A stretch of DNA of 64,000 nucleotides from Eledone cirrhosa (taxonomy: Eukaryota): contig OZ024747.1 in the NCBI GenBank assembly GCA_964016885.1, positions 8,246,001-8,310,000 on the forward strand, written 5' to 3'. This document shows, one piece after another, positions 1 through 64,000 of this stretch (position 1 is the first letter of the stretch; every line of letters starts with the position of its first letter). The position numbers were made by a program, and so were the translations under genes. The notes below the pieces were generated by a model. The model did no database searches, had not been told where the DNA came from, and saw only the letters and a list, made by a program, of their open reading frames with translations.

Positions 1-24
1 ATATCATCATATAATAATAATATA

Positions 25-62
25 GCTAGATAGATAGCTAGATAGCTAGATAGATAGCTAGC

Positions 63-105
<43 letters not shown>

Positions 106-113
106 CTAGATAA
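25..113. repeat. (GATA)n/(TAGC) microsatellite
   Basis: Direct tetranucleotide repeat. Confidence 0.95.
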
Positions 114-507
114 GTAGACAGATGTGTTCTCTTCCAATACAATATATATATAACAATACTAAGATGTCTAGTCATGCCAGTTGCATTATATTGATGCATA
201 TTTGCATGCCAATTAATCAAATGTTGTGCGAGGCAGAGAATCTTGCAAAAGGAACATCTGAATATACTCTTCTCCTCTACAATAATATAATTGGCCATAC
301 TACCTAGACATTTTCTTTTCTACATATTTATTGCTTCTTTTCCTTTTCTTTTAGTTTTGTTTGTTTGTTATTTTAGCAGGAAAGGACAGTTTTGTTCTAT
401 GTCCATGTATTGTGGACCAGTGGAAAATTTTTGTTGCATGAAATGAAGTTGTTTCTCTATTAATCACAACATGACTAAATCTAGGTTATTTATGAGTTTT
501 TAGGGAC

Positions 508-1186
<679 letters not shown>

Positions 1187-1511
1187 GCATGTATATTGCA
1201 ACTTTCTGTACTTTCCTCTGTTATAGCTACAATGTCATGTTACCTGGTATAAAATATTGCATAGACAAAAGTCTTTTGTTCTGTTTTTTTTTGTTTCTCA
1301 TATATATATATTTTTCTTCTAATCAATCATGAAAGCTGCCTGATTACACTGCGAAGAAAGCTTTATACACTTTATAGTATGAGTCAAAAAGCATACAATG
1401 TTGGCAGTGTGATCCGTACATGTTTTATTATCTTAGAAAAACACTTCGGACACAGCCTTGGTTCATTATATATTATATATACAGAAGTAACATGGTGTTG
1501 CTCAAATTCTT

Positions 1512-2156
1512 AAACCCTTTGTTTACCATATTTCTAACAAAAGACACAGCCTTGTCATTAACCCCTTCATTACCATATTTCTAATGAAAGACACTGTCTA
1601 TGTTATTAGCCCTTTCATTACCATATTTCTAATGAAAGGCACTGTCTATGTTATTAGCCCTTTCATTACCATATTTCTTATAAAAGACACTGTCATCATC
1701 ATCATCATTTCATTTTACGTCCGCTTTTTCCCTGCTTGTAAGGGTGGGACGGGAACTGATTCTGGCTTGATTTCTACAGCTGGATGCCCTTCCTAACACC
1801 AACCTCATTTACAGTGAGTGCTGGGTGCTTTTTTGCCGTGGCACCTCCACGATCACTTTGCAGTGGAATGATATGGACCCCAGTCACTATCATCTCATTT
1901 CTACAGCTGAGTAAACTGGAGCAATGTGAAATAAAGTGTCTTGCTCAAGGAAACAACACATCACCTGGTTTGAGAATTGAACTCACAACCTTTCGATTGC
2001 AAGGCCAATGCTCTAACCACTAAGCCATTGTCATTAACTCTTTTGTTGACATATTTCTAATGAAAGACACTGTCTATGTCATTAACCCTTTCATTACCAT
2101 ATTTCTAATGAAAGACACTGTCTATGTCATTAACCCTTTCATTACCATATTTCTAA
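1512..2156. repeat. ~48-bp minisatellite interrupted by a SINE
   Basis: Unit aaccctttcattaccatatttctaatgaaagacactgtctatgtcatt, ~4 copies left and ~3 right of the SINE. Confidence 0.9.
1694..2027 (-). mobile_element. Full-length tRNA-derived CORE-type SINE with RTE-derived tail
   Basis: Minus strand: A box tggcttagtgg, B box gagttcaattc, CORE-like ccttgagcaagacactt...ctcagctgtagaaatg, tail shared with RTE 3' ends, (GAT)n end, short tgtcat duplication. Confidence 0.9.
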
Positions 2157-2199
2157 GCAACTTATGAAATCTAGCCTCTCTGTTGTATTATTGACATAT

Positions 2200-2231
<32 letters not shown>

Positions 2232-2247
2232 ATACATATTATATATA

Positions 2248-2500
2248 TCATCATCATTCATCATCATTTCATTTTACGTTCGCTTTTCTCTGCTTGCAAG
2301 GGTGGGACAGGAACTGATGCTGGCTTGATTTCTACAGCTGGATGCCCTTCCTAACACCAACCTCATTTACAGTGAGTGCAGGGGTCCATATCATTCCACT
2401 TTGCAGTGGAATGATATGGACCCCTGTCCCTATCATCTCATTTCTACAGCTGAGTAAACTGGAGCAATGTGAAATAAAGTGTCTTGCTCAAGGAAACAAC
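2248..2500 (-). mobile_element. Partial CORE-type SINE, internally deleted
   Basis: Near-identical to 1694-2027 but lacking the head. Confidence 0.85.
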
Positions 2501-2677
2501 ACAATAGCTATCATAAGTATCTCTGTATAGGTTACATCATGATACCATGATCCATGACCCACTGTCTTCAGATGGCTCATGAGGTACTCCAGATGTACAT
2601 ATGTAATCCAGATGTAAGGAACCGTAACAGACCCGTATTTGATGCTGTTATGGCAAAGTCTTGTCGCCATATATATA

Positions 2678-2755
2678 CAGGATGTCCTCAAAAATGTATA
2701 CACACTTCAACAGTATTCTAATAAAAGTGTGTATATATTTTGGGGGGACACCCTG
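2678..2755. mobile_element. Tc1/mariner-type MITE
   Basis: Imperfect ~30-bp terminal inverted repeats cagg(a/g)tgtcc...aaaat(g/a)tatacacactt, flanked by TA on both sides. Confidence 0.7.
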
Positions 2756-2987
2756 TATTTATATCTTGTATACATATATATTCTTTCTCAACCTCTCGCT
2801 CTTTCTCTCTATATATAAATAAATAAATATATATATATATATACATATATACATATCATATGTATGTGTATGTATGTATCTGTATATATATATATGTATG
2901 TGTATGTATATGTATATATATGTATGTGTATGTATGTATATATATATATGTATGTGTATGTATATGTATATATATGTATGTGTATGT

Positions 2988-3021
<34 letters not shown>

Positions 3022-3124
3022 ATGTATATATATATATATATACATATGTATGTGTATGTATATATATATGTGTGTGTGTGTGTATGTATATATATATATA
3101 CATATATACATATGCATGTGTATG

Positions 3125-3187
<63 letters not shown>

Positions 3188-3247
3188 GTATATGTATATA
3201 TATATATGTATATATATATACATATGCACGTGTATGTACATATATAT

Positions 3248-3474
3248 CATCATCATTATTTTACGTCCGCTTTTCCCTGCTTGCAAGGGTGGGACGGGAA
3301 CTGATTCTGGCTTGATTTCTACAGCTCGATGCCCTTCCTAACACCAACTTCATTTCTACAGCTGAGTAAACTGGAGCAATGTGAAATAAAGTGTCTTGCT
3401 CAAGGAAACAACACATCACCCGGTCTGAGAATTAAACTCACAACCTTTCGATTGCAACGCCAATGCTCTAACCA
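3248..3474 (-). mobile_element. CORE-type SINE with internal deletion
   Basis: Same head and tail as 1694-2027, with the middle deleted at a tcattt microhomology. Confidence 0.85.
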
Positions 3475-3505
3475 CATATATGTATATATATATATATATA
3501 TATAC

Positions 3506-3546
<41 letters not shown>

Positions 3547-3550
<4 letters not shown>

Positions 3551-3790
3551 TCCTTGAGCAAGACACTTTATTTCACATTGCTCCAGTTTACTCAGGGACT
3601 GGGGTCCATATCATTCCACTGCAAGGTGGTCGTGGAGGTGCCACTGCAAAAAAGCACCCAGCACTCTCTGTAAATGAGGTTGGTGTTAGGAAGGGCATCC
3701 AGCTGTAGAAATCAAGCCAGAATCAGTTCCCGTCCCACCCTTGCAAGCAGGGAAAAGCGGACGTAAAATGAAATGATGAAATGATGATGA
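3547..3790 (+). mobile_element. 5'-truncated CORE-type SINE
   Basis: CORE segment plus RTE-like tail ending ggacgtaaaatgaaatgatga. Confidence 0.85.
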
Positions 3791-3882
3791 TATATATATG
3801 TATCTATATATATGTATATATATATATGTATCTATATATATGTATATATATATATGTATATATATATATGTATATATATATG

Positions 3883-4272
<390 letters not shown>

Positions 4273-4400
4273 GCAAAAGTTCTATTTAAAATTGTTGGGA
4301 TACAAGTAAATATTTTTATAACTGATATAAAGCACTCGACAAGTTTTTGGAGTAGATATACGATGTTAATAAATGGAAACTATATTTATAAAACCATATT

Positions 4401-4465
4401 TATTTCATTATACATATTTCAGGGATACCACATTAAATTATGGTATGCCTTCATCAGACAAAATA
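4401..4465 (-). ncRNA. Type I hammerhead ribozyme
   Basis: Minus: UAUUUUGU CUGAUGA AGGCAUACCA-loop-UGGUAUCCCU GAAA UAUGUA UA^ AUGAAAUA. All core nucleotides are present and stems I-III pair. Confidence 0.8.
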
Positions 4466-4614
4466 CAATATATAACAGTTTTACAAATAGCTTTGACGTA
4501 CCCTTTTAAAATGCAACCATTACTTTTGGAGGCTGTCTGTATATATATATATATATATACATATATATGTATATATATATATACATATATAGATATATAG
4601 ATATATATATATAT

Positions 4615-4655
<41 letters not shown>

Positions 4656-4656
4656 T

Positions 4657-4695
<39 letters not shown>

Positions 4696-4698
4696 TAG

Positions 4699-4764
<66 letters not shown>

Positions 4765-5243
4765 GTATATATATATACATACATATATACATATGTATAT
4801 ATACATATATATATATATGTATATATATATACATACATATATACATATATACATACATATACATACATATATACATATATATATATATGTCATCATCATC
4901 ATCACCGTTTTACGTCCGTTCTTCCACGCTAGCATGGGTTAGACGGGTTGTCCTGTTGTGGGCAGTGTCTGGTCGGCTGACCATGCCTTGCTCATACAGG
5001 AACTGATCTGGCTTGATTTCTACAGCTGGATGCCCTTCCTAACACCAACCTCATTTACAGTGAGTGCTGGGTGCTTTTTCGTGGCGCCTACACGTCCACT
5101 TTACAGTGTGGGCTGGGTGCTTTTTTGCCGTGGCACCTCCACGACCACCTTGCGGTGTGGGGGGGGGGGGGCATATTGTTTATATGCTTCAGCATGTACC
5201 CATGGGAGGTCGGGTACCCTGTATTACTGCGTGACGCCAGAAG

Positions 5244-8200
5244 TCACGGTCGTGTGTCATTGATTGAGAGGTGTAGTTGGGTAAGGTCGGCTTTTATCAC
5301 CTCATCCCAAGTCATCTTGGGTCTCCCCACTCCGCGGTTTCCATCAACTTCTAGTGCTCTGCACCTTTTTATGCAGCTGTCATCCTTCATACGCATCACA
5401 TGTCCATACCAGCGTAACCGCCTCTCCTGCACGCAGCATTTGATTCCTCTTATGCTCAGTCTCTCTCTCAATTCATTTATGCTTTGTCGTTCACGTATAT
5501 TACTGTTACACATCCATCGGAGCATGCAGGCTTCGTTTCTCTCTAATCTACGTAAGTCTTCCACCTTCAGCGCCCAGGTCTCACTACCATGCAACATCGC
5601 TGTTCGGATACACGCATCATACAGTCTGCCTTTCATTCTGAGGGAGAAGCCTTTTGCAGCTAGCAGTGGTAGTAGTTCCCTAAACTTCTTCCATCCCGTT
5701 CTTACCCTAGTTATTGTACTTTCTGAGCACCCACCTCCGTTGCTAATTCGGTCACCTAGGTAGCAGAAGCTGTCTACTGTTTCTACAGGGCCCTCCCAGA
5801 GATTGGTGGTACTTGTTTCCTGTGGCTGTTTGCTTGCTGTTTCAGCACAGCTGCTGCATGTGAATCCTACATTCTTAATTAAGCTTCCTGAGATCCCGCT
5901 ACATCTCTTGTGTACCCATTGTTTGCATTTGGGGCAAAGAATGGAGTTCCTACCTACACCTTTCCTACATACTGAGCAAGGCCATTTCCCTGAGGGGATC
6001 TGGGTTCTGTTTTCTCGTCTACTTATAAGGACCTTAGTCTTTGTCATGTTGACTTTGAGGCCCTTTCTCTCTAGTCCCTGCTTCCAGGTTTGGAATTTAT
6101 TCTCTAGTTCTACCATAGATTCAGCTATGAGTGCGAGGTCATCAGCATACAGGAGTTCCCATGGGCATCCGGTCTTAAACTCCTCCGTTATTGCCTGCAG
6201 GACTATGATGAACAGGAGAGGGCTAAGAACAGAGCCCTGGTGGACCCCAACCTGTACGCTAAATTCCTCGCTATACTCATTGCCAATCCTAACTTTGCTG
6301 ACTGCTCCCCTATACATGGCTTGTACCGCTTTCACAAGCCATTCATCTACTCCTAGTTTTCTAAGAGCCCACCAGATTACTGCACGTGGAACTCTGTCAA
6401 AGGCTTTCTCAAGGTCGACAAATGCCAAGTAGAGTGGCTTACTTTTAGCTAGGTACTTTTCCTGTAATTGCCTCACAAGGAAGAGCGCATCAGTGGTGCC
6501 TTTCCCTGGAACAAACCCAAATTGCATCTCGTCTATATTCACCCGGTCCCTAATCAGCTGTGCTATAACTCTTTCTGTTACTTTCATGACCTGGTCCATC
6601 AACTTTATACCTCTATAGTTTCCTCTATCTAGTGCATCGCCTTTACCTTTGTAGCAGTTGACAATGATGCTACTGCACCAATCTTTTGGTATGGCCCCCT
6701 CTAGTATTACCTGGTTAACGATACGTGTGGTTATAGTGTGACCTACAGACCCAGATGCCTTCAGCATCTCGGCAGCTATACCCGATGGACCGGTTGCCTT
6801 CCCTATCTTCATATCTCTGATTGCCTTACTTACTACGCTGCCGCTGACTTGTACTGCTGGTCCCTCTATAGGGTCTACGTGGGGTAGGGTCTCTTCTTCC
6901 CATGCATTCTCCTCATTTAGTAATCTATCATAATGACTCTTCCATGCATCTTTCTTCTCAGCACTTGTGAGGGCAAGCTCACCTTTATCATTCCGGATAC
7001 ACTTCTCTCCAATGACATCACAACTATCTCTGACACACTGCCTCGCAATCTTGAATACCTCCTGTTTCTGGTCCTCACGTTGTAAAACATGCTTGAATTT
7101 TCTATCCTCTGCTTCCCTCCTAGCTAAGTATACTTGTCGCCTAGCTTCCCTCTTGGTCTCTATGTAATGTACCCTGCTCCCCCCGTTCTTCCATTCTTTC
7201 CATGCCTGTCTCTTGGCCTTGACTGCTTCATCTACCTTATTGTTCCACCACCAAGTCACTCTCCTCCTGCTTGAGGTCTTACTCCAGCCACAAACCTCAT
7301 CCGTCGCCTCTAGTAAGTTATTTTTTAGGAACTCCCAGTTCTCTTCTACGTTAAATGTCTCTATCTGTTCTTCTTTACTGTCGTAGGCGTTGAGTAAAAT
7401 ATCTTTAAATCTGTTACTGGTTGAGGGGACTTTCAGCTTCCAGATCTTTCTTCTCCAGGTTGGCCTCTGTTTCAGGGCTCGTCTAGTTCTGACCGTGAGG
7501 TCGCTGACAACTAAGCTATGTTGGGATGTACATTCCTCACTAGGGAAGGCTTTTGTGTTTACGACCGTCCATCTGTCACGTCCTCTGATGAGGATAAAAT
7601 CTAACTGACTAGAGTGCTCCCCTGATCTATAGGTGATCAGGTGGTTGTCGGGTTTTTTAAAGTTTGTGTTACATATCGACATGTCATTGGCGTCGCAGAA
7701 TTCTAGAAGTCTGAATCCTTCCTCATTCCTTGTGCCAACTCCATGGCCTCCATGTACTCTATTGAAGCCGTCGCAGTGTTTACCTACGTGTCCGTTAAAA
7801 TCTCCTGCAATGATTAGGAAGTCCTTGTCGTCTGTTAGAGCAGTAGTGTGTATTAGGGACTCGTAAAACCTATCCTTAAGTTCGTCTGGCAGCCCCGATT
7901 GGGGTGCGTAAGCTGATATTATTGTGGTAATTGTCTTATTCAGGACTAGTCTGAGTTTAATGATTCTTGCATTTACCCTGTACACTGAGATTACTTTATC
8001 TACCCACTTGTCAGCTAATAGTATACCTACACCACCCATCCCATCGTCATTTCCCACCCAGAAAAATTTGTAGCACTGGCTTTTTCCTACAAGGACTCTA
8101 GCAGACCCTCCTCTCCATCTAGTCTCTTGCACACAGCATACATCAACTTCCTTTCGCTCTAGCATTTCTACGATTTCTCCTGCTCTTCCTTTCATTGAGC

Positions 8201-8306
8201 CTACATTGATTGTACCAACTCGGAGTTTTGGGCATTTGTCGACACTCGTAGGGGAGGGTCTCTGGGTTGGCGCTTCACGTGGGTGCTTGGTAGCTCGCAG
8301 ATTCAT
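5244..8306 (-). CDS. RTE ORF: AP endonuclease + reverse transcriptase + PHD-like Cys/His finger
   Basis: Motifs GTINVGS, CVQETRW, GDFNGHVG, SQH, QFGF, FVDLEKAFD, GVHQGSVLSP, YADD, CSVC...CPKCKQWVHKRC...[16 protein letters not shown] probable frameshift near 5262 removes the DRDxWR end. Confidence 0.95.
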   Translation of the reverse strand: MNLRATKHPREAPTQRPSPTSVDKCPKLRVGTINVGSMKGRAGEIVEMLERKEVDVCCVQETRWRGGSARVLVGKSQCYKFFWVGNDDGMGGVGILLADKWVDKVISVYRVNARIIKLRLVLNKTITTIISAYAPQSGLPDELKDRFYESLIHTTALTDDKDFLIIAGDFNGHVGKHCDGFNRVHGGHGVGTRNEEGFRLLEFCDANDMSICNTNFKKPDNHLITYRSGEHSSQLDFILIRGRDRWTVVNTKAFPSEECTSQHSLVVSDLTVRTRRALKQRPTWRRKIWKLKVPSTSNRFKDILLNAYDSKEEQIETFNVEENWEFLKNNLLEATDEVCGWSKTSSRRRVTWWWNNKVDEAVKAKRQAWKEWKNGGSRVHYIETKREARRQVYLARREAEDRKFKHVLQREDQKQEVFKIARQCVRDSCDVIGEKCIRNDKGELALTSAEKKDAWKSHYDRLLNEENAWEEETLPHVDPIEGPAVQVSGSVVSKAIRDMKIGKATGPSGIAAEMLKASGSVGHTITTRIVNQVILEGAIPKDWCSSIIVNCYKGKGDALDRGNYRGIKLMDQVMKVTERVIAQLIRDRVNIDEMQFGFVPGKGTTDALFLVRQLQEKYLAKSKPLYLAFVDLEKAFDRVPRAVIWWALRKLGVDEWLVKAVQAMYRGAVSKVRIGNEYSEEFSVQVGVHQGSVLSPLLFIIVLQAITEEFKTGCPWELLYADDLALIAESMVELENKFQTWKQGLERKGLKVNMTKTKVLISRRENRTQIPSGKWPCSVCRKGVGRNSILCPKCKQWVHKRCSGISGSLIKNVGFTCSSCAETASKQPQETSTTNLWEGPVETVDSFCYLGDRISNGGGCSESTITRVRTGWKKFRELLPLLAAKGFSLRMKGRLYDACIRTAMLHGSETWALKVEDLRRLERNEACMLRWMCNSNIRERQSINELRERLSIRGIKCCVQERRLRWYGHVMRMKDDSCIKRCRALEVDGNRGVGRPKMTWDEVIKADLTQLHLSINDTRP

Positions 8307-8621
8307 ATTTCATCTATTGATTCAGAGTTGCTCGTGTATTCCCAGCTCATCCATCCCTAACGGTGGGAAAATTGAGGGCTAGAAGGACAGTGGTGGTGGG
8401 GTAATGGCAGGGTGTGTTGGGATGCGCCAGAGGAGGAGAGAGTTAGTTAGGCAGGTAGTAGCAGCAGCAGCAGTGGAAATGGCATGCTAGGTTTGATTGG
8501 TCGAATAGACTATGGTGGTGTGTGGGGGTGGGGGGGAGGGAAATTGTGAGGTAGGAACTGAGGGTCGCATGGTAAATATCCAAGTTAATACTACATCAGT
8601 AAAATTAACAATAATAACGTC

Positions 8622-9014
8622 ATGAAAAAAGCTACTAAGAGAAACCCTCGAAAATTTATCGCTAATACAGCAGGGAAAATTTAACGCTAATACAGCAGGG
8701 AACATCATAATATTAACGACATGAAAAAGCTACTAAGAGAAACCCTCGAAAATTTATCGCTAATACAGCAGGGAAAATTTAACGCTAATACAGCAGGGAA
8801 CATCATAATATTAACGACATGAAAAAGCTACTAAGAGAAACCCTCGAAAATTTATCGCTAATACAGCAGGGAAAATTTAACGCTAATACAGCAGGGAACA
8901 TCATAATATTAACGACATGAAAAAGCTACTAAGAGAAACCCTCGAAAATTTATCGCTAATACAGCAGGGAAAATTTAACGCTAATACAGCAGGGAACATC
9001 ATAATATTAACGAC
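8622..9014 (-). repeat. Four 98-bp tandem monomers at the LINE 5' end
   Basis: Units start at 8622, 8721, 8819 and 8917, essentially identical. Confidence 0.95.
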
Positions 9015-9025
9015 AATATGTAGGC

Positions 9026-9071
<46 letters not shown>

Positions 9072-9124
9072 CATATATATACATATATATATATACATAT
9101 ATATATATACATATATATATATAC

Positions 9125-9157
<33 letters not shown>

Positions 9158-9162
9158 ATTAC

Positions 9163-9196
<34 letters not shown>

Positions 9197-9456
9197 TCAG
9201 TCTCTTCAGAAATGCTCCCACAGCAAATGAAAACATATTCTGTGCTGTCGTGAATCAATCAATACTAATCTTTGACTAACCTGCCAATTGTTATCTATAT
9301 TTTACTCTGTCCTTCTCATACAACAATGTCTTTCAAACAGATTCAATTAACGGACTTATTGACCATGTATAGATGTGTGTGTGTGCATGTGTGCATGCAT
9401 ATATAAATAAGTGTGTATATATAAATAAGTATATATATATATATATATATATATAT

Positions 9457-9656
9457 AACGAAGGAAATGTGGTAAGGAACCAGGTGGACCATAACGCACC
9501 AAAGTACTCAATACTTGGGGTAGTAGAGTGGGTTGGTTCCTTACCACATTTCCTTCGTTATCTAGCTCCTACTCCCGTAGTAGAGCACTTTCCGACCCTA
9601 CCACGCCGTATCCAGACTTTTCCGCTAAGCTCAATTCATTTCACCCGCACCATGCG

Positions 9657-9695
<39 letters not shown>

Positions 9696-9893
9696 AACAG
9701 CAGAGCTCAAGCCGTTTCGACGGCAGAGCTCAAGCCGTTTTGACAGCTAATTCTGGTCCAGAATTAGCCGTCGAAATGGCTTGAGCTCTGCCATCGTGGT
9801 GTCATACTTGTTCCTATTACCCACTCTACTAACCTAAGTATTGAGTACTTTGGTACGTTCTGGTCCATCTGGTTCCTTACCACATTTTCTTCG

Positions 9894-9896
<3 letters not shown>
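9457..9896. mobile_element. Two P1 fold-back element copies
   Basis: Same sequence as 3957-4132. The first copy continues into extra internal sequence (9561-9660). Confidence 0.65.
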
Positions 9897-9938
<42 letters not shown>

Positions 9939-10050
9939 GGAGGTGAGTTTTATTGTAGTACAATAAAGCAATGCAGATATCGGATAAGAAGCACTCTACA
10001 GTTTGTAGGACTGGAGTATACATAATATATAAGATCATATCATGTCCTCC

Positions 10051-10121
10051 TATTTTATCTGATGAAAACACAAATGTTATTGCATGATGATATTTGTTTT
10101 TGAAATGCGCATAATAAAATA
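10051..10121 (+). ncRNA. Type I hammerhead ribozyme
   Basis: UAUUUUAU CUGAUGA [long stem II] GAAA UGCGCA UA^ AUAAAAUA. Perfect 8-bp stem I and palindromic AUGCGCAU stem III. Confidence 0.85.
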
Positions 10122-10149
10122 CATGGAACTCATTTAACCATCTTTTGAT

Positions 10150-10203
<54 letters not shown>

Positions 10204-10221
10204 CACATATATATATATATG

Positions 10222-10267
<46 letters not shown>

Positions 10268-10321
10268 TGTATATACACATATATATATATATATGTATAT
10301 ACATATATATATATATATATG

Positions 10322-10355
<34 letters not shown>

Positions 10356-10569
10356 CATATATATATATGTATATACATATACATATATATGTATATATAA
10401 TATATATGTATGTATATATATATATATAATATCTCTCTATATATATGTATATATATATAATATATATGTATATGTATATGTATATATATCGACAGTTGAT
10501 CGACTTTCGTCAAATCAGACAATGTTTCCATTGGTCTTTCCAATTGCTAATACTTTCTATCAGTCGCAA

Positions 10570-10693
10570 CTCCAGGTAGAAGGAGCAACATGAAATAAAG
10601 TGTCTTGCCCAAGGACATAACACATTGCCTAGTCTGGGAATCAAACTTACAACCTCACAATTGAGAGTCCAATTCTCTAACTACTCAACCATG
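10570..10693 (-). mobile_element. Diverged CORE-type SINE head
   Basis: tgaaataaagtgtcttgcccaagg plus a tRNA-like region. Confidence 0.7.
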
Positions 10694-10736
10694 CATATAT
10701 ATATATATATATATTATATATATACATGAGCATATA

Positions 10737-10767
<31 letters not shown>

Positions 10768-10769
<2 letters not shown>

Positions 10770-10899
10770 TTATTAAAATAACAGATTAAAGTTTAAGCAA
10801 AGAATCGCTGCTTTCACCCTTAACGGGATCTTCTGAAGATCCCGTTAAGGGTAAAAGCAGCGATTCTTTGCTTAAATTTTAATCTGTTATTTTAATAAA
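10768..10899. mobile_element. Fold-back family P2: ~65-bp inverted arms centred on a hammerhead-like core
   Basis: Centre tcttctgaaga. The arm reads ctgaagatcccgttaagggt(g/a)aaa...aataaa. Copies at 34409 and 56397. Confidence 0.65.
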
Positions 10900-10931
10900 G
10901 TGTGATTTTGTGTGTATATATATACATATGT

Positions 10932-10975
<44 letters not shown>

Positions 10976-11579
10976 CTTACCCATGCTAGCATGGAATCAT
11001 GGGTGTTAAATGGCAATGATGATGATGTATAAATATACATGCATCTGTCTTTATTCCTTTTATTCTACCTACCATACTCTGTTATTCCCGATGAAGGACA
11101 ATTGCCCGACACATTGTCTGTTTAACTCTCTTTCTTTTAAGCATGAATACATATATATAAATATGATAGTCTTTCTCACTGAGATCATCATATGAACATC
11201 CAGTTGTTTCATCAACTATATGGTCAACTCATTAGAGTGCAAAGTGGCTGAGTATTCCATAGATATGAGTTACTCTTGCTGTAATTCTCAAATTGAATCA
11301 CTGCGTACAGTACAGTGCAATAGATGGACTTCCAAACATTTTCTATCAACACAATTTCACTCATAAGGCTTCACTCAGTTTGTTATGTTATGCCAAGGCC
11401 TAGGGCATTTAACTCTTGTTGGAGTCATAGGAGGTACCATAGTGCTATATGGCATGTCTGTGCACTCACAGGACCATCAAAAATATTATATATATATATA
11501 AAAGAGCCGGAGTACTTATTTGAGTGGGGTTTCTTCTCTGAAGACCTTCTGCTGTCCAGCTCACCTGAGAGTTTCTTAC

Positions 11580-11636
<57 letters not shown>

Positions 11637-11699
11637 TAATATATATATATGTACATATATACATACACATATATTCCTTTATTGGTTTCAGTCATTATA

Positions 11700-11746
<47 letters not shown>

Positions 11747-12324
11747 AGTAAGTGACACACATATACTTTCCTTGTCTATGTCCAAAGCTTAACATAAAGA
11801 AAACTTCTAATAAATGTAACAATAAGTCTTTATGTTTTTTCCTCCCCTCTACAATTAACTTCATTCTCTCTAAATACAATGGTTTAATGACATTGTCACT
11901 GTCCCCTATTATATAGTCTTCCCTACTGTATCATGTCCCCTACCATTATACCATAACTCAACATAATAATTTCCATTAAGACCACATCAACAATTCTCCC
12001 TTTCTCAACCAGAACTATTGCTCATTTGCTTCTTCCCTTCATTATTTTTATTGCTTATTTTGTTACTTAGTTGTTTTTTCTTTTCATCTTTTGTTCATTT
12101 TTTATTAATATCATTGTTGTCATTGCTATTATTATTATTATCATTATTCTGATTTTCATTTTCATTCAGTTTTGTTTCCATTCCTGTCCGAGTGTCTTTC
12201 CGACATTATTATTGCTATCTCTTGCCTTTCATCCTTATGGGGTCGATAGAATAAAGTACCAGTAATACACTGGGTAATTGCTGGCCTTGTACCAAAAGTA
12301 GAAACAATTATTATTATTATTATT

Positions 12325-12600
12325 ATCCAGGCCGAAACAAATGAGATCGTGTAGGTGTCACGAGAAAAAAACACACAGTCCACGCTGTAAATGTGGCCGT
12401 GTAGGCAACACGGTAAAAACCTCCCAGCCCCACACTGTAAATGTGGTTGGTGTTAGGAAGGGCATCCAACTGTAGAAAACCCGCCAGACAGTCCTATGCG
12501 AGCAAGACAACCACTCTTGCCTCAAGTGGGAAAACCCCCGTCCAAACCCATGCAAGCGTGGAACACGGACGCTAAACCTGATGATGATGATGATGATGAT
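12325..12600 (+). mobile_element. RTE family B 3' UTR fragment
   Basis: Matches the 3' UTR of 29791 and 56746 copies, with a (GAT)n tail. Confidence 0.85.
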
Positions 12601-13008
12601 CCATGGATTGGTAGAATCATTAGAGTGTCAGACAAAATACTTTGCAATTTTTGTCCTGGCTCTTTATGCTCTGACTTCAAATCCTGTTGAGGTCAACTTT
12701 GACTTCCTTCATTCTAGGATCAATAAAAAAAAAACCTACACGTATTTAGATTGATTTACTTGACATTGCCGTCCCTTTTAATTTGCTGGCCTTGTACCTA
12801 AATTACAAATCATAATTATTGTTGACCATAGAAATATGTATAGTGCTTTTGCAACATTAAAAGAGCATTTGGAATCTGGCCTTCTATATATATATATCAC
12901 CTTGATCACCTTGACCGACCAGTCTGTCGGGCGCCATTCGGCACCGCTGGTCACAGCACATGCTGTTTTAGCCTTACGATGACCCCTTCCCACTGGCTGG
13001 GCGGGCAG

Positions 13009-13045
<37 letters not shown>

Positions 13046-13080
13046 CCAGATTCCAAATGTTCTTTTAAATATATATATAT

Positions 13081-13239
13081 CGTCCCACCCTTGCAAGCAG
13101 GAAAAAGCAGACGTAAAATGATGATGCAATGTGAAATAAAGTGTCTTGCTCAAGGAAACAACACATCACCTGGCCTGAGAATTGAACTCACAACCTTTCA
13201 ATTGCAAGCCCAATGCTCTAACCACTAAGCCATGCGCCT

Positions 13240-13278
<39 letters not shown>

Positions 13279-13485
13279 CTATATATAGAAGGCACATGGC
13301 TTCGTGGTTAGAGCATTGGCCTTACAATCGAAAGGTTGTGAGTTCAATTCTCAGACCGGATGATGTGTTGTTTCCTTGAGCAAGACACTTTATTTCACAT
13401 TGCTCCAGTTTACTCAGCTGTAGAAATGAGATGATAGGGACTGGGGTCCATATCATCCCACTGCAAAGTGGTCGTGGAGGTGCCA
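13081..13485. mobile_element. Cluster of CORE-type SINE pieces (tail +, head -, head +)
   Basis: Identity to 1694-2027. Confidence 0.8.
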
Positions 13486-13734
13486 GCTAGAATTTCCACC
13501 TTCCCAGCCAACCATTCATCTTTCAGCCCTCATCAAAAAACACCATCACTCGCAATATTTCCCTTATCATTACCAACACCGAAAACTTTATCATCATAAT
13601 CATCATCATTATCACCATCACCACCATTATCACCAACACCAACACCACCACCACCAACACCGCCACCAACATCAACATCATCAGTATAAATTTGCAGCTG
13701 TTGTTTTTAATGATATTATCATTGTTGAAATAGT

Positions 13735-14635
13735 AATATTGTTGTTGTTGTTATTGTTGCTGTTGTTATTGTTATTATTGTTGTTACTGCTGCTGCTCTT
13801 ATTGTTATTATTGTTGTTGCTGCTGTTGTTGTTATTGTTGCTGTTGTTATTGGTATTATTGTTGTTGCTGTTGTTGTTGCTATTGTTGTTGTTGTTATTA
13901 TTATTGTTGTTGTTGCTGCTGCTGTTATTGTTGTTGTTGCTATTGTTGTTACAATTATATCAACTATTCCTATGTGATATGTACATGTTGGAGCAGGCAT
14001 TATAAAGTGGGCATGTGCAAATGTGGTGTGGTGTAGTGTGGTGTGGTGTAGTGTGGTATGGTGTGGTGTGGTGTGGTATGATGTAGTGTGGTGTGATGTA
14101 GTGTGGTGTGGTGCGGTCTGGTGTGGTGTAGTGTGGTGTGGTGCGGTCTGGTGTGGTGTGGTGTGGTATGATGTAGTGTGGTGTAGTGTGGTGTAGTGTG
14201 GTGTGGTGTGGCGTGGTATGATATAGTGTGGTGCAGTGTGGTGTGGTGTAGTGTAGTGTGGTGTGGTGTAGTGTGGTATGGTGTGGTGTGGTGTGGTATG
14301 ATGTAGTGTAGTGTGGTGTAGTGTGGTGTGGTGCGGTCTGGTGTGGTGTGGTATGATGTAGTGTGGTGTAGTGTGGTGTAGTGTGGTGTGGTGTGGTGTG
14401 GTGTGGTATGGTGTGGCATGGTATGATATAGTGTGGTGCAGTGTGGTGTGGTGTAGTGTAGTGTGGTGTGGTGTGGTATGATGTAGTATGGTGTGGTGTG
14501 GATTGGTATGGTGAACATAGCATGGTGCAGTATGGTATAACATGGTATGGTGTGACATGGCATGGCAGGGTGTGGTGTAGAGTGCAGGGCATGGTACAGG
14601 GTGTGGTGTAGGGTGTGGTGCAGGGTGTGGTGCAG
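13735..14635. repeat. (GTT)-type triplet tract followed by a (GTGTG/GTGTA) pentamer tract
   Basis: Simple repeats that explain the low-complexity ORFs. Confidence 0.95.
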
Positions 14636-15049
14636 CTAAGTCTTTATACCAGCCACTTTGCAGTTCAGGCACTTATCTGATTATTATGCATTATCTTTAC
14701 TTTCTACATTGCATTTTTGCAACACTGCACATATATTTATTTAGGTAATGTGTTTTCTTTTTTTCTGGGGGCTGGGGTGGGGTGTAGGGATAGAGGGGGG
14801 CGAATTATTGCCTTTTGTACTAGAAAATGTTGATAACATGCCATATTATATCAGCTGTTGACCTCCCTATACACACAATGCATGCACGCACACAAACATC
14901 TGGTTTGGAATAGGTACACCATATCCCTGTGTGTTGTAAGAAGTGACTAAAAGTGTTAGTGCAAGGAAGGGCATGTGGCTAGAAAACATTGCTTCTTAAA
15001 GTACAACCCATGCCAACATGGAAGAGTCAATGTAAAAACGATAATAATA

Positions 15050-15390
15050 ATAATAATTGTTTCTACTTTTGGCACAAGGCCAGCAATTACCCAGTACGTT
15101 ACTGGTACTTTAGTTTATCGACCCCGTAAGGATGAAAGGCAAAGTTAACCTTTTATAATAATAATAATAATAATAATGGTTTCTTTATTTATTTATAATA
15201 ATAATAATAATAATTGCTTCTACTTTAGGCACAAGGCCAGCAATTACCCAGTACATTACTGGTACTTTATTTTATCGACCCCGTAAGGATGAAAGGCAAA
15301 GTCAACCTCAGCGGGATTTGAACTCAGATCGTAAAGGGACGTAACTATGCTGGAAAGCAGGGCGTCCAACCCTCTACAATAATAATAATA
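15050..15390 (-). mobile_element. Second tRNA-SINE family (Meta/Sauria-like central domain), two pieces
   Basis: Minus: gagttcaaatccc...actttgcctttcatccttacggggtcgataaa...gtaccagt, with (ATT)n tail. Confidence 0.75.
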
Positions 15391-15455
15391 ATATATATAA
15401 TATATATATAATATATAATATATATAATTATGTAATAAACATCATAAGACAATTA

Positions 15456-15527
15456 TTCAATTTACCAAAGGTTTCACGAAGACAGACGAGCTCAACAGAG
15501 ACGTCTGAAATCGCTCATCAGAATGAA
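15456..15527 (-). ncRNA. Type I hammerhead ribozyme
   Basis: Minus: UUCAUU CUGAUGA GCGA...AGACG...CGUCU...UCGU GAAA CC UUU GG UA^ AAUUGAA, with a GUA cleavage triplet. Confidence 0.8.
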
Positions 15528-15565
15528 AATTTAATCTTGAAAATTTACCCTTCCTACGGAAATAC

Positions 15566-15619
<54 letters not shown>

Positions 15620-15621
<2 letters not shown>

Positions 15622-15932
15622 GGAAAAGAGTCAGGACCCCGATGGCAGAGCTCCGGCCATTTCAACAGCTAGATCTGAACAGTTCAGATCTAGCTGTCGA
15701 AACGGCCAGAGCTCTGCTGTTGGGGTCCTGACTCTTTTCCTATTACCCACTCTACTACCCTAAGTATTGAGTACTCTGGTGCTTTATGGTCCATCTGGTT
15801 CCTTACCAGTAGAGTGGGTATAGGAACAAGTATGACCCCGACAGCAGAGCTCAAGCCGTTTTGACGGCTATTTCTGGACTGAATTAGCCGTCGAAACGGC
15901 TTGAGCTCTGCCATCAGAGTCATATTTGTTCC
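15620..15932. mobile_element. P1 fold-back element with two hairpins
   Basis: Inverted arms centred near 15680 and 15876. Confidence 0.65.
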
Positions 15933-16046
15933 TATATATATATATATATAAATGAAGTAATTCCGTCGGAAAAGTCCAGGAAAAAAGAGTGTTCTATGTA
16001 GGTAACAGAGCTTAATAGTCATGTAATAAACAACATAAGGCAATTA

Positions 16047-16107
16047 TTTCATTTACCAGTGGTTTCTTAAAAGCAAAATAATTTTGCTTTCAATCATCAG
16101 AATGAAA
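16047..16107 (-). ncRNA. Type I hammerhead ribozyme
   Basis: Minus: UUUCAUU CUGAUGA UUGAAAGCAAAA UUA UUUUGCUUUUAA GAAA CC ACU GG UA^ AAUGAAA. Perfect 7-bp stem I and 12-bp stem II. Confidence 0.88.
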
Positions 16108-16462
16108 AAATCCTGGTGTATTTATTGGCGTTGGATTTTAAAAACCTATATATATGTATAATCATCACCATATATATTATTTTATATAGAAATGACTTCT
16201 GCAGGACTATACTCTACCTATGTATTGGGTACCTTTTCCAACTGTGGTTGCCTCCCAACAGCTTGAGAATCTACATATTATATATATATTAGAGTATGGG
16301 GTTAACCAAACAGATGTGTGTGAACCACACCATGGTCTGTCGGTTGTGAAGTAGATAAAAAGAAGCACTCAACGACCTGTATAAATAGTGCAAATCAGAG
16401 TATTATATATTGATAAAAGATCAGAGGCCATATTCACTTGATTCAGGTTTATTTAAAACTCT

Positions 16463-17109
16463 GTTATACATATTTCACTGAGGACTGTCAGTTGTGACAG
16501 CCTGAGCTCTTCAGACGTTATACATATTTCACTGAGGACTGTCAGTTATGACAGCCTGAGCTCTTCAGACGTTATACATATTTCACTGAGGACTGTCAGT
16601 TATGACAGCCTGAGCTCTTCAGACGTTATACATATTTCACTGAGGACTGTCAGTTATGACAGCCTGAGCTCTTCAGACGTTATACATATTTCACTGAGGA
16701 CTATCAGTTATGACAGCCTGAGCTCTTCAGACGTTATACATATTTCACTGAGGACTATCAGTTATGACAGCCTGAGCTCTTCAGACGTTATACATATTTC
16801 ACTGAGGACTGTCAGTTATGACAGCCTGAGCTCTTCAGACGTTATACATATTTCACTGAGGACTGTCAGTTATGACAGCCTGAGCTCTTCAGACGTTATA
16901 CATATTTCACTGAGGACTGTCAGTTATGACAGCCTGAGCTCTTCAGACGTTATACATATTTCACTGAGGACTGTCAGTTATGACAGCCTGAGCTCTTCAG
17001 ACGTTATACATATTTCACTGAGGACTGTCAGTTATGACAGCCTGAGCTCTTCAGACGTTATACATATTTCACTGAGGACTGTCAGTTATGACAGCCTGAG
17101 CTCTTCAGA
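16463..17109 (-). ncRNA. Tandem array of 12 x 54-bp hammerhead ribozyme units
   Basis: Minus unit: GU CUGAAGA GCUCAGGCUGUCA UAAC UGACAGUCCUCAGU GAAA UAUGUA UA^ AC. Period 54, 12 copies. Confidence 0.8.
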
Positions 17110-17187
17110 TGGCAAAATCTAAAATAAACATTGAAAGTTCCTAAGAAACCTTTAAAATTGGAAAAGTCTAATAATTCCCCCGAAAAA

Positions 17188-17303
17188 GTTCTTTTCATGA
17201 TACAGGGGACCGGCCGAGTGCATGGTGTTGTTTCTTTGATGGCCAGCTGACCATCAAAGAAACAACAACACGCATTCGACCGGCCACATGAATCATGAAA
17301 AGA
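17188..17303. repeat. Imperfect ~55-bp inverted repeat (hairpin)
   Basis: cttttcatgat...tttctttgatgg / ccatcaaagaaa...atcatgaaaag, centred on cagctg. Confidence 0.8.
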
Positions 17304-17329
17304 AAATCTTTTCTGTTGTGAGATTTAGT

Positions 17330-17455
17330 TTTTTAAGGTCAGTCTTCCTAACCTCATCCCATGTCTTCCTAGGTCTGCCTCTTCCATGGGTCCCAGCAAC
17401 TGGGGTTTCTCTGCATTTCTTTATGCAGCTATTATCTTCCATGAACATTACATGC
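17330..17455 (-). mobile_element. RTE C-terminal fragment
   Basis: Translates HVMFMEDNSCIKKCRETPVAGTHGRGRPRKTWDEVRKTD. Confidence 0.8.
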
Positions 17456-17669
17456 TAAGTGGTCAAATTACTGCACATGATTTCCAAGTAAATCATGCAA
17501 CCAATAAGACATATAAAAATTAGCAGTGTCTTGGTCATTTGTAAATTCATACCCATGTGATGTGGGAAGAGTGTTTTTTCCCACAGCAATATCACATCAC
17601 AACAACAAGCAACTATAACTATTGGTTCCGTCGAACATGGTGAGACTCCACAGCAATAATTCTCTCAAT

Positions 17670-17945
17670 TCACTGAGATACACTTCACTCACTCACCATA
17701 TACTCTACCAGCAAACCACTCACACTCGTTGAGATACACTTCACTCACTCACCATGGACTCGACGAACAAACCACTCACACTCGTTGAGATACACTTCAC
17801 TCACTCGCCATGGCTTGACCAACAAACCACTCACACTCACTGAGATACACTTCACTCACTCACCATGGACTTGACCAACAAATCTCTCACACTCACTGAG
17901 ATACACTTCACTCACTCGCCATAGACTCGACCAACAAACCATTCA
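17670..17945. repeat. ~56-bp minisatellite, 5 copies
   Basis: gagatacacttcactcactc recurs at about 17675, 17731, 17787, 17842 and 17898. Confidence 0.9.
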
Positions 17946-18064
17946 TTCAACCACTTCAACTCGCAATACCCACTGCGCTACTGTAAATGAACTAAACAGA
18001 CTAACAAACTCCAATATATCCCCACTAAAAAATATTACATGCTTGAAATATATACATATATATA

Positions 18065-18462
18065 TATAGGCACCTCTTAACCAAATATACACCCCAATCC
18101 ACTACCCCTACCCTATCTTTCCACTCCCACCAACACCACCCTCTCTTTTTAAAGTTGGTACCACAACATCCAGTCCAAATAAATGAGATAATGAGATCGA
18201 GATTGTGTAGGTATCACAACAAAAAACACACAGTCCACGCTGTAATGTGGCCGTGTAGGTAACACGGTAAAAAGTTCCCAGTTCCACACTGTAAATGTGG
18301 TTGGTGTTAGGAAGGGCATCCAGCCGTAGAAACCTGCCAGATACAGTCCTATATGAGTGAGACATGGTCACCCGACCAACCTTGCCTCAAGTGGGACAAC
18401 TCCCGTATAACCCATGCTAGCATGGAAGATGGACGTTAAACGAAGATGATGGTGCTGATGAT
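18065..18462 (+). mobile_element. RTE 3' UTR fragment
   Basis: gttggtgttaggaagggcatcc motif and acccatgctagcatggaagatggacgttaaacg tail. Confidence 0.8.
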
Positions 18463-19324
18463 ATAGACATACATATACACACACACACATATATATCTGT
18501 GAAGGCGTGTGGCTGGGTGGTTAGAGAACTGGATTCGCAATCGTGAGGTTGTCAGTTCGATTCCCGAACTTGGCGATGCGTTATGTCCTTGAGCAAGACA
18601 CTTTATTTCACATTGCTCCTTCTACCTGGAGTTGCGATCGATATATAGTACTAGCAATTGGAAAGACCAACGGAAACATTGTTTCCCCGGTCCGATTTGA
18701 CGAAAGTCGATCGATAAATTTTTAATATATCAGTATATACACTCATACACATATACACAAATACATACTACATATATATATATATATATGTCTGTGTGTA
18801 TACGTGTAGGGAGCTTATTAGAGAAATAGTAATGGAGATAGAGGGAAAGAGATCAGAAAGTTAAAATGTAAAGTGTTAAAAAATCAAAAATAAATTAAAG
18901 AAATCGATAGAAACGAAAATAAACAATGTATCAGATATTTTTTTAGAGGGGGAGAGAACTGAAAGATCAAAGAATACGAAATGATGTGGGTGAGTAATGT
19001 GTAAAAAAGGAAGTGTATAATATGTGTATATAAATATATAACCTAATGGGTATATATATATACGCACACAAAAATAGTCAATATAAATCTTTATATATAA
19101 ATAATTCAAATATTTGTGTAAGATACAATATATACATGTATGAATTATACATATTGCATTCTCTAATATTTATTTCATACTATAACTCACAGCAATAGGT
19201 ATGAGGCCATGCTGGAGTACAGACTTCATGGGATTTTTCAGAAAGATTATATCACACACACACACACCTATATATATATATGGAGTACATGTACATAGGG
19301 TACTTACATACATATACATATGTA

Positions 19325-19363
<39 letters not shown>

Positions 19364-19374
19364 ATATATATATA

Positions 19375-19481
<107 letters not shown>

Positions 19482-19482
19482 G

Positions 19483-19520
<38 letters not shown>

Positions 19521-19554
19521 TGCGTATATATATATATATATGTATATATATGCG

Positions 19555-19629
<75 letters not shown>

Positions 19630-19638
19630 ATATATATA

Positions 19639-19671
<33 letters not shown>

Positions 19672-19710
19672 GTGTATATATATATATATGTGTATATATA
19701 TATATATGTG

Positions 19711-19793
<83 letters not shown>

Positions 19794-19808
19794 GTGTATA
19801 TATATATA

Positions 19809-19843
<35 letters not shown>

Positions 19844-19898
19844 CTGTGTGTATATATATATATATATATATATCTGTGTGTATATATATATATATATA

Positions 19899-19973
<75 letters not shown>

Positions 19974-19999
19974 GTATATATATATATGTATATGTATAT

Positions 20000-20031
<32 letters not shown>

Positions 20032-20032
20032 C

Positions 20033-20224
<192 letters not shown>

Positions 20225-20267
20225 TACATATACATATCTATGTGTGCATATATATATATATATATAT

Positions 20268-20605
20268 GGAAGCACATGGCTTAGTGATCAGAGCATTGGC
20301 CTTGCAATCGAAAGGTTGTGAGTTCAATTCTCAGACCAGGTGATGTGTTGTTTCCTTGAGCAAAACACTTTATTTCACATTGCTCCAGTTTACTCAGCTG
20401 TAGAAATGAGATGATAGGGACTGGGGTCCCTATCATTCCACTGCAAAGTGGTCGTGTAGGTGCCACGGCAAAAAAAGCACCCAGCACTCACTGTAAATGG
20501 GGTTGGTGTTAGGAAGGGCATCCAGCTGTAGAAATCAAGCCAGAACCAGTTCCCGTCCCACCCTTGCAAGCAGGGAAAAGTGGACGTAAAATGAAATGAT
20601 GATGA
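20268..20605 (+). mobile_element. Full-length CORE-type SINE
   Basis: A/B boxes, CORE segment and RTE tail, with (TA)n flanks. Confidence 0.9.
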
Positions 20606-21049
20606 TATATATATACGTTATATATAGATATACATATATATATATAGATATACATATATATATCTTATACACTCATACACACTATCTATACACATACTCA
20701 AATATATATATATATATATGTATATATACGTAATAACCATTGATTAGTCTGCTCATCAATACTCCCCCCCTCTCTAATACGGCTGTAAAACAATGGATTA
20801 ATTGTTACCTCACTTTCCTTTTATTATTATTTCATTGTTTAATGTTATATATATGTTTAATGTTATATATATGTATGTATACATACATGCATGTATGTAC
20901 ATATACGTGTATGCAAGCATGTACGTATGCAAAACGGTATATATGTATGTATATATGTATGTATATATGTATGTATGTGTGTATCTATATATGCATGCAT
21001 GCATATATGTGCTTATGCATGTATGTATGCATGTATGTAAGCAAGTATG

Positions 21050-21115
<66 letters not shown>

Positions 21116-21606
21116 AGTATATACAGATACATACATGCATATAAATAAACACACACACACACACACACATATATATACATATATATACACACAGATATAT
21201 ATAATATATAGGGAGCTAGTTTGAAAAATAATCATAGACAGAGGGGAAAGAAATGATAAAAGTTAAAATGGAAAGAATTTAAAAAAATCAAAAATTATTA
21301 AATAAATCGAAAGAAATCAAAATAACAATGTATCAGTATTTTTTTGGGGGAGAGAGAACTGAAAGATCAAAGAATATGGAATGATGTGGGTGAGTAATGT
21401 GTATATATAAATATATGTATATATAAATATATAACATAATCTGTATATATATATATACATATATATATATAACCTAATCTGTATATATGTATGTATAATC
21501 TGTATGTATGTATGTCTATTTGTATTTATATATATATATAATGAAATATTGAAGAATAACATGGTCGGCTGTACAACAAGGGGTTTTATTTCTAGTATAT
21601 ACACAG

Positions 21607-21703
<97 letters not shown>

Positions 21704-21909
21704 CAAATAGGCAATATAAACCTTTATATATAAATAATTCAAATATTATTGTATGAATTATACATATTGTATTTCCTAATATTTTTTCTTCTTACTATAA
21801 CTTACAATTGGTTTCAGTGATAGGTATGTGTCCATGCTGGAGCACTGACTTCAAGGTTTTTTTTTTAGATCTATTATATCAACCTCTAGTACTAATTCCA
21901 GTGTGAGCT

Positions 21910-22215
21910 GGTACTCAGTCAGTTACGACGACGAGTGTTCCAGTTGATCAGCCTGCTCGTGAAATTAATATGCAAGTGGCTGAGCATTCTACAGACACGT
22001 GTACTCTTACAGTAGTTCTCAGGGAGATTTAGCATGGTACCGGTGTGACAAGGCTAGCTCTTTCAATTACATGTACAACACTATTTTTGCCAGCTGAGTG
22101 GACTAGAGCAACAAAATAAAGTATCTTGCTCAAGGACAAAATGCGCCGCTGGGAATGGAACTCATGACCTTATGATTGTAACCTGAATACTCTACCCACT
22201 AAGCCACACATCTTC
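21910..22215 (-). mobile_element. CORE-type SINE with a different tail
   Basis: aaataaagtatcttgctcaagg plus a tRNA-like head. The tail resembles 11195-11310. Confidence 0.7.
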
Positions 22216-22484
22216 ACAATTCCAGTATAGTAGAAAAAGAAATAGCCTACAACTTCATCTAGAATTGTAAGACTGCTCTTCTAACACATAACATGTCTTG
22301 GGGCATTTCAAACCTGATGGAAAGCCCTTTTACTGATGATTTCTTTTGAATGAAACAGTTCTAGTCCTGTAGAAGCCATTTTTATATTAAACTTGATGCT
22401 TACACTCTACTAATGCATTGAGTGCCTTACTAACAGTGGTTACCCCCGATTGAATCTGGGACTCATATATATATATATATATAC

Positions 22485-22568
<84 letters not shown>

Positions 22569-22729
22569 GTTGAATTTCTATCTTCCATGATAGCATGGGT
22601 TAGATGGGAATTGTCCCACTTGAGGCAAGATTGATCAGGTGACCGTGTTTTGCTCATATAAACTGTATCTGACAGGTTTTCTACAGCTGGGTGCCCTTCC
22701 TAACACCATATATATATGGATGTATATAT

Positions 22730-23325
22730 AATAATAATAATAAAATTATTGTGTAAAGTGCTCAGGTGCACTACAACTCGTCAAATGTGTATGTATAGTA
22801 CATAGAATAATACACAAATGTCAGGGAAGTACATGTGTGTATGTGTTAGGTGTAGTGTTGGCGGATCTCGGGAAGCATGGAGGCCTTAAAGGATGCAGTG
22901 TCTCGACAGCTAACAACTGATGCAGGTAGTTTGTTCCATGCTTCAGCAACTCTGAGTGTGAAAAAATGTTTCCGAAAGTCATGGGAACTGTGCTGTTTTC
23001 TGACTTTGTGGGCATGTCCACGTGTGTTAGACACATGGAAATCGAAAAGGTACTCAGGGTTGTTGTTGGCAACATGGTTAACAATTTTGTGGGTGTTTAC
23101 CAAGTCAGTTGCCAGGCGTCGGAGCTTCAATGTATCCATGCCCAGGGAAGCAAGGCGCTCAGAGTATGGTAGATGCCTGATGGAGGGTATTCGCTTGGTT
23201 GCACGTCTCTGAACAGTTTCCAGGCGGTCAATGTTCTGAGCAAGATAGAATTTGCATCCCCAGTCTGGAACCCCTAAGTGTGGCTGCACCATAGCCAGCC
23301 TTAAATAGATATCTGGAGAGCGGCT
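22730..23325 (-). mobile_element. CR1-clade LINE 3' fragment
   Basis: LETVQRRATK...YSERL...LRR...TRGH...FFTLRV...WNKLP, with an (ATT)n tail. Confidence 0.9.
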
Positions 23326-23549
23326 ATATATGTATATGTATGTTTATTTATGTATATTTATGTATGGTTGGCTTGATTAGTCACCAACAAATTCATAAGG
23401 CCAGATAAAATGTTGACCACAGTCAGCTTCACAACAATAATAGAGAAACACGCGGTTCATCTGGGGGAGGTTTGCAAATCTATTGATGGATTAAAAGTCA
23501 CAGTGTTATACATCAGAATACACACATAATCTGCCTCTCCCTCTCTCTG

Positions 23550-23582
<33 letters not shown>

Positions 23583-23688
23583 AAGCAGTAGTAGTAGGTG
23601 TGATATGCTCACAGCTTATTAACAATATCTCAAAGCAAGGCTAAAAGGATGTTTAGTATACATAAACATATCCTATATACTTCCATAT

Positions 23689-23725
<37 letters not shown>

Positions 23726-23797
23726 GTGTGTGTGTGTATGTGTGCATATATACATATATGTGCATGTGTGTATATACATATATATACATATATGTGC

Positions 23798-23844
<47 letters not shown>

Positions 23845-23916
23845 GTGTGTGTGTGTATGTGTGCATATATACATATATGTGCATGTGTGTATATACATAT
23901 ATATACATATATGTGC

Positions 23917-23965
<49 letters not shown>

Positions 23966-24446
23966 GATAGAGATAGATAGAGAGAGGGAGACACACACAA
24001 CACCATTGACAGAGAACACTCATTTCTGGTATGAATGAAAGCATTTTAGAACATTTTGTACGTTCCCTCTCCCCCCTTTTTCTCATGCATTTGTGTTCCA
24101 TGAATTATACATAAAAGTTTAGAATGTTTTTGACAGATCACAGTGTACGTGTGACAGATGGACAAAAAGGCTATTTAGTTATTATAACATACTCTATTTT
24201 CTCGTGCATAATACAAGAGATTTTGAACTAAAGTTGAGGGTGAAAATGCAGGGTTTTATTATATGCAAGTACACGTTTTTAGAAATGTTTTACTAAGCTT
24301 GAAAATAATAACTTCTACATAAAATGCTAAAACGTGATTGTTTTACATTCTTTAACCTTATGAGAAGCTGAATATTTTAGTGAAATATCCCTGTGAAATT
24401 GAGATTTTGATGGATCACATGGTAGAAGTTTATGAAAATAAAAACT

Positions 24447-26792
24447 GACAAGGGCATAGGTATACTCTGGGGTTGTTATATACAAGGATGAAATTTATTC
24501 CAGTGGACAAGGGGAGCATCAGAAGGTATACTCTGGGGTTGTTATATACAAGGATGAAATTCATTCCAGTGGACAAGGGGAGCATCAGAAGGTATACTCT
24601 GGGGTTGTTATATACAAGGATGAAATTTATTCCAGTGGACAAGGGGAGCATCAGAAGGTACACTCTGGGGTTGTTATATACAAGGATGAAATTCATTCCA
24701 GTGGACAAGGGGAGCATCAGAAGGTATACTCTGGGGTTGTTATATACAAGGATGAAATTCATTCCAGTGGACAAGGGGAGCATCAGAAGGTATACTCTGG
24801 GGTTGTTATATACAAGGATGAAATTCATTCCAGTGGACAAGGGGAGCATCAGAAGGTACACTCTGGGGTTGTTATATACAAGGATGAAATTTATTCCAGT
24901 GGACAAGAGGAGCATCAGAAGGTATACTCTGGGGTTGTTATATACAAGGATGAAATTTATTCCAGTGGACAAGGGGAGCATCAGAAGGTATACTCTGGGG
25001 TTGTTATATACAAGGATGAAATTTATTCCAGTGGACAAGGGGAGCATCAGAAGGTATACTCTGGGGTTGTTATATACAAGGATGAAATTTATTCCAGTGG
25101 ACAAGAGGAGCATCAGAAGGTACACTCTGGGGTTGTTATATACAAGGATGAAATTTATTCCAGTGGACAAGGGGAGCATCAGAAGGTATACTCTGGGGTT
25201 GTTATATACAAGGATGAAATTTATTCCAGTGGACAAGGGGAGCATCAGAAGGTATACTCTGGGGTTGTTATATACAAGGATGAAATTTATTCCAGTGGAC
25301 AAGGGGAGCATCAGAAGGTATACTCTGGGGTTGTTATATACAAGGATGAAATTCATTCCAGTGGACAAGGGGAGCATCAGAAGGTACACTCTTGGGTTGT
25401 TATATACAAGGATGAAACAAGGATGAAATTTATTCGAGTGGACAAGGGGAGCATCAGAAGGTACACTCTTGGGTTGTTATATACAAGGATGAAATTTATT
25501 CCAGTGGACAAGGGGAGCATCAGAAGGTACACTCTTGGGTTGTTATATACAAGGATGAAATTTATTCCAGTGGACAAGGGGAGCATCAGAAGGTACACTC
25601 TGGGGTCGTTATATACAAGGATGAAATTTATTCCAGTGGACAAGGGGAGCATCAGAAGGTACACTCTGGGGTTGTTATATACAAGGATGAAATTTATTCC
25701 AGTGGACAAGGGGAGCATCAGAAGGTACACTCTGGGGTTGTTATATACAAGGATGAAATTTATTCCAGTGGACAAGGGGAGCATCAGAAGGTATACTCTG
25801 GGGTTATGTTATATACAAGGATGAAATTTATTCCAGTGGACAAGGGGAGCATCAGAAGGTATACTCTGGGGTTATGTTATATACAAGGATGAAATTTATT
25901 CCAGTGAACAAGTGGAGCATCAGAAGGTATACTCTGGGGTTGTTATATACAAGGATGAAATTTATTCCAGTGGACAAGGGGAGCATCAGAAGGTATACTC
26001 TGGGGTTATGTTATATACAAGGATGAAATTTATTCCAGTGGACAAGGGGAGCATCAGAAGGTACACTCTTGGGTTGTTATATACAAGGATGAAATTTATT
26101 CCAGTGGACAAGGGGAGCATCAGAAGGTATACTCTGGGGTTGTTATATACAAGGATGAAATTTATTCCAGTGGACAAGGGGAGCATCAGAAGGTACACTC
26201 TTGGGTTGTTATATACAAGGATGAAATTTATTCCAGTGGACAAGGGGAGCATCAGAAGGTACACTCTGGGGTTGTTATATACAAGGATGAAATTTATTCC
26301 AGTGGACAAGGGGAGCATCAGAAGGTATACTCTGGGGTTATGTTATATACAAGGATGAAATTTATTCCAGTGGACAAGGGGAGCATCAGAAGGTACACTC
26401 TGGGGTTGTTATATACAATGATGAAATTTATTCCAGTGGACAAGGGGAGCATCAGAAGGTATACTCTGGGGTTATGTTATATACAAGGATGAAATTTATT
26501 CCAGTGGACAAGGGGAGCATCAGAAGGTATACTCTGGGGTTATGTTATATACAAGGATGAAATTTATTCCAGTGGACAAGGGGAGCATCAGAAGGTACAC
26601 TGTGGGGTTGTTATATACAAGGATGAAATTTATTCCAGTGGACAAGGGGAGCATCAGAAGGTATACTCTGGGGTTATGTTATATACAAGGATGAAATTTA
26701 TTCCAGTGGACAAGGGGAGCATCAGAAGGTATACTCTGGGGTTGTTATATACAAGGATGAAATTCATTCCAGTGGACAAGGGGAGCATTAGA
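24447..26792. repeat. 66-bp minisatellite, ~35 copies
   Basis: Unit gacaaggggagcatcagaaggtatactctggggttgttatatacaaggatgaaatttattccagtg. 68-bp variants occur in the right half. Confidence 0.97.
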
Positions 26793-27215
26793 AACAGTAG
26801 TGATATTATAGTCAAGGTGTATTATACACAAGGAAATATGGTAGGCTATTATTATGGTGGTGGTGGGAATGACCAATAATCTGATACCATCTCTTGTAGT
26901 CAACACCTTCAACTATTTTCTATGACTAATATCAGAGGCACAACAGAACCTGCCTCGAAAACCAAAACTCAACAACAGAAATTTAGAATTATCACCATCT
27001 TTATAGCAATCACCACCACCACCACCAGCAACACTGACATCACAACAACAAAACTATTACCATCATCATCATCATCATCATCATCTAACTCTTTATCTTC
27101 CACAAAATTGCTAACACCATTAACATCATCAGCTACCAAATACTCTCTCAACAACTTTACCTCCTCCCCCTACACACACACACACACATACACACACATA
27201 CATACACACACATAC

Positions 27216-27251
<36 letters not shown>

Positions 27252-27811
27252 ACATACATACACATACATACACACACCTTCTCTGACTTCTATTTTCTCC
27301 AAGTGAACTTTTTCGTCAAAGACTGCTGAGTCCATAATTATCGCTGAGCTAATGGAATTACAGTTCTGTTTTCTGGAAAATTTACAATGAAGACGCTGCT
27401 AATGCTATCTAGCCATTTTCTGTTATTAACGAGTAATTGAATAAGGAGTCTATCTGGAAACACTTATGTTGTACAATTGTCAGACTTTGGGAAGGGAGAA
27501 ACTATTTGGAGATAACTTATCTACATTCTGATCAAAGGAAAGGAGCTCCTTAATTGAAAACTATCGTACCCTTCCATCTCCACTTCACTGCTCCTCACCA
27601 CATTACTACTATCCCCCCCCATACACACTCCTCAGCATCTCATGTCCAGCTATAAAGTGACCTTTGACATTAAAATTGCCTCCAGTCCAGGTGTTAGCCT
27701 CCCTTTCTAAAATGGACATTGGTGCTGCTCCTGACATTTGAAAGATTCACAACAGAGAGAACCTACTCTACTGTACTGAGCTGCCTGCTGCTATGTGTAA
27801 AGCCAGTTATA

Positions 27812-28402
27812 TGATCATCATCACCACAACAAACCACTACCATCATCATCATCATCATCATCATCATTACTACCACCACAACAAACCACTACCATCATCA
27901 TTACTACCACCACAACAAACCACTACCATCATCATCATCATCATCATCATTACTACCACCACAACAAACCATTGCCACCATCACTCCTCTAAACATCATC
28001 ATCATCAACATCACCACAACAAACCACTACCACCACCATCCCCCTCATCATCATCACCACCACCACCACCACCACCATCACCACCACAACACACCACCAC
28101 CACCATCACCCTTATCATCATCATCACCACCACCACCACCACCACCACCACCACCACCACCATCACAACAAACCACTACCACCATCACCCTTATCATCAT
28201 CATCACCACCATCACAACAAACCACTACCACCATCACCCTTATCATCATCATCACCACCATCACAACAAACCACTACCACCATCACCCTTATCGCCATCA
28301 CCCTTATCATCATCATCATCATCATCATCGTCACCATCACCATCACCACCATCATCACAACAAACCACCACCACAACAACAATAACAAACCACTACCACC
28401 AT
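27812..28402. repeat. (CAT/CAC) low-complexity tract
   Basis: Triplet repeats with a recurring acaacaaaccactacc. Confidence 0.9.
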
Positions 28403-28514
28403 TATGACTCACCACCCTCACCCTCTTGTCTATATCTACTTTCTCTGCTGGTATGGGCTGCACAAGTAGTTATCGTCTGAATCAATACTTTTTCAGAATT
28501 ACTGTCTTCATATG

Positions 28515-29090
28515 TTCCAATTCCTGGCAAGGTCTCTACAGTGGGATACTCTCCCCAAACACCATTCCAATTCCTGGCAAGGTCTCTACAGCGGGATACT
28601 CTCCCCAAACACCGTTCCAATTCCTGGCAAGGTCTCTACAGCGGGATACCCTCCCCAAACACCATTCCAATTCCTGGCAAGGTCTCTACAGTGGGATACT
28701 CTCCCCAAACACCATTCCAATTCCTGGCAAGGTCTCTACAGTGGGATACTCTCCCCAAACACCGTTCCAATTCCTGGCAAGGTCTCTACAGTGGGATACC
28801 CTCCCCAAACACCGTTGCAATTTTTAGCAAGGTCTCTAAAGCTGGATATCCTCCCCAACACTGTTGCACTGTTGCAATTCTTGGCAAGGTCTCTACAGAT
28901 GGATACCCACACCAACACCATCACAATTCTTGGCAAGGTCTCTACAGATGGATACCCACACCAACACCATCACAATTCTTGGCAAGGTCTCTACAGATAA
29001 ATGCCCTCCCTAACACCATCATAATTCTTGGCAAGGTCTCTACAGCTGGATACTCTCCCCAACACCGTTGCGATTTTTGGTAAAGTCTCT
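28515..29090. repeat. 50-bp minisatellite, ~11 copies
   Basis: Unit ttccaattcctggcaaggtctctacagtgggatactctccccaaacacc(a/g), more diverged to the right. Confidence 0.92.
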
Positions 29091-29790
29091 AACACCACCA
29101 ATCTATGGTATGGTTTCTATGCTTAGATTCTCTCACTATCACCAACCAAGTACTTAAATAGCTATCCTTGGTGACACGTAGCTAGAATCTATGAACACCT
29201 TTTGAGACAAAACTACCCGAAACTGCCTCTAGTTCTATAATACAAAACTTTATGTTTATGTGTTTAGATTTATCTAAAAAAAAACTTTCATCAAAACTCT
29301 AGAAAGGTTACAAAACTCTAGAGAGTTACATTAAAATTAAAAGGTTAAGCAGCTGCATGAAAATAAAACTACTTTAGTTTACCTTGTAATATATCATGTT
29401 AGTCATTAAACTTTAATAACATCACTGCCTTCTGCTAGTATTTCTTACATACAACACACACATTACATATAACACATACGTACATACAACACACACAATA
29501 CATACAACACATACGTGCATGCACACACAAACACAGGCATAGACAGACATACATGTCTGCAGAAGACACTTTCCTACAAAAGCATATATATATATATAAA
29601 GAAAAAAAGATGAAATCGAAAATGCAACTGGAGTCTTATTTTTTTTTAAATATATATATTTATTTGGTTCCTTTACCAGTTTCGCAGTTCTTCTGCTTTT
29701 CAAAAGTAGAGTTGAACATGGAGGGTCTGTGGTATACCCATGCTAGCGTGGAAGATGGACGTTAAACGATGATGATGATGATGATATATA

Positions 29791-30828
29791 TCATCATCAT
29801 CAACGTTTAACGTCCGTGTTCCACGCTTGCATGGGTTTGGACGGGGGTATTCCCACTTGAGGCAAGAGTGATTGTCTTGCTCGCATAGGACTGTCTGGCA
29901 GGTTTTCTACAGTTGGATGCCCTTCCTAACACCAACCACATTTACAGTGTGGGACTGGGAGGTTTTTACCGTGTTGCCTACATGCCCACATTACAGCGTG
30001 GACTGTGTGTTTTTTTGTTGTGACACCTACACGATCTCATTTGTTTCGGCCTGGATGTTGTGGCACCAACATAACTTTACATAGGAGGGGGTGGTGTGGA
30101 TGGGGGTGGTGGGACGGGGTTGTTAGAGATGCCTACTGGCTGTAGTAGGTTTTACTATGTATTTAGGTAAGGCGGGTCTTCTCTATTACTGAGTACCGCC
30201 AAAGGTCTCGGTCCAGTGACATTGTCTTGGAGAGGTGTAAGTGTGTGAGGTCGGAGTTTATCAGCTCGTCCCAGGATTTTCTAGGTCTGCCTATTCCGTA
30301 GCTACCGTCTATCTTTATTGCCCTGCACTTTGTTATACAGCTATCGACTTTCATGCGCATCACGTGTCCGTACCAACGTAGCCTTCTCTCGAGTAAACAA
30401 CATCTGATCCCTCTTATTTCTAATTTTTTCCTTAGTTCGTTTATGCTTTGCCGTTCACGTATATTACTATTACACATCCAGCGGAGCATGCAAGCTTCGT
30501 TCCTCTCTAGTCTGCGTATATCCTCTGCGCACAATGCCCAGGTCTCACTGCCATGTAACATTGCTGTTCGTATGCAGGCATCATACAACCTGCCTTTCAT
30601 TTTTAGGGAGAACCCTTTAGCGGCTAATAGTGGTATAAGCTCTCTGAACTTTTTCCATCCAGTTCTGACTCTAGCTACTGTACTTTCGGAGCACCCTCCC
30701 CCACTGCTGATTTTGTCACCCAGGTAACGGAAGCTGTCCACTATTTCTATAGAGCCCTCTGCGCAATTGAAAGAGTTAGTATTTTGTGGGCACTCGCTGC
30801 TACTTATTGCACCAGAACACCGCCCACA
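29791..30828 (-). mobile_element. 5'-truncated RTE LINE (family B)
   Basis: ORF 30163-30741 is the RTE C-terminus, followed by 3' UTR and (GAT)n. (TA)n flanks. Confidence 0.93.
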
Positions 30829-30852
30829 TATATATATATATATATATATATA

Positions 30853-31328
30853 GAATACAATTAGAATTTAACTTCAGGCATAGCTGTATACAGATATGTA
30901 TAGAAATGTTGTATTTCTAATGAAACACGGTATGTTTACAGGTAAACATTTAGGAAACTGTAGCTATGCAAAAAACACCAGGGCTAATGCTCTCTGGTGG
31001 TGTTCAGCAGAACCAAGGGGGACAATCGTCGATGCTTTTCGGACTTAACTGGTCCTCAACAGGACAATCCCTCCCACACTTGTGACTGCAGGACTTGAAA
31101 ACAATTGTGAATATATAGTTTTCTCATCTGTGTAAATGAGGTGATTAATCTCATTTGCATATGAAGCTGCATAAGTTGGCTCAACTTATAATAGAATAGA
31201 ATTAGGATTTAGCTTCAAGCGTAGTTGTATACAGATATGTATAGAAATTTCGTATTTCTAAAGAAACACTGTATGTTTACAGGTGAACATTTAGGAAGCC
31301 GTAGCTATGGAAAAAACACTGGGACTAA
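30853..31328 (-). mobile_element. Retrozyme-like 341-bp partial tandem repeat containing a degenerate hammerhead (31025-31068)
   Basis: ~135-bp direct repeats at 30853 and 31194. Minus: AUUGUC CUGUUGA GGAC cagttaa GUCC GAAA AGCA UC GACGAU. Confidence 0.6.
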
Positions 31329-31675
31329 CATATATATATATAGTGAAAGAGTGAAGAATAACATGGTCGGCTGTACAAAAAGGGTTTTATTTACAGTATT
31401 AACAATTGTTTCATTGATCAGGTGAGTCTAAAGGCCGCTGATCACTCGAAGTTGTGTCACTTGACCTTACAAACAGTGTGTGTCTCTGATCAAATCATCG
31501 GAATAACCTGCATGGGAATTCTCGCATACTCATCACTAACTAAGGAAACCTCTTGTTGAGTCAAACAACGCTGTACGTAAAAGCTATCCATAGTACAGAG
31601 TACTCACAACCTCTAACTGAATTACCTAAAATCATAACTTGTTATCCCATATATATATATATATATATATATGTA

Positions 31676-32018
31676 GGGGCTCCCAAAGGAGTACTGAGTG
31701 CAATGTCAACTCTGGATGTCGGTGAGCATGTCCAGCTAACCTCAGTCTCCTCTGTGTCACTTTTGAGCTGACTTTTGGGATGCTCCCATACAGCTCTGAG
31801 TTTTTCATCCTCAGTGTATACTGATTAATGTTCAGAGCCATCCTCAGCATTCTCGTGTAGCACCCATCCACCAGAAGAGGAAGACCAAGGTTAACGTATG
31901 TTGATGCCCTAAGGACAGACACTGGTCTGTTGGAGACGCAGGACATGGCAGCGATAATGAGGGACAGAGACCGCTGGAGAGAACTCATCCATGGATCTCG
32001 GGAATTTTACCCGCCTTA
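31676..32018. mobile_element. LINE (RTE-like) 3' fragment with 5' inversion
   Basis: Minus DGCYTRMLRMAL...RRLRLAGH...LLWEP abuts plus RRGRPRLTYVD...DRDRWR. Confidence 0.85.
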
Positions 32019-32089
32019 GATATATATATATATATATATATACGTGTGTGTGTGTGTAATTTGGTAAAGTACATTCAAAGTTGGGGAGC

Positions 32090-33700
32090 ACTTAATCTAT
32101 ACAAAGAGTTAGGGTATAAAGATATTTATTATGTTAACTATATCATTTATATACAATTGTTTCTCTGTCTGTCTATTTCAGACTTTCACTGAGACTGATC
32201 CTCCATTTTGTAATGGTTGTGTTTTTTACCTTCAAACGTGAAAGAGTTCCAAAAGAGAAGAACAAAGAGTAAGAAATATATATAGGATCATATTTTTTCT
32301 TGATATAGAGCATGGTAAAAGAAAAGACAGGGAAGTAATTTGATAGTTAATAGGTGGATATTAAGCTATAGTCTAAGGAAATTAAAAGAAGAAAAAAAAA
32401 GAAGAAATATTAATGGTTAGGTAGAGGATGGTATTTGCAGAAGTAGGTAGGGGCTATTGGTGGTCAGTGAGTGGCATCCATAGTATTTAAAGTAGTTTAA
32501 TCTAGTAATGGTAGAATTTTCCAGTTCTTTAATATAAATTTTTCTGTGTGGGAGCAGCAGTTGAAGAAATCAGCACTTGTTTTGGAGTTGTGTAGCGTTT
32601 TTGGTATATACTATCTTTATGCTGTGCACAAGCTCAACATTGGTGCATAGGAACTTATAGGTTTGTTCGTAATGTAAGATCTAGCATTTTTTAAACAGAA
32701 ATGGACAATTTTAATGATGTCTGCTACAGATCTGTCTATATATAGAGAGAAATGCTTATTCATAAGAGCTAAAATTCTCTTTCCCACATTAGTTCTAACA
32801 TTTAGGGAGAATGTGTGTGCAAATCTTGCAGTTTTTTGTTGCTCTATTTCTCTTATTTCTAGCCTTAGAGTGTTGGTCAAGGGAGCAGAAAATCTTATCC
32901 TTAAAGCCACACTGTTGGCTAGGGCATTATTGTATATGAGGACTGCTCTGTCAAAGATACACTTATTAGAAGAGAGATTTGAGATTCTCTTACTTAAGTT
33001 GACTATTAAATTTTTGAAAACTATAAATGGGAGATATGATTTTCTGCTGATGTATTTAAACTACTCATTGGGTTTGTGGTAAACCTTATGTATATGTGTT
33101 ATCAGGTTAAAGTAATTTTTAACCCCGGTATATTGAGGGTAGATATAAGATTTTCCTTCAATCACCACAATAGAGAACTATATTAAATCTGGACATACTC
33201 AGGACATGTCCTGGGTATGACATGAAACTACATCCAGTGGTAAGGCTCCATTTCGGGAGTTCAGGAGCTGTGGGGTATGTGGAGTTACCCCTTAGTTGTT
33301 ATCACTCCCAGGTCTGCTCTGGCCCAGAGTAGCAGTACCTGTTAGGGCCCCATTTATGGGTTAAATAATTACCTTATTCAAGTGGCACCGGTAAGGTATT
33401 ATCAGCCACTGAAAAGAACAATCCGGGAATTTTACCCACCCTAGATAGAGATAGAGAGATTAAATCTGCAAATTTACTTATTAATTTGTCTAAAATATAT
33501 ATCCTCTCCTAATCTCAGACATTTGTGCTAGCAATTGAGTTCATAGATGAATCATATAAATCTGTGGCATTCGACTTTTTCCCCCAGGCTACTCTATTAT
33601 TAAAGATGAGGGTTTTCTTGACTGGAATATAATTTGAAGGGCAGTACCATCTAACAACAAATCTCACTAGTGTTAATTTCCTAGATGTCAACTTTCATTG
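32090..33700 (-). pseudogene. Degenerate Penelope-like element RT region
   Basis: Minus pieces: KTLIFNNRVAW...YDSSM...YIL, YHKPNE...KRISNLSS...IFDRA...YNNALANSGF, FSLNVRTNVGKRIL.LMNKHF. Inverted plus piece TNLTSVNFLDVNF at ~33655-33697. Stops and frameshifts present. Confidence 0.75.
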
Positions 33701-33879
33701 AAATGCAAAGTGAAAATCTGAAACAGCCAGCCAAAGACACAATTTTACCTAAATGACTCTATAGGAAGAGTAATATAGATATACAATTGACTCCTGCGGT
33801 TCTTTGTCCTTTTGAACTATATATATATATACAAAAAGTTATAAAACGAAAGGAGGTGTGTGGTTACTAAAAACAAGGT

Positions 33880-34068
33880 TTAGGATGGTGGATAGGATGG
33901 AACAGGAGGAGAAAGAAAGAAAGGAGTTTCCATCGTCAGCTGTAAATGTTTCCCGAACCGATTGTCCTGTAATTCAGCGCCGAAACATCGGTTCGAGAAA
34001 CATTTACAGCTGACGATGGAAACCCCTTTCTTCCTTTCTTCTCCTGTTCCGTCTTAACCACCATCCTA
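33880..34068. mobile_element. Fold-back family P3
   Basis: ~80-bp imperfect inverted arms. The loop contains cgccgaaac. Confidence 0.6.
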
Positions 34069-34077
34069 TATATATAC

Positions 34078-34316
34078 GACAAAAAACACACAGTCCACGC
34101 TGTAATGTGGTCGTGTAGGTAACATGGTAAAAAGTTCCCAGTTCCACACTGTAAATGTGGTTGGTGTTAGGAAGGGCATCCAGCCGTAGAAAACCTGCCA
34201 GACAGTCCTATATGAGCGAGACACGGTCACCCGACCAACCTTGACTCAAATTGGGACAACTCCTGTCTAACCCATGCTAGTGTGGAAAATGGACGTTAAA
34301 CGAGGATGATGATGAT
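34078..34316 (+). mobile_element. RTE 3' UTR fragment
   Basis: Same as 18225-18460. Confidence 0.85.
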
Positions 34317-34364
34317 ATATATATATATAAACATATATAAATATATGTATTTTCATAACATGAA

Positions 34365-34408
<44 letters not shown>

Positions 34409-34411
<3 letters not shown>

Positions 34412-34585
34412 ATAATAAATGTGAAGACTAAAATCCAAAGAGGGCTCGATAAGGATAAATATATATCAAAAATATAAGAACCCTAGAGCAAATATTTATT
34501 AAAATAGCAGATTAAAGTTTAAGCAAAGAATTGCTGGGTGAAAGCAGCGATTCTTTGCTTAAACTTTAATGTTATTTTAATAAAT
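34409..34585. mobile_element. P2 fold-back copy with deleted centre
   Basis: Matches 56397-56609 but lacks the hairpin tip. Confidence 0.65.
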
Positions 34586-35249
34586 ATATATATATATTTA
34601 TTCATGTATATATCTTATTATGTTGTGAAAATACATATATTTATATATGTATATATACATTTTTTGCATATATATGAGATGTACCCATATCAAAAGATGT
34701 GGGTAAAAATATACATACATATATATCATCATCATCGTTTTTCTATGCTAAGATAGGTTTGAAATGGTCGGAAATGTGTATATAAATAGTGTATATGTGC
34801 ATATATTTGAGTGATTTTGTAGAAATGCATAATAATGTATGATGTATGTATATCAACTTTTATAGTTATAGGAATTTATATTTGATATTCACACATTTAT
34901 ATAATCACCCTCACCCACAAGCATGTAGACAGACACACACAAAACAGACATATACATGTATATATATATATATATTATATATTCACATATATTATTATAT
35001 ATTCACATATATATATATATATATATTATATATTCACATATATTATTATATATTCACATATATATATATATATATTATATATTCACATATATGTTTACAA
35101 ATATATACATTCCATATCTTCTAAATGTGAACCTAATATGACTGTATATTTTTTCATCCCTACATGTATATATATATATATAATATATATATATATATAT
35201 AACATCATCATCATCAACACCGTTTTACGTCCATTCATCCACACTAGCA

Positions 35250-35263
35250 TGGGTTAGACAGGA

Positions 35264-35297
<34 letters not shown>

Positions 35298-35538
35298 ATA
35301 TATATACACACACACACGAAACAAACATATGCATACATATATATATATATACACATACACACAAAACAAATATATATAAATATAACTATATATATATATA
35401 TATACACTCATATATGTTTCCAAATATATACATGCACATATACATATATACATATATAACCTTTCAAGTATAACATATATATATATATACACATGATGAT
35501 GATGATATATATATACACACATATATATATATATACAC

Positions 35539-35573
<35 letters not shown>

Positions 35574-35888
35574 CATACATATATATATATATATACACAT
35601 ATATATATACACATATATACATATATATATATATACACATACATATATACACATATATACATATATATACACAGATATATATACACATATATATATACAC
35701 ATATATATATACACATATATATATATACACATATATATATACACATATATATATATACACATATATATATACACATATATATACACATATATATATACAC
35801 ATATATATATACACATATATATATACATATATATATACACATATATATACACATATATACACATATATATATATATACATATATATAC

Positions 35889-35919
<31 letters not shown>

Positions 35920-35980
35920 CACATATATATATATACACATATATATATACACATATATATATATACACATACATATATAT

Positions 35981-36023
<43 letters not shown>

Positions 36024-36060
36024 TATATACACATATATATATATATACACATATATATAT

Positions 36061-36091
<31 letters not shown>

Positions 36092-36146
36092 GATATACAT
36101 ACATATATATATACATATATATATATACACATATATATATACACAT

Positions 36147-36182
<36 letters not shown>

Positions 36183-36219
36183 TATATATATATATACACA
36201 TATATATATATGTGTGTAC

Positions 36220-36250
<31 letters not shown>

Positions 36251-36857
36251 TATATATACATATATGTATATATATACACATATATATATATATATATACA
36301 CACACATATATATATATACACATATATATATATATATATACATACATTTATGCAGATAGACCATAAACCCTGTTCTTTGCCCAATCTCAGCACAACAACA
36401 TGCAATCATTCTCGCCACAACCCACACCAACACCCCTACCAACCAACTAACCCCTACCCATCTTCTGACCCCTACCCACGTTCTAACCTCTACCAACCAT
36501 CTAACCCCTACCCACGTTCTAATGTCTATGGAATGGAAATACTCATTGTAATCAAAAACTCAAACATTTCATCTCATCTTTTAACTTACTCTCAAACCAG
36601 ATGACACAAATAAATATTTTTTTTTTAAATATACAAAAATATGAATAAAACAAATGAATAAATAAATACAATGAAGAAATACCCCCCACCCCCCACCCCA
36701 CTCCCCACCCCATTAAAATATACCGAAATATTTCAAAAATATTTCAATAATATTAGAATGACAACTTTACAATCAATAAATATTTCATTTTTTGTAGTGT
36801 ATTTGGTATTTCTGAAACATATATATATGGATATTGAATATGTATATATATATTGTG

Positions 36858-36925
<68 letters not shown>

Positions 36926-37073
36926 AATATATATACATATACAATATATATATATATGGTGTATATGTATATATATATATTGTCTATATGTGTATATATA
37001 TATATTGTCTATATGTGTGTATATATATATATATATTATGTATATGTATATATATATATATATATATATTGTA

Positions 37074-37106
<33 letters not shown>

Positions 37107-37135
37107 TGTATATATGTATATATATATATATTGTG

Positions 37136-37166
<31 letters not shown>

Positions 37167-37458
37167 TGTATATATATATATATATATATATATTGTATAT
37201 ATGTATATATATATATATTGTATATATATATATATATATATATTGTATATATGTATATATATATATATTGTATATATGTATATATATATATATTGTGTAT
37301 ATGTATATATATATATATATATGTATTGTGTATATGTATATATATATATATGTATTGTGTATATGTATATATATATATACACACATATATATATATTGTG
37401 TATATGTATATATATATATATATATTGTGTATATGTATATATATATATTGTGTATATG

Positions 37459-37499
<41 letters not shown>

Positions 37500-37573
37500 T
37501 GTGTATATGTATATATATATATATATATGTATTGTGTATATGTATATATATATATATATGTATTGTGTATATG

Positions 37574-37607
<34 letters not shown>

Positions 37608-37827
37608 TGTATTGTGTATATGTATATATATATATATATGTATTGTGTATATATATATATATATATGTATTGTGTATATGTATATATATATATATATATA
37701 TACATATACACAATATATATATACACATATATATATATTGTGTATATGTATATATATATAGTGTATATGTATATATATATATTGTGTATATGTATATATA
37801 TTTGTATATATATCTATATATATTGTG

Positions 37828-37917
<90 letters not shown>

Positions 37918-37950
37918 TATGGATACACACATATATATATATATGTGTGC
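35250..37950. repeat. Very long compound (TA)n/(TACA) microsatellite fields
   Basis: Direct observation. Similar fields lie at 19260-20265, 47810-48432, 51040-51900 and 61350-61800. Confidence 0.95.
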
Positions 37951-38113
37951 GTGTCTTATAAATATATGCTATTATTTTTTTTCGTTTGGTTTGTAAGCAA
38001 TTAGAATCTACATTAAAACAAGTAAACATATTTTTAAAAATTATTTTACATTTTTTTTTTTTTTGTAAAAGAAACCAAAGCATGGTGTGTATTGGCTTAC
38101 CTATCTCTCTCCA

Positions 38114-38148
<35 letters not shown>

Positions 38149-38644
38149 GAGAGAGAGAAGGAGGAGATAGAGAGGTAGAGAGCCATTGTCAATGAAAAAG
38201 ATATCTTCAAGTTTAGGTGAAGAAACTGAACATTTTTTAGTCAATCATATTAATTTCACAAGATTTCATTTCAATGACTTTATAGCAAAAATAAATCACA
38301 GTTACAATCATCATCATTATTATTACCATCTTTATAATCATCATCATCATCAACAATGTTATCATCACCATTCTCACCTCTACCACCACCAACAAAGTAG
38401 CAATACAGCCACCATTGCTCTGGTTTGGTACAATCAGTAGAGTATCACACAAAATGCCATGTGGCATTTTTCAGAGTTTTTACAATTTGTATTCAAATCC
38501 TACCAAGCTTAACTTTCCTTTTTATCCTTCCAAGATCAATAAAATAAATCACCAGTAATGAACTAGGGTCAATTTAATCAACTTTCTCCTTCCCTTCAAA
38601 TTGTTGGCTTTTTGCCTAATGTAGAAACCATTAATAATATTAAT

Positions 38645-38995
38645 AATTGTTTCTACTTTTGGCACAAGGCTAGCAATTAATCCAGTGTATTACTGGTACT
38701 TTATTTTATCGACCCCGTAAGGATGAAAGGCAAAGTTAACCTCGGTGGGATTTGAACTCAAAATGGCAAGGGCCGTAACTCTATGCATCAAAGCATGGCG
38801 TCCGACTCTCTACCGATACTGCCAATTAATAATAAAATGTTATAGTACTGAGTTCAAATCCCGCTGAGTTTAACTTTGCCTTTCATCCTTATGGGAGTCG
38901 ATAAAATAAAGCACCAGTAATGTACTGGGGTCAATTTAATCGACTTTCCCCTCCCCCAAAATTGCTTGCCTTGTGCCTATATAAGAAACCATTAT
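38645..38995. mobile_element. Meta/Sauria-like SINE copies (minus 38645-38825, plus 38848-38995)
   Basis: Central domain as at 15050. Further copies near 39480, 40015, 43285 and 46093. Confidence 0.75.
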
Positions 38996-39129
38996 TACTG
39001 TGTGTTGTAACTACATTACCAAGCCCAGCTCAGTGTTGTTTATGGTGTTATTTCTATTGTATTGAGAGTTCACTTTGTAATATGTCTACAGTGCCTAGTA
39101 GTGCTATTTTCTGATGCTGTATATATTCG

Positions 39130-40592
39130 TAAGTCTTGGAGTTTGGGTCATGTATCAGTCTTTGTGACTTGATCATTCCCAGAGAACCTATAATTTTCTA
39201 CTTCCAGATCTTTATATTTTGATAATTTCATCATTTCCTTGATGGATATATTGTCATCTGTGGGGATATGAACATCAATTAGAAACTTTTTTATCTTTGT
39301 GGTTTTGTTACTATAACATCCAGTTAGTTGGCTTTGATCATCCTGTCTGTGTGTGTTGACATATCCCAGAGTATGGTTGCTTTGTCTTTTTCTGACACAT
39401 TTTCTGGTGTATGTTTGTATCACCTTTTTTCTCTTGTTGGATGCCATGCTTTGCAGCTTAGAGTTATGGCCTTTTTTTATCTGAGTTCAAATCCCGCTGA
39501 GGTTAACTTTGCCTTTCATCCTTACGGGGTCAATAAATTAAGTACCAGTAATACACTGGGGGTAATGTGAAGGCGCATGGCTTAGTGGTTAGAGCATTGG
39601 GCTTGCAATCGAAAGGTTGTGAGTTCAATTCTCGAACCGGGTGATGTGTTGTTTCCTTGAGCAAGACACTTTATTTCACGTTGCTCCAGTTTACTCAGCT
39701 GTAGAAATGAGATGATAGGACTTAAATCACCCAAGACACCTCCAACGAGATATACCTTGGAGGAGGCCAGCTAAACCTGCATAGGTGTGAGCTGTAACAA
39801 CAACAACAACACTGGGGTAATTGCTGTCCTTGTGCCAAAAGTAGAAACAGTTATTTCGTAGTGTTGGCACAACTTCCAGTGTATGTATCTCAACTTCATC
39901 ATGTCTATGGATATATTATTCTTTGGCTAAGACTGGGCAGCCAGAGATAAGATGTTTAACTGTTTCTTCCCCATTACCATATGTTCTGTAGTTACAGTAT
40001 TCTGCTTCATTGAATTGGCAGTATTGGTAGAGGGGTCGGACGCCATGCTTTAACGCATAGAGTTACGGCCCTTGCCATTCTGAATTCAAATCCTGCCGAG
40101 GTTAACTTTGTCTTTCATCCTTACGGGGGTCGATAAAATAAAGTACCAGTAATGCACTGGGATAATTGCTGGCCTTGTGCCAATAGTAGAAACAATTATG
40201 TAATTTTTTGGTTGTTTTCTGATGGAGAGGTTTTATTCTGCTTCTTAGCCAGTTTTGTGAATTCTGTTTGTCCACTTCCTCCCTATTCGTTTTTTAGGAT
40301 ATTGGCCATGTAAGGGTTTTTCCTGCCATCATTTTAGCACAGTATTCTGGAGATCTGTTTTCAATTTGGATTTTAGCTATTTCGTGGTTTCTGTTGTTGT
40401 TTCTTCTTTTTATTTTTATTTTCTTCAAAATAATCTGTCAATTCAGCTTGTTTTGAATTTGTTGGCTTCCTTGAAGATAGAAAGCAATTTTTTCTTTTGA
40501 TTCTTGATTCTTCATATTTTTATTTGTGTTAACTTTTCATTATTTTTCATTAGATATTCCTGCAGTCCTATTATTATTATTATTATTATTAT

Positions 40593-40645
<53 letters not shown>

Positions 40646-41640
40646 TAATGCTGATGATGATAATATGACACTTCCTTTGAATTCTGCTTCTTTCCTATAT
40701 CTTGCTGGGTGTCAAGCTGACACCTGAGGCAAAATTTGGTAATACACGCATTTAACAAACAATTGGCATAAAAATAACACCATAAGGACATAAATAAAAC
40801 AGTAAATGTCTTTGCAAGGTATTTCTATTGACAATGCTCTTCTCAGAACATGGGCAGTGCCAGCTAACACTATTTTCTATAAATCTTGCAGAGATGGCTT
40901 TCCAGGCATCTGATCCAAATACTTTATTATACCATTTTTTATCATCCCAAGTGCTCTGACTATCACTGGTATTGTACAGGCTTTAAGATGCCACATTTTA
41001 ATTATCAGATCTTTATATTTACTGAGCTTTCAGAACTCTTTCAAGAAGATGTTATGTTCTGATGGAATGCTCATGCCAATTAAGAAGCATATTTTCTTTT
41101 TAAGGTCATTCACAATTATATCTGGTCTATTGACTTTGATTGGTCTGTCAGTGTTCACAGGAAAATTCCATTTCTAATCATATTGGCTTGAAAGATGTGT
41201 GTTGAAAGACACTGGCCAAAATGAAGCCCTCACTCTGCTTTTAGCCCAAAATTCCACAGCCATTAATAGGTGAAAGTTTGATCTACATCACATTCTTTGT
41301 TACAGAGAACAATGCAGTAGATGTTGCACCCATTGACCTTCATTTTTCACCAACATTTTGATGGTCTTTCCATCCTTAATTGCAGAATCACCTTTTTCAC
41401 CGTGGTTCTTTATTTCTACTTCTTCTCTGTTTTATTCCTAGGATATCTTAAACCAAATTTGCACCTGTTAACAGTAGTTTGATAGCTTCCTCCAATAGTA
41501 GCTCTATTGCCAATTTTATGGCTTCTTTCACTTCTTTTTATCAAATGTTTTCAAATCCACTACATTAACGGTTTCCTTACTTTTCAATTTTTCTTTTAGT
41601 TTTTCCACAAGCAGTCTATCATCTTCACAAACTCCATCTT
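39130..41640 (-). pseudogene. Scattered R4/Dong-like (restriction-like endonuclease) LINE relics
   Basis: LIDVHIPTDDNISIKEMMKLSKYKDLE (~39195-39285). NRPDIIV...FLIGMSIP...KLSKYKDL...IPVIVRALG (~40945-41135). Interrupted by SINEs. Confidence 0.65.
39568..39720 (+). mobile_element. CORE-type SINE head
   Basis: gaaggcgcatggcttagtggttagagc... plus CORE segment. Confidence 0.85.
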
Positions 41641-42103
41641 CAATATTATTGTTATATTCAAATTACCTATTGGAGCCTAACCTTTTTGTTACTATATTTC
41701 TAATAAAAGACTGCCAATGATTTTCAATAATCAAGAATTTAGTGGGATCTAGTAAAATAAGTAACTCTCTCATCATTAAGCTGGTTTTGGAACACAACTT
41801 AACAAAGGTTTTGGAACATAACTTAACATAAGATTATGATGGATGATTTGTAGATAAATATGAATACTTTATAACAAACAACTTTGCAGAACAGAATCAG
41901 TGGCATTTTTAGACAGTTTGGTAATGAAAGTGTTAAAAGCTGCAATTCTTAGCAAAGATTACATCATTTTTAGTAAAAATATCACATAACACCTTTTAAA
42001 TAAGATTGCGATTTGGTCACAAATCTAAAAGAATCAAAAGCACAATAATATGACAGCAGCTGATATTAACAGAAAATAAGAACAACCATTTTTTTTTATG
42101 TAC

Positions 42104-42260
42104 CTGGTATTTCTTCATATTGTGGGGCATCTCTTCTTATGCAGCCATGTTTGAGGTCTTTTCGTGTGGATACAATATTAATACGACAGTCAGGAGTTGT
42201 AAATGGTCTTTCTTCAACACCAATATATCCAGATGTAACACCTATATCTGCTATGTATCC
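42104..42260 (-). CDS. Candidate host exon, product unknown
   Basis: ttggcag|...|gtacat boundaries, open frame GYIADIGVTSGYIGVEERPFTTPDCRINIVSTRKDLKHGCIRRDAPQYEEIP, in non-repetitive sequence. Confidence 0.3.
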
Positions 42261-43195
42261 CTGCCAAATATATTTATGAATAATTGATTGTACATAACTC
42301 AACACATTTATAACTAAAATTCACTTGAATATGTTTTCCATAACCAAAACTAAAATCTCTTGACAAGTCAAAGTTGAAATATTTATTGTATAGAACAAAG
42401 GTTCTCAACCCATTTCAGCCAAACTCAAAATCATGAAACGCCTCCTTGCCCCTTTTTTCCCTTTTTCAATATACTACTGATTTTAATATCAGTAGATTAC
42501 TGGGCCAAATGAAGTTATGTTAGAATCTTTAAAAAGATCTTTAAAAAATACTCGTACAAATTAAATACCAAAAAGTTTCAGTCCAAAACAAAAGCAAGCT
42601 ATTTCAAATTATATATTTTAAAAAAAGACGTGAATGTTCTCAAAGATTTTGAGTGGATAGACAATTCTACAATTCAAACTGTAAAGTCAAAATACAAAAG
42701 ATGCAAAATATGAAGAAATTCTTACCTTTCTCTTGAATCACAAACTCAAGCGAAAAATAGTACCTTGCAAAATAAAGTGCCTCGATCACAAACTTAGTGC
42801 AACGAATGAATTGAGATGCTTGGTGACAGTGAACACACAATATCTGTATCCTTTATATATATATACATAGATAGATACACACACACATACATCCGTGCAC
42901 GCGCACTAACACACACACAGACTCACACACACATACACACACAAACAAACTTGTGTGTGTGTCTGTGTGTGTGCCTTGTTTTTGGTACAGACAGAATTTT
43001 GTCTCCAGTTTTTATTGCCAGGTCAAAGGCCATTGATTTTTTAACAACATCAAATAACAACGCCATATATATACATATATATATAGAGAGAGGGAGAGAG
43101 AGGGAGAAAGAAAGAGGGAGAGAGACAGAGAGAGTAAGAAATGTGTGTGTGTGTATGTGTTTGGTACACGTCTATCTATCTATCTATCTCTCCAA

Positions 43196-43240
43196 CAGGG
43201 GGCTCAAACATGCGGCCCGCGAACTACTTTTCTGTGGCCC
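43196..43240 (+). mobile_element. Possible hAT/Charlie-type terminus
   Basis: cagggggctcaaacatgcggcccgcg resembles hAT terminal and subterminal motifs. The other end was not found. Confidence 0.45.
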
Positions 43241-43296
43241 ATGGTAAAACCAATATTTCAGATTCCATTATAACTGGTGAAAATAAGGCAGTGAGC

Positions 43297-43552
43297 TGGT
43301 GGAATCGTTAGCACATCTGGTGGAATCGTTAGCACATCTGGTGAAATGTTAGCACATCTGGTGGAATCGTTAGCACATCTGGTGAAATGTTAGCACATCT
43401 GGTGAAATGTTAGCACATCTGGTGAAATGTTAGCACATCTGGTGAAATGTTAGCACATCTGGTGAAATGTTAGCACATCTGGTGAAATGTTAGCACATCT
43501 GGTGAAATGTTAGCACATCTGGTGAAATGTTAGCACATCTGGTGAAATGCTT
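43297..43552. repeat. 20-bp minisatellite inside a SINE head
   Basis: ctggtgaaatgttagcacat repeated about 12 times. Confidence 0.92.
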
Positions 43553-43842
43553 AGCGGTGCTTCTTCTGTTTTTACGTTCCGAGTTCAAATTCCACCGATC
43601 TCAACTTTACCTTTCATCTTTTTGGGGTCCATAAATTGAACACCAGTTGTGAACTGGAATCGATGAGACCCTAAACCTTAAATTTCATGCCTTGTGCCTA
43701 TAGTAGAAATGATTATAACTGGTGAAAATCATCACCCACCACCACGTTTGGCCCACTGTGCCTCTCCTCCAGGACGTAATGGCCCTTTTATGTCCTTCAG
43801 TTTGAGACCTCTCTTCTACACACACACACATACACACACACA

Positions 43843-43896
<54 letters not shown>

Positions 43897-44156
43897 CTTT
43901 ACATTTTTTCTGTCTCTGGACTACGCCCATGCTGGAGCATCACCTTGGTAAGTTATAGGGACGTCAACAAACCAACAAGCATTGGTGGGAACGCAAACAC
44001 AAACGCAAAGACACACACAGACATATATACATATATACAACGCACTTCTTTTAGTTTCGGTCTATCAAATCCACTCCCAGGGCTTTGGTTGGCCCAGAGA
44101 GTGGGACTGAACCCGGAAACATGTGGTTGGGAAGCAAGCTTCTTGTCACACTGCAC

Positions 44157-44217
<61 letters not shown>

Positions 44218-44425
44218 CAAATTAACAATGAGAATAAAAAGAACAAAGTCAAGTTACTTTATAACTTTGTTTTTATTTTGTTGTTTTTATTTTCATTATT
44301 AATTTAATACCTAATATCTGACTCTGTATCTAAAGAATTAATTCAGCAAAACACAGAACTTCTCGATGGATTTTACAAGATTACATTGAGTTCTATCCAG
44401 AGGTAGACCAGACTGAAGAAATAAA

Positions 44426-44495
<70 letters not shown>

Positions 44496-44956
44496 ATTTG
44501 TATATATACATGCATTTATATTTAAGTGTGTAAGGATGTTGACATGATTTATGGCTTTTTTTTGGTAAGGAGAAAATTTTGTTTCCACATTTTATTACCT
44601 AGGGAGATTAAATACCACAGCTCTGGCTGAAAGCTGACCAGGGTCTCAACCTCATCAAACACCAACGCCGGCTTGTGTGGGTATATATGTGTGTGTGTGT
44701 GTGTATGTGTATATATATATGTGTGTGTATGTTCTTCTGGCTTTATAATTTCACAAATTGCCAATAGAGAGAGAGTCGGTTTCTAACATAGACACAAAAC
44801 TCTCTCATTGGAATTTACACAACATCAACTAGGTAGATATGTATGTATGTCTGCATGTGTAGATATGGATGTTATTGTATGTGTGGATGTGGATGTCTTG
44901 AGTTGTATGTGTGCATGTGCATACGCTTTGTATCTGTACATGTGTATATGCAGTTA

Positions 44957-45155
44957 TTAGATGCAAAATTTTTGGAATGTCTTACATATTTTTACTGTTC
45001 CATTAATGGATTGTACTTGTAATTTCCTAACTAGTTGTGTTCTTTCTGTTCCTGTGAAGCCCAGCTTCTCAAGATTTGTATTGAGGCAGTTACTAACATA
45101 CCCCAGTGCCCCAATAATCACAGGCATAAATCTGAAGGTGTAATCAGGGTGGAGA
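44957..45155 (-). mobile_element. RLE-type LINE C-terminal fragment
   Basis: HPDYTFRFMPVIIGALGYV...LQVQSINGTVKICKTF, embedded in (TACA)n. Confidence 0.65.
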
Positions 45156-46989
45156 TGTATGTATGTATGTATGTATGTATGTTGTATGTATGTACGTATG
45201 CATGTGTATGATTGTATGTATATGTATACACCCACACCTTTCATCACCATTGCTTCTTTTTCTTGTTGTTTCTGTTGTTCTTGTAACTGTTGTCAAAGTT
45301 GAGGTTGTCCTTATTTTCATTTTCTTTGATTTCTTTCATTTTTCTTTTATCTCCCTAGGGAATTCGTTGACAAGCTTCTTTTATTTATTTTCTTCGTTTT
45401 CTTCATTCAAATGCATCCACACTGGCTGTCTCAGAGACGTACATATATAGCTTATAAAACTTACCCAAGTGCCCCCCCCTAGCGCACCCAAAGCTTCAAA
45501 CACTCCCTAACGACCCCTTGCTCCAAAACGATATTAATGCAGTCAAAAACCACCTCTGGTTCTATGAAGCAAAGCCACCGACTTTAAAAGGTTCCAACAT
45601 AAATCAAAGTCTTCCCACATAATGTACGAACATTTGCTATGTGACACATCATTAGATTTGATGGTGATATATTTAAACAGAGAATATTGAACTGATGTTT
45701 GTATATAAAGTTTCTGCATAAAACATTTTTAGCTTAGTAGTATCTTGTGTGTATAGTGACCACATAACATTAACCAGTCGATGAAAGGTTTGTATGCTCC
45801 ACCCCACCTACCCTGTTCATCCACTCCCCAACATTCATCTGCCTCATGGTCCCAACAGACAGAAGGACAGAACAGAGAAGACATTACCCTGGAGGATAGT
45901 GTGAGAAGCATGTTGAAAGAGCTATTTCAACTTATGGGGCTCACATCTGATGTAGGAAGGTGGTTCAGGGACCTAGAATTCTAGAAGAAACTCTTGTTTA
46001 GACATTTGCATGTCAGGAAAGCACGTGTGGACGGTCGAATTACACCTGATATCCTGTTCCAATTCCTGTCGTTATTTGTTGTTTATTTAGGATTGGCAAT
46101 ATCGGTAGAGAGTCGGACGCCATGCTTTCCAGCATAGTTACATCCCTTTACAGTCTGAGTTCAAATCCCACCGAGGTTAACTTTGCCTTTCATCCTTACG
46201 GGGTCGATAAAATAAAAGTACCAGTAATGTACTGGGATAATTGCTGGCCTTGTGCTAAAAGTAACAGTTATTTGTTGTTTATTTGTTATTTTACGGGCTA
46301 TGAATATGGAACATGTGATGTCGAAATAGCAACTGTTTGCCATTTATAATCCTACAGATGATAAAAACCCAATTTTGAATGCAAACCTTGTTTCTTAATC
46401 CAGGATATATATGTATACAGTAACAATATATATAACAGAAAATAGAGAAAGATATATATATATATATAAGTACATACACTGCAATGGGATTTTACTACTT
46501 TAGTTGCAACAACAAACATACATTACAGAGCTCTTTACTGTTATCTGTAATTTGAATAGAACAAGCTCTAGAATTTCCTGTTGAATCATTTAAGTCTAAC
46601 CCATGCTAGCATGGAAAAATGGGTGGTAAATGATGATGGTGACATGTTAGTGATGATGTTGATGATGTTGATGATGATGGTGATGATGGTGACGATGTTG
46701 GTGATGTTGATGATGATGATGGTGTTGGTGATGATGTTGATGATGATGATGATGGTGACGATGATGGTGATGATGATAATGGTGACGATGTTGGTGATGA
46801 TGTTGGTGATGTTGATGATGATGATGATGGTGATGATGTTGGTGATGATGATGATGTTGGTGATGATGATGTTGGTGATGATGATGATGATGATGATGAT
46901 GATGTTGGTGATGAGTCCTGACCTTTTCAATTTTACTTCCAACACCATCCCCCAAACTACACAAAATGTTGATGATAATGATTATGATG

Positions 46990-47035
<46 letters not shown>

Positions 47036-47038
<3 letters not shown>

Positions 47039-47657
47039 TCATCATCATCATCAACGTTTAACGTCCGTGTTCCACGCTTGCATGGGTTTGGACGGGGGTA
47101 GTCCCACTTGAGGCAAGAGTGATTGTCTTGCTCGCATAGGACTGTCTGGCAGGTTTTCTACAGTTGGATGCCCTTCCTAACACCAACCACATTTACAGTG
47201 TGGGTCTGGGAGGTTTTTACCGTGTTGCCTACACGGCCACATTACAGCGTGGACTGTGTGTTTTTTTGTCGTGACACCTACACGATCTCGTTTGTTTCGG
47301 CCTGGATGGCGCGGCACCAACATAACTTTACATAGGACGGGGTGGTGTGGATGGGGTGGGGGTGGTGGTGGTGGGACGGGGTGTATTTTGTTAGAGATGC
47401 CTACTGGCTGGAGTAGGTTTTACTATGTATTTAGGTAAGTCGGGTCTTCTCTATTACTGAGTACCGCCAAAGATCCAGTGACATTGTCTTGGAGAGGTGT
47501 AAGTGTGTGAGGTCGGAGTTTATAAGCTCGTCCCAGGATTTTCTAGGTCTGCCTATTCCGTAGCTACCGTCTATCTTTATTGCCCTGCACTTTGTTATAC
47601 AGCTATCGACTTTCATGCGCATCACGTGTCCATACCAACGCAGCCTTCTCTCGAGTA

Positions 47658-47664
<7 letters not shown>
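47036..47664 (-). mobile_element. 5'-truncated RTE LINE (family B)
   Basis: [11 protein letters not shown]...KTRLT, 3' UTR, (TA)n flanks. Confidence 0.92.
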
Positions 47665-47704
<40 letters not shown>

Positions 47705-47805
47705 CGAGTAGGACCCCTACTCGTTCCTATTACCCACTCTACTACCCTAAGTATTGAGTACTTTGGTGCGTTATGGTCCATCTGGTTCCTTACCACACTT
47801 CCTTC

Positions 47806-47862
<57 letters not shown>

Positions 47863-47973
47863 GTATATATATATATATATATATATATTGTATATATATA
47901 TATATGTATATATATATGTATATATATATGTATATATATATGTATATATATATATATACATATATATATATAC

Positions 47974-48038
<65 letters not shown>

Positions 48039-48272
48039 CATATATATATATACATATATATATACATATACATATATATATATATATATATACATATATA
48101 TATACATATATATATACATATATATATATATATACATATATATATACATATATATATACATATATATATACATATATATATACATATATATATACATATA
48201 TATATACATATATATATACATATATATATACATATATATATACATATATATATACATATATATATATATACA

Positions 48273-48342
<70 letters not shown>

Positions 48343-48366
48343 CATATATATATACATATATATATA

Positions 48367-48412
<46 letters not shown>

Positions 48413-48432
48413 GTATATATATATGTATATGT

Positions 48433-48635
48433 ATACTGGGAGACTTCAATTCACATGTTGGCACTGACCACCTGACATGGAAAGGAGTGGTGGGAAGGAG
48501 TGGCGACCCCGATCTAAATATGAATGGAGAGCCCTAAACTAGACTTCTGTTCTAGCTATGAACTCCCTATTATGAACACCTTGCAACACAGAGACATCCA
48601 TAAATGTACATGGTATAAGGGGACTCAGGACAGAG
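48433..48635 (+). mobile_element. RTE AP-endonuclease fragment
   Basis: [10 protein letters not shown]...LNMNGE / LDFC...IMNT...HKCTWY. Confidence 0.8.
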
Positions 48636-48657
48636 ATCAATATAAATATATCATATA

Positions 48658-48945
48658 TCATCATCATCATCATCATCATCATCATTTTACGTCCGCTTTT
48701 CCCTGCTTGCAAGGGTGGGACGGGTCTTATTCAGCACAGCATCTCTCCACTCGTCACGGTCCTTCCTCATCTCCACCGTGAGCTTCAACAATCTGAGGTC
48801 TGTTCTCACCACCTCCGCCCATGTTTTTCGTGGTCTACCTCTACCACGTCTTCCTTCAACTGGCATTTCCTGGCACTTCTTCACCCATCGGTCATCCTCC
48901 ATGCGCATCACATGTCCATACCACCTCAGTATCCTCTCCCGTACC
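48658..48945 (-). mobile_element. RTE family C 3' end
   Basis: MRMEDDRWVKKC...GRGRPRKTW...DRDEWR...[13 protein letters not shown], with almost no UTR and a (GAT)n tail. Confidence 0.9.
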
Positions 48946-48964
48946 CGTATAAATATATATATGA

Positions 48965-48995
<31 letters not shown>

Positions 48996-49149
48996 CGTGT
49001 CTATATATATGTATGTATATATACATCATTATCACCGTGTATATATATATATATATATATATAACGAAGGAAATGTGGTAAGGAACCAGGTGGACCATAA
49101 CTAGCCATCGAAACGGCTTGAGCTCAACCGTCGGGGTCTTACTGGTTCC

Positions 49150-49191
<42 letters not shown>

Positions 49192-49237
49192 GGTGTGTAT
49201 ATATATTATATGTATGTATATATACATCATTATCACC

Positions 49238-49277
<40 letters not shown>

Positions 49278-49280
<3 letters not shown>

Positions 49281-49612
49281 GGCACGAAGCTTAGCAGTAA
49301 GAGCATTGGCCTTGCAATCGAAAGGTTGTGAGTTCAATTCTCAGACCGGGTCATGTGTTGTTTCCTTGAGCAAGACACTTTATTTCACATTGCTCCAGTT
49401 TACTCAGCTGTAGAAATGAGATGATAGGGACTGGGGTCCCTATCATTCCACTGTAAAGTGGTCGTGGAGGTGCCATGGCAAAAAAGCACCCAGCACTCAC
49501 TGTAAATAAGGTTGGTGTTAGGAAGTGCATCCAGCTGTAGAGATCAAGCCAGAATCAGTTCCCGTCCCACCCTTGCAAGCAGGGAAAAGTGGACGTAAAA
49601 TGAAATGAAATG
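49278..49612 (+). mobile_element. Full-length CORE-type SINE
   Basis: Same as 20268-20605. Confidence 0.9.
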
Positions 49613-49618
49613 AAAAAA

Positions 49619-49670
<52 letters not shown>

Positions 49671-49678
49671 TTATCACC

Positions 49679-49750
<72 letters not shown>

Positions 49751-49807
49751 CATTATCCCCATGTGTATATATATGTATATATATATATCATTATCACCGT
49801 GTGTGTG

Positions 49808-49847
<40 letters not shown>

Positions 49848-49858
49848 TCATTATCACC

Positions 49859-49898
<40 letters not shown>

Positions 49899-51036
49899 AT
49901 ATATATATCATTATCACCGTGTGTGTGTATATGTATATATATATATATATTTATATATGAGGACATAAAATAACAGAGTAGGAAAGGAGATATGAAAGTG
50001 ATAGATCCGAGAGAGAGGTGGGAGGGAAGATAAGAGAGAAAAAAAAGAGCAAGAGAGATAGAAAGACTAACAGTATAGAGGACAATTATATAAAATGGTA
50101 GAGAAAGAAAGAAAGAAAGAACTGAAGGAGGGGGAGAGGTTGTGGGAGGAGACTGTTAGTAGTTAGTAGACATATAAAGATAGGTAGACCGAGGAGAAGG
50201 GTGGCGGGGGGGAAACAGTGGTGGGGGGAGGAGGACTGGAAGATATGTGTGGAAATGGAGGGATAAGTAGGTACATGGGTAGGTAAGGTGGTGGTGGTGG
50301 TGGTGGTGGTGGTGGTGGGTAGAGGTGATGGTGGTGGTGGTGGGTAGTGGAGGTGTGGGGGGTAGAGGTGATGGTGGGGGGGGGGGGTGAAGCGGTGGTG
50401 ATGGAGGTCATGATAGAGGTGTTGGGTGTGGTGGGGGGCAGTGCAGGGGGGGTGGGGGGGAGTAAATGTGGGGGTAAAAACAAAAGAACAAAGCAGAATA
50501 AAGAAATTGATAAAGAAAGAAAGAAAGAAAGAAAGAAAGAAGAGAGAGAATGGACAGAGAGAGAAATAGAGATAGAATGGATGGAGGGTGAGAGAGAAAG
50601 GAAGGCGAGAGTGAGAGTGAGTGAGAGGGAGGGATGGGGGGATGAGGGGGGGTGGAAGGAGAGATTAATGGATGAAGAGAACTTGCATGCATGTATGCTG
50701 AATTGTCCGGAACATTTTCCATCGAATGATTTGTGTTATCTTCACCAGTGTTGACGCTTCATATCACAGTTTCTTTTATTTTGCTCACTTCTGCATATTT
50801 CTAGCGAGCGTGTTTTTATTATAGATAGCTTATATATCTAAAGAGGAATTCGATGTTAGCATGGAGATAATTGCATTTGCAAGTGAGCTTAGAATAAAGT
50901 GAATGATACAGGTGATGTGTTTACTATATCTAGCCACAATGTTTGTAGCCAACAAAGATATTTACTCGCAATATCTATTTCCTGTGTAAATTTTTAAAAT
51001 CGATTTCATTACATTTTTTTGTTGTTGTTGTTTTTG

Positions 51037-51121
<85 letters not shown>

Positions 51122-51143
51122 AATATATATATAATATACATAT

Positions 51144-51226
<83 letters not shown>

Positions 51227-51356
51227 GATTTATATCCACTTCAAGTTGTTAGCTGTTGTGTGTACATGTCCTTAGATTCAGCTTATAATGTGTGCTTTGC
51301 ATTAAAACTGAGGTTTTTAGTCATTCATATTTTAATGTCCACGGAGTGTGTCAGTT

Positions 51357-51411
<55 letters not shown>

Positions 51412-51584
51412 GTATTTATATATATATATATATATGTATTTATATATATATATATATATATATGTATTTATATATATATATATATATATATATGTATTTA
51501 TATATATATGTATCAATGCCAAAACAATTATGAGCACGTAAAATGATAATGATGATGTATTTATATATATATATATATAATAGG

Positions 51585-51639
<55 letters not shown>

Positions 51640-51725
51640 GTATATATATATATGTATATATGTATATGTATATATATATGTATATATGTATATATATATA
51701 TGTATATATGTATAATATATATATG

Positions 51726-51878
<153 letters not shown>

Positions 51879-52223
51879 ATGTGTATTTAAATATATATAT
51901 GTGTGTGTGCCTATATGTATGTTTCTGTACGTGTGCTTGTATGTATGTTGTGTGTTATCCCATAGCTTTATAATGCTAGTAGTAGTAGTGCAAACAAGGC
52001 AGGGAGTGCTCAAGTTAGTATACTAAATATATATTTTCAGATGAGAAATGCAATGTAACTAAATTCATGGAGTTTCTAGTTGAGAGTTGTCTCCAGACAG
52101 AGTAGCTAATCCATGGATATTTGGAGAAGCTTTTAAACCTTCTATCAGATTTATTTATCATATGATATTTGCAATATTTTTTCCTTGGTGGTTCTTCAAT
52201 TATGAGCTGTCAGTTTGGCCTTA

Positions 52224-52315
52224 TCACTGTCTGTTTCTATGTCTGCAGTTCCATATTAATGTTTGTTGTTTGTGGAATAGTTTATCATCTGTCATCAATA
52301 TATTACAATATATTC
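52224..52315 (-). CDS. Candidate terminal coding exon
   Basis: T-rich acceptor ttttattatttgacag|, phase-1 frame GIYCNILMTDDKLFHKQQTLIWNCRHRNRQ*, AATAAA at 52150-52155. Confidence 0.25.
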
Positions 52316-52554
52316 CTGTCAAATAATAAAAAAAAAGCTTTTGGTGACGAGTGTAGAAAAGATATATGTTGACACAATATTAAACCAAAATTGTGGATCT
52401 GTGTTTCTGTTTGTGTAGCCTGGTGTCACCTAAAACAGGCCAGTCTACTGCAGAACATGTTTCAATTAATGTTCTCTTAAAGTTAGGACTTCTGAATCTA
52501 AAGGACGGGTGGAAGAAAAGGGGACGGGAGAAGACAAGATAACAAGAGTAAGAG

Positions 52555-53260
52555 AAACAAGGAGAGGGTGGGAAAAGGGAAAGACAGAGAGAGAAAGAGA
52601 GGGAAAGAGAGAGAAGGAGAGGGGAAAAGAGATAAAGAGAGGGGAAGAGAGAGAAAGAGAGGGAAAGTGAGAGAAGGAGAGGGAAAGAGAGAGAAGGAGA
52701 GGGGAAGAGAGGGAAAGAGAGGGAAAGAGAGAAAGAGAGAGAAAGAGAGAGAAAGAGAGGGGAAGAGAGAGAAAGAGAGGGGAAGAGAGGGAAAGAGAGG
52801 GAAAGAGAGAGAAAGAGAGGGAAAGAGAGAGAAAGAGAGAGAAAGAGAGGGGAAGATTGGAAGAGGACACAGAAAAAATAGAAAGAAAAGAGAGTTATGG
52901 TCACACAGTAGTTTATCAACAGAAAGAGTGTAGAGTTATATGATGATGATGATGGCGACAATGATGGTGATGATGTTGGTGACAATGATGATGATGATGA
53001 TGGTGATGATGACGATGGTGATGATGTTGGTGACAATGATGATGATGATAATGATGATGATGGCAGCGATGATGATGATGGTGATGTTGGTGACAATGAT
53101 GATAGTAATGATGATGATGATGATGGTGACAATGATGATAGCAATGATGATGATGATGATGACGACAGTGATGATGTTGGTGACAATGATGATAGCAATG
53201 ATGATGATGATGATGATGATGACAATGATGATAGCAATGATGATGATGATGATGATGTTG
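52555..53260. repeat. GA-rich tract and (GAT)n tract
   Basis: Simple repeats. A similar (GAT)n tract lies at 46630-46913. Confidence 0.95.
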
Positions 53261-53660
53261 AGGTAAATTGAAAAGCACTCAGATTTCAGATTAAAAAGCT
53301 ACCAACTACTTCCAAACTAAACATCTCCAGCATTCCTCCAGCATCTCTGATGTTTTCCAAAGCAACATTATTGATTTCAACTGGAGAAAGTTAATATAAT
53401 TAGTGTTAGAAACCAAATATGTCATTTAGATTCTTTGATTGGTTTTAGTCATTCGATTACAACTATACCATTGCACTGTATTTAAGGGTGTTTAGGTGAT
53501 TATATCAGCCCCAGTACATATTTCAGGCTGGTATCTATTTTATCAATTTCTAATTAACAAATTACTAAGTTACAGAACATAAAGAAAGAGTTGCCACATA
53601 AACAAGAGCAGTTATTATATTGGAGTAAACATAAACACAGGCTCAGACATGCTCATACAC

Positions 53661-54363
<703 letters not shown>

Positions 54364-54384
54364 TATATATATTTATATAAATAT

Positions 54385-55947
54385 ATTCCTGAAAGTTAAC
54401 CTGCTGAAGGCGACAGATGAAATCTGTGGGTGTAGCAGACCTATAGGCAGGAGGAGGAACAGTAAGGTGGAGGAGTCAATCAAGGCCAAAAAGCAAGCTT
54501 GGAAAGTATGGCGGGATGGGGGAAGTAGAGAGCACTATCAAGTGGCCAGGAGGGAAGCTAGGAGACAAGTGTACCTTGCAAGAAGGGAAGCAGAGGAAAG
54601 AAAGTTCAAGCATATTCTACAATGCGAGGACCAAAAACGTGAGGTGTTCAGGATTGCTAGACAATGTGTCAAAGAAAACCATGATATTGTCGGGGAGAAG
54701 TGTGTCCTTAATGATGATGGTATACTTGCCATCACTGATACTGATAAGAAGGTAGCTTGGAAGTGTCACTATGAGAGGCTACTAAATGAGGAGAATAAGT
54801 GGGAAAAAGATAGTCTGCCCCAAATCGATCCAATAGAGGGACCAGCAGTGCTAGTTGAAGGTAGTATAATAAGTAAGGCAATCAAAGATATGAAGACAGG
54901 CAAAGCAGCTGGGCCTTCGGAGATAGTTGCTGAAATGCTGAAAGCATCTGGATCGGTGGGACACACTATGGTCTCCCGGATAGTAAACCAAGTCATACAG
55001 AATGGGGTCATACCAAATGACTGGCGTAGCAGCACCATCATTAACTGCTACAAGGGTAAAGGAGATGCCCTAGATAGGGGAAACTATAGAGGCATTAAAT
55101 TAATTGACCATGTCATGAAAGTCACAAAAAAAGTTATAGTGCATCTAATCTGAGAGCGAATTGATCTAGATGAAATGCAGTTTGGGTTTGTGTCAGGTAA
55201 AAGTACCACAGACGCTCTTTTCCTTGTATGACAACTACGACTTGGAGGACAGAGTGCCCCGCTCCATTATCTGGTGGGCTCTTAGAAAACTAGGTGTTGA
55301 TGAATGGCTCATGAGAGCTATACAAGCCATGTATAAAGAAACAGTCAGCAAGGTTAGAATTAACAACGAATATAGTGAAGAATTTCGTAAAAGTCGGTGT
55401 TCATCAGGGCTCTGTCCTTAGCCCCCTCCTATTTATTATTGCCCTTCAGGCTATAACAGAGGAGTTCAAGACCAGCTGCCCATGGCATCTTCTATACGCA
55501 GATGATATAATGCTCATAGCTGAATCAATGGCTGAACTAGAGAAAAAATTCCAAACTTGGAAGCATAGCCTAGAATCAAAAGGCCTTAAAATTAACTTGT
55601 CTAAGACTAAAGTTCTAGTTTGTAGGAAGGAAAATAGGGCACAGGTCCCCTCTGGGAAATGACCATGCTTAGTGTGTAGGAAAGGAGTAGGCAGAAACTC
55701 TGTTTTATGTCCCAAATGCAAAGTATAAAAAACACACAGTCCACACTGTAATGTGGCTGTGTAGGTAACACGGTAAAAACCTCCCAGTCCACACTGTAAA
55801 CGTGGTTGGTGTTAGGAAGGGCATCCAGCCGTAGAAAACTCGCCAGACAGTCCTATACAAGCAGGACAACCAATCCTGCCTCACGTGGGACAATAACCAT
55901 CTAAACCCATGCTAGCGTGGAAGATAGACGTTAAACGATGATGATGA
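54385..55947 (+). mobile_element. Degenerate RTE LINE with internal deletions
   Basis: RT motifs (YKGKGDALDRGNYRGI, QGSVLSP, YADD) with stops and frameshifts. It jumps from the Cys finger to the 3' UTR at ~55723. Confidence 0.92.
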
Positions 55948-56079
55948 TATATATATATATATATATATATCCATAGTTAATTTATTTGGCAATCAATGAT
56001 TATCATTGATTAACCAACGGGTAAAAGTTAAAAATACAGATATAGATATATATATATAGTCTATCAATATATATATATA

Positions 56080-56356
56080 TGATGTGTTGTTTCCCTGAGC
56101 AAGACACTTTATTTCAAATTGCTCCAGTTTACTCAGCTGTAGAAATGAGATGATAGGGACCCCAGTCCCTATCATTCCACTGTAAAGTGGTCGTGGAGGT
56201 GCCACGGCAAAAAAGCACCCAGCACTCACTGTAGATGAGGTTGGTGTTAGGAAGGGCATCCAGCTGTAGAAATCAAGCCAGAATCAGTTCCCGTCCCACC
56301 CTTGCAAGCAGGGAAAAAGCGGACGTAAAATGAAATGATGATGATGATGATGATGA
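56080..56356 (+). mobile_element. 5'-truncated CORE-type SINE
   Basis: CORE segment plus RTE tail. Confidence 0.88.
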
Positions 56357-56396
56357 TATATATATATAGTCTATCAATATATATATATATATATAG

Positions 56397-56604
56397 TAAT
56401 AATAATAAATTTGAAGACTAAAATCCAAAGAGGGCTCGATAAGGATAAATATATATCAAATATATAAGAACCATAGAGCAAATATTTATTAAAATAACAG
56501 ATTAAAGTTTAAGCAAAGAATCGCTGCTTTCACCCTTAACGGGATCTTCAGAAGATCCCGTTAAGGGTGAAAGCAGCGATTCTTTGCTTTAATCTGTTAT
56601 TTTA

Positions 56605-56609
<5 letters not shown>
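56397..56609. mobile_element. P2 fold-back element
   Basis: Palindrome centred on tcttcagaaga (~56550). Confidence 0.65.
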
Positions 56610-56639
<30 letters not shown>

Positions 56640-56710
56640 TACAATACAACAGGAGGAAACATAATAGTACCACAGATGATGTTGCAGATGTGCAACGAAA
56701 GAAGTTTGAT

Positions 56711-56745
<35 letters not shown>

Positions 56746-56747
<2 letters not shown>

Positions 56748-58543
56748 TCATCATCATCATCAACGTTTAACGTCCGTGTTCCACGCTTGCAGGGGTTTGG
56801 ACGGGGGTAGTCCCACTTGAGGCAAGAGTGATTATCTTGCTCGCATAGGACTGTCTGGCAGGTTTTCTACAGTTGGATGCCCTTCCTAACACCAACCACA
56901 TTTACAGTGTGGGTCTGGGAGGTTTTTACCGTGTTGCCTACACGGCCACATTACAGCGTGGACTGTGTGTTTTTTTGTCGTGACACCTACACGATCTCAT
57001 TTGTTTCGGCCTGGATGGCGCGGCACCAACATAACTTTACATAGAACGGGGTGGTGTGGATGGGGGGGGTGTATTTTGTTAGAGATGCCTACTGGCTGGA
57101 GTAGGTTTTACTATATATTTAGGTAAGGCGGGTCTTCTCTGTTACTGAGTACCGCCAAACTGGCTGGAGTAGGTTTTACTATATATTTAGGTAAGGCGGG
57201 TCTTCTCTGTTACTGAGTACCGCCAAAGGTCTCGGTCCAGTGACATTGTCTTGGAGAGGTGTAAGTGTGTGATGTCGGAGTTTATCAGCTCATCCCAGGT
57301 TTTTCTAGGTCTGCCTATTCCGTGACTACCGTCTATCTTTATTGCCCTGCACTTTGTTATACAGCTATCGACTTTCATGCGCATCACGTGTCCATACCAA
57401 CGTAGCCTTCTCTCGAGTAAACAACATCTGATCCCTCTTATCTCTAATTTTTTCCTTAGTTCGTTTATGCTTTGCCGTTCACGTATATTACTGTTACACA
57501 TCCAGCGGTGCATGCAAGCTTCGTTCCTCTCTAGTCTGCGTATATCCTCTGCACACAATGCCCAGGTCTCACTGCCATGCAGCATTGCTGTTCGTATGCA
57601 GGCATCGTACAACCTGCCTTTCATTTTTAGGGAGAACCCTTTAGCAGCTAATAGTGGTATAAGCTCTCTGAACTTTTTCCAACCAGTTCTAACTCTAGCT
57701 ACAGTACTTTCAGAGCACCCTCCCCCACTGCTGATTTTATCGCCCAGGTAACGGAAGCTGTCCACTATTTCTATAGAACCCTCTGCGCAATTGAAAGAGC
57801 TAGTATTGTGTGGGCACTTGCTGCTACTTATTGCACCAGAACACCGGCCACATGTAAAATCTATGTTCTTAGTTAGCTTACCTGTGATCCCACTACATCT
57901 TTTATGCACCCATACTTTGCATTTAGGACATAAAATGGAGTTTCTACCTACGCCTTTCCTACACACCGAGCACGACCATTTCCCAGAAGGGACCGCCGCC
58001 TTGTTTTCTTTCCTACAAACTAGAACTTTGGTCTTAGCCAGGTTAATTTTAAGTCCTTTTGACTTAGGCCGTGCTTCCATGTTTGGAATTTCTTCTCTAG
58101 CTCGGCCATTGATTCCGCTATGAGTGTCAGGTCGTCTGCGTATAGGAGTTCCCATGGGCAGCCTGTCTTGAACTCCTCTGTTATAGCCTGAAGGGCAATA
58201 ATAAATAGTAGAGGGCTGAGAACAGAGCCCTGATGGACGCCAACTTTTACGCTAAACTCTTCACTATATTCGTTGTTAATTCTAACCTTGCTGACTGTTT
58301 CTTTATACATGGCTTGTATAGCCCTCACAAGCCATTCGTCAATGCCTAGTTTTGTAAGAGCCCACCAGATAATGGAGCGGGGGACTCTGTCGAAGGCTTT
58401 CTCCAAGTCGACAAAAGCTAAGTAGAGGGGTTTACCTTTAGTTAGGTACTTCTCCTGTAGTTGTCGTACTATGAAAAGAGCGTCTGTGGTACTTTTGCCT
58501 GACACAAACCCGAACTGCATTCCATCTAGGTCAATTCTCTCTC
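56746..58543 (-). mobile_element. 5'-truncated RTE LINE (family B) with RT and PHD-like finger
   Basis: ORFs 58020-58520 and 57187-58155 are frameshifted. There is a 68-bp duplication at 57091/57159. Confidence 0.94.
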
Positions 58544-58735
58544 TGTATTTTTAACTGTTTGTCAATCAATGATGAAAAGTATTTACTCATAGATTAAAAT
58601 TCATAGATTAAACCTTTTTGATTGCCAAATAAATTAACTATGGAGATATAAAAGATACAGAAGCGAAAAGCAACCAAACAGTGAGTGTGTTCTGGCAATA
58701 TTATTACAACAATATGACCCTCCCCAAGTATAACA

Positions 58736-58770
<35 letters not shown>

Positions 58771-58885
58771 TACATACAGGCTGAAGAAATTGGTGCCCAG
58801 AACCCAACTAAACTTGAGTACCTTTTTATGTCACTGTTGTAATTATTTGCTAGTGTGGAAAATGATGGTGATGATGATGATGATG

Positions 58886-58918
<33 letters not shown>

Positions 58919-59027
58919 ATCTTACACAAAATCACTGAAGCGTAGATCTCAGTAAAGTACTCTACAGAACACTTCACTAGTATCTTTCCCTAGGGATATA
59001 CTCACAATCAAGCAACCTAAACATAAC

Positions 59028-59095
<68 letters not shown>

Positions 59096-59097
<2 letters not shown>

Positions 59098-59273
59098 CAA
59101 AGGAATTGTGGTAAGGAACCAGGTGGACCATAACGCACCAGAGTACTCAATACTTAGACTAGTAGAGTGGGAAATAGAAAAAAAATAGGAAAAACAGGCA
59201 AAAAATTCTAATTTAGTCCAGAAATAGCCGTCGAAACGACTTGAGCTCTGCCGTCGGGGCCATACTTTTTCCT
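59096..59273. mobile_element. P1 element copy
   Basis: Both orientations of P1 arms, within (TA)n. Confidence 0.6.
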
Positions 59274-59377
59274 ATATATATATATATATGTATATAGTAG
59301 TAATGGTTCAACTCTCTTCTCTTCCTCTGCCTCTTTTTTCACTCCTGGTCATCATAGAATCAACAAAATGTACATAC

Positions 59378-59491
59378 CTGGTATAGCGTCGTTGTAGTAC
59401 TGACCTATATGTCTATATATAGATATAAGATTATTTGGAAGATACTTGAAAGGTCCATACCAACGGTACCAAAAGACATTATCTTTGCCTC
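59378..59491 (-). CDS. Candidate host exon (114 bp, phase 1-1)
   Basis: gttttag|...CCAG|gtatgt, frame GKDNVFWYRWYGPFKYLPNNLISIYRHIGQYYNDAIP. Confidence 0.3.
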
Positions 59492-59974
59492 CTAAAACTT
59501 AGGATGTTACAAGGTTTGTCATCTACAAACAATAATTATTTGAACTCTAAGAACAAAACTGTTAGAAGATGTCTCCATCTGAAATGTCTACTCCTTGCTA
59601 AGTGGAAACAAGGATTTAACTGAGTTTCAACCCCTTGATATTGATGTCCATGATTTCTTAATAGATTTTCTTTTTCTACTTTTACATAATACAGTACACC
59701 TTCTGTACTACTCAACTCCATAACTTGATGAAGATATACATCTCTATATTACATACCACCATATAATACCATACATCTGCTGTATTGAGTACTCACAAAT
59801 ACACAAACACTAACATAGTCATCTTAATTTTACATCTTCAGTAAAAGACAGTGGTGGCATTTGAAAATTGAATTGGATTAGTTCTGTCTTGTGTGTGCAT
59901 TCAATCAGTGCCCTCCTCATCAACTGGTACCTTTCTTGATGATGAGTGCACTCACATTGGAGTGCACTCACATT

Positions 59975-60355
59975 GGAGTGGTCATGTCCCTCCGACACTG
60001 TGTGTGTGAGCCACTCAGGTGCCATTGTGGAGCTGTTGTTGATGAGTTTGGTCTACACTTGCTACCCTGTACCTTAACACAGGGTGGTTCCTCTGACACA
60101 CTGGTCTGAATGACATAATCCGAAGAAGCCTTCATGTAAAATCCCTAATCTGAGATGCCACATGTTGCGACTTGTTCTCCACCTCCAGCCTTGTCACTTT
60201 GGCTGCAAACCCAGGCACTGTCACCTGCAGTGTAGAGGAGAGCAAAATTGCCAAATACCAGGGTTTGACAGACAGTTTCCTTTTCACACCAGTTGGCATT
60301 AAGACTTCAGGTGTCCTAGGTCCTGGAACTGCCATTTTCCTTTGCAAAATGTAGC
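59975..60355 (+). pseudogene. CRE-clade-like LINE C-terminal relic (zinc knuckle + RLE)
   Basis: CHCGAVVDEFGLHLLPC...HTGLNDIIRRSL...DATCCD...EESKIAKY.L...FTPVGIKTSG.LG. Confidence 0.65.
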
Positions 60356-60610
60356 CAGGCCCCCTTAGACTGTAAAAAGTTAAGGATTGAAACACTTGCA
60401 TGAAGCAGGGGATGTTTCTTCTCTGAAGACCTGGTGCTGTCCATCTTTCCTGAGAGTTTCTTACCACTAGTCAAATATTAACAGAGTATATAAGCCCTCA
60501 GAATGGAAAAAATGGGCATCAAAATGCATTGGAATGGAACCCACATCTCTTAATTTTATGATAAGTCTGCTAACCAATTACACCCAGTTACCTACCCAAA
60601 TGTATGTATA

Positions 60611-60666
<56 letters not shown>

Positions 60667-61501
60667 TATACACACACACATAGATATAAGTTTTGCTACT
60701 TTGCAGGCATTGACTGACAATGCCGCTGGTTTATATACACGCTAGTAGCTATACATTTTAGAAAAGTATGTATGTATGAGTATGCAGATATATGCAAATC
60801 AGATCATCTTTCCCCCCCCCTTTTTTATCTTTAAAGATTGCTATTCAAGAAAATATTTCATTGCCTTTCCCCACTTATTCTTTTGCTAAACATATATATA
60901 TGTAAATATTAAAACTTCTTTCATTTTCTCTTTGTTTCCTTCTTTTATTTCTTCTTTGTTTTCTATATTTCTTTATTTTCTTTGCTTCCTGTTTTCCTTT
61001 GTCTTCCCATTTATATAGATTTATATTCTATTCAACTTCTCTCTCTCCCTCTCTCTCCCTCTCTCTCCCTCTCCCTCTCTTTCTTTCTCTCTGTCTCTCT
61101 CTCTCTCTCGCCATCTCTCTTAATCCCACTGCCTTTATTGTCTTCCATTTATATAGCTTTATATTCTATTCAGCTCCTCTCTCCCACCCCCTCTCTATCT
61201 ACCTCTCTCTACCTCTCTACCCCCCCCCTCCTGTGTGTTTCTATTTTATCCCAATCGCCCCCCCCCTACCTCTCCCTGCCCCCCCCCCCCTAACTCCTCT
61301 TTCAGTTTTAACTTTATTCCTTTTCTGACACATCTTACTGCATGTATGTGTACACATATATACACATACACACACACTCACACATATATATATAAATAAT
61401 ATATATACATACATACATACATACATATACATACTTACATAAACATATATACACATATATATATGTATATATATGTATGAGTGTGTGTGTGAGTATGTAT
61501 T

Positions 61502-61541
<40 letters not shown>

Positions 61542-61550
61542 CATATATAT

Positions 61551-61594
<44 letters not shown>

Positions 61595-61597
61595 TTA

Positions 61598-61629
<32 letters not shown>

Positions 61630-61638
61630 CATATATAT

Positions 61639-61671
<33 letters not shown>

Positions 61672-61730
61672 CATATATATACATATATATACATATATAT
61701 ATACACATATATATACACATATATACACAC

Positions 61731-61765
<35 letters not shown>

Positions 61766-62047
61766 CACACAAATATATATATACACACACACACATATAT
61801 TTATCTTCATTATCCCTTCCTTTCCTATGCTCATCTGATATGCATGAAACTTTTATCTCTTATTCTTCTTTTCTGCCACTACCCCTGCCCCACCCCCATT
61901 TTTTAACATTTCTGTACTACATCCCTCCTTCATCCACCTATCTATCCATCTATCTACCCATCTATCTATCTATCTATGTATCTATCTATCCATCTACCCA
62001 TCTATCTATCTACCCATCCATCTACCCATCTATCTATCTATCTACCC

Positions 62048-62088
<41 letters not shown>

Positions 62089-62092
62089 CCCA

Positions 62093-62692
62093 TCCCCGGG
62101 CGTAAGCGACCTGTGGAACTATGCAGAACAACTGCTGTCGCGTATGGGACAAATACAGTTGACTGCCGAGTCCATAGTAAGGATCAAACCACCAGACTCT
62201 TTCAAAAACGAAAGAGAGGCGGCTTTCCTCTGTACGGTGGCTATGGTGAAAGAAGTTATATGGTGGACGAGGTTGAGAGGACTGAGGACAGATGCCTTTC
62301 TCTCCGGACAACAATTGATTCCCTTCTTTAAGTATCACTTTAGAAGGAGAATCAGGGTGGAGAGAGAGGCACTGCACCCCAGTACATTTACTGAAAGGTG
62401 GGTGAATGAAGCGAAAATGGCCCGAGTGATTGGGCCTTCTCTGTTTATAAGCCTGTAAGTTGAGGAAGAGAGCAAAAGGAAGAAAGGTGCACTTGCACAA
62501 CACGCTCCTCGAGTTGAGGGTTGTTCTATCGACGGGGTATTAAACAACCCATTTGTGGCGCCTCCCCCCTATTGGGGATTTCGATTGTTGAAATTGTTTG
62601 TTTTTATATTTTTTACACGACTGTATGTAAAATCCCCGGCATGTATTTGTATTGTCCCCTTTCTTGTTGCGCCCTTGTGGCTAATAAAGAAA
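62093..62692 (+). mobile_element. L1/Tx1-clade LINE 3' fragment
   Basis: DLWNYAEQL...[10 protein letters not shown]...FTERW, 3' UTR with AATAAA, (CTAT)n flanks. Confidence 0.85.
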
Positions 62693-62772
62693 TCTATCTA
62701 TCTATCTACCCATCCATCTACCCATCTATCTATCTACCCATCTATCTACCTATCTATCTATGTATCTATCTA

Positions 62773-64000
62773 TCGCCAAAATGGAGCGCGCACTCTTCCA
62801 ATTCCTTTGGAAGAAGCGGGCTCCTATGGTGAGGAGATCCATCTGCTGTCAACACCCTTCGAAAGGAGGGCTGGGGATGCCGTGGCTAATGATATGTAAA
62901 CACGCATTAAGGCTACGGCACCTCCAGGTATTCCTCTCCGGTCAACCGGTGTGGGCCCCGTTTGTGAGGCGAGCCTTTCCCAGACTCGTCTCACTCACCG
63001 AGCTGCAATCCTGGGTCAAGCAAAGACCGAGAAAACTGGGCGCCTGGCACATCGAGTGTGCCCAGGCGCTCATGGCTCTCTGGCAGGCGGACCCGGCTGT
63101 CAGTGGAGAATCCACCTCGTCATTCTATAGAGGGCTGGTGGTTAGCAGGTGCGACGACGCCCTCGGAGAAGCCCTAGGCATGGAGGAAGACGAACTGGCC
63201 AACCTGTTTGGTAGGACATTCAGCCCTAGACCCATGGATAACTCCCAGAGGTCCCTGGCCTGGCAGTGCTACAGAAGGGCTCTGCCCGTTCGAGAAAGGC
63301 TCTACAGACACAGGCGCCCGGGTAGGGACCCCTCGAAAAAGATCTGTCCCAGATGCGTGTGCGACGAGGAAACTGTTGCACACGCATTGGTACACTGCTC
63401 GGCATTGCCGATCTGTGGGGCTATGTCGAACAACTGCTGTCAAGGGTGGGACCAATCCGGTTGACCACTGAGTCTATTGTAACGATCAAGCCGCCTCCCC
63501 TCTTCAAAAACGAAGGAGAGGCGGTGTTTCTGTGCGTAATAGCCATGGCGAAAGAGGTTGTATGGTGGACGCGTTTGAAAGGACTGAGGTCAGACACCTT
63601 TCTCTCTGGCCAACAACTGGTCCGTTTCTTCCGATATCATTTTGGAAGAAGGATCAGGATGGAGAGAGAGGTGCTGCACCCCAGCCGTTTCTATGAAAGA
63701 TGGGTGAAAGTGGCGAGAATGGCCCATGTGAATGGGCCTTCACTCTACATCAGACTATAAGTGAGGAAGATGAAAGACCAAGGGAGCACCCCTTCTCTGT
63801 GCTCCTGAGGAAAAGGGTTGCACACTTTTTTTCGGGGGTGTGTGCAGCCCCCCAAGGCGCCTCCTCTCTATTGAGGACTTTGTTATAAATTTTATTCTGT
63901 TATATTTTATTTTATTTTTATATTTTGTTATTGCCTCCTCCTTATTGAGGACGCCTTGTTTTGTAAACTCCCCCATTGTACTTGTCCCACTTTTGATGCC
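62773..64000 (+). mobile_element. L1/Tx1-clade LINE 3' part with zf-RVT region
   Basis: LFQFLWKK...GGLGMP...SLAWQCYRRALPV...CPRC...EETVAHALVHC, frameshift near 63410, paralogous to 62093-62692. Confidence 0.88.

Follow-up and report, generated by a model that had tools for sequence, protein, structure and literature searches.

The window, by which the whole analysed stretch of 64 kb is meant, is AT-microsatellite-rich animal DNA from an assembly of 3.0 Gb. A descriptor scan recovers two type I hammerhead motifs in it, both on the minus strand and both where the initial annotation had placed them, and alignment confirms its statement that the two copies have flanks in common. Each belongs to the pseudo-LTR of one of two sister Penelope-like element (PLE) families, referred to as A and B, and both lie within the following series of features.

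15428 to 15535, minus strand: family A insertion, untailed arm, a 5′-truncated pseudo-LTR piece with hammerhead
15456 to 15528, minus strand: hammerhead copy 1, family A, type I, with the core CUGAUGA at 15521-15515
15514 to 15476, minus strand: stem II region of copy 1, 39 nt, with a G10.1-U11.1 wobble and 4+6 bp
15475 to 15472, minus strand: GAAA of copy 1; stem III is ACC-UUU-GGU-A and the predicted cut 15463/15462
15544 to 15569, plus strand: family A insertion, tailed arm, the last ~26 nt of the element tail, then (TA)n
15569 to 15621, no strand: (TA)n target tract, a repeat tract
15619 to 15937, no strand: triple-hairpin repeat, a nested insertion with a PLE piece on either side, unrelated to both and a repeat family of its own
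15951 to 16145, minus strand: family B insertion, a 5′-truncated 3′ end that keeps hammerhead, pseudo-LTR end and a tail of ~65 nt, with TA repeats on either side
16047 to 16107, minus strand: hammerhead copy 2, family B, type I, with the core CUGAUGA at 16100-16094
16093 to 16067, minus strand: stem II region of copy 2, 27 nt, with U10.1-A11.1 and 12 bp
16066 to 16063, minus strand: GAAA of copy 2; stem III is ACCA-C-UGGU (ACC-ACU-GGU-A), the predicted cut 16054/16053 and stem I 7 bp

The core positions C3 U4 G5 A6 N7 G8 A9, G12 A13 A14, A15.1-U16.1 and H17 are complete in both copies, and the pair G10.1-C11.1 is absent from both, with G-U in copy 1 and U-A in copy 2. Folding agrees with the earlier claim that stem II pairs in each copy, the mean pair probability being 0.96 for copy 1, where 4+6 bp enclose a 3x3 pyrimidine internal loop, and 0.93 for copy 2. 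The hammerhead is the minimum-energy fold of copy 2, with helices I, II and III of 7, 12 and 3 bp, an open stem I, and mean pair probabilities of 0.92, 0.93 and 0.51 for the three stems. Three helices can also be drawn for copy 1; its stem I is unformed (pair probability 0.01), since the base at 15459 disrupts a pair found in 64 of the 68 parsed family copies, and this mismatch likely impairs the copy.

Comparison with Rfam yielded no ribozyme family, neither over the whole window at the gathering score nor over 15300-17400 at E up to 10, where 48 sub-threshold matches, mostly to hairpin models, were returned. The negative result lowers only the claim of belonging to a curated Rfam hammerhead family. 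The hairpins, which the initial annotation had counted into a dense ribozyme/PLE hotspot, likewise matched no ribozyme family.

The two motifs are adjacent through nested insertion, three insertions (family A, the hairpin repeat and family B) being joined at (TA)n. The arms of the family A piece stand head-to-head in a two-armed insertion, 15428-15569, a layout that recurs at four other genomic loci (L032, L033, L046 and L058), and its untailed arm stops ~33 nt beyond the predicted cut, in AT-rich repeat. A genome search with 15431-16120 (690 nt) returned 8,115 first-look candidates, and among the 40 candidates scored the window alone spans the entire query, the others matching separate parts of it; the family A piece has 1,623 first-look candidates. 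The link to PLEs drawn in the initial annotation is confirmed by full-length relatives, which encode an ORF with RT and GIY-YIG, while its dense "hotspot" comes down to ordinary nesting of (TA)n-targeting repeats. Among 82 other ~3-kb loci anchored on family A or B, the hammerhead of a second subfamily occurs in five, against a uniform expectation of ~1% per locus, and the same hairpin repeat in 13; the clustering of these repeats therefore follows from shared (TA)n targeting.

The surroundings hold further repeats. The hairpin repeat is abundant and (TA)n-inserted, lying at 15619-15937 and near 3971-4110, 9472-9880, 47793, 49078-49128 and 59111-59251; it ends in a near-perfect hairpin of 50-60 bp, its loop varies among copies, and the copies are often head-to-head. 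Another inverted repeat, of 54 bp, without a loop and unrelated to the triple hairpin, occupies 17193-17300. The 54-nt tandem array at 16463-17109 consists of twelve units, each with a minus-strand hammerhead-like motif of a different family that has a CUGAAGA core, a minimal near-palindromic stem III and a 4-bp stem I; retrozyme units measure 170-400 nt, and those of the array are shorter. Two further hammerhead motifs, at 10059-10113 (plus strand) and 4457-4409 (minus strand), belong to other families; their stems II are long and their minimal stems III palindromic, and the first of the two motifs recurs as an inverted pair in L063. On the minus strand, 5244-8309 is an open frame of 1,021 aa in which motifs of a LINE-type endonuclease and reverse-transcriptase-like motifs can be made out by eye, and fragments of the same LINE type are found near 30163-30867, 54245-55153 and 57187-58550.

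The parent elements were reached by an upstream walk from family B copies to the end of an ORF, after which further stretches were inspected, 14 of ten kb for family B and 16 for family A. Four of the 14 (L095, L096, L102 and L106) are tandem copies that show, in this order, hammerhead, pseudo-LTR end, ~65-nt tail, 5′ UTR, ATG and ORF, with a second hammerhead downstream in L095 (4.7 kb) and L106 (4.3 kb). Family A ends and UTR are joined to an ORF in two of the 16 (L140 and L138), and this ORF is 70-74% identical to that of family B. The order within the element is tail, 5′ UTR, an ORF with RT and GIY-YIG, a microsatellite-rich 3′ UTR of 1.2-2.4 kb, and hammerhead, the ATG lying ~200 nt beyond the predicted cut. 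Tandem pseudo-LTRs, inverted 5′-truncated copies and an optional tail are all present, and most copy ends run into TA repeats, amounting to a (TA)n insertion preference.

The Hydra clade is defined in PMC8557442 by RWK, DKT, a CxCX5C linker and the CxxC and CxH motifs, and an octopus family is included in it. The protein of L095 comprises a 502-aa RT piece with YRDD and a 227-aa EN piece, with a frameshift between them; RWK at 41, DKT at 118, KDHK and YRDD are found, DKG is absent, and the EN piece carries the CxCX5C linker, CxxC+E and N..CxH. With every Hydra motif tested present, the two sister families are, as judged by motifs, EN+ Hydra-clade PLEs. The first guess, an assignment to Neptune or Nematis, was ruled out by the absence of the CX2-5CxxC zinc-finger linker, which was looked for in the L095 protein. 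A Pfam scan of the L095 RT and EN pieces returned no significant RT or GIY-YIG match, and the GIY-YIG match of a related ORF in L068 was below the cut-off. In L062 and L068, PLE ORFs adjoin family B copies; they were set aside, their membership in these families being unsupported, as was an ORF start inside stem II like that of the element PAc, since frames from the hammerhead soon hit stops. The N-terminal protein resembles that of the octopus element Hydra-1_Obim (PMC8557442), a likeness judged by eye.

Two other observations concern the untranslated regions. In families A and B alike, a pyrimidine tract ~75 nt upstream of the hammerhead closes with AG; it resembles a 3′ splice site and lies at the end of the microsatellite-rich UTR (L095, 3300-3460; L042, 1400-1510, family A), and PLE introns that end at the hammerhead are described in PMC4209133. 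At G000:C2:169702711-169703470 (L293) there are five tandem copies of 183 bp that consist of family B tail and 5′ UTR, without the hammerhead.

The two family patterns match the genome 5,121 and 6,333 times (11,454 in total), and reversed controls gave 0 matches, so the motifs are not due to chance. A parser that by design leaves out the stem I variant of copy 1 extracted 228 distinct motifs from 233 loci; 222 of them fall into 12 subfamilies, and the six unclassified ones were dropped. A tree built from the 3′ flank only has the form A,(A2,(C,(Bold,(B,Bg)))), and places A3, F, E and D on the opposite side; it rests on 95 columns and many of its nodes are weak.

The stem II sequences of the two window copies had been described as unrelated, which does not hold. 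Anchored on the core, each family-majority arm of A shares 5 of its 11 bases with the corresponding arm of B, and the subfamilies between them can be aligned in register, with no gaps in stem II, so that single steps link A to B. From A to A2 two stem II mismatches become pairs; from A2 to C pair 2 goes from C-G to U-A and pair 7 is restored; from C to Bold pairs 6, 7 and 10 are changed on both sides; and from Bold to B pair 3 goes from G-C to G-U. G-U and A-C intermediates are present in real copies, including between C and Bold, and the stems II of the window copies are thus the two ends of one series. Since they are homologous, covariation can be counted pair by pair.

The check for covariation, which the initial annotation had put forward, came out in favour on one count and short on another. 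Column shuffles over six edges among eight in-register subfamilies, with present-day majorities used instead of ancestors, gave four compensated double changes against a null of 0.72 (P=0.002), and a parsimony test of joint changes gave 4 vs 1.9 (P=0.07). Among 21 natural copies, 86.8% of the 281 stem II cells pair and 37 cells are changed on both sides; neither value is reached in any of 500 shuffles, and slid partners pair at 24-47%. The two measures resistant to relatedness were not above the null in the same 21-copy shuffles (326/500 for pairs with two-sided changes, 260/500 for pair types). The non-Watson-Crick cells comprise 18 G-U vs 5 A-C, stem I covaries too, the A/B/C side being set apart from the D/E/F side by a paired one-base indel, and three pairs of stem II have been lost in family A. 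Stem II evolves 2.5x faster than the tail (1.0 vs 0.40 steps per column), so template switching may contribute. The claim that structure was kept while sequence changed stands, and the pair-by-pair counts on homologous stems support it more directly than the argument from which it was drawn.

The core behaves differently from the tail, as one of 12 core positions varies among the 12 subfamilies (U4C in 2/3 E copies) vs 53 of 91 tail columns (Fisher P=0.001). N7 has taken five steps, and no variation is seen at A15.1-U16.1 or at the GUA site. The pattern by which most subfamilies were recovered holds the core fixed, which inflates core conservation for them, and the A/B/C lineage alone was checked with the core left free; by eye, 83 of the first 100 of 7,620 matches listed then have an intact core, and broken cores define no subfamily among those 100. 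Together, the compensated changes and the near-invariant core support selection on the hammerhead fold; selection for self-cleavage itself is something that we only infer.

At 10.1-11.1 the 222 copies carry U-A (92), G-U (51), A-U (32), C-A (22), A-A (10), C-U (8), A-G (3), G-C (1) and others (3), with a mismatch in 46, and the usual G10.1-C11.1 is the state of no subfamily. This pair is usually G-C and the most conserved one after A15.1-U16.1, a natural U-U having been reported (PMC3088659), and PMC4209133 gives G10.1-C11.1 as highly conserved in PLE hammerheads. The 25 Hydra hammerheads in File S2 of PMC8557442, read by eye, have 14 U-U, 1 U-C, 2 G-U, 1 bulged and 7 G-C, which makes 15 mismatched; with 18 of 25 lacking G-C, the departure at 10.1-11.1 is a trait of the clade and not a novelty.

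The ends of the copies bear on how the elements insert. Copies end ~33 nt (pseudo-LTR end) or ~98 nt (tail end) beyond the predicted cut, mostly into TA repeats, and 28 of 30 head-to-head pairs are made of one tailed and one untailed arm. This combination is as predicted by two RT start sites, such as PMC11167929 describes for PAc in vitro, where two internal start sites are used and both target strands are extended. Between the two points at which copies end, the tail of all 12 subfamilies (e.g. 15985-16015) holds a short, conserved hairpin, which is comparable to the PAc stem-loop at the RT start sites.

No enrichment of 5′ ends at the predicted cut was found among genome pattern matches, 71 falling there vs 83 in the downstream and 60 in the upstream control (P=0.33), with windows of three positions for the cut, three downstream and four upstream, truncation patterns that differ in length, and some matches that are internal duplications or deletions and not true ends. 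The whole motif is spanned by 7,620 copies. Among the first 30 listed of 143 copies in which the tail leads into the 5′ UTR, 24 continue across the site, and no start falls within 3 nt of it; six of the 30 start +23 to +36 past the cut (L264, L268, L275, L282, L286 and L293). Those six starts are near the pseudo-LTR end, often directly after (TA)n, which suggests that the true start of the unit is there. Stem III is unstable as a hairpin, and as a duplex it reaches -5.1 (A/A), -8.2 (B/B) and -7.0 kcal/mol (A/B), in line with the dimer model and with the low activity reported in PMC4209133.

The reading that we favour, with a probability of roughly 0.75, is that sister Hydra-clade families lie side by side in (TA)n, that their stems II diverged stepwise and mostly with compensation, and that the fold is under selection while its predicted cutting is slow or conditional. 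The element protein would nick (TA)n on both strands and begin reverse transcription at two sites, which would give two-armed insertions. Both start sites would lie 3′ of the cut, and cut RNA would lose them, the integrated copies deriving presumably from RNA in which both hammerheads were still uncut. Copying of cut RNA should leave an excess of 5′ ends at the cut, and no such excess is seen, which points to an uncut source RNA; because copies almost never begin at the predicted cut, cutting is likely to be slow or conditional. Predicted cleavage may require a partner hammerhead, through a swapped stem III, or the element protein, and would serve RNA processing or turnover, not the setting of cDNA ends. 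Dimeric PLE hammerheads have reportedly been described by Lunse et al. in 2017. Active master elements are likely selected to keep a cleavage-competent fold. More tentatively, the hammerhead may be a deliberately weakened switch, its core kept through at least 12 subfamilies and G10.1-C11.1 never used, by which cutting limits the element's own spread; a cut just upstream of both RT start sites would remove RNA from the transposition pool.

The same motif might instead be retained as a folded landmark, acting for instance close to the priming sites as a signal for the RT, in binding or in folding, and cutting would no longer be needed. Such a role would suit the missing end footprint at the predicted cut and the near absence of G10.1-C11.1, several subfamilies having C-A, A-A, C-U or A-G; hammerhead mutants moreover left in vitro insertion unaffected, with no reads ending at the site (PMC11167929), and non-cleavage functions are left open by PMC4209133. 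We nevertheless regard it as unlikely, for the conserved positions are exactly the catalytic ones, N7 as the one free core position changes five times, and A15.1-U16.1 and GUA are invariant, whereas a binding site need not track the catalytic pattern so closely. Pairing in stem II could, for its part, be kept by mutational template switching, in which one hairpin arm is copied onto the other as the element is reverse-transcribed or replicated, and not by selection. This proposal draws on the 2.5 times faster change of stem II relative to the tail, on the fact that a single edge, C to Bold, holds three of the four double changes and on the frequent fold-back junctions of these elements, but copies between C and Bold do carry G-U and A-C intermediates, the sense strand has more G-U than A-C, stem I covaries as well, with its paired one-base indel, although its strands are 45-60 nt apart, and the core is conserved although it is not a hairpin, all of which leaves template switching quite improbable.

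It is hardly credible that the two hammerheads bound one paired RNA of 590 nt that is excised and circularised, as a retrozyme or a nascent one, with a mixed A/B stem III. The stretch between the predicted cuts does fold at -302.5 kcal/mol (z = -24.5), a basal helix joins its ends, the mixed stem III duplex has its -7.0 kcal/mol, and both motifs are on the same strand; yet this very stable fold is due to the hairpin repeat and two inverted tails, the parts are three repeat families joined at (TA)n, and the whole 690 nt is matched by the window alone among the 40 candidates scored. Stem I of copy 1 is mismatched besides, and that of copy 2 is unformed in the minimum-energy fold of 681 nt. The retrozyme reading was rejected because the 590-nt unit between both cut sites is unique, that is, single-copy and composite. 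Animal non-LTR retrozymes, as presented in bioRxiv 10.64898/2026.07.22.740005 and PMC7229834, likewise have type I hammerheads on one strand at either side of a structured segment a few hundred nt long, but in them one unit with an identical hammerhead is repeated in tandem, whereas the stretch in the window is a single composite of three repeat families.

Taken as Hydra-clade families with a selected fold and slow or conditional predicted cutting, the elements can be set beside known systems. According to PMC8557442, Hydra-clade PLEs have in common with them a single ORF, the motifs RWK/DKT/CxCX5C/CxxC/CxH, a C-terminal GIY-YIG, (TA)n targets, a type I hammerhead near the 3′ end, a near-palindromic stem III of 3-4 bp with a loop of 1-3 nt (ACCA-A-UGGU in Hydra-1_Obim) and a non-canonical 10.1-11.1. 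They differ in several respects: stem II is 10-13 bp here vs 3-7 bp in File S2 of that source, the 10.1-11.1 states C-A, A-A, C-U, A-G and U-A are absent from that file, the 3′ UTR here is microsatellite-rich and 1.2-2.4 kb long, the tail is ~65 nt vs 30-40 in Hydra elements, and tandem pseudo-LTRs are clear here, whereas Hydra-1_Obim is listed there without one. The hammerhead sequence is unlike that of Hydra-1_Obim, so these are other families.

The minimal PLE hammerheads of PMC4209133 are similar in residing in pseudo-LTRs, in numbering thousands per genome with several covarying consensus families, in their enlarged helix II and weak palindromic helix III, and in the occurrence of inverted pairs with 100-700 bp between them; their reported in vitro activity is low, and a dimer is proposed. 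They possess G10.1-C11.1 and an unpaired base after A9, neither of which is found here, and where PMC4209133 proposes that cleavage processes the transposition RNA, the copy ends here are without such a footprint. The Poseidon element PAc of the green anole (PMC11167929) offers the closest parallel in insertion, with a tail delimited by two internal RT start sites and with both target strands cut and extended, features that are probable here, and with a hammerhead upstream of the start sites and no reads, or here copies, ending at the cut. PAc is of a different clade, its ORF begins in stem II whereas the ATG here is ~200 nt past the cut, and its cleavage was shown to be protein-assisted, whereas cutting by the present hammerheads is predicted from sequence. 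Compensatory changes in a repeat-borne hammerhead have also been reported from cricket satellite DNA (PMC2837043).

PLE hammerheads, covarying consensus families within one genome and octopus Hydra elements with hammerheads are already published (PMC4209133, PMC8557442), and because PLE hammerheads, their within-genome variability and the Hydra clade are all on record, the finding as first written is an ordinary one. Mollusc examples may be listed in the supplements of PMC4209133 and of bioRxiv 10.64898/2026.07.22.740005; within the literature outside Repbase and most subscription journals, nothing turned up that treats these families or describes a series of subfamilies of this kind. What is added is a traceable path of compensatory change within one genome, together with genome-scale evidence which suggests that integrated copies come from RNA uncut at the hammerhead. 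The function of PLE hammerheads is called "still unclear" in PMC8557442, and cleavage is not needed in vitro for PAc insertion, as PMC11167929 reports. The subfamilies bear on the role of the PLE hammerhead and provide natural variants for assay; were the hammerhead indeed a weakened switch, these stepwise subfamilies in one genome would form a ready allelic series on the purpose that it serves.

Follow-up and report, generated by a model that had tools for sequence, protein, structure and literature searches.

A twelve-unit tandem array of minimal hammerhead motifs in a Penelope-type element of Eledone cirrhosa

Hammerhead repeats of Penelope-like elements and retrozymes

Minimal type I hammerhead ribozymes reside in the pseudo-LTRs (pLTRs) of metazoan Penelope-like elements, and dimers and trimers of these hammerheads have low activity (Cervera and De la Pena 2014, PMC4209133). 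Larger head-to-tail units of 150-450 bp, the metazoan non-LTR retrozymes, produce circular RNA, and their cleavage has been shown (Cervera and de la Pena 2020, PMC7229834). A recent survey of vertebrates, three insects, and a coral describes non-LTR retrozymes as pLTR-derived tandem repeats with a consensus of 51-972 bp and up to 300 units (Li, Clavereau, Pollet 2026, bioRxiv 10.64898/2026.07.22.740005). A first-pass annotation of the present DNA had put all described animal retrozyme monomers far above 100 nt, a view that this range has overtaken.

The array described here lies in a window of 64,000 bp from Eledone cirrhosa, which is the whole stretch of DNA analysed (assembly GCA_964016885.1, contig OZ024747.1; G000:C7:8246001-8310000 in locus naming). 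As far as the accessible text of PMC4209133 describes them, the Penelope hammerheads share with this locus the core, a long helix II, a 4-bp helix I, and a palindromic helix III suited to dimers, and they likewise occur in dispersed truncated copies with inverted pairs 100-700 bp apart. In contrast to that description, the window family has, in the parse used here, no G10.1-C11.1 pair and no extra unpaired base after A9; a G.U pair closes stem II (U at this position in 78 of 85 parent-family monomers), and a C.C mismatch occupies the fourth pair. A further difference is that in the window array the motif alone is tandemly repeated.

The repeats surveyed by Li et al. are similar in having a type I hammerhead in each unit and in being local amplifications of a Penelope terminal repeat. 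The window array also has the features of their operational definition of a non-LTR retrozyme (a TRF array of at least two consecutive complete motifs with a minimum free energy below -5, here -14.2 kcal/mol), as judged without their rnabob descriptors. Hammerhead tandem repeats of this size from Penelope pseudo-LTRs are already known from the accessible part of that preprint (down to 51 bp), and its supplementary tables may list 51-54-bp families of the same geometry. Unit joints are not mapped in that part of the preprint, whereas here the joint was mapped inside stem I, at seven loci, including one array of more than 750 units.

The circular-RNA retrozymes of PMC7229834, according to its accessible text, resemble the window array in their head-to-tail hammerhead units and low GC content, and dimeric cleavage is possible in principle in both. 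Their hammerheads are canonical and make loop 1-loop 2 contacts, whereas the 54-bp unit lacks loop 1, is embedded in parent flanks, and is known from DNA alone. The window array lacks the testable functional features of such retrozymes (own mobility and a loop 1-loop 2 contact). The anole Poseidon element PAc, as far as its description extends (PMC11167929), shares an optional 3' tail generated from two RT start sites, AT-rich targets, and a terminal-repeat hammerhead. PAc is autonomous, and its hammerhead needs protein for cleavage and is dispensable for insertion in vitro; the parent family here has no ORF.

The array and its parent family

The twelve-copy, 54-bp tandem array proposed earlier was recovered by TRF on the window (Table 1; period 54, 12.0 copies, 99% matches), and 12 CUGAAGA cores lie on the minus strand at a spacing of exactly 54 nt, from 17108 to 16514. 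Each is followed by a hairpin, GAAA, AUAUGUAU, and the UA site (AUA in 12/12 units), which gives the unit the core CUGAAGA / GAAA / UA; the CUGANGA core, GAAA, and UH site of Penelope minimal type I hammerheads are therefore present throughout. Stem II, the long helix of this class, has 12 pairs, of which the closing one is G.U, and is interrupted by one C.C mismatch (pair 4) and one bulge. Stem III, AUAUGUAU, is a palindrome that self-pairs over 8 positions with two G.U pairs, a form suited to dimer folding, and it equals that of the dispersed hammerhead motif at 4457. The short helix I of the class (4-5 bp) is represented in the parent by CCGU/ACGG plus a distal helix; in the array it is represented by only one ACGU per joint (ACGT in 11/11), which, as previously noted, is common to the two neighboring units. 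The description of the unit as a complete hammerhead holds for the minimal core, but not for the mismatched, bulged, and G.U-closed stem II, nor for the internal units, where loop 1 and the distal part of stem I are absent and with them the canonical loop 1-loop 2 tertiary contact. Base-shuffled array units yielded the core plus stem II in 19 of 200,000 trials.

Table 1. Features of the array locus and loci with the same joint
Feature	Position	Strand	Remarks
Hammerhead tandem array, 12 x 54 bp	16463..17109	minus	one minimal type I hammerhead motif per unit
Eleven ACGT joints	16515-16518 and on at 54-bp intervals to 17055-17058	minus	predicted cleavage site directly before each ACGU, on its 5' side
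Native 5' flank of parent (pseudo-LTR upstream of hammerhead)	17109..17247	minus	2/45 nearest bases off family majority
Native 3' flank to family's common short 3' end	16410..16464	minus	4/55 bases off family majority; holds AAUAAA
Optional tail of ~120 nt (element body start), ending in TA microsatellite	16289..16409	minus	
Inverted, truncated second arm of insertion (head-to-head)	17248..17312	plus	53/65 columns identical to direct arm
Joint locus, dimer	C1:11.41M		1 match
Joint locus, dimer	C1:424.87M		1 match
Joint locus, 12-mer	window array		11 matches
Joint locus, trimer	C8:35.92M		2 matches
Joint locus, nine paralogous arrays in segmental repeat, 12-95 units, one insertion	C8:39.1-40.1M		150 matches
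Joint locus, ~750 units over 40 kb	C1765, contig start		238 matches; first 60 of 489 kb read
Joint locus, further dimer	C8:46.03M		

Across the 50-nt motif 9 of the 12 units are identical, and the mean difference among the 12 is 0.47 of 50 nt. The variants are those described in the first-pass annotation: a G-C to G.U change in units 5 and 6 from the left, which are adjacent, and a loop U-to-C change in the leftmost unit (3'-most on the ribozyme strand). Both are structure-neutral, but the neutrality carries no weight: with one in two random transitions in the array expected to be neutral, a pair of such variants is little evidence, and the sister arrays show no avoidance of the core.

Stem II pairs were read directly, a MAFFT alignment across hammerhead families being too poor in this region for pair counts. 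The position of the C.C mismatch recurs, with other flanking pairs, in several hammerhead families of the genome. This recurrence speaks for a genuine parent ribozyme that was formerly under selection. The closing pair in the other hammerhead families of the genome is A-U or G.U in most and G-C in one. The check with hammerhead covariance models that had been suggested gave no Rfam hammerhead match over the window at the gathering score, nor over 16380-17200 at E<=10, and no hammerhead is found among the 150 listed of 387 low-scoring matches.

Other hammerhead motifs lie in the window at 4457 (-), 10059 (+), 15521 (-), and 16100 (-). Together with those at L007, L121, L129, L138, and L180, they represent several unrelated families with a purine-U (once G-C) closing pair of stem II; in most, the fourth stem II pair is mismatched (C.C or C.U), with covarying neighbors and a palindromic stem III. 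The window also contains a 35 x 66-bp minisatellite (24458-26793, 96% matches) that lacks a hammerhead core on either strand, and six other window minisatellites (48-98 bp) have no such core. An open frame of 1021 codons at 5247-8309 (-), which by its motifs we take to be an RTE-like LINE, has many family fragments elsewhere in the window; by eye, no host exon is evident among the long frames of the window.

The parent of the array is a dispersed, ORF-less Penelope-type family with a unit of about 1.8 kb and one hammerhead near the pseudo-LTR end. A search of the 3.0-Gb assembly gave 1499 first-look candidates, 40 of them scored, and the 202 exact matches to a 26-letter motif (176 + 26) set the family size at at least 202 copies. 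A second hammerhead unit occurs at 0 of 55 other pattern-picked parent-family loci examined. Among 85 monomers the majority sequence has CCGT ahead of the core and ACGG behind the site, forming a 4-bp stem I that, in folding, can be extended by a distal helix; the stem I CpGs have decayed in 25-32% of these copies.

Longer parent copies have a pLTR-body-pLTR order, head-to-head inverted arms, and TA-microsatellite targets, and the family has two alternative 3' ends, one short and one long (tailed). Direct pseudo-LTRs, an inverted 5'-truncated arm, an optional tail, and microsatellite targets were found at L175, L176, L178, L181, and the array locus; according to the accessible literature, the pLTR arrangement, inverted arms, optional tail, and microsatellite targets are hallmarks of Penelope elements (PMC8557442; PMC11167929). 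Searches of the parent body turned up neither RT nor endonuclease, and the copies read contain no long ORF: the best endonuclease scores were E 0.026 (tblastn) and 0.066, the latter vs 0.29 for reversed controls, and a Pfam search of the longest conserved frame tested gave no match. Because these hallmarks are present and neither enzyme was detected in the body, the parent appears to behave like a non-autonomous Penelope derivative, an assignment suggested by its structure and not by an encoded protein. An autonomous Penelope element with RT and GIY-YIG is present elsewhere in the genome (L103), as a near-intact ORF at 2-1787 (GIY-YIG C-terminal) about 10 kb away from where the C1765 satellite stops; a motif scan of the 700 bases downstream of this ORF found no matching hammerhead.

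Both parent flanks lie in register on either side of the array, which bears out the proposal of a Penelope-type minimal hammerhead in pseudo-LTR context. The AAUAAA and aagcactc motifs cited as part of that context fared differently: AAUAAA, at 16453 (minus), belongs to the family's 3' flank, but of the AAGCACTC occurrences at 4330, 9989, 16363, and 53273, only that at 4330 is oriented to its hammerhead as at 16363. The tails of two different hammerhead families (window 16363 and 4330) share, on the ribozyme strand and about 70-95 nt past the cleavage site, the 8-mer GAGTGCTT followed by a T-rich run and ATC; the 8-mer and T-rich run are possibly an RT start or recognition signal.

The outer stem I CpGs of the locus have decayed, to CCAT in the 5' flank and ACAG in the 3' flank, whereas the joint CpGs are intact in 11/11. 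Fourteen same-insertion hammerhead pairs have a mean difference of 4.3 of 50 nt. Because the units differ so little compared with these pairs and with the two arms of the insertion, and because the CpGs decayed outside the array only, the units are far younger than the insertion, and the 12 copies were probably made or homogenised in DNA, in place, long after it.

The joint in stem I and the fate of the ribozyme

The joint fuses the parent's 3' stem I strand to its 5' stem I strand at the CG they share (CCGU/ACGG). Since this CG microhomology sits inside stem I, 1-3 nt past the predicted cleavage site, the joint is evidently not of the cut-and-ligate type, and a circle of the parent would yield a different joint. 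No description of a joint inside stem I was found in the literature covered, which lies largely outside subscription journals. An exact 23-letter joint motif has 403 matches in the genome, all of them placed, and the joint recurs at seven loci (Table 1); unit ends are therefore non-random relative to the ribozyme, as the first-pass annotation had anticipated. The parent 3' flank is kept at 7/7 of these loci and the 5' flank at 5/6 with an assembled 5' end; the unit was not seen as mobile alone, apart from parent flanks. The C8 arrays at 39.1-40.1 Mb have no 5' flank and begin 0-8 nt upstream of the cleavage site inside a TA/TG microsatellite; no empty site occurs among the nine paralogues, so their 5' boundary is ambiguous.

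Several neighbors of these loci were recorded. The C1765 satellite block (38 to about 40600, L098-L102) runs off the contig start. The C8 segmental repeat contains uninterrupted frames of 382-536 aa (L058 171-1736 and 6334-7479; L061; L064) that match Pfam Beta_elim_lyase (E 1e-36, 6e-49). By their motif they are presumably tryptophanase- or tyrosine-phenol-lyase-like, and they are apparently an amplified, intronless gene cluster in an animal genome. A 43-bp satellite at G000:C22:12.882-12.896 Mb (L203-L216) holds CTGAAGAGCTCAG, the first 13 bases of the array hammerhead, without GAAA. Both the C8:35.9M trimer and the C8 cluster have a rare G after the site (1/85 monomers), a possible sign of common ancestry, but their 3' flanks are of different variants, and the tree leaves the two unresolved.

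Selection on the ribozyme was not seen in the sister arrays. The distinct variants of 313 C8 units number 7 in the core, 14 pair-breaking, and 14 neutral, near the expected 7.5, 15.4, and 12.2; the commonest are mostly neutral, but these are amplified copies and not events. Cores are intact in 290/313 C8 units and in 12/12 window units. The C1765 block is two-thirds core-dead (GAAA changed to GGAA, with stem II mismatches); its core is intact in 254/756 units and ACGT is kept in 743, and joint retention therefore needs no ribozyme function.

Predicted folds suggest that multimers bury the core. Relative to the minimum, the hammerhead conformer costs 4.7 kcal/mol for one unit, 5.3 for two, and 10.3 for three, and the CUGAAGA strand has a probability of about 0.17 of being unpaired in the full array (0.25 in its first unit), in models that ignore protein help and tertiary contacts. 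With one ACGU between them, two neighboring units are unable to close stem I at the same time. Cleavage and self-processing into 54- or 108-nt RNAs are accordingly predicted by these models to be weak, and AUA is among the slower natural hammerhead cleavage sites in the accessible text of PMC1636495. An RNA-editing scar was also sought: counting all distinct changes, there is no A-to-G excess (9 A>G changes at 18 A sites vs 5 T>C at 14 T sites).

Origin and meaning of the array

The array is probably a passive minisatellite, in which a Penelope hammerhead between its own flanks was doubled at the stem I CG and then expanded in place. This route is proposed by Li et al. (2026, bioRxiv 10.64898/2026.07.22.740005), in whose accessible text 1/9 of the dimers cleave. 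Its starting point is the single hammerhead that the parent family carries near the pseudo-LTR end. The stem I CG would then have been the site of a 54-nt duplication, the geometry of which is plain from the joint, with a hammerhead dimer as its product. Because one joint recurs at seven loci, this most likely happened during retrotransposition, be it in a single source element, in a few of them, or time after time as copies inserted. Judging from the divergence of units and flanks, the dimer would later have grown and been homogenised as a minisatellite by DNA slippage or unequal exchange; the only shared variant of the window array sits in two adjacent units, which supports expansion in place. 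The ribozyme would be a passenger, its predicted multimer cleavage being weak, and nothing in the arrays appears to indicate selection for multimer cleavage.

Some observations stand against parts of this minisatellite reading. Slippage alone does not account for the single register. The sharing of rare alleles in 3/3 dimers fits a later in-place duplication better than one made at insertion, unless conversion followed. The passenger role is opposed by the intact cores of the window array and by the change of the family's A-U to G-C at one pair of stem II.

Either one or a few source elements acquired the joint and retrotransposition spread it, or a jump guided by the fold happens again and again. 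We judge it more likely that the origin lay in reverse transcription than in seven independent DNA duplications: by our own estimate, only an extreme hot spot could place seven 54-bp duplications in one 2-bp register among about 1000 copies. Template switches are routine in Penelope insertions. These insertions also use uncleaved RNA (PMC11167929), and both properties add to the case for reverse transcription, for which no RNA-editing scar speaks. A tentative extension, put forward with low confidence, is that stem I itself is a recurrent jump site, at which cDNA made by the telomerase-related RT and ending at the 5'-strand CG re-pairs with the 3'-strand CG, held adjacent in the same RNA or in a dimer partner, and recopies the ribozyme. 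New ribozyme-only repeats would keep arising in one register, and some of the smallest retrozyme-like satellites could release 54-nt self-cleaved RNAs.

It is unlikely that all steps occurred in DNA, with the folding of stem I and stem II in single-stranded DNA making the CG a hot spot and the seven loci being duplicated independently after insertion, a few of them growing further. The alleles of the dimers speak for such a history: rare alleles are shared between the two units of each of 3/3 dimers, differ between dimers, and are shared in 0/14 same-insertion pairs (Fisher p 0.0015, or 0.005 counting the gapped pair L176, dropped earlier, which shares private changes). The joint loci are also scattered on the parent-family tree (7 changes, at least 2 forced by well-supported branches, in a star-like, poorly resolved tree with unsettled bootstrap), and no allele marks all seven. 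A single clade of joint loci is, however, not rejected by the tree test (p-AU 0.33), and enrichment of these loci for two minor family variants (4/7 vs 6/85, p 0.002; 4/7 vs 26/202, p 0.007; both post hoc) suggests shared sources. The register is a further difficulty for a history in DNA. Of the possible registers, 105 have at least 2 bp of microhomology and 28 have longer homology than the observed one, yet a search of periods 55-84 found 0 others (a search with no positive control and with 58-bp units lacking an anchor), periods 24-53 gave only a 52-bp internal-deletion unit (the positive control) and the unrelated 43-bp satellite, and the reciprocal deletion joint has 0 matches with 1 mismatch allowed. 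DNA folding does not single out the observed register, which ranks 17th in DNA loop-out energy; hairpin energy and microhomology length were both considered as its cause and found to be unsupported.

The first-pass annotation had suggested that the array might be a rolling-circle reverse transcript of a ribozyme-only RNA: a 54-nt RNA would cleave itself, circularise, and be copied round and round by a Penelope enzyme, the array being such a copy or seeded by one. The coincidence of the unit with the hammerhead domain, the one joint at seven loci, the starts of the C8 arrays close to the cleavage site, and the intact cores of the window and C8 arrays would all suit this proposal. It is nevertheless very improbable. 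The joint lies off the cleavage site; the native 3' flank, kept at 7/7 joint loci, would be absent from any 54-nt circle; and such a circle has one ACGU, so that stem I cannot close in cis. The C8 starts are blurred by the microsatellite, without an empty site among the paralogues, the A-to-G excess expected of an edited RNA stage is missing, and the largest array is mostly core-dead. For the window array a single rolling-circle reverse transcript is excluded, because the units, to judge from their divergence, were made or homogenised long after the insertion.

Hardly credible is an assembly artefact or inflated copy number, which the 10-11 near-identical units and the lack of a read or contig spanning the whole array would allow, since the units carry position-specific variants (in two adjacent units and one end unit), a contig of run X5, with a depth of 705, reaches across the joint by at least 31 bases in both directions, and another X5 contig holds the C8 flank-array boundary, although X5 may share its source with the assembly.

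Taken as a minisatellite that grew in place, the locus belongs to a worked example of a Penelope terminal hammerhead turning into a satellite: the stages from monomer through dimer, trimer, 12-mer, and 95-mer to a 750-unit block, built on one joint, exist side by side in one genome, and in the large block the core is lost. Pipelines in which any tandem repeat of hammerheads passes as an "active retrozyme" will include passive minisatellites in their counts. Circles of 54 nt, if found, would be among the smallest natural ribozyme circles, a direction in which the DNA evidence does not point. The odd feature is the recurrent joint in a single register, hinting at an RT jump across stem I. If such a jump is real, it would link ribozyme folding to the birth of repeats and would show concretely how the smallest retrozyme-like satellites come into being.
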